Assembly (NCBI RefSeq): GCF_000143415.4
Contig: NW_003314359.1
Location: forward strand, 281,477-345,476
DNA length: 64,000 nt
Direction of reading: 5' to 3'
Origin: Selaginella moellendorffii
Lineage: Eukaryota; Plantae; Lycopodiophyta
Positions 1 through 64,000 of this stretch are shown here, piece by piece. Every line of letters begins with the position of its first letter. Position 1 is the stretch's first letter. The notes under the pieces are model-generated. The model saw only the letters and a list, made by a program, of their open reading frames with translations. It searched no databases and had not been told where the DNA came from. Position numbers and translations under genes: made by a program.

Positions 1-1163
1 TAACATCTAGAGCTGAGTGAATCCCAGGACATGGTTACACTCGCTCATCCATTTTACGAGGAAACATTTTCAAGAATCTGACACCAAAAAGGAGTAGATT
101 AATCTAATGTGAGGTCAGCAAAAACTCAATATCTCTTTCTTGTGATTATGGCTCCTGATTGCTTGCTAGAAGTTTCAAGCAACATAACAGATGTTAATAG
201 CACCAAGTGAGTTTTCCTGCCGTATTATCTACATGTTGGTCCAGGTCGAACGCTGTGGTGAGAAGCACGTTACTGCGGTTGCGGCACACTGCTCCCAGCA
301 CTCCCCTTATCTTGATGCTAGTCTGCTCAATCTCCACCATCTCAAATCTTCCGCAACTTCTGGCAAAGCCCTCCCCGACCACCATAACTCCATTTTCGTT
401 TCCAATGTGGGGATTAAGCGGGAGGTACGTCCAAACGCGAGGGTTTGGCAGGCACTTGGAGTAGAGGAAGCTGAAGGACATATACGTTTGATTGCATGTA
501 AGCGAGAAGAAGCCGCAACTCTGGACAATTGCACATGATATTCCTTCTATTCTTCTCTTTTAAAGCACATTTGAGCTTTACCTTTGCGAGTGAGATGAAC
601 ATAAGTGGTAGCAGTGCAAATTGATACCTCCAGCAGAAAATTGGACCCATGGTTTTCTTTTCCTTTTTTGCATAGAACGAAGTTATGTAGCCCAACCCCT
701 AGCAAAAAGACAATGAACTTAATCCGTCGTTTTCCCATAGCTTCGCGCTTTATACTTTCGGTCCACAAGGCATTTCTTCCTTGCAAACCCGGCATCTGGC
801 GTCACGGCCATGCATTTCTGAGAATCGGTACACCTCTCTCAAGCAAAGCAGACATTACAAAAAATTTGATGATTATTAAGTGTGGCTAGAAAATGTGTCT
901 TCTTCATCGTCCAAAGAGAAAGAACTAGGTCGATTCTCCTGCCAGCAAAAGAAGCCGGTTTAATCACTGGCGCTTCTCCAGATTGCTGGAGCTTGTAGCT
1001 TCAAACAGTTTTGAGAAACATGAAAAGCAAAGAGTTCCTAGTTTTGACAAAGAACGACACTCCAAAGCTCACAGAATTAAAACCAAGAACAAACCAAAAG
1101 CAAGGACGAGAAACCACAAGAAAAATGCCCACAGAGGAGGAGAAGAGAGGAAACTTACCAGCA

Positions 1164-1550
1164 TTACGAGGCCAAGGCTTCGTCGCCGGCAGCGGCGGCG
1201 GCAGGCTGGGGGATCTTGAGACCCACCTTGGCCTCCTGCTTCTCCTTCTCCATCTCCATCTCCAGCTGCTGCATCTTCCACACCCGCGCGAGATAGAGGT
1301 AGTACTGGCACTTTTCGAAGCTGTGGCGGAGCTCCACGCATCGCCACGGCAGGTAGTAGTTCTGCTGCCGGCACTTGTTGAGCGGGATGAGCCTGTGCGC
1401 GCATTGATCCCGCCACTCGAGCGGCACCCGCGCGCGCTCCATCTCCTTGTTGCTCGCCTTCATCTTGAGCAGATACTCGTAGCTCGCCTTGGATTCGTCC
1501 ACAAAGCGCTCATCTTCTTCGTGCAGCACCTCCCCCTCCTCGCCCCCCAT
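1164..1550 (-). CDS. NDUFB7: NADH dehydrogenase (complex I) 1 beta subcomplex subunit 7 (B18), intronless
   Basis: EM..AR.PL.WRDQCAH.LIPLNKCR...YYLPW.C...RH.FEKCQY twin Cx9C-type pattern typical of B18. Confidence 0.93.
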   Translation of the reverse strand: MGGEEGEVLHEEDERFVDESKASYEYLLKMKASNKEMERARVPLEWRDQCAHRLIPLNKCRQQNYYLPWRCVELRHSFEKCQYYLYLARVWKMQQLEMEMEKEKQEAKVGLKIPQPAAAAAGDEALAS

Positions 1551-2148
1551 TCGCTCCCTACTCTCTGCCCTAAAACCCCAACCAATAGAGAAGAGAGAGA
1601 GAGAGAGAGAGAGGTTTCAAACACTTCTAGCCGTCGATTCGAATGTTCTTTTTCACTATTTCTCCTTTCACGGGGAATCTCCACCGTTTGTTTGTTTTTA
1701 CATGCTTCGTCCCCGCTCTGCGAAGAGAGTAAACCATGGACTTTTAAAACACTTGAAAACCACGGAACTTACTTGCCCCCTCTTCGCGGCGAAATTTTTT
1801 TTTTTCTCAGCGGAGTAGCGCCGAGAAAAAAAAACAGCATCGATCCATTTCTTCCTGTGATGAATACATGGAAGCATTGTATGAAGATCAAGAGGGTGAT
1901 TGAAAAGGAGTATCTTACCTCCTGTGGCTTCTTGTGCAAAAGCCACGTCCTGCCAGCACTGGTGGTCTCATTCGCTACGAGGAACTGTGAGCCACTTACC
2001 GGTAAAAAGAATAGCTTGGCAGTGGCGTGGAGCAAAGTGTGTCTCGCCTGTGCACAGAGGCCACTCTTAAACAGTGAGACTAGAAAACGAAGCATCTCGA
2101 GTACCTAAGTGTTAGTCTGGTGTTCATCTCTGCGTTGCTTTGTCCACC

Positions 2149-5100
2149 TCAGCTCGTGGCACTGCTCGAGCCATCCTGCGCTCGTTGCTTTAGTAGCTCC
2201 ATGAGAGCAGCCCTGCGTCGTGACTCCGCCTGCTGTTGCGAGCGTCTCCCATGCTCTTTCAAGTCCCTGGATAGATTACGCGCGTAAATAACGTCCTTCT
2301 CAGACCAAACGCGATCAAGAGACTTACTTGCAGCGAGGAACCCGGCAGTCCGACTCCTTGCACGACCGAGCATGGAGTTGCAAGAGATGCCACATCAACT
2401 TGCAGTGACGGCATCCTCCAGAGGCCCTCGTCTTACATACCGTCCCGTGTCTAAACAAGTTTTTCACCTTCCGACACTTCGGATACTGGCATTGGAAAGA
2501 ACAGCACTGAGACGAGTGAATCAGGAGCTGCACAATTTTTCGGAGCTGCCAATACACAGAGAAAAGATAACTTAGACGAGAAACAACAAACAACAAGGCC
2601 AGCACAAACCTGTACAACGCGTTGTTGCCGAGCTTCTTTATTCTGTGCATTCCGTTCGGCTACTGATAGCTGGGGTTTGAGCTTATGTGGGTGCTTTGGT
2701 AGCTCCTTGTGATAGCAGGCCGCACAGAGGTCAAAATCAGCGCACGTATCGCACCGCCAGCCCTTCCCCGTTTCAATATCTTGGTTGCAGATATTGCAGG
2801 AAGTCACGAATGCTGGAGCTGTAGGATTATGTAGGTGATAAAGCACCATCATAGAAGAATGCTTGGCGCGTCTTAATGTATCGTGCTGGTAGTGGTTGCC
2901 TTGGCACAGGCTCAAGAACGCTTGTCTCGTATCAAAAAACTCACTTTCCATAATCTCATCTTTATCTTCGGTTTCTGCGGGTATATCATTGACCTCGACC
3001 TGCGTGGATAAGACAGTTCAGGGACTACTAGAGACGGGACCATACATACCGCAAATAACTCATGAGTTTCCCTGCTGTTCCACGGGTGCCTGTCCTTTTC
3101 ATCCCTCTTCTGGTCGGCAACATAACACCTGAAAGCCATTGCATCACAAGATCATTCTTTGGAAAGTCGAGAAATTGTTAATCAACCTGTTGCACAGGTG
3201 GAAGTTCTTGCATTGTTTGCAAACCCAGCGACACTCCGAAGTGATAAAGAGACGGCAGTGCCGGCAAGAATGATGCATGTGGACCAAAATAAAGTCCTCC
3301 TTTAGAGGTGATATTGCTTGTCCAAGCTGTCATAAAACAAAACATGTCTAGAAATAAAGTTGGAACCAATACACTTACCTTGTGCATCAGTTGCAAGTCC
3401 TTTGAGGCATTGCTAGAGGGCTCGGATTGAGCTCCAATTCTCTTTGCAACACCTTTCTTGCTTATTCCCTTCTTGTGAAGCCTTCGTTTATCCTCCTCGT
3501 CCTGGTGAAGCTGTAGCAGAACTTCTTCTGCCGCCCCAGGCCAATAATCCCCGTCAAAATAAGGAAGTCGTGCAGCAGTTACGTGAGCCTTGCACTCGTC
3601 AGGAGAAATAAAAAAGTAATCGTAGAAGTTTGTTAACTCCACAACAATGTTCTCTTTTGTCGCTTTGCCGAGCATTGCAAGGTACCTGTAAAACATATAC
3701 ACTTCAAGCAAATGATGCTCATGAAGCATCTCACCATTCTCGGAGTTTATCCGACTTAGGTGTCTTTTGGATCTCCGGATGGCAATACAGTATATAGTCT
3801 TCTCCTCGAAGAGGTGGACAAGCCCAAATATAACAGCTACCGAAACCTCTTCTTTTACAATATTCCAGATATCCAATCTGCAAATACAAAACTTGTTAAC
3901 CTGCATCATCAAACAATTACAAACGAAGTACCAGGATTTCGTGATAAACAAATGTTCGAAGAGCTTCACCCGTAACGGTTTTCACTTCGGGCCGAAAATA
4001 CTTGACAGAGTCCAAGTAAGCAATATAAAGCCGACGATTGTTCGGTTCAGGGCATTCAGCACCAAACTCCTGTACGTACATCCCAAATAGACACACCTCG
4101 ACTCCTTCAATTCTTTGAAAGAGTAATACCACCTAAGAAAGACAGGAGATTAGCCAGCACGCAAGTATATGGCGGGCGGATACCTTCGACTTGTAAAGGT
4201 ATTCACTGGGATAATTGCTGTCTTTAAATATTTCCAGAAATCGCTGCTTCACCTCAAGCTTTTTGTCGACAGATGATACTACTCTCACAACTAAACCTTC
4301 AGCTCCAGGGACCTATAAGAACAAACAGTCAAAAGCAAGTAAAAAAGAAGCATGAATACCTCTTCAAAACTTTTCCCTTGTGCTTCGGCGCGGTCAGCTC
4401 TTTCCTTCCTCAAACTGCGTGCCAATCTCTGCTCTAGATGGTCACTCAGTAACGTTTTCGGCAGGTCTTTGGCACCTAAAACGGCTGTTAAGGGAAGAGG
4501 AGTTCTATCCCCACTTTCCATGTCGTTCAGCAGACAATAGGGGCAAATAAATTCCGTGTCACCACCTTCATTTCTTCTACCATTAAATAAGGCACAGATT
4601 TGATGCTGCCATACATTGCACTTGTCACATTGAACCCACTGCATAAACCATACAAGTCAGACGTTTCAAGGAAAGAGAAAAAATATAGAAGCACATACCG
4701 CCTCTTCTGTTTCTTCATCGTTTTTCTTCTTTTCCAATTTCGACTTGGGATAAAGCTGACCATCAAGGCCAACTGTATCAGCAGGGCTGGCATTGTAGCA
4801 GGGAATGCAAAAGTAGTGCCTAGTTTCGCCAGACCCTGCAGTGTAGTATACAGAGTTCCTCTTCAAACGAACTCCACAAGTTGTGCAATACAAAGGTGGC
4901 GGTTCGAAGGTAAGTCTCTCGACAGCACATACACGACAAGCACTTTCGCTGGGTTGCTGTTCCATTGCTTGATGCTTTTCAGCCTTTGCCTTACTCTGTA
5001 ATGGTTCGAAAGAGTTAGAAAAGAAAACTTCAAACGGGAACGAACCTGTCCTGTCCATAACCGAATGCTGGAAAAGTGCTCCAAAATCTGCTCCTTGGAG

Positions 5101-7010
5101 AAAAGCTCTAGGAGAGAGATGCCAACGACTTTCGACTTCCCGGACTTGAGCGACACATTATTCGACGAATGCCCAACCTCTTCCTTGATGGCGACTAATG
5201 CCGAACTCTCCATAGACGGGCCAGCTTCCAGCATGCCATCATCTTGCCCATCAGGCAAAACGCAAGGCTTCACGTCCACTTGCTGCGCGACAATGGGACC
5301 TTTTCCTTTGCACATGCCGGCGCTCTTCACCTGAGCAGTAGTACCAGGCTCGACTTTGATCTTCTTAGGAAATGGAGGACCACAGTCACTGCCTGCTCCA
5401 ACTCCACCGTAGCTCTGAATGTCGACTTCTTCCTTGACCCTCTTAGCAGCCACTTGAGTCTCTTCGGTGCAGGTCGAAGCGGTAACAACGCTCGACGAAG
5501 CAGCGGCGATCGTTGCTGCCTGCGCAGCTGCTCGTGCAAGTCGTCGAGCCGGAGCACACAATGCACACTGGAGGTTTTCGCACTGAGAATGGTGGCGGAG
5601 CAGCGCCCGAACGACTTGGCAGTGACTCGACTGGCAAGCGGTCTCCCGGCACTTGGTCGCATGCCTCAAAACCTGTTGTACGTAGTGGCATCGGGAGTTG
5701 AAATTGCACTGTCCTTCCGGAGCGGTACACTTGTTTGCATGGCGTAATAAACATAGCCAGTGCTGCTGCCTCCTCAACATCTCCTTTTTGTCGCCTGACA
5801 TCCCATTAGCAGTACCGTCCCCAGGCTTCAATCCATTCTGTAACCTGTCTTGGGCAGTGGCAACCCCGTTTTGTACGCGGACCACATCAGCCTTTTTCTG
5901 GTTCTGGTTTGGAGTCTTTTTCTGCTCTTGCACTGTAGTCGCTTCTGACTGTCGCTGTTGCAACTGAGACGGCAGACCAGGTACTGGAATCATTTTCGAA
6001 GACTGGCTGCTGGGTATTTCCCCATTGAGTGACTTGTGTATTTGGAAGCCTTCACCTGGGACATGCCGCCGTCAGCAAATCTATACAAAAAGTTGAAAGA
6101 TAAAGAACTTACGCTGGATCTGTCCCTGGCCGAAATAGCTGGACGACGAGTGCATTGCGTTCCCATTCAAAGAATACTGACCTCCGTTCCCAATGAAGGG
6201 ACTATCTAACCTCCCATTTACAAGCGACGGGTGCATTTGAGCCGAGGTGACCATGTTGGAGCCCTGTTGCACCATTCGCACCCCGCCAGCTCCCGAGTGA
6301 GAAACCAAAGAATTCGAGGGCGCCGTCGACACGGCTAAGTTGTTCCTACGAGAGCCGGGCATTGCAAACTGCCCCGGCGCTCCGGAGAAGGACGCTGGAC
6401 TGGTGGCCAGGCCGGGAGTCGGGATCATAGTAGCTGCGCCGGGCGTTGGAATCATGGTGGCCGTGTTCCTAGAGTTAGCTGCCGTGTTCCTCCCGGCAGA
6501 AATCCGCTTGGCTACCGACTGGATCCGTTTCTCCAGTGTGTTCATATCATTGTACTCCTCCTGTAGTGATGCTCTCGATCAGTCACGAACAAGAGAAAAG
6601 TGTAACCAACCTTGGACGCGGCGTCGCGATATAAACCCTCCTCGAGCCTCCTCACCATCTCGGGCAACCTTTGCTGGTACTCGGCAGTAGAGTTGTTCTT
6701 CTGGAAGAGCTTCAAGCTGGGTAGCAACAAGAGGAAGAGAGTCAAAACCAGGGAGAAAACTTACATTGATGGCGTGATGGAAGCGGAGGGAGCCTTCCAT
6801 TCCATGCAACAGGCAAATGGACGCGATGATGCGAGCTAGCCTATACCCTAAAAGACAAAAGGGGATAGCGATTTCTTACACATGAGCGATCACGAGCCTG
6901 CGGTCGGGCACATCGTCGCCCTCGGCGTGCCAGGACGCGCGATTGCGGCTGGAGCTGGCAATGTGCTGATGCCCCGGGGGCTGGCCCTGCGTCTGGTGCT
7001 GCATATTCAT
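2149..7010 (-). CDS. HAC1: CBP/p300-family histone acetyltransferase (HAC1/HAC12-like), multi-exon
   Basis: Start MNMQHQ at 7010; KIX-like exons ([13 protein letters not shown]), TAZ (LRHANKC), PHD ([19 protein letters not shown]), KAT11 core ([29 protein letters not shown]), ZZ finger ([12 protein letters not shown]), TAZ2, C-terminal SRRRAA.ME. Confidence 0.96.
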
Positions 7011-7523
7011 AGCTCAGCTACTGGGGCATTGAGCGATCGAGCAGCGGCGCATTGAGGTGGAGCGAATCGACTAGCACCGCCTACTCCTGCTGCTGCTGCC
7101 GGAATCCCATGGCGCGCTCCTCCACAGACCCTAAGAACAGAGCGCCATAGGCACCAGATCTTCCTGCCCATGAGCCCCAAAAACCCTAACAGCACGATTT
7201 TATTTAGGTCTGTAGGCTTAACAACAAGGATATTCCCCCTGCACGTTGGGGATATACCTGTGTCCGAGCAGCGGTATTGGAAGCGAATAAAATGGGAAGG
7301 AGGAACCTTCACACAAATCGAAATCGAAGCTTCGCATTGTAAGCATGGAATCCAGCAAAGCTTTGGTCGATGGAAATGGTGATGTCACCTCCTTTGCTCC
7401 GGCACTTGTTTGAATGGAATATGGAGAGTTTTTATTTGTGGAGGATCCCTTAAACCCTAGCGGGGGTTAGGGCGGTGTGCAAGCGATCTGGTACGTCCGG
7501 GGCACGGATTCTTCCGCGCGATC

Positions 7524-10500
7524 ATGGAAGAGGACGAGCAGCAGCAGCAGGGGCAGCAGCAAGACGATCGCTTCTTCGAGCGCGACGTCGTGGGGAGCAT
7601 TGCCAATCCGGATAGGGTCGGGATTATCGACGAGATCGGGGGCGCTCCCTCCACTTCCGGCTCCGAGGACGACGAGGAATGCGGGCAGGACGTGGAGGAG
7701 GGCGCCGCGATCATCGTGTGGAATGATGGGGAGGAGGAGACGGTCGATCTGTCGGAGGTCCGGCTCGTCGACCGCGTTCTGGATCGCGGCGAATTGGTGG
7801 CGCTTGCCGGCGATCCGCTGGACCAGTTTGGGGTCGTCCAGAGCGTGGAGCTCCTGGCGGATTTGCGGCTCCGGAATGGAGAGGTGATGAAGAGCGTGAG
7901 CAGCAGCAAGCTCCGGCAAGTGTGCCCGTTCATGCAAGGCGACTACGTTGTTCGCGGGAACTGGATCGGCCGAGTGGATGAAGTGGAGGAGAACGTCACC
8001 GTGCTCTTCGAGGACGGAGCAAAGTGTAAGGTTTTCCGAGCGGACAACTATACTCTCGTGCCGGCTGAAGCAGCGGAGTGGTCTTGCGACTACTACGTCG
8101 GGATGAGAGTTCGTCCGGCCAAGAATGTGGTTTTCAAGACCGCGAGATGGTTGAGGGGGGGCTGGAAGTCGAGCCGAGACGAAGGGACGGTATGCCGGGT
8201 GGATGTTGCCGCGTTGCTTGTTTACTGGATGGGAGTCGGGGTCGGGCCAGTGACTCCGACACCGGCGGACTACCAGGACGTCAAGGACGTGATCCATTTG
8301 CCGCATTTCTCACACTCGAGAGAGCACTGGCGCATCGGGGACCATACGCTGCCGCCGAAGGACGTTACTGTTGGAGGAGAAGTGGCTCCGAAAGAGAGCA
8401 ACGACGGCCGAGAGGTTTCTTCCACAGCAGTCTCAACTTCGTCAGACGCAGTCAGCTCAAATCCGGAGCCTTCGCTGGCCGAGGAAGCTTTGCACGAGAG
8501 CTCTCCGCTACAACGAAAGCGCTCCCTCTCGAGACGCTGCACGGTTCGAAGGAAAGCCAAGAGAAAGCTGGTGCCTTTGGAGATCCCAGTTCGCGTGACT
8601 CGGACGGAGCGTCTGGTGGATGTGCTGTGGCAAGATGGATCGAAGAGTGCTAGGATCCCGGCCACGTCCTTGGTTCCAGTTTTATACCTCAACGACAGCG
8701 ATTTTTGGCCCGAGACATACGTGATCGAGAGGGGAGCGGAGGCCGAGATGGATGATGATAAAGGCTATAGGAGAGTAGGCATAGTTAAAACGATCGACGC
8801 TACACAACGGACAGCCAGAGTCAAGTGGTTCAAGAGAGTGACGTCTCCCGACGAGGCTTGCGAGTTTGAGGCGGAGGAAACCGTCGGCGTATACGACATT
8901 TTGGAGCACGTAGATTATCGATACAACATAGGCGACATAGTCATCCGGCTTACTCCGCAGGTTCCCAAGGCCGACGACTCGACTGAAAAAGTGGAGCAGC
9001 CGCAAGCACCAGACGATGAAGGGAAGCATGCTAACGATCCTACAGACTTGTCCTGGGTGGGATCAATCGTGGGGCTCGAGGACGGATACATAATGGTGGA
9101 ATGGGGAAGCGGGGACGTGACAAAGGTTAGTTGGCTGTTGTCATGTTATTGCTGATGAGTTGCTTGCTTTGTAGGTCGGTCCCCATGGCATTTTTGTCGT
9201 GGATAGAAATGAGAGCGGCGACGATGAGTCTAGTTCCGACGACGACGACGACGATGCTGATAGCTGGGAAACCGTGGACTCCAATAGCTTAAGTGACTTT
9301 GAGGTACTATTGTTGATATTGGCTGCCACTGCAATAGCTTGCTTTGTGTTGTTTCAGTCGACTCCCGTACCAGCAGAGCAACCTGTGACTCGGGAGGAAA
9401 CTCAAGGTGGTCTTTTGACTTTTGTCCTTTCATCTATGTCAAGGCTTATTTCTACAATCATGGGACTTCGAGCTAAGAAGGTGGTAGCTGTAGGTGAACA
9501 AGAAGACATTGAGGAGCCAGACGAGCTGGTCTGTGAGATGCTCCTTGTACGAAAGTCTCCTGCCGATCGGCACTTCGACCAGAACACGAATGACCATTCA
9601 ACCGAGTGCTCTGTAAGACCTCTAACAGAGTTCAAGTCTTTTGACATGGTCAAGGATGCTTCGGATCACCACTTCGCGGATGTAAAGAACGAGGTATGTA
9701 AATGGCTTTTTGGTTATTTTCCTTACGTGGTTTCTTTCAGGTTCCGAATCAACGCAAGTGGCTTAAGAGGGTGAACCAAGAGTGGGACATTCTGCAAAAG
9801 GACCTTCCCGGTATGGTGCCGTGATCTCACTGGATTTTCAGCTATGTTCTTTGTTGGCGCAGACACGATTTTTGTGCTAATGTACGAAGACCGTATGGAC
9901 CTGTTGAGAGCAGCCATAGTTGGAGCAACAGGAACACCATACCACGATGGATTCTTTGTGTTCGATCTTTATTTACCTCCGGACTATCCAAATGTCCCTC
10001 CGGTGAGTAGCTTTTCCACTGCCTGTCGTGGAGTTTTTTGACTGACTTGAACTTGCAGATGGTCCATTATCATTCGGGCGGATTGAGGATGAATCCCAAT
10101 CTCTACGAAAACGGCAAAGTGTGTCTCAGTCTCCTCAATACCTGGAGCGGCAGGGGAAGCGAGCTCTGGAATCCAGGAACGTCTAACATATTGCAAGTGC
10201 TAGTTTCAATCCAGGGACTGGTGCTCAACGCCAAGCCTTACTTCAACGAAGCAGGCTACGACAACCAGACTGGAACAGGAGAAGGGGAGAAGAACTCGAT
10301 CGCTTACAACGAGAACACCTTCTTATTGTCCTGCAAGACGATCCTATATCTCCTGCGCAATCCTCCAATGGTACGTAGAGTCGTATACTTTCTTTCTTTC
10401 CTTGCTCTTGAACCGTTCCTTCTCAGCATTTCGAGGAGCTCTTGAAGAGCCATTTCCGGTACCGGGGTTTCAAGTTCCTGTCGCTGTGCAGGGCCTACCT

Positions 10501-10681
10501 CGGAGGTCTTCCAGTCGGAAGAAATCCAGCCGATAGCAGCGAAGGAAGCCCAGAGAAACAAGAGGAGAGCTCGGCTGGTTTTCAGCTCATACTCCGCAAG
10601 CTCGTCCCCAAGCTGGCCGCGGCGTTTGTGAAGATCGGAGCCACAGAGTGTAGAGAATTCGAGGAGCCACCATCGTCATGA
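7524..10681 (+). CDS. Large E2/E3-hybrid ubiquitin-conjugating enzyme (UBC23/UBC24-PHO2, UBE2O family), multi-exon
   Basis: N-terminal LVDR.LD.G..V and DVLWQDG motifs; UBC domain MDLLRAAIVGATGTPYHDG.F.FD and NPNLYENGKVCLSLLNTW with the catalytic Cys. Confidence 0.93.
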
Positions 10682-10807
10682 CGAGACGAAGAGATTTTTC
10701 TTTCCTCAGATAAAATACCATACTTAAATTCTTTTAGAGGGAAGCGTGATTAATTAGCGCAAGGAAATGCCGCAAAGATTCCATATCCACACTGCGGGAG
10801 TGGGGCA

Positions 10808-12408
10808 ATGGCGATGGCCGCCGCGGCTTCCTGCGCCTTCAAGCTTCCCTGTTCTTCGTCTAGAGAGCTCTCCTCAGGTACTGTGAGCGGCATTGTGGGA
10901 TTTGGCATGACCTAATTCGATCGAGCGTAGCTCCCATTGCTGATTTCTTTCTTGTGGAGCTGCATTGCTGGCTCTCGGGCGCTCTTGGCCGGGATTATGA
11001 CCTCGTGTGGCTGTTTGTGCCAGGATTCTTGCAGCGCGACACATTGCAGCTCCAGCGGCGGCCAAAACCGAGGAGAATCGCGGCCGTGTGTGTGAGAAAT
11101 GTGGCAGTACAAACAGCGGCCGATCAGGTATGTGAGAGCTTCCTCTTCGCATTCATCGTCTCGTCTTCTTCCGTAATTTCTTCGCTCTTTTACTCGTAGT
11201 ATCGTTGTTCGTTCTTCGCTCCTTTCTACCTCCCCTCATTCCAATTCTTCTCATGGAATGAGATGTCTTCGTTCTTCTTCTGGTAATTCGTGCTCCTTCC
11301 TTTCTTCTCGTTGTTTTCTTACGATCTTATCGTGGACTGGCAGGCCAAGAAGGCGGCATTTTCGAAAGAGAGCCAGCGGCCAGTGTTCCCCTTCACAGCC
11401 ATCGTGGGGCAGGAGGAGATGAAGCTGTGCCTCATCCTCAACGTCATCGACCCCAAGATTGGCGGCGTCATGATCATGGGCGACCGGGGCACTGGTAAAT
11501 CCACCACCGTGCGCTCGCTCGTGGACCTCCTGCCCGAGATCACGGTCGTGGCCGGCGACCCTTTCAACTCGGACCCTGACGACCCCGAGCTCATGTCCGA
11601 GGAGGTCCGGCTCAAAGTCCAGCAAGACCAGCCCCTCCCATCCGCGCTCGTCAAGATCAACATGGTGGATCTCCCGCTCGGCGCCACCGAAGACCGCGTG
11701 TGCGGCACGATCGACATCGAGAAGGCGCTGACAGAGGGCGTGAAAGCCTTCGAGCCGGGGCTGCTGGCCAAGGCCAACCGCGGCATCCTCTACGTGGACG
11801 AGGTGAACCTCCTGGACGACCACCTGGTGGACGTGCTCCTCGACTCGGCAGCATCCGGGTGGAACACCGTTGAGCGCGAGGGCATCTCGATCTCCCACCC
11901 GGCGCGCTTCATCCTCATCGGCTCGGGCAATCCGGAGGAAGGCGAGCTCCGGCCCCAGCTGCTGGATCGATTCGGCATGCACGCGCAGGTCACCACCGTC
12001 AAGGACGCGGAGCTCCGGGTGAAGATCGTGGAGGAGCGCGGGGCCTTCGACCAGGACCCCGGCGAGTTCCGGGAGAAGTACCTCGGCCCCCAGTCGGAGC
12101 TCCAGCGCCAGATCACCGAGGCCCGGGTCCGGCTGCCCGGCGTGAAGATCGAGCACGAGCTGCGAGTGAAGATCTCGCGGGTGTGCGCGGAGCTGGACGT
12201 GGATGGGCTGCGCGGGGATATCGTCACGAACAGGGCCGCCAAGGCGCTGGCGGCGCTCCAGGGCCGCGACGAGGTGTCGCCCAAGGACATCCTCACCGTG
12301 ATCCCGAATTGCCTCCGCCACCGGCTGAGGAAGGATCCGCTCGAGTCGATCGATTCGGGGCTGCTGGTGGTGGAGAAGTTTAGCGAGGTTTTTGGCTATG
12401 CCGTGTAA
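10808..12408 (+). CDS. CHLI: Magnesium chelatase subunit I, with transit-peptide exons
   Basis: [24 protein letters not shown] Walker [32 protein letters not shown]; ATG 10808 opens an Ala/Ser-rich transit peptide. Confidence 0.97.
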
Positions 12409-12497
12409 GTAGTATCAAATTTAAATTTTAGAATATACCTGTGGGTGGGGGATATTCTTCCCCGTATTTTAGGGTTCTTGGATTGATTGAGTGATTT

Positions 12498-13886
12498 ATG
12501 CGCATGGCGACGACGCATTCGTGGGCAGTGTCGTCGAGATTCTGCCTGGGGCGCGGCAGGGGCGCGGGATTGGATCGCGCGGCTGCGGGCGCCGCGTCGT
12601 GTAGGATCAGGAGCGAGGGGTTTGCGGCGAAATGCAGGCGATGCGTGAGGGTAATGGCGGCGGCGGAGGAGCCCGCGCGGCCGGAGATGTCGTTTGAAAG
12701 CGCGCTGGAGCTGCTCGGGGTCAGGGAGGGCGCCTCGTTCGACGAGATTCTCCAGGCCAAGAAGGCGCTCATGGAAAAGAGCAGTGGAGATCAAGAGCGT
12801 GCTCTCCAGGTAGATTAGAAATCTCTCACTCAATCTCTTCCTTGGAAAACTGTGGTGCTGATTCTTTCTTAGATCATTTGATTGAATCAGGTGGAAGCGG
12901 CCTACGACACACTGCTCATGCGGCGATTGATGAAGCGACGGGCCGGCGAAGTGGCCGACAGTACCGTGCTGTATGCTGACGTGAGAAAGAGGAGTTCATC
13001 ATCCTCGGCTTCCAAGAGTGGAGGAATTCCTGGAGTAAACTGGCTCAAGGGAGCTCTCGCCAACATCCGAGTGACCATCGAAGCCCCAACCAGCAATCTT
13101 CTCGCTACTCAAACAGCAGTCTATGGTGGCCTTGTTGCATGGACTTACTTCAGTGGAATGGACAGTTCCTCGTCCTTTGGAGGGGGAGTAGCGGCAGATT
13201 CCACAGGAGTCACTCTGGCAATTGGTTTTGGAGCGTCTCTTTACTTCCTTCGTCAGCAGAACCTCAAGCTAGGTGCGCAGATTCTTCTTTCTTCGTTCTT
13301 CAGTTTAGCATCGTTTAGAATCCATTTCTTGTCCTGGCAGAGTTTCTCTATTGGTTTTTCTGTGACCTTGCTTCCATTGCAGATCTTTCCATTATTCTTG
13401 ATCATGAGCTTCGTTCTTAAGTTTAGCAGCGTAAGTTGTCGTTTTTCTTCCAGTCCTGGCAGAGTCTCTCCTTTGGTTTTCCTGCGAGCTTGCTTCCATT
13501 GCAGACCTTTTCACTGTTCTTTATCACGAGCTTGATTCAGCTCGTTCTCAAGTTTAGCAGCATAAGCTTTCGCTCTTCTGTGGTTTTCTTCCGGTCCTGG
13601 CAGAGTTTATCTGTTGGTTTTCCTGTGAGCATCCAAAATCGCTTTGTTTTTGCTTCCATTGCAGATCTTTTCATTGTTCTTGATCATGATTTTGCTGTTG
13701 TTTTTACCAGGGAAGGCAGCAGCGATCACTACAGCAGGCCTGGTTGCCGGCGCCCTGGTGGGAAATGTGCTAGAATCGTGGCTTCGAGTGGACATTGTCC
13801 CAGTGGCGGGGATAAGTTCTCCCGCAGTGATGGTGAGCGAGTGTGTTCTTCTCTCGTTATGGCTCGTGTCGTTATATTTGCGATGA
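12498..13886 (+). CDS. Chaperone-like protein of POR1 (CPP1/DUF3353) family J-like plastid membrane protein
   Basis: ALELLGVREGASFDEI..AK...QVEAAYD.LLM motif and C-terminal TM helices ending SLYLR; 3 exons. Confidence 0.88.
13290..13690. repeat. Three degenerate ~120-140-bp tandem units inside intron 2 of the CPP1-like gene
   Basis: Recurring anchors agtttagca, gtcctggcagagt, ttggttttcctg and tgcttccattgcaga each occur three times in order. Confidence 0.85.
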
Positions 13887-13934
13887 AATTACCACTAATT
13901 ACCGTACACTAGGGATAGTTTTAGGGTTTATGAG

Positions 13935-15267
13935 ATGCCCGACGAGGAGGTCCTGGCCACGCCCCACATTCCAGCTCTGGATTTCCGCGGCTTCGACCAC
14001 GACGAGCTCTTGCTCCTCGCCAAGGGCTACCGCGAGGATCCGTTCCATCTGCTGGTGCCACGGATCGATCGCAGCCTCTTCAACGAGAGCGCCAGCTCCA
14101 AGATGCAAACGTTTCAGTCGATGTGCGATGACGACTCCTCGGAGGACCGCGGCGGCGGGGGTGGCGGCGAGGATATTTCGGAGGTGTGTGTGATGAACAA
14201 GAGCGAGGCGTCGTGGCGGGAGAGCAGGGATCGGCGGCCGCTGGACGAGGCGGAGGCGCTGAGTGAGCACATCCTGGAGATGCAAGGTACTTGGATTTCG
14301 CCCTCTAGGCAGGAGAAGCTTGTGGCGGCTAAAGGGTTTCCCGAGGGCTGGACAGTGATTGTGCGGCTGCGGTGGAGAGAGGAGCGATGCTATCTGGAGT
14401 TTCGAGACTACAAGAGGTAACGCTTGGAAGCAGCTCCATTGAGGATTCGTTTGATTTTTAGTTCTTGCGCTTTCTCTCAGCCCAGATGGAAGGTCGTGGC
14501 CTTCGTTCAAGGCGGCGGCCAGCTATCTCATCTCCAACCTGGATAACATAGATCTTGCTGGGATTCTCGACAGCACTGGGAAAGCAGAGGATACAGTGGA
14601 AAGAGAGACGGCATCAGAACAAAATGGCGAGGCCGGCGAGTTCGTTGACATCGAGAGTGGCACGGAAGAAGAAATGGAGCTGATTGACAACAACAAGAAG
14701 AGAAAACGCACGCCTATCAAGCAAAAGAAGCTTGACGACATTCCCGAAACGCAAGAAACATTCCATGTAGAGAACGGGGACGCCGAGAAGACGCAACAGG
14801 AGGACGATACCCCTAAGGTGGCGGAGCAAAACGAGCAGGCTGCGCGAAACTCCATTGACTGTCAGGCCCAGCAAAACTGCGGCAGGCTTGACACGGCCGG
14901 CAACCACGAGCAAGTCCATCACGGTGAGATCTCTTTAACTCCACAAGCAAACGATCGATTCGTTTGTGAAGGTTGCGGGAAGATCTTTGGCTCGAAGAGC
15001 CAATACTGGGGGCACCAAAGTGTCCATGCGAAGAAGCGAAGGCGCAGAGAAGCTATCCCGGAAGAGAAGCAAGAGGAGGCACAGACCTTCTCGTCTCTTG
15101 TTGGATGGCTGGACGAAGGCTGCCAAGAATGCAAGATATCGGTGCTGGGGAACGAGCTAAGTATTTGCAGCTGGTGCGAGAAAGAATACCACTTAAGCTG
15201 TGTGGGAAGGAGCGCTGGCGAGACTTTACCTCCGCACTGGACGTGCCCGGCCTGTATACTTCTCTAA
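13935..15267 (+). CDS. MBD8-like methyl-CpG-binding domain protein with C2H2 finger and PHD finger
   Basis: PRIDRSLFNESASSKMQTF (MBD8-type N-terminal motif); PEGW...YKSPDGRSWPSFK MBD across an intron; CEGCGKIF..YWGHQSVH; C-terminal CQEC...CSWCEKEYHLSC...WTCPAC. Confidence 0.8.
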
Positions 15268-15480
15268 CCGACGGTCGTCTTGTGGGTAAGCTGCGTCATT
15301 GCTACTCGCTGATTCAGTTTTTGAGCAGGACAGACAGGAGAGCTGTGTTGTAGCTCCTTGACTTGAATGAAATCAAAGACAATTTTTTCATTCGCGGATT
15401 TGTTTTGTAAGTTTTGCTCAACTTCATCTTGATGGAGTTCCTAGCAGATTATTCTTCTCCGCTTGGATTGAACTATATAA

Positions 15481-16728
15481 TCAGGAGTTCAGGAGTTCTT
15501 TCACTGCATCGTCGATGAACTTAGCGTCAACCGGGTTGAGGCCGGAGCCAGCCAAGTGACCCCACACTCCAGGTATGATTCTAAGCTTTGCATTTGGCAT
15601 GAAGCTGGTCTCGTACTCTTCGTCTTCAGGAGGGAAGTACAAATCCTTTTCAGCCGGCATCACAATCGCTTTCGCTTGTATTGAAGCAAGTGCTCGTTCC
15701 AAGCTTCCATCGAATCCCGGGGTGAGTCCGACGTTCCCGTTTTTCCAAGTCCACAACATTGCTAACAAGTTGTTTGGATCTCTGTCGTCCAGGAAGAAGC
15801 CTTCCCAGTATCCAACCAAGAAATCTTCCAGGCTTGAAAACCCCAGCTCTCGCCAAGTCTCGTTCCAGTAGAAAGCTTGCGAGAATCCCCAACCAGCATA
15901 GACTCGGGCGGCAGCTCTGAGGCCTTTCGTGGGAAGTTGATTATACCAGCCGCTCTGGAATGCATCATCAGACGCCAGTGCTGCCTTGACGCCTTCCAGG
16001 AATACCTGTGCTCATTCATCCAAGGTAATGTTCCAGTTATTATAGCTTACTTGGTTGTGAGGACTTGTTCTAGCGGATCCGCAGAATGGTAGAATCCTTT
16101 CGACCATTTTCGGATAGCTGACAGCCCATTGAAATGTTTGGCCAGCTCCCATTGACCATCCCAGTACCAGCTTGAGCGTTTGGATGCCGAACTCCTCGGT
16201 TACGAGTTTATGCTGGGCACGGACGTTGTCTTGCACTCTCACCTACATACACGGACGACAGGACAGGTACTGTGTTGCTTTGTGAGGAGCTTCTTACGTT
16301 GGGGAATCTGGCTTTGTCATAGGGTGGCGCAGAGTTGCTTGGAGAAGTCGAGAGCCCATTCCCAAGCATGTTTGGAACGATGATGAAGTATTTGGAGGGG
16401 TCAAGTCCCATGCCGGAACCGATGAGCCATTCGTTGTCCCAGTGCCTACCTGAGAACCAAGTCGGGTAAACGATGGCATTGTCTCCTTGTGCGTTAAGAG
16501 ATCCATAAGTTTTGTAGGCGAGCTTTGCGTCTCTCAGCGTAGCCCCTTCGCATAGCGAGAAATCGCCCAGACTGAAAAGCTTGTAAGATTTCCTGCCGGC
16601 TGCAAGGAAATTTGGTAAGACTAAGCGCTTTCTTTTCTGAACTTACCGATTGAACTTGCCGTGGAGAAGCGAGCACGGATCTTGGAAATCGGCTTTGGAA
16701 TGCAATTTCGCAGGAGCGGCATCAACAT
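15481..16728 (-). CDS. Homoserine O-acetyltransferase (MetX)-like alpha/beta hydrolase with N-terminal presequence exon; 4 exons
   Basis: LAYKTYGSLN, YPTWFSG, NMLGNGLSTSPSN, GWSMG nucleophile elbow, EKDLYFPP Asp, WGH His; exon 1 MLMPLLRNCIPKPISKIRARFSTASS. Confidence 0.85.
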
Positions 16729-16873
16729 GTTTCTTGGGACGAGGTCTACGAAGAACACTGTAAGACTGGACTGGAGTGAGCTTTCTCCGGTACAAAGTCT
16801 CCTTACACAAAGGTACGAATTTTCGATGTTTAATTTTTCTTCTTTTGTCATTGAACTGTTTGACATAGGGCTT

Positions 16874-19021
16874 ATGCGGCTACTGAGGTACAGGCTCTTG
16901 AGAAAGTATCATGTTCTATCAAGCAGCCGAACGAGCAAAGCTGTGGGTTGTGGGCATCTTTTAAATCGGCCGTGCTCGTCAGCTCCAGGTGCTGATACTG
17001 CTCCGAATGACAAGGCAGATTTTTTCGATTGTGAAGACAGGATCAATGCAGCTCTCGACGAGAAATATGGTTTGGATCAGCAGGGTGTCTTTGAAAGGAT
17101 CCGGCTTTCCTCCGGTTCGATGGCACTGGGTGATGGAAAGACCTTTGGCGAAGAGGGAAGGGTATGCTCTTGGGACGGGGAAGATAACATCTTGGCAGCT
17201 ATCGAGGAGAGATACAACAGAAAAGAAGAACCAGAAGGGAAGCAAAAGTTTGAGTTCCTGAGCGTTTTGCAGAACCAGCACTATAGCGATGAAGAAGAAA
17301 AGGAGGAAGAAAAAGATGGTTTTGATTCGGAGCTGAGTGATGACGACTCCTCAGCACTGGTTGAGTACGTGAGGAAAGATAGAGTTGGAGCTACGGACTT
17401 TTGGAAACCTTCCAAGTGCTTCCTCGACTGGTCCAAGCTGCGAAGAACAATCGTAGAGGAGTGTGTAGAGGCCGTTGAGAAGCGAACAGCAGCCACAGAT
17501 TTGAAGGTTGTGCTGGAAAGATGGGATGGGATGGTGGGGAATGCGTTGGTCGCCATTGTCCTGCGGCGGTTGAAGGACTCGGATTCAGCTTTCGCCTTCT
17601 TCAAGTTCGCTGGCCAGCAGTACAACTTCACTCACGACGCCATCACGTATGAAGCTCTGATCAAGTTCCTGGTGAGAGTTGCCAAGGACTACAGGCGAGG
17701 TTTGTTGATCTACAAGTACGTGGAGCGTGCTCGAGTCCAGCCGAACGAAGGGATGATGGAGCTCTTAGTGGAAGCAGCAATCGAAGGTGGTGAGATCGAC
17801 CAGGCGCTCCAGTTCGCTGAGGCGACGTGGAAAACGCTTGGAAGGCTGACGCCGGAGGTTTGCCGGAGAGTCATTGTGGGCCTCTTCAAAGCCGGGAGGA
17901 TGGAGGAGGCCGTGGAGTTTTTGGAAACGCAAATGGAGTTCTACGGTTGTGAGAAAGATCTCACACACTACAATGCTGTTCTCTGCGGACTTTCCAAGGC
18001 CGGGAGGATGGAGGAAACGGTGGAGCTGTTTGAGAAGATGGAAGCTCGGAATGGTATCAGCTACGTGATCATGGTGGAAGGCTTTGCTCAGCAGGACGAT
18101 CTCGACGAATGCCTTAAGTTTGCCTCGCGCATGTCGGTTGAAGGCTATCCATGGACTGCTGCGACGTATGCGTCTGTCATCGGTTTGTATGGCAAGAGGG
18201 GCCGGGTTGACGAAGCTTTCCGGAGCTACAAGAGGATGGTCGCACAGCGCTGTCGCACCGATGCCAGAGTTTTCAACACCACACTCGCGGCGTTGAGCAC
18301 CAGCTTGGATGAGCCGGTGAGGCTTGAGCAGTGTCACGACGTTGCAGAGAAAATGGTCTGGAATGGACACACCCCGGACGCTCTCGAGTTGTTCCGGCTG
18401 GTGGCGAAGCTCTGGGACTCCGGGAAGAAGCAGCAAATAAGGGATTTCTTTGGACAGATGGAGAGAAGCAGCAAGGATCTGGATGAAAGCCAGTGTTTCC
18501 GGTTTGTGGCCAGGCTGTGCGAGGATCACAGGGTCGTCATCGCCATGAAGTTCTACCGGGTGATGATCGAGAAGAAGATGATGCTGGACGGGAAAACTTT
18601 CGGCATCCTCTTCTCGGAGCTCTGCCGGACTGGCAAGGCCGACGAGGCCTACATGCTGTTCGCGAAGCTGGACGAGAAGAACGCCGTTCGCTACGACGGA
18701 GAGACTCACAGGCTGGTCTTCGACGAGCTCTGCCGAGCAAAGAGGGCCTTCCAAGCTTTCAGAATCTACGCGTCCATGGTGAAGCAGTCCCTTCCCACTG
18801 ACGACACGATGCTCGCTAGCCTTCTCTCGGGATTGCTGGAGGAAGGCTCGCATCACAAGCTCGCCTTGGCGGTCTACAATGCGATGCTCCGGCGGGGATT
18901 CACTCCCGGCGAGGACAGCTCCCGGCTGCTCGTCCAGATGCTCTCCAAAGCAGGCGACTTGGAGAGCGCTGAGAGGGTGGCGGCTGATAGCATCGAGAAG
19001 AGCTTCTTCGTCCCAGCATAA
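16874..19021 (+). CDS. P-class pentatricopeptide repeat protein, probably mitochondrial, intronless
   Basis: AFAFFKFAGQQYNFTHDAITYEALI and successive PPR motifs (YNAVLCGLSKAGRMEE, YASVIGLYGKRGRVDEA); Arg-rich N-terminus. Confidence 0.92.
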   Translation: MRLLRYRLLRKYHVLSSSRTSKAVGCGHLLNRPCSSAPGADTAPNDKADFFDCEDRINAALDEKYGLDQQGVFERIRLSSGSMALGDGKTFGEEGRVCSWDGEDNILAAIEERYNRKEEPEGKQKFEFLSVLQNQHYSDEEEKEEEKDGFDSELSDDDSSALVEYVRKDRVGATDFWKPSKCFLDWSKLRRTIVEECVEAVEKRTAATDLKVVLERWDGMVGNALVAIVLRRLKDSDSAFAFFKFAGQQYNFTHDAITYEALIKFLVRVAKDYRRGLLIYKYVERARVQPNEGMMELLVEAAIEGGEIDQALQFAEATWKTLGRLTPEVCRRVIVGLFKAGRMEEAVEFLETQMEFYGCEKDLTHYNAVLCGLSKAGRMEETVELFEKMEARNGISYVIMVEGFAQQDDLDECLKFASRMSVEGYPWTAATYASVIGLYGKRGRVDEAFRSYKRMVAQRCRTDARVFNTTLAALSTSLDEPVRLEQCHDVAEKMVWNGHTPDALELFRLVAKLWDSGKKQQIRDFFGQMERSSKDLDESQCFRFVARLCEDHRVVIAMKFYRVMIEKKMMLDGKTFGILFSELCRTGKADEAYMLFAKLDEKNAVRYDGETHRLVFDELCRAKRAFQAFRIYASMVKQSLPTDDTMLASLLSGLLEEGSHHKLALAVYNAMLRRGFTPGEDSSRLLVQMLSKAGDLESAERVAADSIEKSFFVPA

Positions 19022-19040
19022 TGGAAAGCTTCTCGCCACC

Positions 19041-20888
19041 TTAGCCAACGTCTTTGACTCCAACGTACCACACGGCCGAGGCTACCATAGTAGCAACCAT
19101 GTGGCATATCTGCGTACTATGGCTTGGCTCCAGCCTCGACGTTCTGGCGAGCGTGGCAAACCAAGTAGCGCTCCCGGCAAGCATCACCTCCGCCGCGATC
19201 TTGCTCCACCTCGGCATTTCCATGTACGCATAGACGGGTCCAAAGGCGGAGCACAGGATGGTGATGCAAACGCACAGCGCCACCCGGATCCAAGGAAACG
19301 CGCTCGCTGTGGTCACCACCTTGTTACCGGATTCCTTAACCAAGGTGTCACCTTGATACGCGTACCCGAGCTCCTCGACCGCGGCATGCTCCTGAAGCTC
19401 GGAGCAAAACAATGGCTGGCGCATGAGCGTGAGAGCTGCTTCGATGCTCTGGACGTCGTGATCGGCTCTCGAGAGGATGTTTGATACCAGCGAGAGGTAT
19501 GGCGAGCTCGGCGTGCTTGATATCTTGTGATCTCTAGCGATGGCGAGCCTGGTGTGATGAACCTCGGCGAAGATCCCAATCAGCCTGCCTTTGAGCCTCT
19601 CCCGGACGCTCACGAGCGTCCGCAAGGAGAGACCGGTGCTCACCACGGTGGCCAGCCACAGCATTCCATGGCCAACGAGTCCTCTCGGCGCAAGCTTCTC
19701 CACCTTGAGCGCGCCATAGAGCCAGCCTCCCACCACGAGCAAGAGCTCGACAATGTTGAATGCTATGCTCAAGCAAGCCATGCGAGCCCGCTTCGACGTC
19801 TCCCACGAGATGATCTTGTCAGTCGCGATCGAGGCTACGTTGGCTCCGTGGGCAGTCACAACGTAGCTCACGCCATCGAATCCTAGCAGAGATAGCAACG
19901 CATCGTCGCCGGCAATGCCCTCGGCTCCAAGCTTGGCCATGACCATCCTGGGAGCGAACAGCCACACCGCAAGCCCCCGCCCGGACGCCGCCCCCATGAG
20001 CCCCACTGCGACGCACACCATGCTGTGAACGATGCAATACATCCACACCGCGGATCCTACCAAGGCCACTCGAGTCGCCGTGTTGTCTCCTACGTACTTC
20101 GCGATTGTCACGTATGGCATCACCACCCCGTCGAGCTGATACGACGTGATGTAGCGCCCCATTCCCGGATCTTGTTGCGCGTCGCTGCTGGACTCGTTCA
20201 TGGACACCGAGCGCGTTGGTCTCCGCAAGATCTCGTTGCAGATGAGCGTGGTGACACCATTGGTATCAAACTGGATGTTGTTGGCATCGCAGCTAGCAGT
20301 GTATTCCAGGAGCGCCTGGATGGTTTCACCGGGCAGCGGCGAGTACATGCCATCTGTGTCTGCGTACCTGACAGGGGAGTACTCTGGGCATCTGGGCGAG
20401 CTTGTCCAAAGCACTGCAGCGCCATGATCGTCATCCCCATGCTTTTGTCTGCCAACGAGAAGAATCAGCCATCGCTGGCGAGCGAGAACCTCTGCCAAGG
20501 TAGACACTTTCACGCACAAGGCCTGCAACTGGGCTGGCGTCCTCCAGCTTAGAAGAAGCACGTCTATCCTGGTTTTGCCGCCATTGTATCCGGGAGCGAA
20601 CACGTACCAGTTGCCACTCTGTATGGCAGAGGCGGCGGCGGAAGCACGCTGGAGAATTGCGAGTGATGCGATGGTGGACGTGATCGGGTTGCTGGGCCTC
20701 TGGGCATTGCTCGCCCTGACACCGATGCCCACGGCTCCCCAGAATGCCACAATCTGCGACGACCACGCTGCTGTTGACGACGTTGCCACATTCTGTGCCC
20801 GGGCAACCGGGACGATGGCTGCTAGCGACGCTAGAATTGGAGTTAGGAACCTTGGGAATCCTGTGATGGGATCCATACAGGTATGCAT
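19041..20888 (-). CDS. Intronless multi-pass membrane protein of unknown function (~610 aa)
   Basis: Long uninterrupted ORF with signal-peptide-like start (..LAAIVPVARA/Q), soluble middle and several C-terminal hydrophobic segments; no family recognised. Confidence 0.7.
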   Translation of the reverse strand: MHTCMDPITGFPRFLTPILASLAAIVPVARAQNVATSSTAAWSSQIVAFWGAVGIGVRASNAQRPSNPITSTIASLAILQRASAAASAIQSGNWYVFAPGYNGGKTRIDVLLLSWRTPAQLQALCVKVSTLAEVLARQRWLILLVGRQKHGDDDHGAAVLWTSSPRCPEYSPVRYADTDGMYSPLPGETIQALLEYTASCDANNIQFDTNGVTTLICNEILRRPTRSVSMNESSSDAQQDPGMGRYITSYQLDGVVMPYVTIAKYVGDNTATRVALVGSAVWMYCIVHSMVCVAVGLMGAASGRGLAVWLFAPRMVMAKLGAEGIAGDDALLSLLGFDGVSYVVTAHGANVASIATDKIISWETSKRARMACLSIAFNIVELLLVVGGWLYGALKVEKLAPRGLVGHGMLWLATVVSTGLSLRTLVSVRERLKGRLIGIFAEVHHTRLAIARDHKISSTPSSPYLSLVSNILSRADHDVQSIEAALTLMRQPLFCSELQEHAAVEELGYAYQGDTLVKESGNKVVTTASAFPWIRVALCVCITILCSAFGPVYAYMEMPRWSKIAAEVMLAGSATWFATLARTSRLEPSHSTQICHMVATMVASAVWYVGVKDVG

Positions 20889-21079
20889 CTCGAGAGGTTC
20901 TCGAGATAGACTGATAAAACACCGCACACAATGGAAAGTCAACTCGTTCCGTAATTCGCAGAGGCTGCTCCTTTGTTTTCCTCAGTCCACGAAGGAGAAA
21001 TTCAACTCCAAGACTTAAGCGTGGAGTCAAAGTTTTGATCGGTGGTTGTTCATCGACAAGCAAAAGCTTTTCTTGTTTC

Positions 21080-21660
21080 AGACTCTCAGACTAACGCTTG
21101 TTGGTTGAATTTGAATGTCTGGCTATAGTATACAATACTGGCTGATCGTCAGATTCTTGGTTCACTTCCCGTCTTGGCTCCTTGGCATTGCCTTCATGTG
21201 CAGGCTGAAACACCAGCAGGATCCATTGCTGGCTGCCCAGTACATGGACACCTTCGACTATCTGGGCTTATACATTGCCATGGCCATGATATACATCTTC
21301 TCATGAGCCAGGCAGATGGTTTCGCAGGTGTTCCACATTTTCTTCCCCTTCTGGAACCGATTCAGGTGGCCGGTCTATGTGTACCTCTTGTGGCCCAAGG
21401 AAGAGATGGATGCGTTCGAGCAGCAGCTGAGCTCGCTCATATCTTAAAGCCAGAGAGTCCACTTCCCTTTGTCCGTGGGAGCTGTGTGGGAGGTGTTCTC
21501 AGAAGCTAATGAGGAACTGGAGACATACAAGTTTGGATCAAGTTTTGGATGCATTATTGGGAAAAAAACGGCTGTTGCTTCCGAAAGCTTGAAGCCCAAA
21601 AGATCTACTAGAGCGTTTCTTGCCAAAGCCCAGAAGGATGTAATTGATAGCAGAATCTAG
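21080..21660 (+). pseudogene. Truncated, internally deleted copy (A) of the 7TM gene family
   Basis: Homologous to exon 2 of copy B (QQDPLLAAQYMDTFDYL, GAVWEVFSEANEELETYK) but lacks exon 1 and has deletions and a premature stop at ~21304. Confidence 0.85.
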
Positions 21661-22027
21661 AGGGCTGCCAACCATCTTATGCTTGGTGCCCCATGATCGA
21701 TTGATTGCTTGCAGCCATTCTTGATGAATCGAGACAACCACTGATCAAGACTTTGACTCGGTTTTTTCTACTTTATTTCCTGAGAAAAACAAAGATTTTG
21801 CAGTTTTGGTTTATTAATGGAGCCCATAGAGCAACGCGCAGTGTTTAGAGTAAATTAGTCATTAATATATAATAGTAATTTACAGTTTACCTAAATGATA
21901 ATAATTTCATCGTTAGTTTTGTAATGTTTCTAAAACTTTCGCCTTTATCCAGGCCTATTAATATATAAACTGTCTAATTAGGACTGAATATAGTCTATTC
22001 ATTTTTGTATATTAACAAAGGTATAAT

Positions 22028-22113
22028 CAATGCACCACAAATATGTATATATATTTAGAGATTATACCCTTGTTTATAATCTCTAAATATATATACATAT
22101 TCGTGGTGCATTG
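22028..22113. repeat. Near-perfect inverted repeat (39-bp arms, 8-nt loop)
   Basis: caatgcaccacaaatatgtatatatatttagagattata ... tataatctctaaatatatatacatattcgtggtgcattg, one mismatch. Confidence 0.93.
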
Positions 22114-22468
22114 TAGGTTGATGCTCTAGTGTTTAAGGGGGCCAAGAACCGAAAGATAACAAAACAAGCGAGCGTGTAACAAATTTAACGAACGAATCAA
22201 GCAGGAGTGTGGACAGGACACAACAGTAAGAACAATATTCTTGAATAAAGATATGATAGAGAATAAAATCATGGAGAAGGAGAACAAACCCTATTGCATT
22301 CCTTATCTACATGCTGTTGATGACATGGACAAGTCTAGTGCGGCCAATTGAGCTACCTATAGAAGAACTCGAAACAAATAGTCAAAGTGTTGATCAGTGG
22401 TTGTAGCTTGAAGGATTCAAGACCGATCAATCGAGCTCGCCCAATCACTGCGGCACTTGCAACTCGAG

Positions 22469-23601
22469 ATGGTCACCAGCCGCCCAGATTCTGACATAGA
22501 TTATATCCTCCTGGGCTTTGGCATTGCCACCGCAATACCCTTCACCATAGCGAATGGCGTGCTGTTTGTCCATCGCCAGCGCTCCTACTTTCATGCCCAG
22601 GGTGGGGTTTACTTCATACTCGCCAGCTCCCTGGCTGGGCTGGCTTGGATAGCAACGGTGTTTGTTAACAATGGGCACTTCAGCACAGTCGGGCCATTGC
22701 AGAGTTGCAAGCTGTGGCTGTTTTGGCTGCAAGGATTCAGCTTCTGCTTCTGGTTCATGCTCACTGCCTTTCGGCTCCGCCGCATGTACGAGCTCAGCCA
22801 CAACATCAAGAGATGGCGGTGGGAGTACTACGCTTTTGCGGCCATCTGCCTCCTTCCGGTGGTGGGCACGTCAACCGCTGCCATCTTCAGTAACTTCAAT
22901 GTGGAGCATGGAGGGTGAGCAAAAGCTTCAAACTCTCACACTAACGCTTACTGGTTTGGATTTGAATGTCTGGCAATAGCATACACTACTGCAGAATCAA
23001 CGGGAACTGGCAGATCGTCAGATTCTCGGCCTACCTTCCATATTGGCTCTTCGCCGCCGCTGTCATGTGGAGGTTGCAACGCCAGCAGGATCCATTGCTG
23101 GCTGCCGAGTACATGGACACCTTCGACTATCTGGCCTTGGTCATCGCCATCGCCGTGATATACGTCTTCTCGTATCTGACGAGCGTGAGCCGTATTGTTT
23201 CTGGCAGATGCCTCTTGACCGTCTCACAGGTCTGCCTCGTCTTCTTCCCCTTTTGGACGCGATTCGCGTGGCCCGTCTATCTGTGCCTCTTGCGGCCCAA
23301 GGAGGAGATGGACGCGTTCGAGCAGCAGCTGAGCAGCGCCGGTGCGCGAGCCTTGCTCATATCTCAAAGCCAGAGAGTCCACTTCCCTTCGTCCGAGGGA
23401 GCTGTGTGGGAGGCATTCGCAGAAGCGAACGAGGAGCTGGAGAAGTACAAGGTGAGATCAAGCTTTGGATTGCATTCTTGTGGAATAAAAAGGCTGTCGC
23501 TGCAGCATGAGATCCAGAAGCTCCAAGCCCAGAAGCTGCGTCTCCAGGAGAAGATCCGTGATCTACGAGACCAGGCAAAGCAACAGGTGATAAAGAAGTA
23601 A
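22469..23601 (+). CDS. 7TM GPCR/RGS1-like membrane protein with C-terminal coiled coil, copy B (exons 22469-22914, 22980-23451, 23506-23601; 337 aa)
   Basis: Seven hydrophobic segments; C.LW.FWLQG at the top of TM3; canonical GT-AG introns keep frame; heptad-rich tail. Confidence 0.8.
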
Positions 23602-23674
23602 TAATCCCGCTTTGAGAAAGTCAAGTGCCAGGGCTGGAAAATTGGATAGAGGGTCGAGCGAGTTTGCTTTGTCC

Positions 23675-24857
23675 ATGGCGTCTCAATGTTGCAAGCAAGG
23701 GTGTTACATGGGAGTGGTGCCCAGTCATCCGAGCACTCCCTACGACTTCACACTCCTGGCATTTGCTTTGGCCGCGACAGTACCGTTCATCGTGGCGAAT
23801 GGCGCGCTCTTCGCCCATCGCGGCCGCTCCTACTTTCGAGCACAGGGAGGTGTGTATCTCATCCTAGGCAGCTCGCTAGCGGGCTTAGTCTGGATAGCAG
23901 CCCAGTTCGTCAACAATGACCACTTCAGCAGGGTCGGGCCGCTTAGAAGCTGCGTGCTGTGGGCGTTCTGGCTCCAGGGGACGGGTATTTGCCTGTGGTT
24001 CGTGCTCACTGTTCTCCGGCTTGCTCGGATGTACGAGCTCAGCAAGAACATCGACAACTGGTCGTGGAAGTACTACGCTTTCGTGGCCTTTTGCCTGCTT
24101 CCCATAGTCATCCTGTCCACCGTTGCTGGCTTCAGTGACTTCGATGGACACGAGAAAAGGTAAAGTTCATGACTTGCCAAGTTTCATCTCTATCTCTCTC
24201 GGACTGATTGTTCTTGATAACAGCAAACCGGCGTGCAAGCCAAACAAGCATTGGAAAATCATCGTCCGGTCCGTGTATACTCCATACTGGCTGCTGCTCA
24301 TCTTCTTTATCTATAAGCTGCGCAACCAGGAGGATCCACTGCTAGCTACCGAGTACAGGGACACTTTGGACTACTTGGCTATGGCTATCGTCATTGTCAT
24401 GCTCTCCGGCGTCGCGGTTGTGACGAAAGCTAGCGATACTATCCCTGGCAGATGCTTCCTAACGTTTTCAACATGCTGTCTCGTGTTCTTTCACTTTTGG
24501 ATACGCTTCGGGTGGCCGATTTACCTATGTCTCTTCAGGCCCAAAGAGGAGATGGACAACTTCGAGCAGGAGCTAACTTACGGTGGTGCCCGAGCTCTGG
24601 ACATGGTTTACAGCCAAAGGATACACTTTCCTTCCTCTGAAGGTGCTATTTGGGAAGCTTTCTCCAAAGCTAGTGACGATCTGGACAGATACAAGGTAGA
24701 GCTTGTTTCTTTTTCTTCTTCTTCTGGCGCTCTAGCTAATGCTACACTGAAACAGGATGAAATACGGAAGCTAGAATTGCAGAAAGCGCTGCTGGAAGGG
24801 AAGATCCAAGAGTTACAAGTGCAGAAGAGAAAAGCAGCTGGATCTGGTCATTCTTAA
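23675..24857 (+). CDS. 7TM GPCR/RGS1-like protein, copy C (exons 23675-24159, 24224-24695, 24756-24857)
   Basis: Clear paralog of copy B (RSYFRAQGGVY, DPLLA.EY, HFPSSEGAIWEAF); same intron positions. Confidence 0.8.
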
Positions 24858-25298
24858 GTTAATCTATGCAAGGTTGGCATTTTGTTCTATCTCCTTTTCA
24901 ATCTTTTTGATTCTTTACTTGACTTTGAGTCCAGTACCTCAGGGAAAGTTTCAAGGAGACTGCCAAGGTCACAAATTCAATGTGCTAGTTTTCTTCGTCG
25001 TGTTCCAAAGCTTTGTTTGTTTTGCAGACTCTTCCACAACTTGACTTTGAAGCGGGTTGCTCTGCTTCCCTGTCATGATTTTTTGCCGTGGACGGACGAT
25101 GACTGCTGTTCCACGAAAAAGAGAACACGCACACACGGATCCTGAGTCTGTGTAAAGAGTACGTAAAGGACTGAATTTTCTCAAATGTTTGGACAGACTC
25201 AGAAACTCCAAGTCAAGCAGAAAACTCATGCCTTCACAATCTTCACGACATCGAGCGCGTAAGATGGTTTTTTAGTTTTGGAAAGGAAGCGACAGCTA

Positions 25299-26407
25299 AT
25301 GGATCGAACTGACACTGTCTATGACTACATACTCTTGGGCTTCGCCTTGGGAGCTGCGGTGCCATTTATCATAGCAAATGGCGTGCTCTTCGTCCATCGC
25401 AATCGCTCCTACTTTCGAGCACAGGGAGGAGTGTACCTCGTTCTGTGCAGCTCTTTAGCTGGCTTGGTCTGGATATCATCATCTTTTCTCAACGATGGTC
25501 ACTTCCAGCATACCGGGCCTTTTGTAAGCGGCGTCCGATGGGCATTTTGGCTACAAGGACTGGGGGTTTGCTCCTGGTTCATGCTCACGGTTCTCCGGCT
25601 TCGTCGGATGTACGAGCTCAGCCGGAACATCCACAAATGGTCCTGGGGAAACTACGCTCTACTGCTCGCCTCCATGCTTCCAGTCTTGGTTTTGTTCGTG
25701 GCCGCAAACTTGAAGCGAGAGAGGTAAAGTTTGATGCTCTAGTCATGTTCATTCTCCAAAGCTCGTATTATCAGCAGGGAACGTCATGGTACGCTAGACA
25801 GTGCGAGAGTACTCACTGTCCTGGCGGTCTACACTCCAAACTTGCTACTGGTTATCGTGTTTATGTACAAGCTGCGCAACCAGCAAGATCCTTTGTTGAC
25901 TGTGGAGTACGCGCACACTTGCGAGTACTTGACTATGGCGGTGGCCATCTGTTTTCTCGCTGCCATCGCGGTCTTCACAGGGGACAGCCAAAGCATTGCC
26001 GGCAGATGCTTCTTAACATTTTGCGTCTGCTGCCTCGTCTTCTTCCACTTTTGGATCCGGTTCGGGTGGCCAGTTTATTTGTGTCTCTGGAGACCGGCAG
26101 AGGACATGGATAAGTTTGAGGAGGAACTCACGTCCGCTGGTGCTCGGGCTTTGGCCGTCGTTCCCAACCAGATGCTGCATTTCCCGTCGTCAGAAGGTGC
26201 CATTTGGGAGGCTTTCTTCAAAGCGAGCGAGGAACTGGAAAGTTACAAGGTGAAAGATAAATACTCTTCTCTCATATAACAATGGTTGCTAATGCTGGAT
26301 AACAGGAAGAAATCCGGAAGATGGAAGCTCAGAAGTTGCTGTTAGAGGACAAGATACGAGAGCTGCAGTGGCAGAAGTGGACAATGGCTGGAACTGGTCA
26401 GTTTTAA
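25299..26407 (+). CDS. 7TM GPCR/RGS1-like protein, copy D (exons 25299-25723, 25778-26249, 26306-26407)
   Basis: Paralog with the same 472-nt exon 2 and the same intron phases. Confidence 0.8.
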
Positions 26408-26441
26408 GTTATTGCAAGACTTGGAAGAAATTATTCCAAAC

Positions 26442-28886
26442 TTAATAGTAGGGGACGAAGCCACGATTCACAGCCGCTCTCATCACGGCATCAATCTTGT
26501 CCACGTCAATCGTGTTGCCAACCTCGTGATGGTTCCAGTTTTCCATGGTCGCCAGGATTCCTCCCGCGTGACTTGCCTGGACGACTCCTCTCGGCATGCT
26601 TCCCTGCCAGGACAAAGAAGACGATGAGCACCACCAGCAAGTGAAAACGGAGAGACTCTCACCTCGCAAGCTCGGATTCCTTTATACTCGGGAGGCAGGC
26701 GCATTGCTGGAAGCTTGGCGTACGAGCAATCAGGACGGGTTTCCTCCATAGCCTCCTCGGTGAATTGATAGAAACAAGCTCCAGAAGGAGCGTGGAGCTG
26801 CTCCATCGCTCGCAGGGGCTCTCCAACGATCCAGGCCTGTAAATTCCAGCAAGTTACGTCCAGCTTTTCTGGGAAGGAAGCATATCATACTTTGCAGTGC
26901 TTCCCGTGCTCGAGTGACTCAACTGCGACGAGCTTGTGCTGGGATTCTTGCGGGACCGATTTTTTAAGCGACTCAAAGGCATAGGACGAGGATTTAGCCA
27001 GAACCTGAGGAAAAAACCAGAGCTTTACGTGGGAAACGCGGGCAGGAGCTAGCTGCTCACCGTCACTTCAGTGGCGCGGTGGCGGCAGAGATAATTGGCG
27101 ATGGCACGGCCAACTTTGTGCTCGACTCCGACCAGGAAAACCTCGCTAGCATCTTTTGGAAGCTTGTCAAGAACAATGGCGCTGGTTAGCGTGCTTCCGT
27201 CCACCACCTTGATGCTGAGGCCGGGGTGGTTTTTCAGAAACAGTGCTCCACTCGCATTCAAATGCTCGTCCTGTGGGGATCATAACGATGTTCACAACAT
27301 GGAGTATACACTTTGACATACCTTGTTGTGTATTCCCAGGCATATGAACTTGGCTCCTTTGTCCTGTGCGGCCAGGATGGCGCGCTCGATGAGCGCATTC
27401 AAGCTTCCGATCTCAGACGTCATTCCAAACTATACAAAACGCAAAACTTACCATCGCACAGCAAGATGAAAAGTATACTCACGTGAAAGCTAAACCTCGG
27501 GATCGCCCATGTCTGCGCGAGAACCTTGTCGACGGTGTGCTCCTCAACAGTGAACGGGCTCCCAAACGCCCACAGCAACAGCATAGCGGGGAGCGCCAGA
27601 GGATACAGGAGCCAAATGTACCACTTCCTGCAATACGGCTGCGCTGCAAAAGATGGTATCCCAAACGACAAGTGGAAGACCGATAAGGGGTCAGTCGGGT
27701 GCGTTAAGAACACGAAATCCACCAACTCCGTCCTGCCTGCGTGGTCACGCAAGTTATAAGTCCCGACGAAGCTGGAAAAGAAAAAAAACGACAAAACAAA
27801 GTACCTTGACGAGCTGCAAGATGGAGCTGATCGCTTGTCTTGTCTACGGTCCCATAAATGTAGTCGTATAGGGGAACGAAGAGGCAGAAATTTGTGTGGA
27901 CCTGCGTGTGATGGAGAGAATGGAACCTGGAAGGATAGGAGATGTGGAGGATAAGCAGTTGAAAAGATAGAAAAACTTACGATGGAGTGTAGACGAGGTA
28001 CTTGAGCAGAGGAAGAGCTTGAAACATCCAGGATGGCATGAACTCCCAGTTGCAATGGCCAATGTAGTTCATGAAATCAAACCACAGCATGTAGGAGTAG
28101 ATGAGGGCGAGCGAGGCGGTGCCAAGGAAGAGGTTGACAATGAGCGTGGAGCCAAAGAGGACCGCGTAGCTCAGGTGCTCGGCAAAAGGATGGACGTTGC
28201 CAGTCACGGCCTGGGTGACAAAGGAGAGATGGTGGTGGGAATGGTAGCGGCGGTAGAGAGAATGGTGGTGGAGGGCGCGATGGAACCAGTAATAGAGGAA
28301 CTCCACGGGTCCCAGGTGCCAGAGGATGGTGATGACCAAACCCCTCCAATCCCACACGGCATGGTTCGGCAAGCACAGTGGCGAGAACTGGTACGCGAGC
28401 AACATCAGCGCCTGGAGCAGTATGAAATCCTCCCTGAGTGACGGAAGAAACAAAAGAGAAAGAAGCCGTGAGCGCGCGCGCGCGAGAGAGAGAGAGAGAG
28501 ATTTGACAAAGTCTGTGATCGCATACCAATCTCTTTCCCTGTCCAGCTGATCGAACTTCATCCCCTTGGTCTGGACCTGGTGCTTCTTGACTATGTCGTG
28601 GACGCTGGTGACCGTGATCCATAGCTGGCCCTGGATATAGCGCAGCGCCGCGAGCACGAGGATATGGAGGCTAAAGTTGTCCCTCGAGCGGCCCTCCGGG
28701 GTCATCGCGCTTCGCACTGCATTGGCCACCAGAGGCAAGTAGAGGAGATACTGCCAAGATCAAGAGACAACGAGAGAGATTTAGGAATGCGCATGCATGC
28801 ATGTACAGCGAGAGAAAGAGAGAAACCTTGAAGCTTCCAAGCCTCTCCCATGGCCAGTGCGTGAGCAACCCAGGATTGATCGCCAT
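26442..28886 (-). CDS. CER1/CER3(WAX2)-family very-long-chain alkane-forming enzyme, CER3-like, multi-exon
   Basis: [13 protein letters not shown] start; His boxes HRALHH, YHSHHH, FHSLHH; VDFVFLTH; C-terminal WAX2 domain HAGG...[15 protein letters not shown]. Confidence 0.92.
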
Positions 28887-30168
28887 AGCTCCCGAGCTAG
28901 CTTGCTTTCTCCTTGCAGAGCTTAATCGTGGAAGCCAGAGGTGCTCGTCAGATATCTGGAGATCTGTGCTCGGCACAAACAATGTGGCCTGGCCGCCCTA
29001 AGCTTCCAATGCTAGGCAGCTGACAATAAATCGAGAACCACTTGGAGGTCCGCCGTTGGTTGGCGTTCCACCTTTCTAGTCGCCGGATCCGCCGGGTTCG
29101 AACCTCCGTCTGGTGTGTTTGAAGATATATCCTCCAAGCACTGAAGCTCTTTGTTGGCAAGTACGGTGGCCTGGCCGGACCAACGCCCGCTTTTAAAACC
29201 TGTAACAGTGAGGAGGTTGACGCACAAAGGAATGCATCGTCGTCAAGCTCTTTGCGTGCGGCAGAGGACAATGGTACACAGGACCACGTCATCACCTTAA
29301 GCCGCTAGCGTGATTGTGACAATCGCAAAGAATTAACAAGTCATTTGTGTGCAGTCATTGAACTCACGGCATCTAACATGTCATCATAAGGTATGTGATG
29401 CAATGATAGTCACTTGGATAGTAGCTAAAGCCAATGCTAGATCTCGAGCTGAAGAATCACATAACAAGAAATCTCAAAATAACGAGGAGAGTATGGGATA
29501 GCTCTCGTTGATATTTCTAGACCATAGCATGTCTATTGTCCTGGCTGAGTGAAGATCTGTGGATCAAAGAGCAGAAAACAGGAACTATCCTTTCTGCTTG
29601 ATGGGAATATAGTAATGATCTGAGCTGAGAGAAGACACCACTACGAAGACATGAAGCTATGTTAAGCTTATATTGACACTAATATAGTTTATGTTCTCAG
29701 CTTTGACATCTTTCTCTTATTTGCTAGATATGCCTTAATAACATGGTATTAGAGGGGTTGGTAGATCGAAGGGATCTTCCCAGACAGAGACACTCAATCC
29801 AGAGCAACAAATTATTTGCTATACAATTAGGTTAGGGTCTATGTTCTTCAAATTTGCATTAACTTTGTATATTTGATTTGTATTAATTTTCTTCTATTGC
29901 CATTGTTTTTTGTATGTATAAAATGATGAAATTATCTTGATATTTTCTTTAGCATATATGATTTTGACCTATATCTTATGATGAATTGACCTGTATCTTA
30001 TGATGAATTACTATAAGGTAACTATGAAGTGGAATTTAACTTTTAAACATATTAAATTTAAGCTTTTTAAGAGGTCTGCCTAATATTATTCAAACCCAAT
30101 GACATTTAACCCTAATACCCTTAATCAATTGGAAAAGAGGGTGCATTTTTATTCATGGGTTCTTTCTT

Positions 30169-30420
30169 TTTATATTTGAATTTTTATAGATTGTCTTTTA
30201 AGTTATTCTTTTAATTGTTTATAATTCATTATGGTTTTTTGCAAGTTCACACTATCATGAATGGAAGTTAAGAGCCACAACTCTCCTGAGAACCTCATCA
30301 CTTTATATTTAAATTTGTATAAATTGTCTCTCGAATCATTCTCTTTGGTTATTTATAATTCATTATGCTTTTCTATAAATTCATGCTCTCCTGAATAAAA
30401 GTTTAAAGCCCCACTCTTTT
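30169..30420. repeat. Two degenerate ~130-bp AT-rich direct repeats (plus a 22-bp tandem duplication at ~29964-30007)
   Basis: tttatattt.aattt.tata.attgtct...tttataattcattatg occurs twice; ttgacct.tatcttatgatgaa occurs twice. Confidence 0.65.
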
Positions 30421-30799
30421 AACACTTTAACCCTTGTCAAGATTTTCATGTTGGCAGCATGAGGATGATAAGAATGTTACCATTTGCACAAAATTTCCAA
30501 CATATCAATGACTGACCAGTATCTGTTGCCAAAACCAGTAAGAAACTGTCTCCAGGAAGAATCACTCAGGCATGAAAGAACTTTGTCAAAATTTCTTTTG
30601 CTTTTTTTAAACAAAAGTTTACTTAGTGACTCAAGCGAGGCTCTATTTAGACAAGGTAGTCAAACGAGATTTTGCCAACTTGAAATCCGTTCGGACGTCC
30701 AATGTCTCCACCATGGTTACTTCAGCTCTGGTCTTGTTTCCACTCGGAAATAGCTGTACTGAAAGGAAAACCACACACTGTGACATTAATCACAAACAC

Positions 30800-32050
30800 T
30801 TGAGCAGAATGCTGCTTGGCATACCGCTCGGCTTTTCAAAACAAAACAAAGATGCTTACCTGCGTGTCTCTTTCCTCAAGATACTCCGCAGCTCTTAGCG
30901 TCAGGGAGGAGCTTCGCATCAACTAAGAGGTACGCTTGCTTCAAGACAGCCTTGATCCTGGTGAACAACGTCAATTGGTAAGAATACTCGGATAACTCCC
31001 CTGTCCGTTTTATACACTCTGGCCTGCACACTGCCTGCGCATCCAAAGTTCTAATTGCCTGGAAAACAACCCACAGAGGATCAACGCCTGTAGAAGGGGG
31101 TCCACCGAACCGTTTGTGGTAACACATCTTCGCAAAAAAACTCTGTAGCATTGGTGAAGAAATCCGCACGTCATAACCATCCGGTTTGGCCTCCTGCGCG
31201 ATTAATACACCTTGAGCAATGAGATTCCGCAGCTCCAGCATCACCATCTAGATCAAAGTCATGGCCATTTACACCCTAGCAGGGACAGAATCTTAGAGTA
31301 TGTTTGCTGTCCAAAAACATAAGGCGAAAGATGAAACGAATCAGTTGCCTCAATCCACTGCCTGCTAGTCCACAGCTCCAAGTAGTCCAAGCATGAACCG
31401 ACTATCCCTTTGTGACCACCTGTCAATTCTATGACCGACGTAATCATAATCTGTACTCCTTGGAGGTCGGCTTGTGCTTGCTGCAGGTTTTCAACATTGC
31501 CTACTGAGAACCTCACTGACGAATAACGGCTGGGCGTACTACTCAGTACATAGACCCTGTTTAGCTCAGCTGCATCTTCACGCCACCCCAAGTATTGAGC
31601 TTAAAGATCCTTGACAGACTCAACACCAACCAGGACACCGTTGAAGTTGTAGTCGTCATAATCCTTCCCTTCGAGAGTGCTGAAGAAATTGTCAAGGCAA
31701 TCCGAAGAGGCTGAGAGCAACGGCTTCATCTATAATGACCTGAAGCTTTAATCTGTACATTCTTCTCCTGTAGGCCTAGCCGGGACATTTGCCATGAATA
31801 TGGTCGCAAAGCGTAGCCCAGAACCTGTTCCTGCTCCACTGTCACCTTGTCCAAATACACCACACAGATATCTGGATCAAGTGATAACTCCCTCTGCTCT
31901 TCCCGCTTTGTCATAGTTGCGTCCACATCAAGTAGTGTTTCCCTAGGGCAAAGGTTCGCTTATGCCCGAGGTGCAGCTCAATTGCGGTATTGTCCCAGCT
32001 TCATGAAATCGATCATTTCTCACCTTCTCCGCAGAGGAGAATATCCGTGG
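30800..32050 (-). pseudogene. Frameshifted P-loop NTPase plus putative PD-(D/E)xK nuclease gene (Crinkler/AAA-like architecture)
   Basis: Walker A remnant QL*QSGKS (~31896-31913), Walker B VIIDEA, ELTGGHKGIVGSC, then SEYSYQLTLF; multiple stops and frameshifts. Confidence 0.55.
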
Positions 32051-32467
32051 AATTCTTCTCTTGGCCACTGTGGTCAGCAGCTGGAAGCATGGTGGATGGA
32101 CTTCTTTGATCCTGGGAGCCCAGGGATTTGTGGGGAATAGCGAGGTGGTGCTTAAGAGCACTCCGTGGTCTAGAGGCTACGAGAGCACTTGAATCTTTGA
32201 ATCATTGTCGCTTCTCTGTCTCTACTCGCGATATTCTCATCAATCAGTTCCAGTTTACTCAGCGACATGTCTCAAGAGTACAACACCACTGGTCGTCCGC
32301 CGGAGATCTTAGTGTGTACAAGTTTGTCTGTGTGTGAGCATATGAATCAAGTTCTTTCTTAACAATGTTATGGCTAGCCACTTATCTATCCTTGTCCTAC
32401 CAGTGTCAACACAATCTCTGGCCTATTGTGGAGTGGGGAGTGGGAAAAAATTTGAGCCTTTGACTAC

Positions 32468-33654
32468 TCAAGCCACATAGACATTCTTCCCGGAGAAGTG
32501 CTCCGTGTACACCTCGTGCATGTAGTCCCTGTAAGTCCTGCTGCGGTACTTTGCCGGACTCTCCTGGCTCACCAGCTCGGGAATCGGGCTGATCTCCGCA
32601 TCCAGTGACGGCCCCAGGAACGCCCCGACGGACAGCCTTGAGCTCTTCGAGTTCACCATCACCCTGTGCAATATGCTCTTGTACCTCCCATTGCTGAGCT
32701 TCTGAGATAACCAAGCAAGGCCAACATTAAGATCATTCCACAAACTTTTCGACTGCTTGTACCTCCAGCTGATCACCCATGTTGACCACCAGCATTCCCT
32801 CGAGTGGCCTCACGTTATACCAATCCTCGCCTTGCTTGAGCTGCAATCCCCCGACTCCATCCTGGAGCACAAACGTGAGGCCCCCGCTGTCGGTGTGGCC
32901 TTCCATGCCCAAGGCCTGCCTCGGGTTTGGGCAAGCCGGATAGAAGTTTGCTCTTGTAAGGAGGACCATGTCTTCGAAGGCTTCCAGAAGACGGTTTGAG
33001 CGGAGGCCAAGTCCCTCGGACATGACCAACAGCATCCTCTTCCCGAGCTTGAAGATGTTTCTTGCGTACTCGGATCCAACGTCCCTGTTGCATTGCAAAT
33101 GATACAGAGCGTCAGGAATCTAAAGCAATAGCAGAGATATAATCAAGGAGAGAGATACTGACTTGTAGCTGGCTGGGAACGCGGGCCACGGGTGTGCTCC
33201 GAGGGACTCTTCCTTGAGCCACATCTGGAGGTGGTCGTGCCACTCGAGCTTCTCTTCTTTCGAAGGCATCATGCTGGTGCAGTAGCGGACGGGTGTGAAG
33301 ATCTCCTCGGTGTAGTACCGCATCTTGTCCTCGCTGGGCGAGTTGAAGAACTCGAGAGCGCACCTCATCACATCCTCGGTGTGAATGCCGTGGTTCTTGA
33401 GCTGAACAAGAAATACATCCACTTAGCAAACATGTACTACAGGAAATTGAAACTTCTTGAAAACTTACGTAGAACATTCCGTACTTTGTGCAAGCGTCAA
33501 CGAGATCCCTCTCGAAGCTCTCGCTCGCCACATCGACTATCGGCAGCACCGCGTACCGGGAGACATCGGCAGCTCCATTCGGCATCATGTATCTTTCCGG
33601 AACGCTCGACAGTGTCCCGTTGCAGCTGTCAACAAATGCCTTGATGCCAGCCAT
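32468..33654 (-). CDS. 2-oxoglutarate/Fe(II)-dependent dioxygenase (DOXC class), multi-exon
   Basis: VPERY, NHGI, NFYP.CP, HTD, HRV, RLS motifs. Confidence 0.93.
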
Positions 33655-34141
33655 GGATGGGACTGTGTAAGCAAGAAAGCTTGGAAGACGAAAGATGGAA
33701 ATGGAAATGTATGCTTGGATGCTAGGCTTTCTCAACTTTGAGATGCGGATATCAGTGTCCTCCCAGTCACCTGCTTATATAGTTGCAAAAAATAAGATTT
33801 TCAAGTCGGCAGCACGAAGATGATAAGAACGTTACCATTGCGCCGATTCCGGATCCGCCCCCGCTCAAGACCATTTTGTAGACTTTTCCGTACCCGTGAC
33901 TTGACCAGCGTCCGCATCTGGCCCTGCCCCAGATCCACATCAAGCGTCAATGCTCAACTTAGTTGACCCACGACATAGAAAATTTGGAGCCACGAAACTT
34001 CGGAATTGTCACGTTTTTGTATCGAACAGGAAAGATCGTCCACGCAAGTCCGGTCGTGGCACGGACTGCAAAAACAAAAGCCTTTGCATAAAGGACGATG
34101 ATTTTATAGAGCTTTCTTGTTACCTCACAGCGCTGGCGGCA

Positions 34142-35917
34142 ATGGCGCTAGCAATGGCCAAGGAACTCTTCTCCATCGCCAGCAATCGCTGGATCATCGC
34201 AGTGTCGGGCTTCTACCTGATAGCAATCACCGGAGGCACGCTCACCAGCTTCAGCTTGTTCTCGCAAGAGCTCAAAGTCTCCCTGCATTACAAGCAAGAG
34301 TCCGTCAATACCATCAGTTTTTTCAAGGATCTCGGCACCAGCATGGCTTTCCTGGCCGGCTTGCTCAATGCGAGAGTCGGACCCCGTCTCACCATGCTCG
34401 TCTCCGCATTGCTCAACTTGTTCGGCTACACCATGGCCTGGCTCGCCATCACCCACCAGATTGCTCGTCCACCGGCATGGCAAATGAGCTTCTACATGTT
34501 TCTCGTCGGCGCCTCTGTAGGCTTTGCAGTCACGGCTGTCCTGTCGACCTGTGCCACGAACTTCCCCAAACATCACCAGGGGATGCTGCTGAGCTTGCTC
34601 GACGGCAGCAATGGCCTGGGAGCAACCGCATTCGCGGTTGTGTTCCAGACTTTCTTCCAGGTCCACGCTCGCTCCTTTCTGCTCTTCCTGGGGCTGCTAC
34701 CGACGTTCCTGTATCTGCTGCTTGGCCTCTTCCTCGGGCCCGTGCCTGTCGCCGAGAGGCCCAGCGACAAGTCCATTCTTAACTCGTTCCTCATCACCAC
34801 TTTTGCCTTGGCGGGCTATCTCCTCGTCGTCACAGTCATTGAGGGGACCATACCGAGCAGGCTTCCAGACTCGGTGCCTTTGGTGTTCTTCGGGTTGATG
34901 CTGGTCATCGTCCTACTTCCGGTTGTTCTGGTTGTCCGAGCTGAGCTTCGATCACATTCGAACGGTGCTGGTGTTGTCGATCAACTCCAAAGCATCCAGA
35001 CACCATCCCCAACTGAGAAGTCTGTCGATCAACTTGAAAGCATCCACACACCACTGCCAACGGATAAGTCCGAAGCTCAGCTCGCGGATATGAATTCCAC
35101 CCCTAGTGCTCTGCAAGTCGTCGACCATTTTCCTTCTCAAGCTTCCGGCACTGGCAGCTGCAGATGGTTCCGAGTCCCGGCGAGAGGTAAGGACTACAGG
35201 CTCGTCCACGCCTTGCTGAGCATCGATATGTGGCTGATGGTCATTGCGACTTCCTGCGGCCTGGGAACGGTGTCTACCTTCTACAACAACTTGGGCCAGC
35301 TGAGCGACTCCCTGGGATACTCCACCGCAAGGATGAACATCTTCGTGGCTCTCCTCAACATATGGGACTTCCTGGGAGCAATCGGCTGCGGCTTCCTGTC
35401 CGAGATACTCCTCCACAAGTTTGGCATTGGACGGCCGTTCGTGTTCGCTGCGGTGGTCGGCTTTCTAGCGCTCGGCAACTTGCTCATCGCCTTGGGCCTT
35501 CCCGGCGCGCTGTACATCGGCTCCATCATCATCGGCCTCGCCACCGGAGGCCAGTGGGCGGTGCTGTCGACCATGATCGCGGAGATCTTCGGGCTCAAGC
35601 ACTATGGAGTTCTCCAGAGCTTCCCAAACGTTGCAAAGGGGATTGGGACGTATGTCTTGTCGGTGGAAGTTGCCGGTGTGTTCTACGATAGGCAAGCCAG
35701 GAAATATCGGGGCCCTGACGAGGCCTCGCTCTTGTGCCACGGTGCCAAGTGCTACAGGGAAACGTTCTTCGTCATGGCCGCCACCTGTCTGTTTGGGTGC
35801 ACCATCGCCGTGGTTCTCAGCTTGAGGTCCGCCAAGTTCTACAGTGCGGAGGTGAGGCCCAGGTTGACGAGAAAAGTTGCTGCTGTAACTGTTGATGATG
35901 GAGTCCAAGCATGCTAG
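34142..35917 (+). CDS. Nodulin-like (NFD4-type) major facilitator superfamily transporter, intronless
   Basis: FSLFSQELKVSLHY.Q, TC.TNFP, NNLGQ...LGY, EIFGLKHYG, CHGAKCY; about 12 TM segments. Confidence 0.92.
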   Translation: MALAMAKELFSIASNRWIIAVSGFYLIAITGGTLTSFSLFSQELKVSLHYKQESVNTISFFKDLGTSMAFLAGLLNARVGPRLTMLVSALLNLFGYTMAWLAITHQIARPPAWQMSFYMFLVGASVGFAVTAVLSTCATNFPKHHQGMLLSLLDGSNGLGATAFAVVFQTFFQVHARSFLLFLGLLPTFLYLLLGLFLGPVPVAERPSDKSILNSFLITTFALAGYLLVVTVIEGTIPSRLPDSVPLVFFGLMLVIVLLPVVLVVRAELRSHSNGAGVVDQLQSIQTPSPTEKSVDQLESIHTPLPTDKSEAQLADMNSTPSALQVVDHFPSQASGTGSCRWFRVPARGKDYRLVHALLSIDMWLMVIATSCGLGTVSTFYNNLGQLSDSLGYSTARMNIFVALLNIWDFLGAIGCGFLSEILLHKFGIGRPFVFAAVVGFLALGNLLIALGLPGALYIGSIIIGLATGGQWAVLSTMIAEIFGLKHYGVLQSFPNVAKGIGTYVLSVEVAGVFYDRQARKYRGPDEASLLCHGAKCYRETFFVMAATCLFGCTIAVVLSLRSAKFYSAEVRPRLTRKVAAVTVDDGVQAC

Positions 35918-36208
35918 CTAGCAGACGGCTCGAGTTAAGTTTCGCAAGGAAACGAAGAACTTCTTACCTGTGCTGCCGCTAGAGAGCTAAGAATGAGACT
36001 CGCAAGAGGTTTTGGAGGAATGTGAAAGAAAGAAAGCATTTCCATCGCGCAAAAAGTGAGCTATCCACTCCAGAGAAACTCCGCCCAAGAGCCTCCGGGA
36101 TGAGATTCTTACCAAGGGATGAGCCAGATCTTCTGCCTACATTATACCCTAAAGATGCCTTAACATAGTATAACGTTTATTGTGGTTACAAATAAAGATT
36201 GATACATT

Positions 36209-38037
<1,829 letters not shown>

Positions 38038-38209
38038 GCCTCTCCTCGGCTTTACGACCTACAAGCATAGAGAAAAATAAAAATCGTATTTTTACATCAA
38101 ACACGAAAAAAATTTCTCTTTGTTTGATGCTCAAGGTCTCCACATCGTTTGCTCTAGACAGTTTTTCTCGATCCAGATCTTCTTCCGACTTTTCTAGCGA
38201 CGATTTCCC

Positions 38210-39038
38210 TCATTTGGTCTCCAAGACCTCGTCGTCGTCCGTGGAATCGTCACGGCAAGTACACTCGGAAGTGTTGAGATTGAGGCCACAGCGCGTGCAC
38301 AGCCCCTTGCAGATGGAGCTACAAATGGAGAAGTAAGGGACGTCCAAATGGACAGTGTCACGGATATAAGACGAGAGATCCATCACCTTGACCTCGTCCG
38401 GGAAGTGGAACTTGTCGTCCAGGTCGATGTCCAGCACGGGCTCGCCGGGCTCCGGCTCCTCGCCGAGCACCACACCAATGGACGGCTCCGTTGGCTCTTC
38501 CACGGGAGTCCGAGATAGAAGAACGCTGAAAGGTGAGAAGACTCGAGTAGCATGAGGAGCCAGACACCTTGAGTTTGCAGGAAAAGAAGGATCAAACAAA
38601 GTTGGAAAGACGAAACAATCCATACCTGTCACAAAGCACGCAAACAGCAGTCTTGACGATTCCATTCAGCTTCAAGTCTCCGGATTTATCTTTGGTGACG
38701 TCGTATGAGACTCCCACTGGAGTAGCGGTTGCCGGGTCGGCGCCGCCGGGCAAAACTCCCATGGATGTGGCGAGAGTTCTCGACACCTTGGACGAGAACT
38801 GCTTGAGTCCCAGGTTCTCCAGTGTCGTCTGGCACTCGAAGTGGCTCTGGACGGCGCTGCGCTTGTAGGTGACGGAGCTCGGCACGGGAGGATCGCTGGT
38901 CTGGCTCGGAAACACCGACACGACGTGCATTCTCCTCTGGGAGAGCTTCAGAGATCTCGGTGGAGTTTTTCTTCGCCATGCTACTTCCAGGTTGCTACTG
39001 AAGGAGCTTGAGAGGGGATACGCGCCTAGAGCAGACAT
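38210..39038 (-). CDS. DUF177/YceD plastid large-rRNA accumulation protein; 2 exons
   Basis: Transit peptide, CDRCL, DLSSYIRDTVHL, CKGLCTRCGLNLN...C.C. Confidence 0.9.
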
Positions 39039-39110
39039 CTGGGAGGAGAGAACCAAAACAAGTAGAGAAGGATTGAGTAGGAAACGCAGCATTGCTTACA
39101 CTGTTTTCTT

Positions 39111-39470
39111 TCACTTGGTGGAAGGATTCTGGGTGCTAGCTTTGATGGTCGCAAGATCCTCTAAAGAAGAACAGAGAACTTTAAGTCAGCCAGAAGAAAG
39201 AACTCAAAGCTCGCCCACTTTTATGCGATTCCAGAGCAGCCTTGGTATCAGACGCGAAGAAAATGTTGCCTCGCTTCACGAAGACCGCCTGGAAAGGGGG
39301 AGAATAACAAGACGAGAATTCGCCGACTTAGCAGCGTACCCGTGAAGAAGGAAGGCTCGCAAGCTCGGCGCACGCAACCTCCAGCACCTGCGCCTACGCA
39401 AAGATTGCAGCGCCAACGATTTCGCAGAGGCCAGAAAACCACATACCTTGGACGCTTGCTCCTCCGCCAT
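39111..39470 (-). CDS. 65-aa ASDURF/beta-prefoldin-like microprotein (exons 39470-39447, 39393-39340, 39288-39219, 39160-39111)
   Basis: Manual splicing via three 51-58-nt GT-AG introns gives MAEEQASKAQVLEVACAELASLPSSRAVFVKRGNIFFASDTKAALESHKKDLATIKASTQNPSTK; EL..L...R.V....NIFF core resembles ASDURF and beta-prefoldin hairpins. Confidence 0.75.
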
Positions 39471-39539
39471 CGCTGGGCGGGATAAGGTTTAGGGTTTAGG
39501 CATCTTCAAGGCATATTCTCTAGGGCTTTTGGGCTTCCA
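39471..39539. promoter_or_regulatory. 69-bp bidirectional promoter/5' region with telo-box repeats
   Basis: Lies between divergent ATGs at 39470 (-) and 39540 (+); contains ggtttagggtttagg. Confidence 0.6.
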
Positions 39540-40452
39540 ATGAAGTTTCTTGCACAGAGCGTGCTCGTCGCCTATCCCGACGGGCTTGGCACTGGGCAAC
39601 GCATCGCCGGCGCGCTTGGATCCTCCTCGCTCGATCGCTCGTAAGCATTGCGCCTACGGCGCTTCTCTTTCTCACGCGCTCCAATTGATCGCGCAGTGTC
39701 TCGCACGCCACTCTGTCTCTCGATTCCTACGGCTTGCCCGATGGAAATGTGCTCCTAGAAGTCGTGAATTACAGCAAGGGGGACGTTCCAATGGTACGCT
39801 CTCACGCAAAAGTTTGTCGATCGATCCATTCTCGTTTTCGTTCCACTCTAGGTTTCCTTGATCATCCTCGCGCAAGAGCCGCCACCGCATCTCCATTCCT
39901 GCGTCGCCCACGAGCTCCTGCGCTACATTTTCCACAACGCTCCAGCCGACGAGCAGAGCTTCACCATCTTCGTCCCCAGCGCCGCGCCATTCCCGAGCGT
40001 GGATTCCCGCCACAACACCGCCGGTGCCCGGCTCGCGCACAAGCTCGTCATCAACGACGACCTCTCGGCTCGCAGCCAGATGTTCGCGGAGCTCATCGAC
40101 ACCCCGCAAGACCTCCAGCCCAAGGACGAGTTCCTGGCGTGTCTCGTCCATCTCATGCGCGTCATGGGAGCTCCCGGAGTGATCCTCCTCGTCCCAGTTC
40201 GTCGCGTGAGCCCCCAAGACAGAGCCCTCGTCTCGAGAGAGAAGGATTGCGCATTCCAGGTGAAGTTTTTACTTGATCATGCAAGGATCTAAACTCGTTC
40301 GATCAAGCCAGGCGATCGCGCACCTTGGAGGCCTCCTCGCGCAGTGGATGGCGCTGGAATTCTCCACCCAGATGATGGATCGAAGCCTCCCAGAGAGTTT
40401 CATCACCAGGGACGCGAGAAAACCCGGCGAATGGAGAGATCTCTATACTTGA
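39540..40452 (+). CDS. PBAC5: Proteasome biogenesis-associated chaperone PBAC5-like; 4 exons
   Basis: MKF.QSV, LSLDSYGL, VSLIIL...PP....C..HELL, DEFLACLVH; C-terminal WRDLYT* forms an HbYX motif. Confidence 0.75.
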
Positions 40453-40667
40453 GAGTGTTGACCTGGTCAACTATTCCGGAAATAGTCAACGTGTATGAAA
40501 GAGAATCGAACGCTCGTTGGTTTTATTTCTTTTGCTTGGTCGTCCTAATAGAAACGCGGCCGTGGTTTCGAAGGTGGATGGATCGCGGAATTCGGTCGGC
40601 GCCACGGATCGGGAGCGCGATCTGGAGCTGTGAGTGTTAGTAGGGCTTGGCGGTTGGATCGGGGAGC

Positions 40668-41927
40668 ATGGCCAAAGGCGACCGGATTCGAGGGCGCTGG
40701 AGCGGTAGCGCCAGCGGTAGGGCTTTGTGCACAGCAGTGCTGGCGACGCTGGCGCTCATGTCCGTGGCGCTCTTCCTCCTCGTGGGTGTGGGAATTGTGG
40801 GCGTTCCGGCGGGATTGAATCACTCAGACGCTTCCATCTCGCTGCGGCTACCCGATCGTTTACTGGAACAAATGTGGGTGTTTTTAGGCGAAATTTCTCG
40901 CTACCTAGTCCTTTGATTGGCTCGTTTTCTCGTGTTTTTTCAGAGAAGAGGTTGGCGAAGGGAAGCATGAGCCTTGGTCGGAGATTATCTCGTGGACGCC
41001 TCGAGCTTCCCTTGTTCACAACTTTCTAGTAAGTCGATCCGGAAAAGTGGTTTTTTGTGCTCGTTTCTTAGACGTGATCATACTTGACAGACCGACGATG
41101 AATGCGACCATCTGATCCGAGTCGCGATGCCCCTCATGCAAAAGTCCACTGTTGTGGATAGCCAAACCGGTGGAAGCCGCGATAGCAGGTTTTTTACTAC
41201 GCTTTCCACCTTAACGAGTGAAATAATCTGGATACCACAGGGTGCGGACGAGCTCGGGGATGTTCTTGAACCGAGGACAGGACAGAGTTATATCTGAGAT
41301 CGAGGACAAGATTGCAAAGCTAACTTTCATTCCAAAGGGTAAGCACACTTTTCCCGATCAGTTCTTTGGTTTGCTGACTGTTACACTTTGAAGATCATGG
41401 AGAGGGAATTCAGGTTCTTCACTACGAACCCGGCCAGAAGTACGACGCTCACCACGACTTCTTCTATGACACCGTCAACACCAGAAACGGTGGCCAGAGA
41501 ATAGCGACGCTCCTCATGTACTTGTAAGTGTGAGAAGATGGTTTCTGATTCATCAAAGTGATGCTTATTGGGAAAGAACAGGACGGATGTGGAGGAAGGT
41601 GGCGAGACTGTGTTCCCCAAATCGGCCAAGAACTCGAGCTCGCTTCCATGGCATAATCAGCTCTCGGAGTGTGGGAGGCGTGGGGTTTCAGTGCGGCCAA
41701 AGAGAGGAGACGCGCTGCTGTTTTGGAGCATGTCACCCGACGCGCAGCTCGATCACTCGAGCTTACACGGTGAGCTTTCTTTCCTTCAAGTTAATCGCAG
41801 TATTGAAGAGCTTCGTCCATTTTTATTTTATTTTTAATTTTTGCTTCATCCAGGAGGGTGTCCGGTGATCAAAGGTGACAAGTGGTCCGCCACCAAGTGG
41901 ATGCGAGTCTCGGAATACAAGCTTTGA
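40668..41927 (+). CDS. Prolyl 4-hydroxylase, type II membrane anchor, multi-exon
   Basis: SWTPRA, ECDHLI, VRTSSGMFL, YDAHHD, DVEEGGETVFP, HGGCPVIKGDKWSATKW. Confidence 0.94.
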
Positions 41928-42049
41928 TAGATCGGGTTTTCGAATCACACATTTAACGCTTGTTTGCGTTGTTTTGTAAGTCTAGAATCTATGCAATCCA
42001 ACAGACATTTCAATATTGCTGAGTAGAGCAAGTCCTTTACAAAGAAGAT

Positions 42050-42121
42050 GGTCCTATGGTCTAGTGGTAAGGACACTGGACTCTGAATCCAGTAGCCCGA
42101 GTTCAAATCTCGGTAGGACCT
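42050..42121 (+). tRNA. tRNA-Gln, anticodon CUG
   Basis: GGTCCTA/TAGGACC acceptor stem, ctgga-CTCTGAA-tccag anticodon arm, GTTCAAATC T-loop, T6 Pol III terminator at ~42141. Confidence 0.96.
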
Positions 42122-42943
42122 GTTGTCAAGCAGCATTCGCTTTTTTAGCCATGGTTTCATTTCATGGGAAACTATAAATGCACGTCTTAGGGCTCTAGAA
42201 AGCAGGTAAAGCTTTTTGGTCGTCGCAGTAGATGGCACGTATGCACCACCTTGTTAATCTTCCTTTTGACCTTGTCTTGTGGTAGAAGGATAAGACGAAG
42301 CCTAGATCACAAAGCACAGATTACAGCGACGCTTTGTGGTCGAGGAGGTAAAGAGACATGCGCCAGCTACTTAAACGACTCTTGCCCGCTCGAGGATACA
42401 TACTTGAAAGCACATTGGCGCAACCATTACTTCCCCCTACACCCAAGCACCAGCCACCGCAGCTCTTGCTGCTCGAGCAGCAGCCAACTTCTGTGCAAGG
42501 GCCGACTCTTGAGCAGCAACTCAACAAACTCGTGTTTGTGCCACGAGCTCCCATAAAGACTAGCGGAGAATCCAAAAATAATTCAGTGAGTACATGAATT
42601 GGTTGAATTAGCTGAACAAGTTGCCGCATCTTGCCACAACTTTCAATGAACAAGTTGAGCTTGCGACACTTGATTTCTTCAATAGGAAGTCATGCGAATG
42701 TGCTGGTGGCCAACTCTACTATTCTCATTGTTCATGAATAAAATGAAGCTGGATTCTCTTGGACAACCCTTTGAGCAACGTCTTGAGCTTTGAGCCAGAT
42801 AGCTTCTTTGAGTGCTATTGTGGCAACAGTAATTGAAGAGGTGATTCAAGGTAACCTCAAGGTAACTTCCTCTCAACGTTATCAAATCATACACATTCAG
42901 ATGAAATCTCCTTGGATTGAATGCTTGATGATGTAAGATTGTA

Positions 42944-43107
42944 ATCGAAGTAGCTTAGCTCAAAGCATTGAGGCCTGACAAGAACAGAAGTAAATTCTTT
43001 TATTCTCAACAGGAAATATTCCTACCTGTAGTTGTTCGCAATGTCCAAATTCCAAAACTAGCCTGTAAAACAAAATGAATGAAGGTTAGAAGATCCAAGA
43101 AAATCTC
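42944..43107 (-). pseudogene. Rearranged partial duplicate of exon and intron pieces of the adjacent WW-domain gene
   Basis: Matches ~43336-43445 and ~43213-43270, in swapped order. Confidence 0.75.
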
Positions 43108-43155
43108 ATTGAATTATTCTGGTGAGACCAAAACTCACCAGCTTTGGCCAGCTTA

Positions 43156-43778
43156 TTAAGCCCATGGCGGAGGATTCTTCAGCAAAGGATTGGACAGCCT
43201 TGCACGCAATCGTTCCAAAGCTAGCCTGTAAAACAAAATGAATGAAGGTTAGGAGATCCAAGAAAATCTTTTAAACGAGAATTCGCAGACTTGGATTCAC
43301 TGTCTTTGCTGGCTTCGATTCTGGCAGTCAGATAATCGAAGTAGCTTAGCTCAAAGCATTGAGGCCTGACAAGAACAGAATTAAAATCTTTTATTCTACT
43401 TTTCAACAGGAAAGCTTCCTACCTGTAGTTGTTCGCAATGTCCCCAAATTTATCGGTGTCGGCCGCGAGCAAAATCGCCGTGAGCTCCTCTTCCGCAAGA
43501 ACAGGAGTAAGAGGCTCCTCAGGAAAACTTGGCAAATTCCATCTCGTCTCATTCGTTTTGATGTTCCAGTAGTAAGGCTGCATGCACGAAAAGCTCAGAG
43601 ACTAAGAACATAGACTTAGAACACGATACAATACCTTTCCAGACGAAGAATCCACGACTTCCTTCCAGCAGCATCTCACGAACGCAGAGATCCTCCTGCG
43701 CCTCTGGCCGGAGCAATCCAATAGCGGCGAGACGCCGCATTGGAGAGGCGCGGCAATCACGAAGCTCGCGCTCGCCAT
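43156..43778 (-). CDS. Small WW-domain protein with a putative plastid transit peptide; 4 exons
   Basis: Spliced WKEVVDSSSGK|PYYWNIKTNETRWNLP forms a WW domain; ends LRARLSNPLLKNPPPWA*. Confidence 0.75.
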
Positions 43779-44017
43779 CAAGAACCCTAAAAATCCGCAT
43801 AGAAGAATGCTCCTCACCCTTTATACCTGGAAGGAAAAAAGCTTACATTGCATGTAAGAAATCTTCAAGTTATTCAATGTTTTAGAACAAAAAACGACTT
43901 ACACGAGAACGTAAGCCTGGCTTCTTCGTGTTTCCAGCTCGCTCTTTTGTTTCACCCTCTCGATCGATCAAAGCTCTACTTCTCTGAGTTCTTTCTCTTG
44001 GACTCCTCCAGATCATA

Positions 44018-45321
44018 TCAGATCACTCCATTCGACGTCGACGATGGCGACGGCAGGACGAACTTTCGCTCGTAGAAACCGGTGATCTGGTCCGCGACTG
44101 CCCACATAATCGCTTGCCCGGGAGGAATTCTCATCAGCCTGGGCAGCAGGCCCTTCCACAGCGCGAGCACGCCTTCCTCGGCTCGAATGGTGGCGATCGC
44201 GTGAAACATCCCAGAGTACTTTGGATTCTTCTTGCTCTGCGCCATGAGCCGCGTCTTGACAACGTCGAAAGGCCCCGTGCAAACGGGGCCGACGCACCCG
44301 GCCAGGAATCCCGACGCCATGGACTGCCAAGGTTGTAGAGTTCGTCCGTCGCCTTCGTGCTTCTTCCACAGCATGGAGTCGAAGGTGTTCTTGGCGGTGA
44401 ACATGGCGGCCTGGTTGATCCCGTTGCGCATCACGGTGGGGAGAGCCCCCGACCAGAGGCCCAGGATCCCCTCTTGCTGGATGATCGTTCAGAGGCCCAG
44501 GATCCCCTCTTGCTGGATGATCGTTCCAGCGCAGTGGATCGGGCCCTTGTACAGGAGCTTGTCACGGCTGAGGCCCCGCTGCTGCTGGAGCCTGATCTTC
44601 ACCACCTGTAGATCACGCATGGAAGTCAAAAGAAACGATGAGATCACTAGGAACTCACGTATTTTCGACACCAAGTATCACGAAGCTCTCCAAGAATTGC
44701 GAGGATAACAGAAGAGCTCACGCAATGATCGTTCGTCGAAGGGACTTCTACCGGGAACACCAAAAGTTACTGACCAGCCAAGAACAAAAAGAATCGAGGA
44801 CGAATCAAGCACAATCTACACACAAACTCTAGCAGTGAGGAAAACGCAAGGAACTCACGCTCTTTCACGACAGGCGAAAAAACAAAGCAAGAAGAAAACA
44901 AGAGAGAGCGACTAACCTCGAATGGTGTGACGATAACGAGCGCTTCCAGCACTCCAGCTCCAAATCCCGAGGCCAGCCTCGCCGCGGAGCTGAGCTTGCC
45001 CGTGTCGGAATCGGCCAGAAACGTCTGGAGCAGCGCGTTGGTCCCCATTCGCAGCGTGTACTTGAGCGTCAGATGCGTGGCGAAGGGCGTCAATCCCTTC
45101 CACAGCGCCCGCACGCCCTCGCTCTTGACGATCGTGACGCCGCAGTTGGCGATCCCCCTGTACTGCCTCGCGGTGTCCAGCTGCAGCCTCGTCTTGATCA
45201 CATCGATCGGCTGGAGGCAGCTCGCCTCCACAATGCCGCCCAGCGATCCCGACAGCGCCTTCACATAGGGCGGCACCACCGTGTCCTGCTGCTGCTGCTG
45301 CCGCGATGATCCAGCGGCCAT
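44018..45321 (-). CDS. SFC1: Mitochondrial succinate-fumarate carrier, interrupted by a 36-bp duplication that introduces a stop
   Basis: PIDVIKTRLQ, PFEVVKIRLQ and PFDVVKTRLM carrier signatures; in-frame TGA at ~44489-44491. Confidence 0.9.
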
Positions 45322-45760
45322 GGCCGCGATCCAATGCCAAGAACCCTAAATAAAACAGGAAAAGCGAATAACACGTGGCGGACAACCAACACACTCGAAA
45401 GAACCCTAAAAACAGAGTGCCAGTCACATCAATCTCGACATTCCTGACAGAATTGGCTACTCCCACTTGAATTACAGTACATGGGGTGATCTGTATCATT
45501 CCAGTACAGCAAACCTCTCGATTGATTGCATGAATTCAAACTTTTTCCAGTCTCCTCACTGCACCAGGGAGAAATCAATTCCTCCCCAAGAGCGCACTCA
45601 AGCGCGAAGGACAAAGAGAGCCGAGACTAATTCTTTCCATTCGAATGGGCACAAATCAACCATAAGCTGCTCAAACACCCAGCAAGTATACAGAGCGAGC
45701 TACACGGACGGACGAATTGCAAGATCCTTCGCTCTCTCACGTCTCACCCAGCTCGCCAAT

Positions 45761-47871
45761 TCAGTGTTCTCTCCCGGCCGCTTCCAGCTCCTCCTGCTTG
45801 CGCTGTTGCATCATCCGCAGCCCCATGTACCTGAGAGAGAGAGAGAAGCACACAACCGGATCAGCCAAGAACACCATCGCCAAAACTTCTAGCTCTCACC
45901 TCCCAAGCATCATCACCGTGGCCTGAGGATTGGCCCCCGGCGTCGAGTTGAACGTAGAGATGTCGATCACCCGCAGCGCCTCGGTGCCGATCACCCGGTG
46001 CTCCTTGTCCACCACGCCCCCAACCAGGCACCCACCATGCGCGTGCCAGATGGTAACCACGCTATCCACACAGTACTGCGCCAGCGCGGTGTCGTTGGAC
46101 GTGTCCGCCGGCGGTATGAATCCGCTGGCCGCCTGGAGCACGAACGCCAGGTTCTGCGGCACCTGGCTCGCCTTCTGGTAGCTAAACTTGTGGAATGCCG
46201 GCGCGCGCACCGTCTTGCTGATCACCTTCACCGCCTGGACGCACACCGCCAGATCCCGCGGGTGCTGGTAGTAATTGTAGCGAACGATCGGGTTGTCCCT
46301 CACGTCCGTGGTCTTCAGCCGCAAGAACCCCTTGGAGAAGGGCCCCGAGACCTTCTGGACCACGTACGTGAGCTGTGGGAGATATGGGAGCACGAAGTCC
46401 GGGGGGCTGCGGACGAGCTCCAGGTACGCCGGGTTGACGAGCTTGGCCGGGTCCTTGAGCATCTGCACGAAGCACTGGATCAAGCCCGTGGTGTTTTGCC
46501 CCGCGCTGAGCTCCTCGATGTAGCTGCCGAACTCGGTGATGCCAGCGACGTTGACGAGCGAGTATGGCTGCTCCGTGGAGCCGGCGCTGAAGAAGACGTT
46601 GTTCGGGTTGTCCGCCATCGCTTGCCCAACCTGGGGGTGGTCCAGAACGAGCGGGATGCCCAGCGCCGAGAGCTCCGACTTTGGGCCGATGCCGCTCAGC
46701 TGGAGGAGCTGCGGGCTGCCCACGGCGCCCGAGGAGACGATCACCTCGCCGCGCGGTGCCAGCGTCGCGGTGTGGGAGCCGCCCAGCTTGTCCGTGTACG
46801 ATACGCCGACGGCGCGCGGTTTGCCGGACTTGACTGCGGACGGAGGACAAAAAGGTGGCGGTAAGCTACGTTATGGGGACATTAAAGGCGAACATCATTA
46901 CACACACAAGAACAAAGAACACGTCTCTCGTGAAAAGTTAATGTTAGTACTTCCTGCAAACATTCAAAACCGTCGAGCAAGCATTCGAGATCGACGCAGA
47001 CATGAGACCAGGAAAGACAGTCCGAGACTTACCCGAGGCTGGATCAAAGAGGACCTTGTGCACCGTGGCGTGGATGAGGACGCGAGTGTTGGCCGGGGTG
47101 GCGTACTCCAGGAGGTCCGCAGCGGTGTGCCGCTTGCCCTGGGGATCGAAGATGGTGCCGCCCACCTTGGAGCCGACGAGGTGCTCGTACGTGAACCCAT
47201 TGTCAGGCACCACCCCGGACTGGATCATGGCTGCCTTGAGCGCCGCCTGCCACTCGGGCACCACGGGCTTGAACGCCACCTTCGCCTCCACCCAGCGGTA
47301 GCCCTGCTCGACCAGCTCGGGCTCCCAGCCAAACATGGCCACCTCTGCCCGGCTAGCGCGCGTGTAGAAGCCGGCATTGAGCGCCGTGCCGCCGCCCAGG
47401 ACGCGGCCGCGGTGGCTCAGCACGCCGTCCTCGGACCGGTAGCCCTGCGCCACGGACGTGTAGTTGTCGTAGTCGAGGAGATTGACGTGGAAGCCGTCGA
47501 CGCGCTCGATGGTGGAGACGCCGTAAGGCACGCCGCCGCGCTCCAGGAGGAGGACCGAATGCTTGGCGGAGAGGGTGGCGGCCATGGCGCAGCCAGCGGC
47601 GCCGCCGCCCACGATAATGTAGTCGTATTGCTTGGCGGGTGGCGATCGGGATGCATCCTTGAGGAACGAGTACTTGTGGTCTGTAAGAAACCACTTGTTA
47701 GAAATGCTGCAAGAGAGCGCGTTGCTTCAAAAGAGAGAGCTCCAACTCACTTGTACCACTGGGATGGGCTCCATTACGTGGGCGAGTTGGGGAGGTCGAC
47801 TCTGCGAGAGTGGCGGAGAGGAGGAGGAGGTAGAAGGAAAGCGCGAGAGAGATCGCCGCCGCTGACTCCAT
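45761..47871 (-). CDS. GMC oxidoreductase (HOTHEAD / mandelonitrile lyase-like), secreted
   Basis: Signal peptide, YDYIIVGGGAAGC, RGRVLGGGTALNAGFY, TIWHAHGGC, PGANPQATVMMLGRY. Confidence 0.94.
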
Positions 47872-48699
47872 AGCTCGAGCTGATGGGTGGATTGTTCTCG
47901 CCACTTCGGAGGGAGAGAGACCACTCACTGGGAGGCACGGTGGGATGTCTCGAGAAATATAGGCGGGGAATGAATGAAGGAGGTAGCGTTGGGAATTGAA
48001 GAACAGGCAGAGAAGGGTACAGCCTCGCTCCGCCTGGCCAGCAGCGTCTTTAATGCGGCCGAGCTGGCCAGCAAACCCGGGCGTCGCGAGTTTTTAGCGC
48101 GCCAACAAAATGAGCTTTTGGCCTAAGCGGAGGTGGTGTGTATAAATCCAAGCCGCAGTAACAGAGAGAGATTCTATCGATGGTGACACGGAAGCAAAGA
48201 TTAGAGAGGTCGGAGAGAATCACCAACCGGACAAAAGTATCGTGAAAAGATTGAAAGAAAGGGTCAATGCCCTTTGAATGGCGTCCACCCAAACAATTCG
48301 GTGTTTGATTGTTCTTGTGTAACAAAAAACTGCATGGTCCCTTTCGGTAGCAATCATAAATTCCAACCCGCCAACCGACAGACAGAAAAGAAGGAAAGAG
48401 AAATATGCTTTTACCGTCGTTCAAAGTTTAAGCTTACTGTTTTCAGAATTCTAAGAAGAAATCTCAATACAAAGTGTTACTGGTTGATGTAAAGACCACG
48501 AGCCCATGCACCACTGAGTTCCACCTCCAGCAAGAATTCAGGCAGTTGGATCATCCATCTTGTACCACCAAGGATGGGATTGGTGGCCTTTGGAGGTGTT
48601 TATATGTCAGACAGTCATTCACGACGTGGTTCATGTCCTCCACTTTCTCTCAGCTCTCTTTAACTCTTAGGCTTAGTGTGGCATCCTAGTTCCTCCACG

Positions 48700-49270
48700 A
48701 GTTGATGCCATCGCATTTGGTAACTCGGAAGAATCCTTGGAAGGGGGTGAGGTTGTTATATCCCGAATGCACATCGAACCTTTGTCATAGGAATATTGTC
48801 CATGTGGCCCCATTCCTGAAGAGGTTGTCACGTCCAATATGTGAGGTCCTCGACGGGCTCTGTGCACAAGGAGTTTAAGTCTAGCCCCAAGGAGGAAGTC
48901 CAACATCAAAGTTGTTCAGAGTCTGCCATCTCCTATAATTCTTGTATGGCGGCATCTGCCAGCTTTTGTTGGTGTATAAAGTACCTGCTATAGATGTATG
49001 TGAGTCTCCATACTAGGAATTCCAGTGCTGTGTAGAGAACAAGGATTGGACATGGGGCTTTGTAAAATGAAGTGTTTGTTGAGGCCTCCAGTTTGTTCCA
49101 CAAGTTCAGACTAAGTTGGGGGCTAGCACTCTGCTCCGTAAAGCGCCATGCATTAATAAGTGTGCTTGATACCACACTGGTGGATGTTCATTTCCGGCAG
49201 TCAGATTGTAGTGTGCATGCTCAAATGATGTGCTCTTTGACCCCTAGTTGATTGTCAGGGATCATGGCTC
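48700..49270 (-). mobile_element. Degenerate non-LTR retrotransposon (RT C-terminal region) remnant
   Basis: Broken reading ALYGAEC*...LWNKLE resembles the post-RT LYG.E.W region of LINEs; many stops. Confidence 0.4.
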
Positions 49271-49863
49271 AGTAGGATCGTGAAATCTTTGCAAAGCTAG
49301 AAACTCACGTACGATGGACGGGAAGTGCTCACAGAACTCCTGCACTAAGTAGTGGCTCAAGCTCAAGTACTAGCAACAGATCAAGAACAAGCCAGGCTTA
49401 GGCCACATATCTGTCCACAAAATAGACTTAGTCATCCATGGGAAAGTTAGCATGATTAGTTTAAATTTGTACAAACCTTTAAATGGGCTGAATTCTTCTA
49501 ATTTTTTCTTAGCACTTTTAATCTAGTCCACCATCCTAGTTTGTATTCTTGGCCTTGTACTTAGTGCTCACTACTGGCTAGGATTCTTGTGCAATGTGGT
49601 AATGTGGCTCTATAAAAATAAAAGATATACTTATGGATGTTTGATATGTATAATTAAGGAGGTACTAATTACGGGGCAGATTTAAGTAAAGAGCTTTTAA
49701 TAGTTATATTATATCCCCCAAAGTTCCAAAAATAAATCTCATCTTGATCTCATGATCATATGTGTTACAAAAGATCAATGCTCTAAAAACCAAGTCTTCA
49801 AAAGTATGAAACTTCATTGCTTTATCACTAAAAGCAAGTCCACCTAGTGCAAAGCATACATTA

Positions 49864-49938
49864 TGATGAGGGAGTAATATACTTGGATTAAAGGATCTTG
49901 ATGAGGGAGTAATATACTCGGATTAAAGGATCTTGATG
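49864..49938. repeat. 35-bp tandem duplication
   Basis: tgatgagggagtaatatact(t/c)ggattaaaggatct occurs twice. Confidence 0.9.
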
Positions 49939-50368
49939 TTGAGCATCTAGAGGATCCACTTTGTCTGATCAATATGGAACTTTGGCAAGATTATGACATT
50001 GTAATATAAATTGATTGCCATAGCAATTTAGAGTGCCATTTACTCCACTTGCTCTAAACTTAAGTCCACAAAAACCATGTGTTTTAAAATTGAATCATCA
50101 AGTTGCAAGCTGATCAACAAGGTTTTTTATGTGATTGATCTGAACCACATTCCTAGACCATGCTTTAGTGCCTTGACTCGTTGGGAAAAATGATGTTTTT
50201 AGGTTGTGTCAGGTGCAGTTTATATGTCATTAAATCCTGATTATAGATATGGTTTTCTTATACTAAACTTTGATATTAATGTCTTAGAATATACTCAAAT
50301 ATTCTAAGAAAAAAGGCAAATAGAGAACGAGAGTTCGAATCACTTTTTTTTTGGTTTGAGTTGAGAGG

Positions 50369-51380
50369 ATGGACAGGGAGACAGCGAAATCCGAGGTAAG
50401 CGAGGGTTTTCGCTGGTGACTGATTCGAGCAAGCACGTCGCAATGTCTTCCAGGAATCGAGGGATTCGGTGCCGGCTTTTCGGGAGAGATTTTGGGATCA
50501 GCTCAAACTGTGGAGAAGCAACCCATCCTGGGTCGATGAGCCGCCGATCACTGCAGTACGAGCGTTGCGTAGGATCGACTGGATTGGTTTTGACTGGCTG
50601 TTGCTACTTTCCCAGGTTACTGTTCCCAAAGGAACTCTGTGCCACTTGAAATCCACATTTAAAGTTGGCCTCCCACCGGAAGCTGTGTTTGGGATCATCA
50701 CTGATCCAGGAAACAAGCGCGTCTTCAAGAACATCAAGGTAAGTTTTGTCGTGTTTTTTGTGTTCCTGCTTTAGCTCGAATCTCTAGGAGGTAAAATACC
50801 GCAAGGTGATTAAAGCCGAGAACAACAGGCAGCTTGTAGAGGTCGAGCAAGCTGCCATTTGGAAGTTCCTGTGGTTCTCAGGGACTATAGACGTGCGTGT
50901 GCTTGTCGACGAGGATCAAAGCTCACACACGGTGAGGAGATTTTAATGTAGCACAAACTTACTGACCATTCTTTTCCTTCCCAGGTTAGCTACAAGCTAG
51001 CCAAGGAAGGATTTATGAAGAGATTTGAAGGAACCTGGGAGATAAAGCCGTTTTACGTGGATGGTGAGCCGGGTGAAGCAGGCAGAGTAGCGTCACTTGT
51101 GAATCTCCATCAGGAAGTTCAGCCAGTTCTGATTCCACCGCCGCCAGTCTCATGGTATGTTCGAGGAATAACCACGAAGACGACGGAGATGATGATCGGG
51201 GATCTCCAAGCGGAGGGGAAAAGGATTAGAGAAGGGAATGAAGACGACGACGAGGCAAACTTGCAAGTGAAGAATGAGGATGAGGGGGGAGCATCTAAGA
51301 AGGAATGGAAGGCGAAAATGAAGAGCTCGGAAAAATGGAAAACTTCGGGAGAGAATAGCCGGTGGCGTATCCCAAAGTAG
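50369..51380 (+). CDS. DUF220 / SRPBCC (polyketide cyclase-like) protein, multi-exon
   Basis: [62 protein letters not shown]. Confidence 0.88.
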
Positions 51381-51409
51381 CCATTTGCATTGCAACGAGG
51401 TTTCGAGTT

Positions 51410-53381
51410 TCAGCAGTCAATGGTGTTATCGATTTCCCATTTGCTCAAGTGTTGTGTGAAGGATCTCCATCGTTCAGTCTGGATCTTCGAGTAGCTCGTG
51501 ACAAATTCTTCGCCAAGAGCCTGTCGCACAAGGATAAGCAGAGCTCTCGAGAAAGCAAAAGCTTACCTTTCTCAAGGTGGCAGAAGCAGAGAATTCTTTC
51601 AGAGCTTCGGCTAGACTGGTGGGAAGAATTTGCACTGCCTGCAAAGAAAAGAAAAGACAGGAAAACAACAGCCATGCTACAGAGTTCTACTTCCGAAGGA
51701 CAGAATGAGAAAACTCGCTACCTTCCCTTCAGGTGGCGGAAGATGGCCGTTCCAATCGGCTGATGGTCCCGGATGGACGTGATGATCAAGCCCGTGAAGG
51801 CCACAAGCTGCGAGAAAGTTGCGAGGTTCAGAGCTACACGTAAATCACTTGAAACTCACCCAAGATGGCAGCCTGGAAAAGATATGGATTGACTGCTCCA
51901 TCTGCGAGACGAAGTTCGAATCGACCACCGTCGGGTATGCTGCATAAAAGCTTGTTAAGTCTGCAACGACGGAAGTTCTCTGGCCTTTTGTACCGTATTA
52001 AGTGAGTACGATTGTTTCCAGTGTATGCGATGGAGCAAGGAGCCCATGAAGAGCCAGAAAGGGTGGTGCTTCCATCGATGCGCTTGTAGCTATTGACGGT
52101 GGGGTTGAGAATGGCAGTGATCGACTTGGTGTTTTGGAGCACTCCTCCGAGGAACTCATAAGCAGTCGTGGACAATCCCTGCAAGGAAAGAGAAAGAGAT
52201 CAAAACGAAGGTAAAAGACTGGGGAAAGCTCACAAGCTTGTCCTGCTTGTCAAGGAAAACGTTGTGCTCGCCGGAAGTATCCCAGACAGAGACATGGCAA
52301 TGTGTTCCATTGCCAGTTTGGTTTACAAAAGGTTTGGGCATAAACGTCGCCTTGAGACCTGAGAAAAGACCACAGGAGATCAATCGATAGAGCTCGAGAA
52401 AGCGAAGAAAGAAAAGAAGAGGTACCATATTTTTCAGCTAGTGATTTCACCATGAACTTGAAGAAGACGTGCTTATCAGCAGTAGCGATGCAATCGTCAT
52501 ACTCCCAGTTAATCTCAAACTGACCATTTGCATCCTGGAGCAAGAAAAAAGAAGCTGGGAAGATGACGATAAAAACCAAAAGGTTGAACCTCGTGATCAG
52601 CCTGATATGGTTTCCATCCAAGAACTTCCAAGTAGTGAAGAACTTCCGAGATCAGGTCGTACCGTCTCATGAGAGCAATCTGGTGGTAAGCAACAAGTTA
52701 TGGTTTTCTTCTCTCTTGTATTTTTCCCTGTTTCTTACCTGTTCGTAGCCTGGTTTCTCTGCCTTATCCAATCGATCCGACAGCTGATGAACATCGCTAC
52801 TTCCGGACAGGATGAAAAACTCGCATTCGACCCCGGTTTTCATCCTCAAGTGTTTACTCTCGGCAATCTCAACCTGTGAAAGCCATGAATTCTTCTCAAG
52901 AAAAGAGTTTTGACACACCTGAGTTCGTAAGACTCTGCGAGGATCCTGTTGTACGGGCTTGCCGTTCATGTACAAATCGCTGGCCACCCAAGCTACTGCT
53001 GGTTTCCATGGAAGTTGGATCACGCTTCGAGGATCAGGCACCGCAAACTAGAAGAAAAAAACGCTCTTTTTAAGTCGCACTCTCTCTTCTCTATTGGCTT
53101 CACCAGGTCGGGATCCGCTGGACTCATGTCAAAGTGTGCGGCATAGCCAGCAAACCCAGCTCCTTTGATCTCCATCTCGCGGATTGCTGACTTTGGAACG
53201 AGCTTCGCTCGAGACACGCCTAATAGGTCCACGAAACTTATCTGCATTGATTGTTTTTTCGCAAATCTTTAGCTAGGACCGTGGCGCTCGAGATCGCTGC
53301 TCGTTTACATACCAGGAAATTTTCCACTCCTCTCGCTTGAGCGAAGCTCTCGAGCTCGGAAGTCGCGGCTCCAGGCGCCAT
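51410..53381 (-). CDS. GlnT/GmaS-type glutamate-amine ligase (gamma-glutamylmethylamide synthetase-like); 12 exons
   Basis: ISFVDLLGVSRAKLVP, GAGFAG, IQLPWKP, KTGVECEFF, YQADHEDANGQFEINW, ATFMPKPF, GNNRTH, RFELRLADGAVNPY; ends WEIDNTIDC*. Confidence 0.88.
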
Positions 53382-53515
53382 CGCTCTCTCTCTCTCTCTC
53401 TCGGTGCTCCACAATAGTGACGTGGGCAGTTCTTATTGGCCGCAGCTCACAGCGGGATATTCCCCTAAAATTAGAATCTTTTCGCCCTAGCTAGGGTTTA
53501 TAGCTCGGCTCGGCC

Positions 53516-55796
53516 ATGGAAGGCAGCAATGCGTTCGTCTACGATCGACTGGCGCCGATCGGCATGGATTTCGCCCTAGGTGATGCAGATGAGATTGTAG
53601 AGGCGCCGGCTGTGAGAAGCGAGGATGGAAATCCGGGTGCTTCCGCCGCTCCGGGAAGCGTGATTGAAATCAGCGATGGCGAGGCGGAGATTGACTACAT
53701 TTCGCTCGCTGTCGACGGGCTTGTGAAAGCCGTGGAGCAGGAAGAGGATCCCGACGAGGCCTTGGTAAATCTCGCCGCCAGTGACGAGTTGGACCTGGAA
53801 GTGGACAACTACAATGACAAGAAGATTTGGCCGTGGATGGAGGCTAGAGAAACGAATTTCCGGAGTCCAGTGCTCCAGCTCCATCAAGGTTCGCGCACTT
53901 TTTCTGGGAGCTAACGAGCTCATTTTTTTTTTCCTGTGCTTCAGAGATTTTAGATTTTTGTACGTTCATCTCACCGACTGTGGAGGAAGAGGCCGAACGT
54001 GCTGCAGCTATTAATCGTATAAGCAATGCGATAAAGTCGCTGTGGTCACACTGTAAGGTCCGCTTCATTCTTTTTTCTTGATTATGGATCCAGCCTTGTT
54101 TGCTTTTGGTTCTAGATTGAAATTTTTGGATCATATGCTACTGGGCTCTATCTTCCGACGAGCGACATTGATGTGAGACAGCCCGTTCTGATTTGTTTAG
54201 TTTTCTCTTTTCTGAACACAAAAATTGCAGGCTGTGATTCTAGACTCAGGATGCGATAGGATCGTAAGCGGTCTTAGAGCAATTTCCATAGAGCTTAGGA
54301 AGCGAAAGTTGGCCAGGAAAATAACGGTAGACAATTGTAATTGGAATCACAACTAACTGCTGTCTTGATGCAGATCATATCAAAAGCACGCGTCCCGATT
54401 ATAAAGTTTGTGGAATCAACGAGTGGAATTTCATTTGATATCAGGTGAAGCAGCGTGATAAGCCATTTCATTCGTCTTGAATTTCCTTTTCTTCCGCTCC
54501 TTAGTTTCGATTTAAGAAATGGACCCGAAGCAGCAAAGTTCATACAGGTGACTTCATTATGGAAGTTAGAAGGATTTTTGTATGTGACTGTGCTCCTTCC
54601 AAACAGCGAGCTATTGGAACTTTGCCTCCTCTGCGGCCTTTATGCATGGTGCTAAAGATCTTTCTTCAACAAAGAGAACTGAATGAGGTATAATTTGATC
54701 ATGGCAAGGAAAGGTTTAACCGTTGATGTTGTAGGTGTACTGTGGTGGAATAGGCTCATATGGTCTTCTAATCATGCTCATTACGCATCTTCAGGTAAAG
54801 CATATCATGACTTCTGTATTATCTGCTGATTGACTTTCTTCCCAGATGCACCCGAGTCGGCATCATGGCGGCAATCTCGAAACTAATCTGGGTGTTTTGC
54901 TGGTAGTACACACGAATTTTGTTCCATCTGAATCTCTCATTTCTATATTTTATTGCAGCTGGACTTCTTTGATTTGTTTGGTCGTAGTCTCAACATAAGA
55001 GAGGTTGGGGTCTCTTGCGCTGATGGTGGAAGGTTTTTCTCGAAGGTTTCGAAGGGGTAAGTTTAATATATTCTGTTTGGTCAAGGACTCTTTGTGATGC
55101 AACTTGCAGGTTTGTTGATTACAAACGGCCGTTTTTGCTAGCTGTCGAGGATCCTCAGGTATTATTTCTACATATTTGTACTGCAGATAGTAAAACGCTT
55201 ACATATTCCAGGCACCAGAGAACGATATAGGAAAGAACTCTTTCCAGATTCCCAAGGTACGCGAGAAGACTTTAAAGTGATGTGTATACGTTTACAAGAG
55301 CTGCTTGTTGTAGATCCGTGCGGCATTCGTCCTTGCCCACAGGCTGTTGGCAACGACTACTGCAAACACTGGAAATACTGGAATACTGGGCCGAATCATT
55401 CGCGGCGACAGCATTCTAACCAACAGGAAGCGCACGACGGCCGGTGACGCTAAGGCTTGCACGTACTTTTTCGATCCAATAGAGGAGCTACCCGATGCCG
55501 ACACAATGCAGCCGAAGAAGTTCAAGTACAAGAAGAGACACAGGCCGGACGACTCCAAGCAGCACAAGAAAAAGAAACGGGAGGAACACGAGGAACGCAG
55601 GAAACGAAAGCGCGATGAGGCCTCCTCGTCAAGCCGGAACTCAAGGTGGAAGAAAGTGGAGGAGAGGGAATCGCCAGGCCCGAGATTGTCGAGGAGGACT
55701 ACATACACTGATCACTGCGACCACGACGGCGTGGACACGGGCCTAAAGAGAGTCATCGTGGCCTCGCCTTCGCACAAAAAGTTTAAGTACTCGTGA
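53516..55796 (+). CDS. TRF4/PAPD5-like non-canonical poly(A) polymerase (TRL), multi-exon
   Basis: LQLHQEILDF, FGSYATGLYLPTSDID, KARVPIIKF, QRELNEVYCGGIGSY, AVEDPQ; basic low-complexity tail. Confidence 0.93.
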
Positions 55797-56037
55797 GAAG
55801 AGACCCCTCAAACTAAACCAAAGCCTTACGACCGCGAAAGAGATTTTTTCCCGTCAACGTCCGGGCACCACTTTTACTATCGAAACACGAGACTATCGAA
55901 GCAAAGAGAGCGATCAAAGCCAAACTTAACGGGTAAAATCAGGAGATCCACTTTATATTTTGGAGGAGTGGAGCAACTTGGCACTACTCTTATCCTCTCG
56001 GGACGACGAGATACTGGAGAGTTTGAGCCGGGCAGCC

Positions 56038-56997
56038 ATGGCAGGAGTTTTGGGAGCCTCATCGTCTCTCACTGCTAGCAGGGGTGAGAAGAATTGGGAG
56101 AGAGGTAGCCATAGAGGACTAGCTGCTTGGAGGAGCTCTAGAACAGCTCGGCTGCCAGGAATTGGAGACGTGTGCTACAGACTGGAAAGACCAACAAGAG
56201 CTTCTTCGCCAATTTCTTCTTCTTCGTCTTCTTCCTCTTCGACAGCAGCACCCAGTGGTGCTGCTACCTCCTCGGCCAAAGGAAACAAAGGCAATGGCAG
56301 CGCCACCAAAGAGGATCCCGTCAAGATGATATCCACGGAGCTCGAGTTCCAGGCGATGCTGCGGGACGCGGGCGAGAAGCTGGTGGTGGTGGAGTACGCC
56401 GAGAGCCACAGCGTCAACAGCAAGCGGATATATCCGGCCATGGTGGAGCTGAGCCGGACGTGCCCGGACGTTGTCTTCCGCCTCATACTGGCTGACGAGT
56501 CGGAGGAGACCAAGGAGATGTTCCGCCGGGAGGGCGTCGCGAAGGTCCCCCACTTCATCTTCTACAAGAGCGGCGAGAAGGTCCACGAGGAGGAAGGCAT
56601 CACCGAGGACATGCTGCTTGGGGACGTGCTCTACTACGGCGACTCCTCCAGCGCCATCACCCAGCTCCACAGCCGCGGCGACGTCGAGGCCCTCATCCGG
56701 AAGCACAGGGACGACGGTAAGCTCGTTGTCCTCGACGTTGGTCTCAAGCACTGCGGCCCCTGCGTGAAAGTGTATCCCACCGTCATCAAGCTGGCCAAGA
56801 AGATGGCCGACACGGCCGTGTTTGCGCGCATGCACGGCGACGAGAACGACGACTGCATGGCCTTCCTCAAGGAGCGAAACGTCGTCGAGGTGCCGACGTT
56901 TCTCTTCATCCGCGGAGGCGAGGTGCGCGGGAGGTACGTCGGCTCCGGCAAAGGCGAGCTCATCGGAGAAATCCTGAAACATCAAGGCGTCATGTAG
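56038..56997 (+). CDS. CDSP32: Chloroplastic drought-induced stress protein of 32 kDa (two thioredoxin modules), intronless
   Basis: Transit peptide; LVVVEYA...S..IYP.MVELSR; [17 protein letters not shown]; [14 protein letters not shown]. Confidence 0.96.
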
Positions 56998-57048
56998 GTA
57001 GAGAAGAGTAAGAAAGATTTGCTTACCGCTCTGTAACGAGATGATATC

Positions 57049-58670
57049 TTAGCTTGCTCTCCTTCCTGCTATCTCTTTCCTGCTATCAGTAACTATCCTG
57101 AGACTCCAATAGATATTTGCCATGGATAAGGCCGCGCCATGCCTCTCGTCCAGCCTCACCACCCTCCGGTAGTGCTCGAGCTCGAAGTACTCCTTTCCCT
57201 TGTCAACCAGGCCGGCATGGCTGCAAGCGGCGAGGATAAACGTGAAAGTGATGGCATCTGGACGGAGGCCTCTGTCTTGCTTGAGGTTGAAGAAGTCGAT
57301 AGCGCTCTCTGTCTGGCCTTGGCGACTGTATCCTGTCGTCCAAATCATAGAGTCTTTCGTTTTAGAACCAAATAAATCGAATACCTGTCGTGCTTCACCC
57401 ATTCTCCCACACTCGCAATAGAAGTCCACCAGGGAACTCAAGTTTCTCTCGAGGCCGCTCTCACAGACTTGAGTGCGAATTTGTCTCCCTGTCTGTAGTG
57501 CTGCCAGCCAAGTACAGGCTTTCAATCCGGCCAACCGGGAACGCAGCCTTCCTGTCCAAACAGTTCCAGCCCCGTCTCGGCTTCCCCGTTTTCTACGTAT
57601 GCCAGGACAAATGCCGTCCATGAAACCACGTCCTGTGATGGCATTCTGTTGAAAACTTGTCGAGCATCCACCAAGCTGCCGCACTTCGCGTAAAGATCGC
57701 CCAAACTGCTTCCCACGAACACGTCTCTTGAATCAAAACCGTGCTTTGCTGCTCTGCTGTGAACTTCCATCCCTTTCTCCAAAGCTCGGAGCTTCACCAG
57801 CGTCCCATCGATTCGCTGGAACGGCTCTTGCGTATCGCGCACGCCAGGATTGCAGCAACAAAAACCTTGGCATCCGCTACACACCCTCCATCCGACTGCA
57901 TCCTTGAGAAGAAATCCTAGGCCACCTCGGCTTCACCGTTTTGAGCGTGTCCCAGTATGATTGTCGTCCAGGAGACAACGTCTCGACGGGCCATTCCTTC
58001 GAAAACTCTGCGGGCCTCCGCCATGTTGCCAGCCATGGCGGTGGCAACGAACACATCAGACTCGTAGCCGCTGCTCACAACTTGCGAGCAAAACGATCTA
58101 AACACCTGGAAAAGCCTTTTGTTCTCGCTGCCAAGCTGCCGAAGGTCTTGAGCACCGCAAAACGCTTGACCATCTGGCATGCAGCCCTCGCACTGCATGA
58201 GCGAGAAGAAAAACATGCCTACCTTGTTCTCGCCATTCAGGACGTACTGTACAGTCCCGTTCGATCACAAGTTTGGCAGCTCGTGCCCCAGGATCAAACT
58301 CGTCCACGACACAACGTTTGGCAGGAGAATCCCTCAAAGACTCCGCGAGCTTCCTCAATTCTCAGCACGTTACACACGTAGACGTTGGAAAGAACTCCAT
58401 ACCTGTCAGCTTGAGTGTGCAAATCGACCGATCTCGGGCCAAAATTCGAGCCTCTCCTCCTTGGCCGCCAGATTGGAGCACGCCATGACGGCTGCGACAA
58501 AGCTCGGCGAATCCGGGGCACATCCCTCAGCGCGCATGCGGTGAAATATCTCTAGAGCTAGATATTCCTTACCGCTCTCAGAACGAGCGACGCCCTCGAA
58601 GATCCGGCACGCTTTAGCCATGTTTGCGCAGAGGTACATGTGAATCAGCACCTCGCATTCGAGGAATAGC
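57049..58670 (-). pseudogene. Frameshifted PLS-class PPR gene
   Basis: Fragments in several frames: YAKCGSLVDARQVFNRMPSQDVVSW, LAACSHAGLVDKG, EARRVFEGMARRDVVSW. Confidence 0.85.
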
Positions 58671-58709
58671 CGAGCCGATCGAGTTCGGCGTGGAGGAGCC
58701 CTAAAACTT

Positions 58710-60500
58710 AAAGGTAAAATAGTTTAAAGTAGAGGTCTGATAGCATTTAGAGGGAAAGATCTGAACATTCTAAAGATCATTCATCTAGTCCTAGTTGCCA
58801 AGATTTATTTGGTCACATCCTCAAATAAAGTTCTATAAAACCATGCACCTCTTGGTCTAAATGATAAAATGATCCATCCCATTTTTATTGTCCCCAATAA
58901 GTATAAAATTGTTACAAATGTTTTAAGAGCATGGGATTATAATATTCAATACAAGTGAAATTAAGTTAATAAATTCAAGTTTTAATATAAAAGACCAAAA
59001 CTTTATTTTGTAAATTAGATCAAGGTTTTTTATATAAGTTAAATAATTTAAATTTACTTTAAAAAATAGGTATATTTATAAATTATATCATAAATTACAA
59101 CCTATTAAGCAAAAATGGACTCTGCCACTTCATCAAAGCAAAAAAATAATAAATTATTACTAATGTGAACTTTCAATCCAAACCTCTTAGCTACCTTTTC
59201 CACATTATCAATTACATAAAAAATATTAACCATTGTGCTTTTTATAAGTTTTTTAACTTAAGTTTTTATGATTTTTATTTTCATCATCCTAAAAACTTTA
59301 TTATTCAAAATATTAACTTTTAATAATTATCAAAAAATCCATAAATATGTATAAAACACACATTTAGTTTAGTAAAATATAACTTTTTCCTCAAATAATC
59401 AGATTCCACACTAGTGTGCTTTTAATTAGTATAAAAGTTTAACTATTTTATTTTAATATTTTTAAATATATTTTATAGAGACATTATTTATTTCTTTCCA
59501 TTAAATTAAATAAAATATTATCTTTAAAATTATTAATAAATTATAAAATATCATATTTATATAAAATAATAATACTTTATTTTTATTGTTAAACCACAAA
59601 AACCTTTCTTGATTTAAACAAATTATTTTTATACTTCAGAAGTAAATATTATAAATTATAATGTAAAACTTAAAAATCCTTTATAATATTGAAATATATT
59701 TATAAATATAAACTTTTAATTATAAATTTTTAATTTACACTCTCTTTATATATGCTTAATATGCTTGAAAATAAAATATTTTCTTATAGTTTAAAATATT
59801 TTTAAAAGTTAGTTTAAAAATAACTTTTTTATAAGTTAGTTCTTAACTTTTAGTTTAAAAATTGTGATAGTTTAAACTTTAAAAGCATAAACTTTTACAT
59901 GGAAGAAACTGTGAAGAAAATAAGACAATATTTCTATATTAGAGTAAAAACTTTATATGGAAAGGTTATATTTTCTAGTTTATTGGGATATAATTTTAAA
60001 AGTTTATTTTTATTAATTGAATCTCTCAAAATATCATGCACAGTTACTTATAAAAATTTCTATGAAAATTCACAATTTTGGCTTGCCTCAACATTAATTA
60101 TATTTTAAAATAAATGAGTTATAGAGTTATTTATGTTTTTATTTTATTACTTACTGTTGCCAAGTGAAATTTGAAAGTCCATTATAACTATTAAAATATA
60201 TTTAAAAATATAAATATTTTTTTGGAATTATTTTATTTAACACACTGAGTGATTCTTAACAAAAATAAATCATCAAAAGCTTTTATAATATCTTAAATAA
60301 GTTTTATTTTCATTTGTTAAAATTTTTGTAGTTGCAAGATTAAGAACCTAAACTTTCATAATAAGGATGTTAATTTTTTTTATGAGTGAAACTAGATTTT
60401 TTAATATTTTTAGACATAATTTAAAGATTTAATTTTATTAACAATTATCTGACTCTTAATTATGTATATAAAAGCACAGTTGACAGTTATTTTTACAAAG
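58710..60500. other. Extremely AT-rich non-coding island
   Basis: Abrupt compositional shift at ~58710; no credible ORF. Confidence 0.7.
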
Positions 60501-62089
60501 GCAATTGGATATGATAGTGATGCAGTGATCACTTTGAGCCCCCAGGGGATACTAGGAGTACACTTTGTGGTTTTGTATTCTGAATGCTAGCAACTCCACT
60601 TGGTTTTGGCAGTTTATATAAGCCACAACAACACCAAGCACCATCAAAGTAGACATTGGCCATTCAGTGATGAGGCAACCAGGACCATTTTACAGATTCA
60701 GCAGTCCAAGCAGAAAGGCTTTTTCTCTTGTTGGCTTTCATATATTAAGTAGTCTCTTCTTATGTCAAGTTAGGAGTCCTCCAACTTCCACCCACACTAT
60801 TTCCATCTAGTGAAAGAACAAGAAGATCGAGTATGAAGCTTAAAGCGTGAAGATTTTTTGGATCGAGGAGTGGAGCAAGGCTCCCAGCAACTCACAACAC
60901 ACTTGCATTTTTGCATTCATCAGTCTCATGCTTCAGAATGGGCACCAGAACAATATCAAAACAGCATTAGATCTCTTCCTGCAGAGCTGAGTATTAAAGA
61001 TGTGGAAAATGGGCCAGTGAAATCAGATTTGCTTTCAGGTGAGAAATGTCTGTCTCTCAGGTGCTATCGTGACGTGAATATCAGGGGATTTGTCCAGTGG
61101 AAGAATCGGAAGATCGACCAGGAGTCCCTCTATGGACAAGCGGAAGCAAAGGGGCCAAACAAAGAGGGAGCTCAGATGGTGGACCAGACTTCATGCTCGG
61201 AAGAGGAAATGTTGGCATTGCAAACTTTATCACTCAGTTTTCGTTCCGTGAGACCTCCACTCCACAGTCTGCCCTGACCTGATAAGGATCAGGGTATGTA
61301 AAGCATCTGTTGAGGACCATGGAAAACTTTGTAGCATTGAAGCGGATAAGTGGTCCGAAACTTCTCTTTCACCCATGCTTCCAGATAACAGGTGGAACGG
61401 CTCTTGGATTGACACAACTCTCCTAAAGAATTAAACCTTGGCTTCACTGTTTTGAGCGTATGTCCCCTCGAAACTCGGACGTTTATGTCGATCATGACTG
61501 GAAACGGCCACATCAGAGTCGTAGCACAACTTGCGAGACCGTCTCTTCCCGTCGCTATGACCGGAGCGTTTTGTTGCTGCCAAAGGCCAACGCTTGACTG
61601 CGTCCCTCGTATTGCATGAGAAGTCTGGGCGATCGAAACGATTCTAGAGCACGTTACATACGAAGGAATTCCAGACCTGCTAGCTTGAGCATGGAAATCT
61701 TGGCCTAGTCTCTTCCTTGGCCGCCAAATTGGAGCGCCAGAAGGAATACCCGAGTCGTCCTAGAAAGAGAAACGAAGACGCCTTAAAGTCGTAAAGGAGA
61801 ATATACTAGTGAATATAAAATATTTTAATTTCGTCATCATCCTTTGTTTAAATAGCTCGGTTGTTGGTGAGAAGAAATGTACAGGGAGGGTAGAAAGTAA
61901 AAAGTTTTCGGGGACGAAGAAAGTTATGGCAAGAGAGGGAACGAAGAAGCACCGAGTGTACGTAACCTTGATGACAAGAGAAGCCTGGGAGAGACACAAA
62001 CAATCTAAAGAAAACTATACCCTCGATACTTCTTCCACTCCATCACCTCCATCGGAGCTCTGGAATTTCTGCCCAACTTTTCTCCGCGG

Positions 62090-64000
62090 CTACTCGGGCC
62101 CAGCTGCAAGGATTTCCTTGGTCAGGTCCGCGTTCCCCACGCTCTGATCTGTAAAGTTCTCGAAGTTCTTCTTAAACAGGCCCGCCAGACGATTCAGGGT
62201 CTCGAAATAGGCCTTCTTGTCCCACCACTGCCAAATAATTGAAAGCCTCGTGAGTCCAAATGGAAAGAACGAGAAACGAGAAAGAGGGAAAAAACACAAG
62301 AGCTTCTCTTACCATGTTTTCTGGATGGAGGAACTCGGACGGGACACCTTCCACTTGATCTGGAATGTGAAGCTTAAAGATTGGAGTCTCCGAGTAGTTT
62401 GCTTCCAGCAGCGAGCCATTGTGGATGGCATCGATGATCTTACGAGTGTAGGCCAGCTTCATTCTCATCCCGACACCATAGCTGATAAAACAAACAAGAT
62501 GCCACAACAGTGTGAGATGCATTGCATCATCGAGAGAAGCGCGACAAGGAAAGGTACCTGCCACCCGTCCAGCCAGTGTTGACAAGCCATGCCGTGGCCC
62601 CATAAGTTTTCATTTTCTCCGCCAGCATTGCTGCGTAGCGAGTGGGATGGAGCATAATAAAGGCCGCCCCGAAGCAGGCAGAGAAAGTCGCCTGTGGCTC
62701 CTTGATTCCATCTTCGGTTCCGGCAACCTGGAAGAATTCAACGCACTTGTAACAATCAATACTTTCTCTTGACGTAGACTTACCAAAGCAGTGTATCCAC
62801 TGATGAAGTGGTACATTGTTTGCGGTAAGTCGAGCTTGCTGACAGGAGGGAGGACCCCAAACGCGTCACACGCAAGTAATATCACGTTCTTGGGATGGCC
62901 TGCGACGCAAGGAAGTTTGACATTGGGGATGTACTCGATTGGATATGAGGCTCGAGTGTTTTCTACGAAATATTGCACAGTATTAAGAAACACATAAGGA
63001 AAACTTCTTAACACATACCAGTGACACCCTTGTCTTCGTAATCAACTTCACGAGAGTGCTCGTCAAAGACAACGTTTTCCAGCACTGCAAAAACCGATCA
63101 TTGAGCCCGTAGTCTGAATAATTAAAATATCAACTTACCAGTGCCAAACTTGATAGCGTTGAAGATATCAGGTTCTTTCTCCGGTGACAAGTCCACACAT
63201 TTTGCGTAGCAACCACCTTCGATGTTTGAAACACCATTGTCACTCCAGCAGTGCTCGTCGTCACCAATTAAGTACCGGTTGTGGTCCGTCGACAATGTGG
63301 TCTTTCCGGTACCTGACAAGAAAAGTGCAAGGAAGCGATTAGAAAAGCAAAAGGAGGACACGTCCTACCACTAAGCTAGGACCCAATACAATACCTGATA
63401 ATCCAAAAAACAACGCGACATCCCCGGACTTTCCCATATTGCAACCGGAGTGCAACGACAAAATTCCTCTTTTCGGCATAAGGTAGTGCATCACACTGAA
63501 TAGACCCTTCTTCATCTCTCCGGCGTATTGCGTCCCCAGGATCACCATCTCTCTCCTCTTAAGATTAATATCTACACTAGTGGACGACGTCATGTAGTGT
63601 GTATACCGGTTGCAGGGAAACTGGCCAGCGTTATAGATTGTGAAGTCGGGCGCGCCGAAGTCCTCGAGCTCTTCAACAGTCGGACGAATACACCTGACAC
63701 CCATACTTTCAGCACTTCTACACTAGAATCTAGTCCGGTAGACAGGCAAGCAGCTGGCCCAGTAACACACACACACGGCAGAGAAAGGGTTTAGATACGT
63801 ACATGTTGTACATAAACAAGGAATGATACGCCCGTGCTGATATAATTCGGACTTTAATTTTGTTTTCGGGATCCCAATTTAAAAACTGGTCATTGACAAA
63901 CACCTGCGAGCGCAAACACGTCAAAATCCCACCACGACTTGAGAAACTAGCACAAGTCACCTTCTCCAGAGAGTTGAGATAATCCACAGCTCGTTCGCGA
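62090..64000 (-). CDS. PCK1: Phosphoenolpyruvate carboxykinase (ATP), 3' part; the 5' end lies beyond the window
   Basis: [63 protein letters not shown]. Confidence 0.96.

Follow-up and report, generated by a model that had tools for sequence, protein, structure and literature searches.

Within a 64,000-nt stretch of the Selaginella moellendorffii genome, referred to here as the window, positions 22469-26407 hold a tandem array of three intact, three-exon paralogs (A, B and C) with products of 337, 352 and 332 amino acids, respectively. In all three copies exon 2 is exactly 472 nt long, and every intron runs from GT to AG over 54-65 nt. A pseudogene is present upstream of copy A, and the gene downstream of the array is CER1-like and convergent. 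The first-pass annotation, made from the DNA letters alone, had described three intact paralogs and one pseudogene with a shared exon structure and a 472-nt second exon, and all of these are present at the positions given below. The N-terminus of copy A is identical to that of the NCBI model XP_024519061.1 (P0019), while the spliced product of copy B corresponds to P0019:289-640. The features of the locus are as follows:

21058-21660, plus strand: pseudogene, an A-like remnant comprising intron 1, exon 2, intron 2 and exon 3
21621-21677, minus strand: 57 nt from the start of exon 1, in inverted orientation, at the pseudogene end
22469-22914, plus strand: copy A exon 1, with start codon and TM1-TM4 (open reading frame and hydropathy)
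22980-23451, plus strand: copy A exon 2, 472 nt, with the ECL2 Cys, TM5-TM7, HFPSSEGAVWEAF and the start of the coil
23506-23601, plus strand: copy A exon 3, with the coiled-coil tail and stop codon (heptad register)
23675-24159, plus strand: copy B exon 1, equal to P0019 residues 289-449
24224-24695, plus strand: copy B exon 2, 472 nt
24756-24857, plus strand: copy B exon 3, with the coil and stop codon
24873-24934 and 24968-25027, plus strand: two introns in the 3' UTR of copy B, 3' of exon 3
25299-25723, plus strand: copy C exon 1, with the Cys at the top of TM3 changed to Gly
25778-26249, plus strand: copy C exon 2, 472 nt, with the ECL2 Cys changed to Gly
26306-26407, plus strand: copy C exon 3, with the coil and stop codon

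Assembled RNA contigs from four runs, each belonging to a different study, have all six introns of A-C spliced out. For example, both junctions of copy A (22914/22980 and 23451/23506) and the 24159/24224 junction of copy B each occur in RNA contigs of four runs. No additional 5' exon was seen in the RNA contigs of the array genes, and the transcripts terminate in the coil exon. RNA contigs of copy C also reveal an extra GT..AG intron at 26397-26451, joining 26396 to 26452, so that the final three residues give way to a 58-residue extension that ends at 26627 (the frame was checked against the open reading frame at 26412-26627). The three copies share 53-60% amino acid identity, and codon counts pooled from exons 1 and 2 give dN/dS values of 0.23-0.27. 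A, B and C are transcribed, are spliced as predicted and are under purifying selection.

Hydropathy profiles place four transmembrane segments in exon 1 and three in exon 2 of each copy. Only 9-24 residues precede TM1, and neither a Venus-flytrap nor a cysteine-rich ectodomain is present in A-C. A motif, HFPSSEGA[VI]WEAF, is identical across the three copies, and approximately 45 residues past TM7 begins a conserved, five-heptad, leucine-zipper-like helix. Read across exon 3 and the 17 residues that precede it in exon 2, the heptad register is common to A, B and C, with F-L-I-K-I and V/I-A-Y-L-L-L at the a/d positions. The tail string quoted by the first-pass annotation is that of copy A and spans the RNA-confirmed exon 2/3 junction; the seven helices, short N-terminus, HFPSSEGA.WEAF motif and heptad tail that it reported are all seen by hydropathy, in the structural model of copy B and in the alignment. 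A sequence search of the tail against PDB chains returned weak leucine-zipper matches. Every pairing among A, B and C produces two attractive and two repulsive g-e' charge pairs; therefore, hetero-pairing is not favoured over homo-pairing, and heterodimerisation via the tail is a possible arrangement. The TM3 Cys and the ECL2 Cys are kept in A, in B and in all full-length relatives, and are jointly lost, both to Gly, in copy C only. This cysteine pair is a conserved feature of the class C 7TM domain, and we infer a disulfide between TM3 and ECL2 in copies A and B.

The fold evidence comes from a single predicted model, that of copy B, built by AlphaFold2 from a 23-row alignment (pLDDT 81.3, pTM 0.72), which contains seven transmembrane helices followed by a long helix at residues 300-349. 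When this model was compared with known structures, the best 45 Foldseek matches were all class C receptors, as were the best 50 obtained with VIA-align, which superposed the model on GABA-B2, GPR156, CaSR and mGlu receptors with Z scores of 19-22 over 240-265 residues (rmsd 3-4 A). In an unbiased search of 48,161 chains, ranks 1-12 and 14-18 were occupied by class C structures (Z 17-21.2) and rank 13 by a de novo designed GPCR-like fold (Z 17.9), whereas other natural GPCR classes, including A, B and F, reached Z scores of at most 15.3. A fold search of the ESM Atlas gave TM scores that were all below 0.35, too low to be informative. The predicted fold of copy B fits class C membrane domains better than it fits those of other GPCR classes.

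An exhaustive phmmer search of 1.84 billion proteins returned 17 matches. They belong to lycophytes, ferns, liverworts, Sphagnum and Klebsormidium, and each has a 7TM region followed by a coil; this arrangement recurs without a Venus-flytrap domain in each of these groups, and the five-heptad helix after TM7 is kept from Klebsormidium to ferns. No seed-plant member was seen among the relatives found. In a tree of the family the Selaginella copies form a single clade (100/100) nested within a lycophyte clade. A word-based protein search from copy A recovered only two proteins, both mis-modelled and both derived from a frame-shifted dispersed copy. Pfam gave no match to the window proteins, as exons or as full-length Selaginella proteins, even at E <= 1. 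Three relatives nonetheless score above the 33.5-bit threshold of Pfam 7tm_3 (PF00003), namely P0008 (53.6 bits), P0023 (37.5) and P0006 (33.9), and four more match 7tm_3 at E values of 4e-7 to 7e-6, making it the sole recurrent Pfam family among the relatives. When the Selaginella clade was aligned with its 7tm_3-positive sister clade by hhalign, the two matched with 99.9% probability (E 2.9e-36) over 329 columns, that is, over the full length with the tail included. Language-model features of both exons point to clusters of 7tm_3 proteins (scores 0.86-0.90). No class C receptor was recovered when the sequences of PDB chains were searched with exon profiles, with a family profile or with the 7tm_3-positive P0008. 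The sequence link to 7tm_3 is thus transitive, because the window proteins have no Pfam match and the family and P0008 have no match to a solved receptor.

Taken with the predicted fold, these data suggest that the locus arose by lineage-specific tandem expansion of an old streptophyte 7TM family of class C type (7tm_3; GABA-B/GPR156-like), a reading to which we assign a probability of roughly 0.8. Canonical class C receptors carry a large extracellular, ligand-binding Venus-flytrap (and cysteine-rich) domain, which A-C, with their N-termini of 9-24 residues, lack. This bars them from the canonical architecture and not from membership of the 7TM family, because GPR156, GPR158 and GPRC5 also lack that domain. 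The first-pass annotation had proposed that the genes form an uncharacterised and expanded family of GPCR-like 7TM proteins ending in a heptad-rich tail, had likened the tail to the coiled coil of GABA-B receptors and had suggested a comparison with 7tm_3. The family was borne out, and the comparison proved positive through the relatives that pass the threshold, the clade alignment and the fold match. Its GABA-B analogy is apt because the 7TM domain is itself of the class C, GABA-B/GPR156-like type; the part of its interpretation that gained no support is a link to RGS1, considered below.

Among known systems, the GABA-B subunits GB1/GB2 (PDB 7eb2, 7c7q, 9jr0) give the best or tied-best 7TM match (Z 21-22 over 248-265 residues), and they have a cytosolic coiled coil after TM7, where the plant proteins have their predicted coil; in GABA-B it pairs the two subunits. 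The plant proteins differ in lacking the Venus-flytrap ectodomain and sushi domains, in sharing only 9-16% identity with these subunits, and in having a coil that begins about 45 residues after TM7 and in which a hetero-specific charge pattern was not found. GPR156 is an orphan, GABA-B-related class C receptor that has no flytrap and forms a constitutively active dimer. Its structures (PDB 8ieb, 8iei, 8yk0, 8yjp) are tied-top matches (Z 20.6-21.4), and it shares with the array proteins a short N-terminus and a class C make-up reduced to the 7TM domain. However, GPR156 comes from animals, its identity to the plant proteins is 9-11%, and its tail is long and mostly disordered, whereas the plant tail is a short leucine zipper. 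By analogy, the working of a class C receptor that has no flytrap may be best modelled on GPR156. GPR158/GPR179 and GPRC5 likewise lack a Venus flytrap while having the class C 7TM fold (Z 17-18.5), but GPR158 bears a large Cache-type ectodomain, and the plant tail motif and coil are absent from all of them. Outside animals, Dictyostelium has the Grl receptors, which keep a large extracellular ligand-binding domain. These proteins, for example GrlJ, are GABA-B-like family 3 receptors (PMC1885808) and resemble the array proteins, by description, as non-animal, GABA-B-related members of class C; none was among the 17 phmmer matches.

Loops 1-3 of the array proteins are rich in Arg and Lys, and the expected topology is N-out/C-in. 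To our knowledge class C receptors all act as dimers, and the array proteins may do the same, with the cytosolic coil adding a parallel contact between like or unlike subunits, of the kind known from GABA-B1/B2. Because the ectodomain is absent, a ligand, if there is any, would act in the 7TM cavity or the loops; alternatively, activity could be constitutive, like that of GPR156. The signal would then be handed to a cytosolic partner, for which the leading candidate, named tentatively and at odds clearly short of even, is the single Galpha/XLG-Gbeta-gamma set of Selaginella.

Closer to an even chance is the alternative that these class-C-fold 7TM proteins signal independently of heterotrimeric G proteins, in which case they might be dimeric scaffolds or trafficking or regulatory subunits, or might recruit some other cytosolic partner through the coil. 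The identity of the proteins is the same under this alternative, and the output step alone differs. GPR158 and GPRC5 proteins work mostly outside classical G-protein activation, and the structural matches include GPR158 and GPRC5D; one report (PMC8611064) describes GPR158 as acting via cytosolic RGS7-Gbeta5 and not through G-protein activation. Further, among the soluble parts conservation is highest in the tail (HFPSSEGA.WEAF plus coil) and not in a known G-protein-contact loop. Land-plant Galpha is also reported to self-activate without a receptor GEF (PMC3386157), and proven GEF activity is found in no plant 7TM protein (PMC3386157, PMC3718340). On the other hand, the top structural matches (GABA-B2, GPR156, CaSR and mGlu) are G-protein-coupled, and the land-plant lineages with the family all have Galpha and/or XLG-type subunits (PMC3718340).

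Two other identities can be set against the class-C-type assignment. AtRGS1-type 7TM-RGS proteins resemble the array proteins in being plant 7TM proteins whose N-terminus is short and whose C-terminus forms a cytosolic module, but their defining RGS box is absent from A-C. That the array consists of such paralogs, with a coil in place of a lost RGS box, is highly improbable. The sole basis of the link drawn by the first-pass annotation was a supposed similarity of a TM3 motif (C.LW..W..G). One 7TM-RGS gene does exist in Selaginella (PMC3386157). However, the RGS domain (PF00615) is absent from the exons, from the relatives and from the downstream DNA, none of the RNA contigs is spliced to an RGS exon, and RGS-domain proteins account for 0 of the 17 phmmer matches. 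Moreover, 7TM homology to the AtRGS1 type was suggested by no search that we ran; sequence, features and fold all indicate 7tm_3, and Klebsormidium already has the coil architecture. Fewer than seven transmembrane helices, a non-GPCR fold and splicing to an RGS exon, each of which had been named in advance as speaking against such a receptor-like family, were looked for and none was seen. Least probable of all is that these are cAMP-receptor/GCR1-like or class B-like proteins: several Selaginella members are auto-named 'G-protein coupled receptors family 2 profile 2 domain-containing protein' in UniProt, but others carry the automatic name 'family 3 profile', no member has a Dicty_CAR or 7tm_2 Pfam match whereas 7tm_3 recurs, and class B/adhesion structures reach Z scores of about 15 as compared to 20-22 for class C.

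The existence of any true plant GPCR is an old dispute. Reviews have described plants as being without this receptor type, and the class-C-type locus reported here runs counter to that view in both homology and fold. An expressed and selected family that combines a class C membrane domain with a predicted, GABA-B-like pairing helix occurs in streptophyte algae, liverworts, mosses, lycophytes and ferns. Literature searches found no publications on this family and no relevant ones on plant class C/7tm_3 receptors, and in database entries its proteins are either 'uncharacterized' or named automatically after a profile. The family is a concrete candidate for plant receptor-G-protein coupling, with tractable relatives among liverworts and ferns. 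The strongest form of the class-C-type reading, in which class C GPCRs still function in seed-free land plants and related algae, as flytrap-less, coil-paired dimers acting on a heterotrimeric G protein, seems unlikely to us. If it were true, receptor-driven G-protein signalling would have operated in the land-plant ancestor and would be lost or undetectable in seed plants, and tandem paralogs mixing through their zippers would provide Selaginella with a small combinatorial receptor repertoire. In any case, a natural minimal class C receptor of about 340 residues, without an ectodomain, would be of use for structural work.

The pseudogene at 21058-21660 begins within intron 1, and exon 1 is absent upstream of it. 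It aligns to copy A with 82% identity, and to exon 2 of copy A with 63% identity by tblastn. Deletions of 18, 23, 10 and 18 nt and in-frame TGA/TAA stops interrupt it; in intron 2 the donor is destroyed and the acceptor deleted. RNA cover over this remnant is zero in two of the four runs and amounts to traces in the other two. At its end, the inverted fragment at 21621-21677 is 79% complementary to 22467-22523, as revealed by a repeat search.

A single gene is present in four copies on the plus strand of the window between 21058 and 26407, one of them dead and three intact. Gene models bear out in full the tandem array proposed in the first-pass annotation (three intact paralogs and a pseudogene), including the identical exon structure and the 472-nt exon 2 shared by copies A, B and C, whose introns are GT..AG and 54-65 nt long.

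Members of the tandem array
21058-21660, plus strand: dead copy
22469-22914, 22980-23451 and 23506-23601, plus strand: exons 1, 2 and 3 of copy A, 337 aa
23675-24159, 24224-24695 and 24756-24857, plus strand: exons 1, 2 and 3 of copy B, 352 aa
25299-25723, 25778-26249 and 26306-26407, plus strand: exons 1, 2 and 3 of copy C, 332 aa

The dead copy lacks exon 1, its first base falling inside intron 1; four deletions and in-frame stops interrupt it, and splice sites are lost. An inverted 57-nt piece of exon 1 lies at its end. Between the dead copy and copy A, an AT-rich stretch holds an inverted repeat (22028-22113) whose 39-nt arms match almost perfectly around an 8-nt spacer; it resembles a small MITE or hairpin element. 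Just upstream of the dead copy, the minus strand carries a 633-codon ORF (19041-20942) with several hydrophobic stretches and no Pfam match.

Contigs from four public RNA runs, one from each of four studies, were compared with window positions 20950-26900; such data inform on junctions and presence but give no information on transcript ends, strands or levels. In every run the six predicted introns are removed at the exact predicted bases, and the four runs therefore behave as RNA; cover of the dead copy is close to nil. Copies A, B and C are expressed and under selection, with dN/dS of 0.23-0.27 among them at a dS near saturation. Copies A and B stop in exon 3, and within the compared interval no junction leads from either to a further coding exon. 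The downstream neighbour is a convergent CER1-like gene (26440-28738, minus strand) with FA_hydroxylase and CER1-like_C domains. The refuting case of splicing to a downstream RGS exon therefore does not hold, and the earlier claim of a coil tail in place of an RGS domain stands.

The stop codon of A and the start codon of B are no more than 73 nt apart (23602-23674), and several runs have unbroken contigs that link exon 3 of A to exon 1 of B; the NCBI model XP_024519061.1 likewise fuses A and B. This continuity could reflect transcripts that are shared or read through, or else an assembly that joined overlapping UTRs. RNA cover is also near-continuous from B into C (24858-25298), since the 3′UTR of B holds two spliced introns (24873-24934 and 24968-25027) and the contigs of C begin at 25060, directly after a 1-nt indel variant at 25059. 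Copy C has an extra GT..AG intron (26397-26451), used in all four runs, with an acceptor 3 nt upstream in one of them, by which its final three residues are replaced, in the contigs, by a 58-residue extension ending at 26627. This extension, which has no Pfam match, is coded on the strand opposite the final exon of the convergent CER1/CER3-like gene, whose 3′ end overlaps the copy C transcript and which has one minus-strand intron visible in RNA (26603-26661).

At the protein level, hydropathy, alignment and heptad register agree with the features initially described, namely seven hydrophobic helices, a very short N-terminus, a HFPSSEGA.WEAF motif and a heptad tail. Each copy has 4 + 3 hydrophobic segments, with 9-24 residues ahead of TM1, and HFPSSEGA[VI]WEAF is invariant across the three. 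The tail comprises five heptads in a common register, with F-L-I-K-I at the a positions, including a conserved Lys, and V/I-A-Y-L/M-L-L at the d positions. One cysteine at the top of TM3 and another in ECL2, a pair that is a hallmark of GPCRs, are kept in A, B and every full-length relative; in copy C alone both residues are Gly.

A Pfam scan of the exons gave no match, and a word-based search from copy A returned two short NCBI models only (P0001, 163 aa, and P0002, 310 aa), both annotated from a dispersed A-like copy on GL377574.1 at about 1.43 Mb (locus L001:9843-11129), which shares 87.5% DNA identity with A and whose exons 1 and 2 seem to be frameshifted. The real parts of P0002 alone (residues 15-200: TM2-4, TM7 and the motif) were run with phmmer exhaustively against 1.84 billion representatives and yielded 17 matches. 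Among the relatives, P0019 (XP_024519061.1, 640 aa) is the NCBI model from the window in which part of A is fused to B, and its residues 289-640 equal spliced copy B exactly, exon by exon; P0003 is a 96%-identical copy on a different scaffold, presumably the other haplotype. Further members come from the lycophyte Diphasiastrum, the ferns Psilotum, Adiantum and Pteridium, the liverworts Riccia sorocarpa and R. fluitans, the moss Sphagnum balticum, the streptophyte alga Klebsormidium nitens and transcript contigs; no seed-plant protein is among the 17 matches. All full-length members combine a short N-terminus and 7TM with a heptad tail and with the cysteines of TM3 and ECL2. The RGS1-like part of the original label is not supported: the proteins are not RGS1-type by the defining feature, because an RGS domain is found nowhere and no RGS protein is among the 17 phmmer matches.

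Four independent lines agree on class C, and the comparison with 7tm_3 (PF00003) proposed as a check is thereby positive. The sole recurrent Pfam family among the relatives is 7tm_3, for which P0008 (53.6 bits), P0023 (37.5) and P0006 (33.9) exceed the gathering score of 33.5 bits and four others reach E values of 4e-7 to 7e-6; UniProt has automatically named some members 'G-protein coupled receptors family 3 profile'. The Selaginella clade itself has no Pfam match, and hhalign aligned it to the 7tm_3-positive clade in 329 columns, TM1 to coil inclusive, with a probability of 99.9% (E 2.9e-36). Similarly, language-model features of exons 1 and 2, searched separately, both led to 7tm_3 clusters (scores 0.86-0.90). 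Copy B was modelled with AlphaFold2 from a 23-row alignment and no templates (pLDDT 81.3, pTM 0.72); the model has seven TM helices, and its residues 300-349 form a long helix. With this model the first 45 Foldseek matches were all class C receptors, and VIA-align gave Z of 19-22 over 240-265 residues at 3-4 Å. In a Foldseek-independent search of all 48,161 PDB representatives, class C chains (fly and human GABA-B, GPR156, mGlu, CaSR, GPR158, TAS1R and GPRC5D) took ranks 1-12 and 14-18 (Z 17-21.2); rank 13 was a de novo designed GPCR-like fold (Z 17.9), and classes A, B/adhesion and F reached at most 15.3. Judged from the predicted structure, the nearest class C branch is GABA-B/GPR156. The family profile has no sequence match to solved class C receptors, and the class C relationship is thus remote and, for the proteins of the window, transitive. 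The automatic name 'family 2 profile' of some Selaginella members is backed neither by Pfam nor by the fold ranking.

We rate the family as a plant branch of class C that has no flytrap and ends in a zipper tail, a type of receptor absent from plants according to reviews. We found no paper on plant 7tm_3 proteins, and the passage on embryophytes in a eukaryote-wide survey describes a reduced GPCR system and says no more (PMC3971589).

The array thus encodes an expressed, selected 7TM bundle of class C type that lacks an ectodomain and carries a cytosolic heptad helix. By comparison with the family, the topology would be N-out/C-in; the loops that would then face the cytosol are rich in Arg and Lys. 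Dimerisation would likewise proceed through the bundle, as is common, to our knowledge, to all class C receptors. The coil may add a parallel zipper contact like that of GABA-B1/B2. All three copies have one and the same a/d core, and neither kind of tail pair is favoured by the e/g charges, which makes homo- and hetero-pairs alike plausible. As there is no flytrap, activation would start in the loops or the pocket of the 7TM domain, unless the receptors are constitutively active in the manner described for GPR156. Selaginella possesses one Gα, one Gβ, one Gγ and one 7TM-RGS (PMC3386157), a set through which the receptors might signal; the chance of G-protein coupling is, in our estimate, roughly one in three. 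Plant Gα is reported to be self-activating (PMC3386157), which favours a G-protein-independent role, to which we give a somewhat higher chance than that.

A maximum-likelihood tree of 22 rows, rooted on the Klebsormidium protein and with A and C represented by their exon-2 pieces alone, splits deeply into two groups; one of them, with liverwort, ferns and lycophytes, tracks plant phylogeny. Every Selaginella copy falls in one clade (100/100), in which C branches first and A next, followed by B with a B-like set. The B-like proteins P0048 and P0049 form a second cluster on GL377574.1 at about 2.77 Mb (locus L002:9600-14900), with a 3.65-kb tandem unit; they share 97% identity with one another and 85% with B. 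An A-like exon 2 remnant precedes each of them, and therefore an A-B unit was duplicated. Against B their dN/dS is about 0.7, a value suggesting that selection on them has been relaxed or diversifying since a recent duplication. Within B exon 1, six base differences cluster at 23824-23900 in three of the four runs, at about one quarter to one third of the depth, and are probably an allele of the other haplotype (P0003) or a B-like paralog.

Follow-up and report, generated by a model that had tools for sequence, protein, structure and literature searches.

A probable bicistronic mRNA pairing a candidate ASDURF-type microprotein with plastid YceD (DUF177) in Selaginella moellendorffii

A small protein encoded upstream of a longer and unrelated ORF on the same mRNA is a rare layout that is already known in plants, and ASDURF–ASNSD1 and CDC26–TTM3 serve as its precedents for the locus described here. 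The human pair, in which ASDURF is encoded upstream of ASNSD1, had been cited as the model by the original prediction on this DNA, and it does figure among the characterised bicistrons (PMC13303939). As in the human case, the Selaginella locus combines a putative small beta-prefoldin-like upstream cistron with a main ORF of unrelated function. However, the host gene is YceD/DUF177, a gene of plastid ribosome biogenesis, rather than ASNSD1, and the two cistrons would be joined by the splicing of an intercistronic intron. The predicted Selaginella protein is also only 65 aa long, as compared to the 96 positions of the ASDURF family model.

In Arabidopsis, ASDURF corresponds to At1g49245, which co-purifies with URI, UXT, PDRG1, PFD2, and PFD6 in AP-MS experiments (bioRxiv 10.1101/2023.12.13.571423). 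It is a protein of 74 aa (8.5 kDa, pI 9.0) encoded by its own gene of 512 bp, and prefoldin entries of similar size are listed for poplar, soybean, and cucumber, with 70, 70, and 83 aa, respectively (PMC4792155 supplement). The Selaginella ORF resembles At1g49245 in size class and charge, which are the properties by which the two were compared (65 aa and pI 8.9 in Selaginella), whereas At1g49245 is annotated as a separate gene.

The plant precedent, CDC26–TTM3, is conserved from chlorophytes to angiosperms (PMC11291117). As in the Selaginella pair, one plant mRNA carries first the ORF of a small subunit belonging to a large cytosolic or nuclear complex and then that of an unrelated enzyme, but the Selaginella pair was not found in the other taxa examined. 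The bicistrons of green algae rely on leaky scanning; their 5′ UTRs are short, they contain few intervening AUGs, and their spacers go down to 14 nt or are replaced by overlapping stop and start codons (PMC11291117). The Selaginella locus is similar in these respects, having an 11-nt spacer, a leader of less than 70 nt, and no intervening AUG. It differs in that ORF 1 of the algal polycistrons usually has a weak Kozak-like context, while that of Selaginella has a strong one, with G at both −3 and +4, and in that Selaginella is a vascular plant.

Readthrough transcription provides a further comparison. In Arabidopsis, 271 readthrough loci have been described, with intergenic splicing in 158 of them; the second ORFs of these bicistrons are rarely translated, the RNAs are NMD targets, and monocistronic mRNAs of the second genes coexist with them (PMC9768141). 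Intergenic splicing in Arabidopsis is like the arrangement considered here, since the intron spans the boundary between where gene 1 ends and where gene 2 starts. On the other hand, the Arabidopsis loci produce separate monocistronic mRNAs and have the poly(A) site of gene 1 in the spliced-out interval, whereas the interval in Selaginella is 72 nt long and has no evident 3′ UTR of a first gene.

Architecture of the locus

The window, i.e., the whole stretch of Selaginella moellendorffii DNA that was analysed, is 64,000 nt long, and the features of the locus are collected in Table 1. Four exons joined through GT..AG junctions on the minus strand give an ORF of 65 aa, with a computed mass of 6.9 kDa and a pI of 8.9. 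When recomputed from the sequence, the coordinates agree exactly with two elements of the original prediction, namely the four tiny exons with 51–58-nt GT–AG introns that encode a 65-aa protein hidden from the ORF track, and the TGA followed, 11 nt later, by an intron of 61 nt that ends directly at the DUF177 ATG. The small ORF is absent from ORF listings because it is split by introns, and in the public RefSeq annotation no gene is called at its position in either haplotype.

Table 1. Features of the locus, in order along the minus strand (positions are those of the window).
Feature	Position	Strand	Remarks
Site-II-like AAGCCCA	39530..39536	-	about 40 nt further upstream than the telo-box
Presumed shared/bidirectional core promoter with very short 5′ leader	39471..39539	-	69 nt, from small-ORF ATG (39470) to divergent DUF7894 ATG (39540, +)
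Telo-box AAACCCTAA	39489..39497	-	19–27 nt upstream of small-ORF ATG
Small-protein exon 1	39447..39470	-	ATG and 7 codons; start context gcgATGg
Intron 1, 53 nt	39394..39446	-	GTATGT..GCGTAG
Small-protein exon 2	39340..39393	-	18 codons; part of N-terminal helix
Intron 2, 51 nt	39289..39339	-	GTACGC..TTCCAG
Small-protein exon 3, 70 nt	39219..39288	-	presumed beta-hairpin core and start of C-terminal helix
Intron 3, 58 nt	39161..39218	-	GTGGGC..CTTTAG
Small-protein exon 4	39100..39160	-	last 16 codons, TGA 39113-39111, 11-nt spacer 39110-39100
Intercistronic intron, 61 nt	39039..39099	-	GTAAGC..TCCCAG; acceptor abuts YceD ATG 39038
YceD/DUF177 exon 1	38626..39038	-	ATG 39038; transit-peptide-like N-terminus, start of domain
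YceD intron, 58 nt	38568..38625	-	acceptor used in RefSeq models P0003 and P0004
YceD/DUF177 exon 2	38210..38567	-	cysteine-rich C-terminal part; stop TGA 38212-38210

The downstream ORF had been assigned to DUF177, and the profile comparison confirms this. Translated from ATG 39038 with the 58-nt intron removed, YceD has 256 aa and matches PF02620 with an E-value of 5e-17 and 62.4 bits, well within the family (gathering cut-off 33.2 bits), and exon 2 alone gives an E-value of 3e-13 and 50.1 bits. The YceD protein of the window, classed as the plant plastid homologue 1, has an identical counterpart among the RefSeq proteins of Selaginella moellendorffii. The species' own YceD cluster comprises three NCBI models, and the closest relatives outside this cluster are ~50% identical. 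The plant YceD homologue DUF177A is needed for the accumulation of plastid 23S rRNA (PMC5049393).

Two alternative splicing patterns were considered and rejected. The 100-nt YceD intron of the RefSeq model P0001 drops 14 residues that align with the relative P0002, and the 58-nt intron is preferred. Fusing the two ORFs in frame by way of the alternative donor AA/GTGAAAG leads to a stop only a few codons further on, as read from the sequence.

The N-terminus of YceD depends on the fate of the intercistronic intron. This intron contains an ATG (39092–39090) that is in frame with YceD, is used as the start in the unspliced RefSeq models, and adds 18 residues to the protein. In the other haplotype, RefSeq has one YceD gene with two products that differ at the N-terminus alone, P0003 (274 aa), which begins with MLRF at the intronic ATG, and P0004 (256 aa), which begins with MSALG. 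In unspliced RNA the MLRF AUG precedes the MSALG AUG in the same frame, while in the spliced leader no other AUG of this frame lies between an in-frame stop and the MSALG AUG. Since the MSALG AUG comes first only when the 61-nt intron is removed, we infer that P0004 would be expected from an mRNA with an upstream exon attached.

The locus is present on both haplotypes of the genome. The window copy corresponds to scaffold GL377663.1 of GCA_000143415.2, to which it is base-for-base identical over 38150–39600, and the second haplotype (GL377569.1 of the same assembly, here L007) carries the same locus with ~1.3% substitutions. On L007, the head-to-head DUF7894 gene is called at 1642–2553, which corresponds to position 39540 onward on the plus strand of the window.

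Two promoter-associated motifs were scanned for. The telo-box has three matches in the window as compared to 0.38 expected, and of the two motifs it is the sole promoter-like one of note, sitting just upstream of the small ORF. Telo boxes are described as located in the 5′ regions of genes that plants express in cycling cells and as cooperating with other elements (PMC3022908). The site-II-like AAGCCCA occurs 20 times in the window against 17.6 expected, and because it is thus not enriched, it counts as weak evidence when taken alone. Between the two start codons (39470–39039), neither of the two motifs was found.

Identity of the small protein

The 65-aa protein matches Prefoldin_2 (PF01920, Pfam) with an E-value of 5.7e-5 and 23.5 bits, which is below the curated cut-off of 27.6. 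The match is centred on the hairpin and runs from residue 8 to residue 59, corresponding to the central positions 27–78 of the 106 in the profile; given the length of 65 aa, only the central half of the Prefoldin_2 model can be matched at all. The ASDURF family itself (PF21975, ASNSD1-SEP) is matched with an E-value of 0.085 and 13.4 bits, short of the gathering score of 27, over residues 3–60 and profile positions 25–84 of 96, and this match is collinear with the one to Prefoldin_2. Judged by eye, the hydrophobic pattern of the protein is compatible with a helix–hairpin–helix. The original prediction had noted that the core of this protein resembles that of ASDURF. What stands of that claim is the prefoldin-like character and the ASDURF size class, whereas the specific match to PF21975 is weak, and the better match to Prefoldin_2 still lies under its cut-off.

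The composition of the ORF is like that of its neighbor. The GC content at codon positions 1/2/3 is 0.56/0.47/0.65 in the small ORF and 0.55/0.47/0.69 in the YceD coding sequence, the introns are lower in GC than the exons, and the introns of the small ORF are similar in size to the 58-nt intron of YceD. In the second haplotype, the ORF and every splice site are intact. The two haplotypes differ at two positions of the small coding sequence, both non-synonymous (A2S and a Ser-to-Phe replacement in the loop), and purifying selection on it is not visible at the depth of two haplotypes. Taken together, the Prefoldin_2 match, the codon-position GC, the intron sizes, and the intact second haplotype indicate that the small ORF is beyond what chance would produce.

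Searches for relatives of the protein gave no match. A word-indexed search of 5.8 billion proteins, in which three shared 5-mers were required, returned no homologue of the 65-aa protein, and this requirement makes such a search nearly blind to distant relatives of that length. Exon 3 by itself (23 aa), when compared with the PDB, also gave no match.

The gene set of Selaginella itself points to a vacancy. All seven annotated Selaginella prefoldins have between 120 and 352 aa (PMC4792155 supplement). The annotation thus holds no prefoldin of ASDURF size, all seven having at least 120 aa, and the 65-aa ORF, which does fall in the microprotein size class, as opposed to that of PDRG1 and the canonical beta-prefoldins, is a natural candidate. 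On the basis of the above features, the small ORF is very probably a real, hidden gene of the ASDURF type encoding a prefoldin-like protein, and it is the likely spikemoss counterpart of ASDURF/At1g49245.

Transcription, translation, and competing readings

The spliced RNA is predicted to read TGA-AAGAAAACAGT-ATG, with the spacer of 11 nt, and even the longer RefSeq start of YceD (39092) is merely 18 nt past the stop of the small ORF. With a stop, 11 nt, an intron, and the YceD ATG following one another directly, there is no 3′ end and no space that would belong to the small gene alone. Consequently, any 5′ UTR of YceD overlaps the small gene, and transcripts of the small gene necessarily extend into YceD. 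Splicing also replaces the C at position −3 of the YceD AUG by an A. The 206 nt that separate the two AUGs are free of ATGs whatever the frame, as compared to 1.8 expected from dinucleotide shuffles and 3.1 from genome windows; as 6–10% of the controls also contain none, the ATG-free interval between the start codons is suggestive but without significance. Twenty sequencing runs from eight studies, presumed to be RNA, hold 0.3–0.58 of the sampled words of 37900–39900, shares that fit exon-only coverage at a resolution too coarse for junctions. On this basis, the small gene is probably the upstream cistron of a bicistronic mRNA with YceD, and we lean toward this mRNA being also the main source of both proteins.

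The earlier argument that there is no room for a separate DUF177 promoter holds for the intergenic space but does not extend to a start site inside the small gene. Such a start, in exon 4 or an intron, would give overlapping but separate transcripts, with YceD made mainly from a monocistronic mRNA and the ASDURF-type protein from a longer readthrough RNA that leaves YceD untranslated and is an NMD target. Arabidopsis provides a precedent, as the second genes of its readthrough loci mostly have their own start sites and their second ORFs are rarely translated (PMC9768141). The MLRF-start models P0001 and P0003 would likewise agree with an RNA whose 5′ end is near the 61-nt intron or in which this intron is retained, and a downstream cistron would be starved by the small ORF's strong AUG context. 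Against two separate transcripts speak the lack of both scanned motifs between 39470 and 39039, the 5′ UTR of at most 18 nt that would be left to the MLRF start if it were confined downstream of the small-ORF stop, the upstream exon that has to be spliced on for the MSALG-start isoform, and the ATG-free first cistron. Separate transcripts appear the less likely reading but are a serious rival. A related possibility is that the 61-nt segment is simply retained, that YceD starts at ATG 39092 as in P0001, and that the splice-like signals are coincidental. Both P0001 and P0003 do use this ATG, and the reading frame is open through the segment. However, the segment is of typical length, has a GTAAG donor, and is pyrimidine at 17 of the 20 positions preceding the AG, and MSALG is also among the products of that RefSeq gene, so that we regard constitutive retention as highly improbable. 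It would in any case leave the bicistronic question unchanged, since just 18 nt separate the two ORFs even in the unspliced RNA.

The four small exons could also be read as the spliced 5′ UTR of YceD, in which case the 65-codon ORF would be a regulatory uORF or noise with no stable product, and its likeness to prefoldins would have arisen by chance in a short, helix-rich peptide. Such a reading accommodates the Pfam scores below the cut-offs (23.5 against 27.6 and 13.4 against 27), the empty result of the word-indexed search of 5.8 billion proteins, the non-synonymous nature of both allelic differences, and the missing gene annotation. It is at odds with a match of E 5.7e-5 to the middle part of the beta-prefoldin profile, around the hairpin, with which the ASDURF profile match is collinear. 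The size and pI, which match those of plant ASDURF, and the coding-like GC at the codon positions also argue against it. So does the gap in the Selaginella annotation, which lacks a prefoldin of ASDURF size although the Arabidopsis prefoldin-like complex has one, and the negative search carries little weight given its blindness to distant 65-aa relatives. A non-coding or purely regulatory role of the small exons is therefore, in our view, improbable.

For the bicistronic reading, the following mechanism can be proposed. The locus would form one transcription unit, driven from the 69-nt interval that it has in common with the head-to-head DUF7894 gene. The pre-mRNA would contain five short introns, three in the small ORF, one between the cistrons, and one in YceD, and their removal would leave 11 nt between the stop of the ASDURF-type ORF and the AUG of the chloroplast-targeted YceD, making the mature mRNA bicistronic. 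Cap-dependent initiation at the first AUG would lead to translation of the small ORF, a predicted subunit of the PAQosome's cytosolic prefoldin-like module, and a fraction of the ribosomes would reach the YceD AUG. They could do so either by leaky scanning or by termination and reinitiation across the 11-nt spacer. Leaky scanning is favored by the very short leader (<70 nt) and the AUG-free first cistron, and the length of 65 codons together with a spacer of 11 nt is unfavorable for classical reinitiation. The strong context of the small-ORF AUG (G at −3, G at +4), on the other hand, argues against much leaky scanning. In the spliced model, the stop of the small ORF is located upstream of two exon junctions, a placement that, given the NMD of Arabidopsis readthrough RNAs, counts against the bicistronic reading. 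If the intercistronic intron were retained, AUG 39092 would come into use and 18 hydrophobic residues would be added to YceD. The anatomy of the locus, the likeness to prefoldins, the identity of YceD, the missing gene call, the intact copies in both haplotypes, and the two RefSeq N-termini are observed, and the shared transcript, the translation of both ORFs, and the mode of initiation are what we infer from them.

Occurrence in other plants and implications

Synteny upstream of DUF177 in other plants had been suggested as a check of the prediction, and it was not found. Local tblastn searches, which are of limited sensitivity when a protein has only 65 aa and its gene is split by introns, detected no prefoldin-like ORF upstream of YceD in the liverwort Riccia fluitans, in three further genome assemblies, or in RNA contigs of two species (with a 92-nt leader in one and an 87-nt leader in the other). 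As the linkage is absent from the taxa examined and ASDURF is a stand-alone gene in Arabidopsis, the linkage is not ancestral to land plants, and the ASDURF–YceD pairing seems confined to a single lineage. The overall interpretation given by the original prediction, a plant bicistron that couples an assembly chaperone to a plastid ribosome-biogenesis factor, is supported in part by the present analysis, namely by the hidden, spliced prefoldin-like gene directly upstream of YceD, by its missing 3′ end, and by the agreement of P0004 with splicing of the 61-nt intron. The ASDURF assignment proper is weakly backed by the sequence, and the arrangement is no general feature of plants.

A more far-reaching reading can be formulated, which we put forward tentatively and with some doubt. 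The Selaginella protein would be an ASDURF orthologue that, in an event separate from the one in animals, became obligate as the cistron upstream of plastid YceD, with the 11-nt gap between stop and start set by the intercistronic intron and with both essential proteins produced solely from one mRNA. If this is true, ASDURF would be a microprotein that has been captured repeatedly into bicistrons, the locus would provide the second natural two-protein mRNA of vascular plants besides CDC26–TTM3, and intron retention could switch the N-terminus of YceD.

For the organism, the candidate would fill the place of the missing ASDURF-size prefoldin-like subunit in the Selaginella gene set, and the PAQosome-type module of lycophytes may then be complete. 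Should the shared mRNA prove true, it would represent a rare natural bicistron of a vascular plant and the second independent case of an ASDURF upstream of an unrelated gene. The locus would then be useful for asking why some microproteins become upstream cistrons and how plant ribosomes reach an AUG located 11 nt past a 65-codon ORF. In addition, it illustrates that microprotein genes which are split by introns and hidden in what pass for 5′ UTRs escape gene finders.

YceD gene models

The YceD locus of another genome assembly (L012) carries a called gene of 150 aa that lies 10 nt upstream of the YceD model, an arrangement that could be read as an upstream cistron. The 150-aa product gives no Pfam match and has no similarity to the 65-aa prefoldin-like protein of Selaginella, and the YceD model that follows is devoid of its N-terminal part. 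It is probable that the two are a single YceD gene split by the annotation, rather than a cistron and its downstream neighbor.

The RefSeq YceD model of the window's haplotype, P0001, has 260 aa and loses 14 residues (RCLAPHATRVFSPF) through its 100-nt intron. These residues are retained in the models of the other haplotype (P0003 and P0004) and align with the relative P0002, on which grounds the 100-nt form was rejected. The 58-nt form (38625-38568, - strand) is the better model of this intron.

Coordinates of the features at the YceD loci
Feature	Location	Strand	Remark
150-aa gene and YceD model	L012 4538-4990 and 5001-9686		Assembly GCA_001661175.1
DUF7894 gene	Window 39540-40292; L007 (second haplotype) 1642-2553	+ (window)	Pfam PF25428, E 8.5e-7
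YceD intron, P0001 version	Window 38526-38625	-	100 nt
YceD stop to AAA ATPase ATG	Window 38037-38210	-	~173 nt

Flanking genes

The ATG of the small ORF lies only 69 nt from the start of the DUF7894 gene, the two being arranged head-to-head. The latter is annotated on haplotype GL377569.1, with a product of 248 aa, and has no listed gene in the annotation of the window's own haplotype. Two further copies of the telo-box (AAACCCTAA) are found in the window, at 7181-7189 (+) and 13921-13929 (-).

After YceD, the next gene on the same strand encodes an AAA ATPase of 392 aa, and positions 37462-37502, excluded from the subsequent sequence searches, belong to a T-rich stretch within it. Since the intergenic gap is so short, the YceD 3' UTR and the promoter and leader of the AAA ATPase gene must be squeezed into it or overlap inside it.
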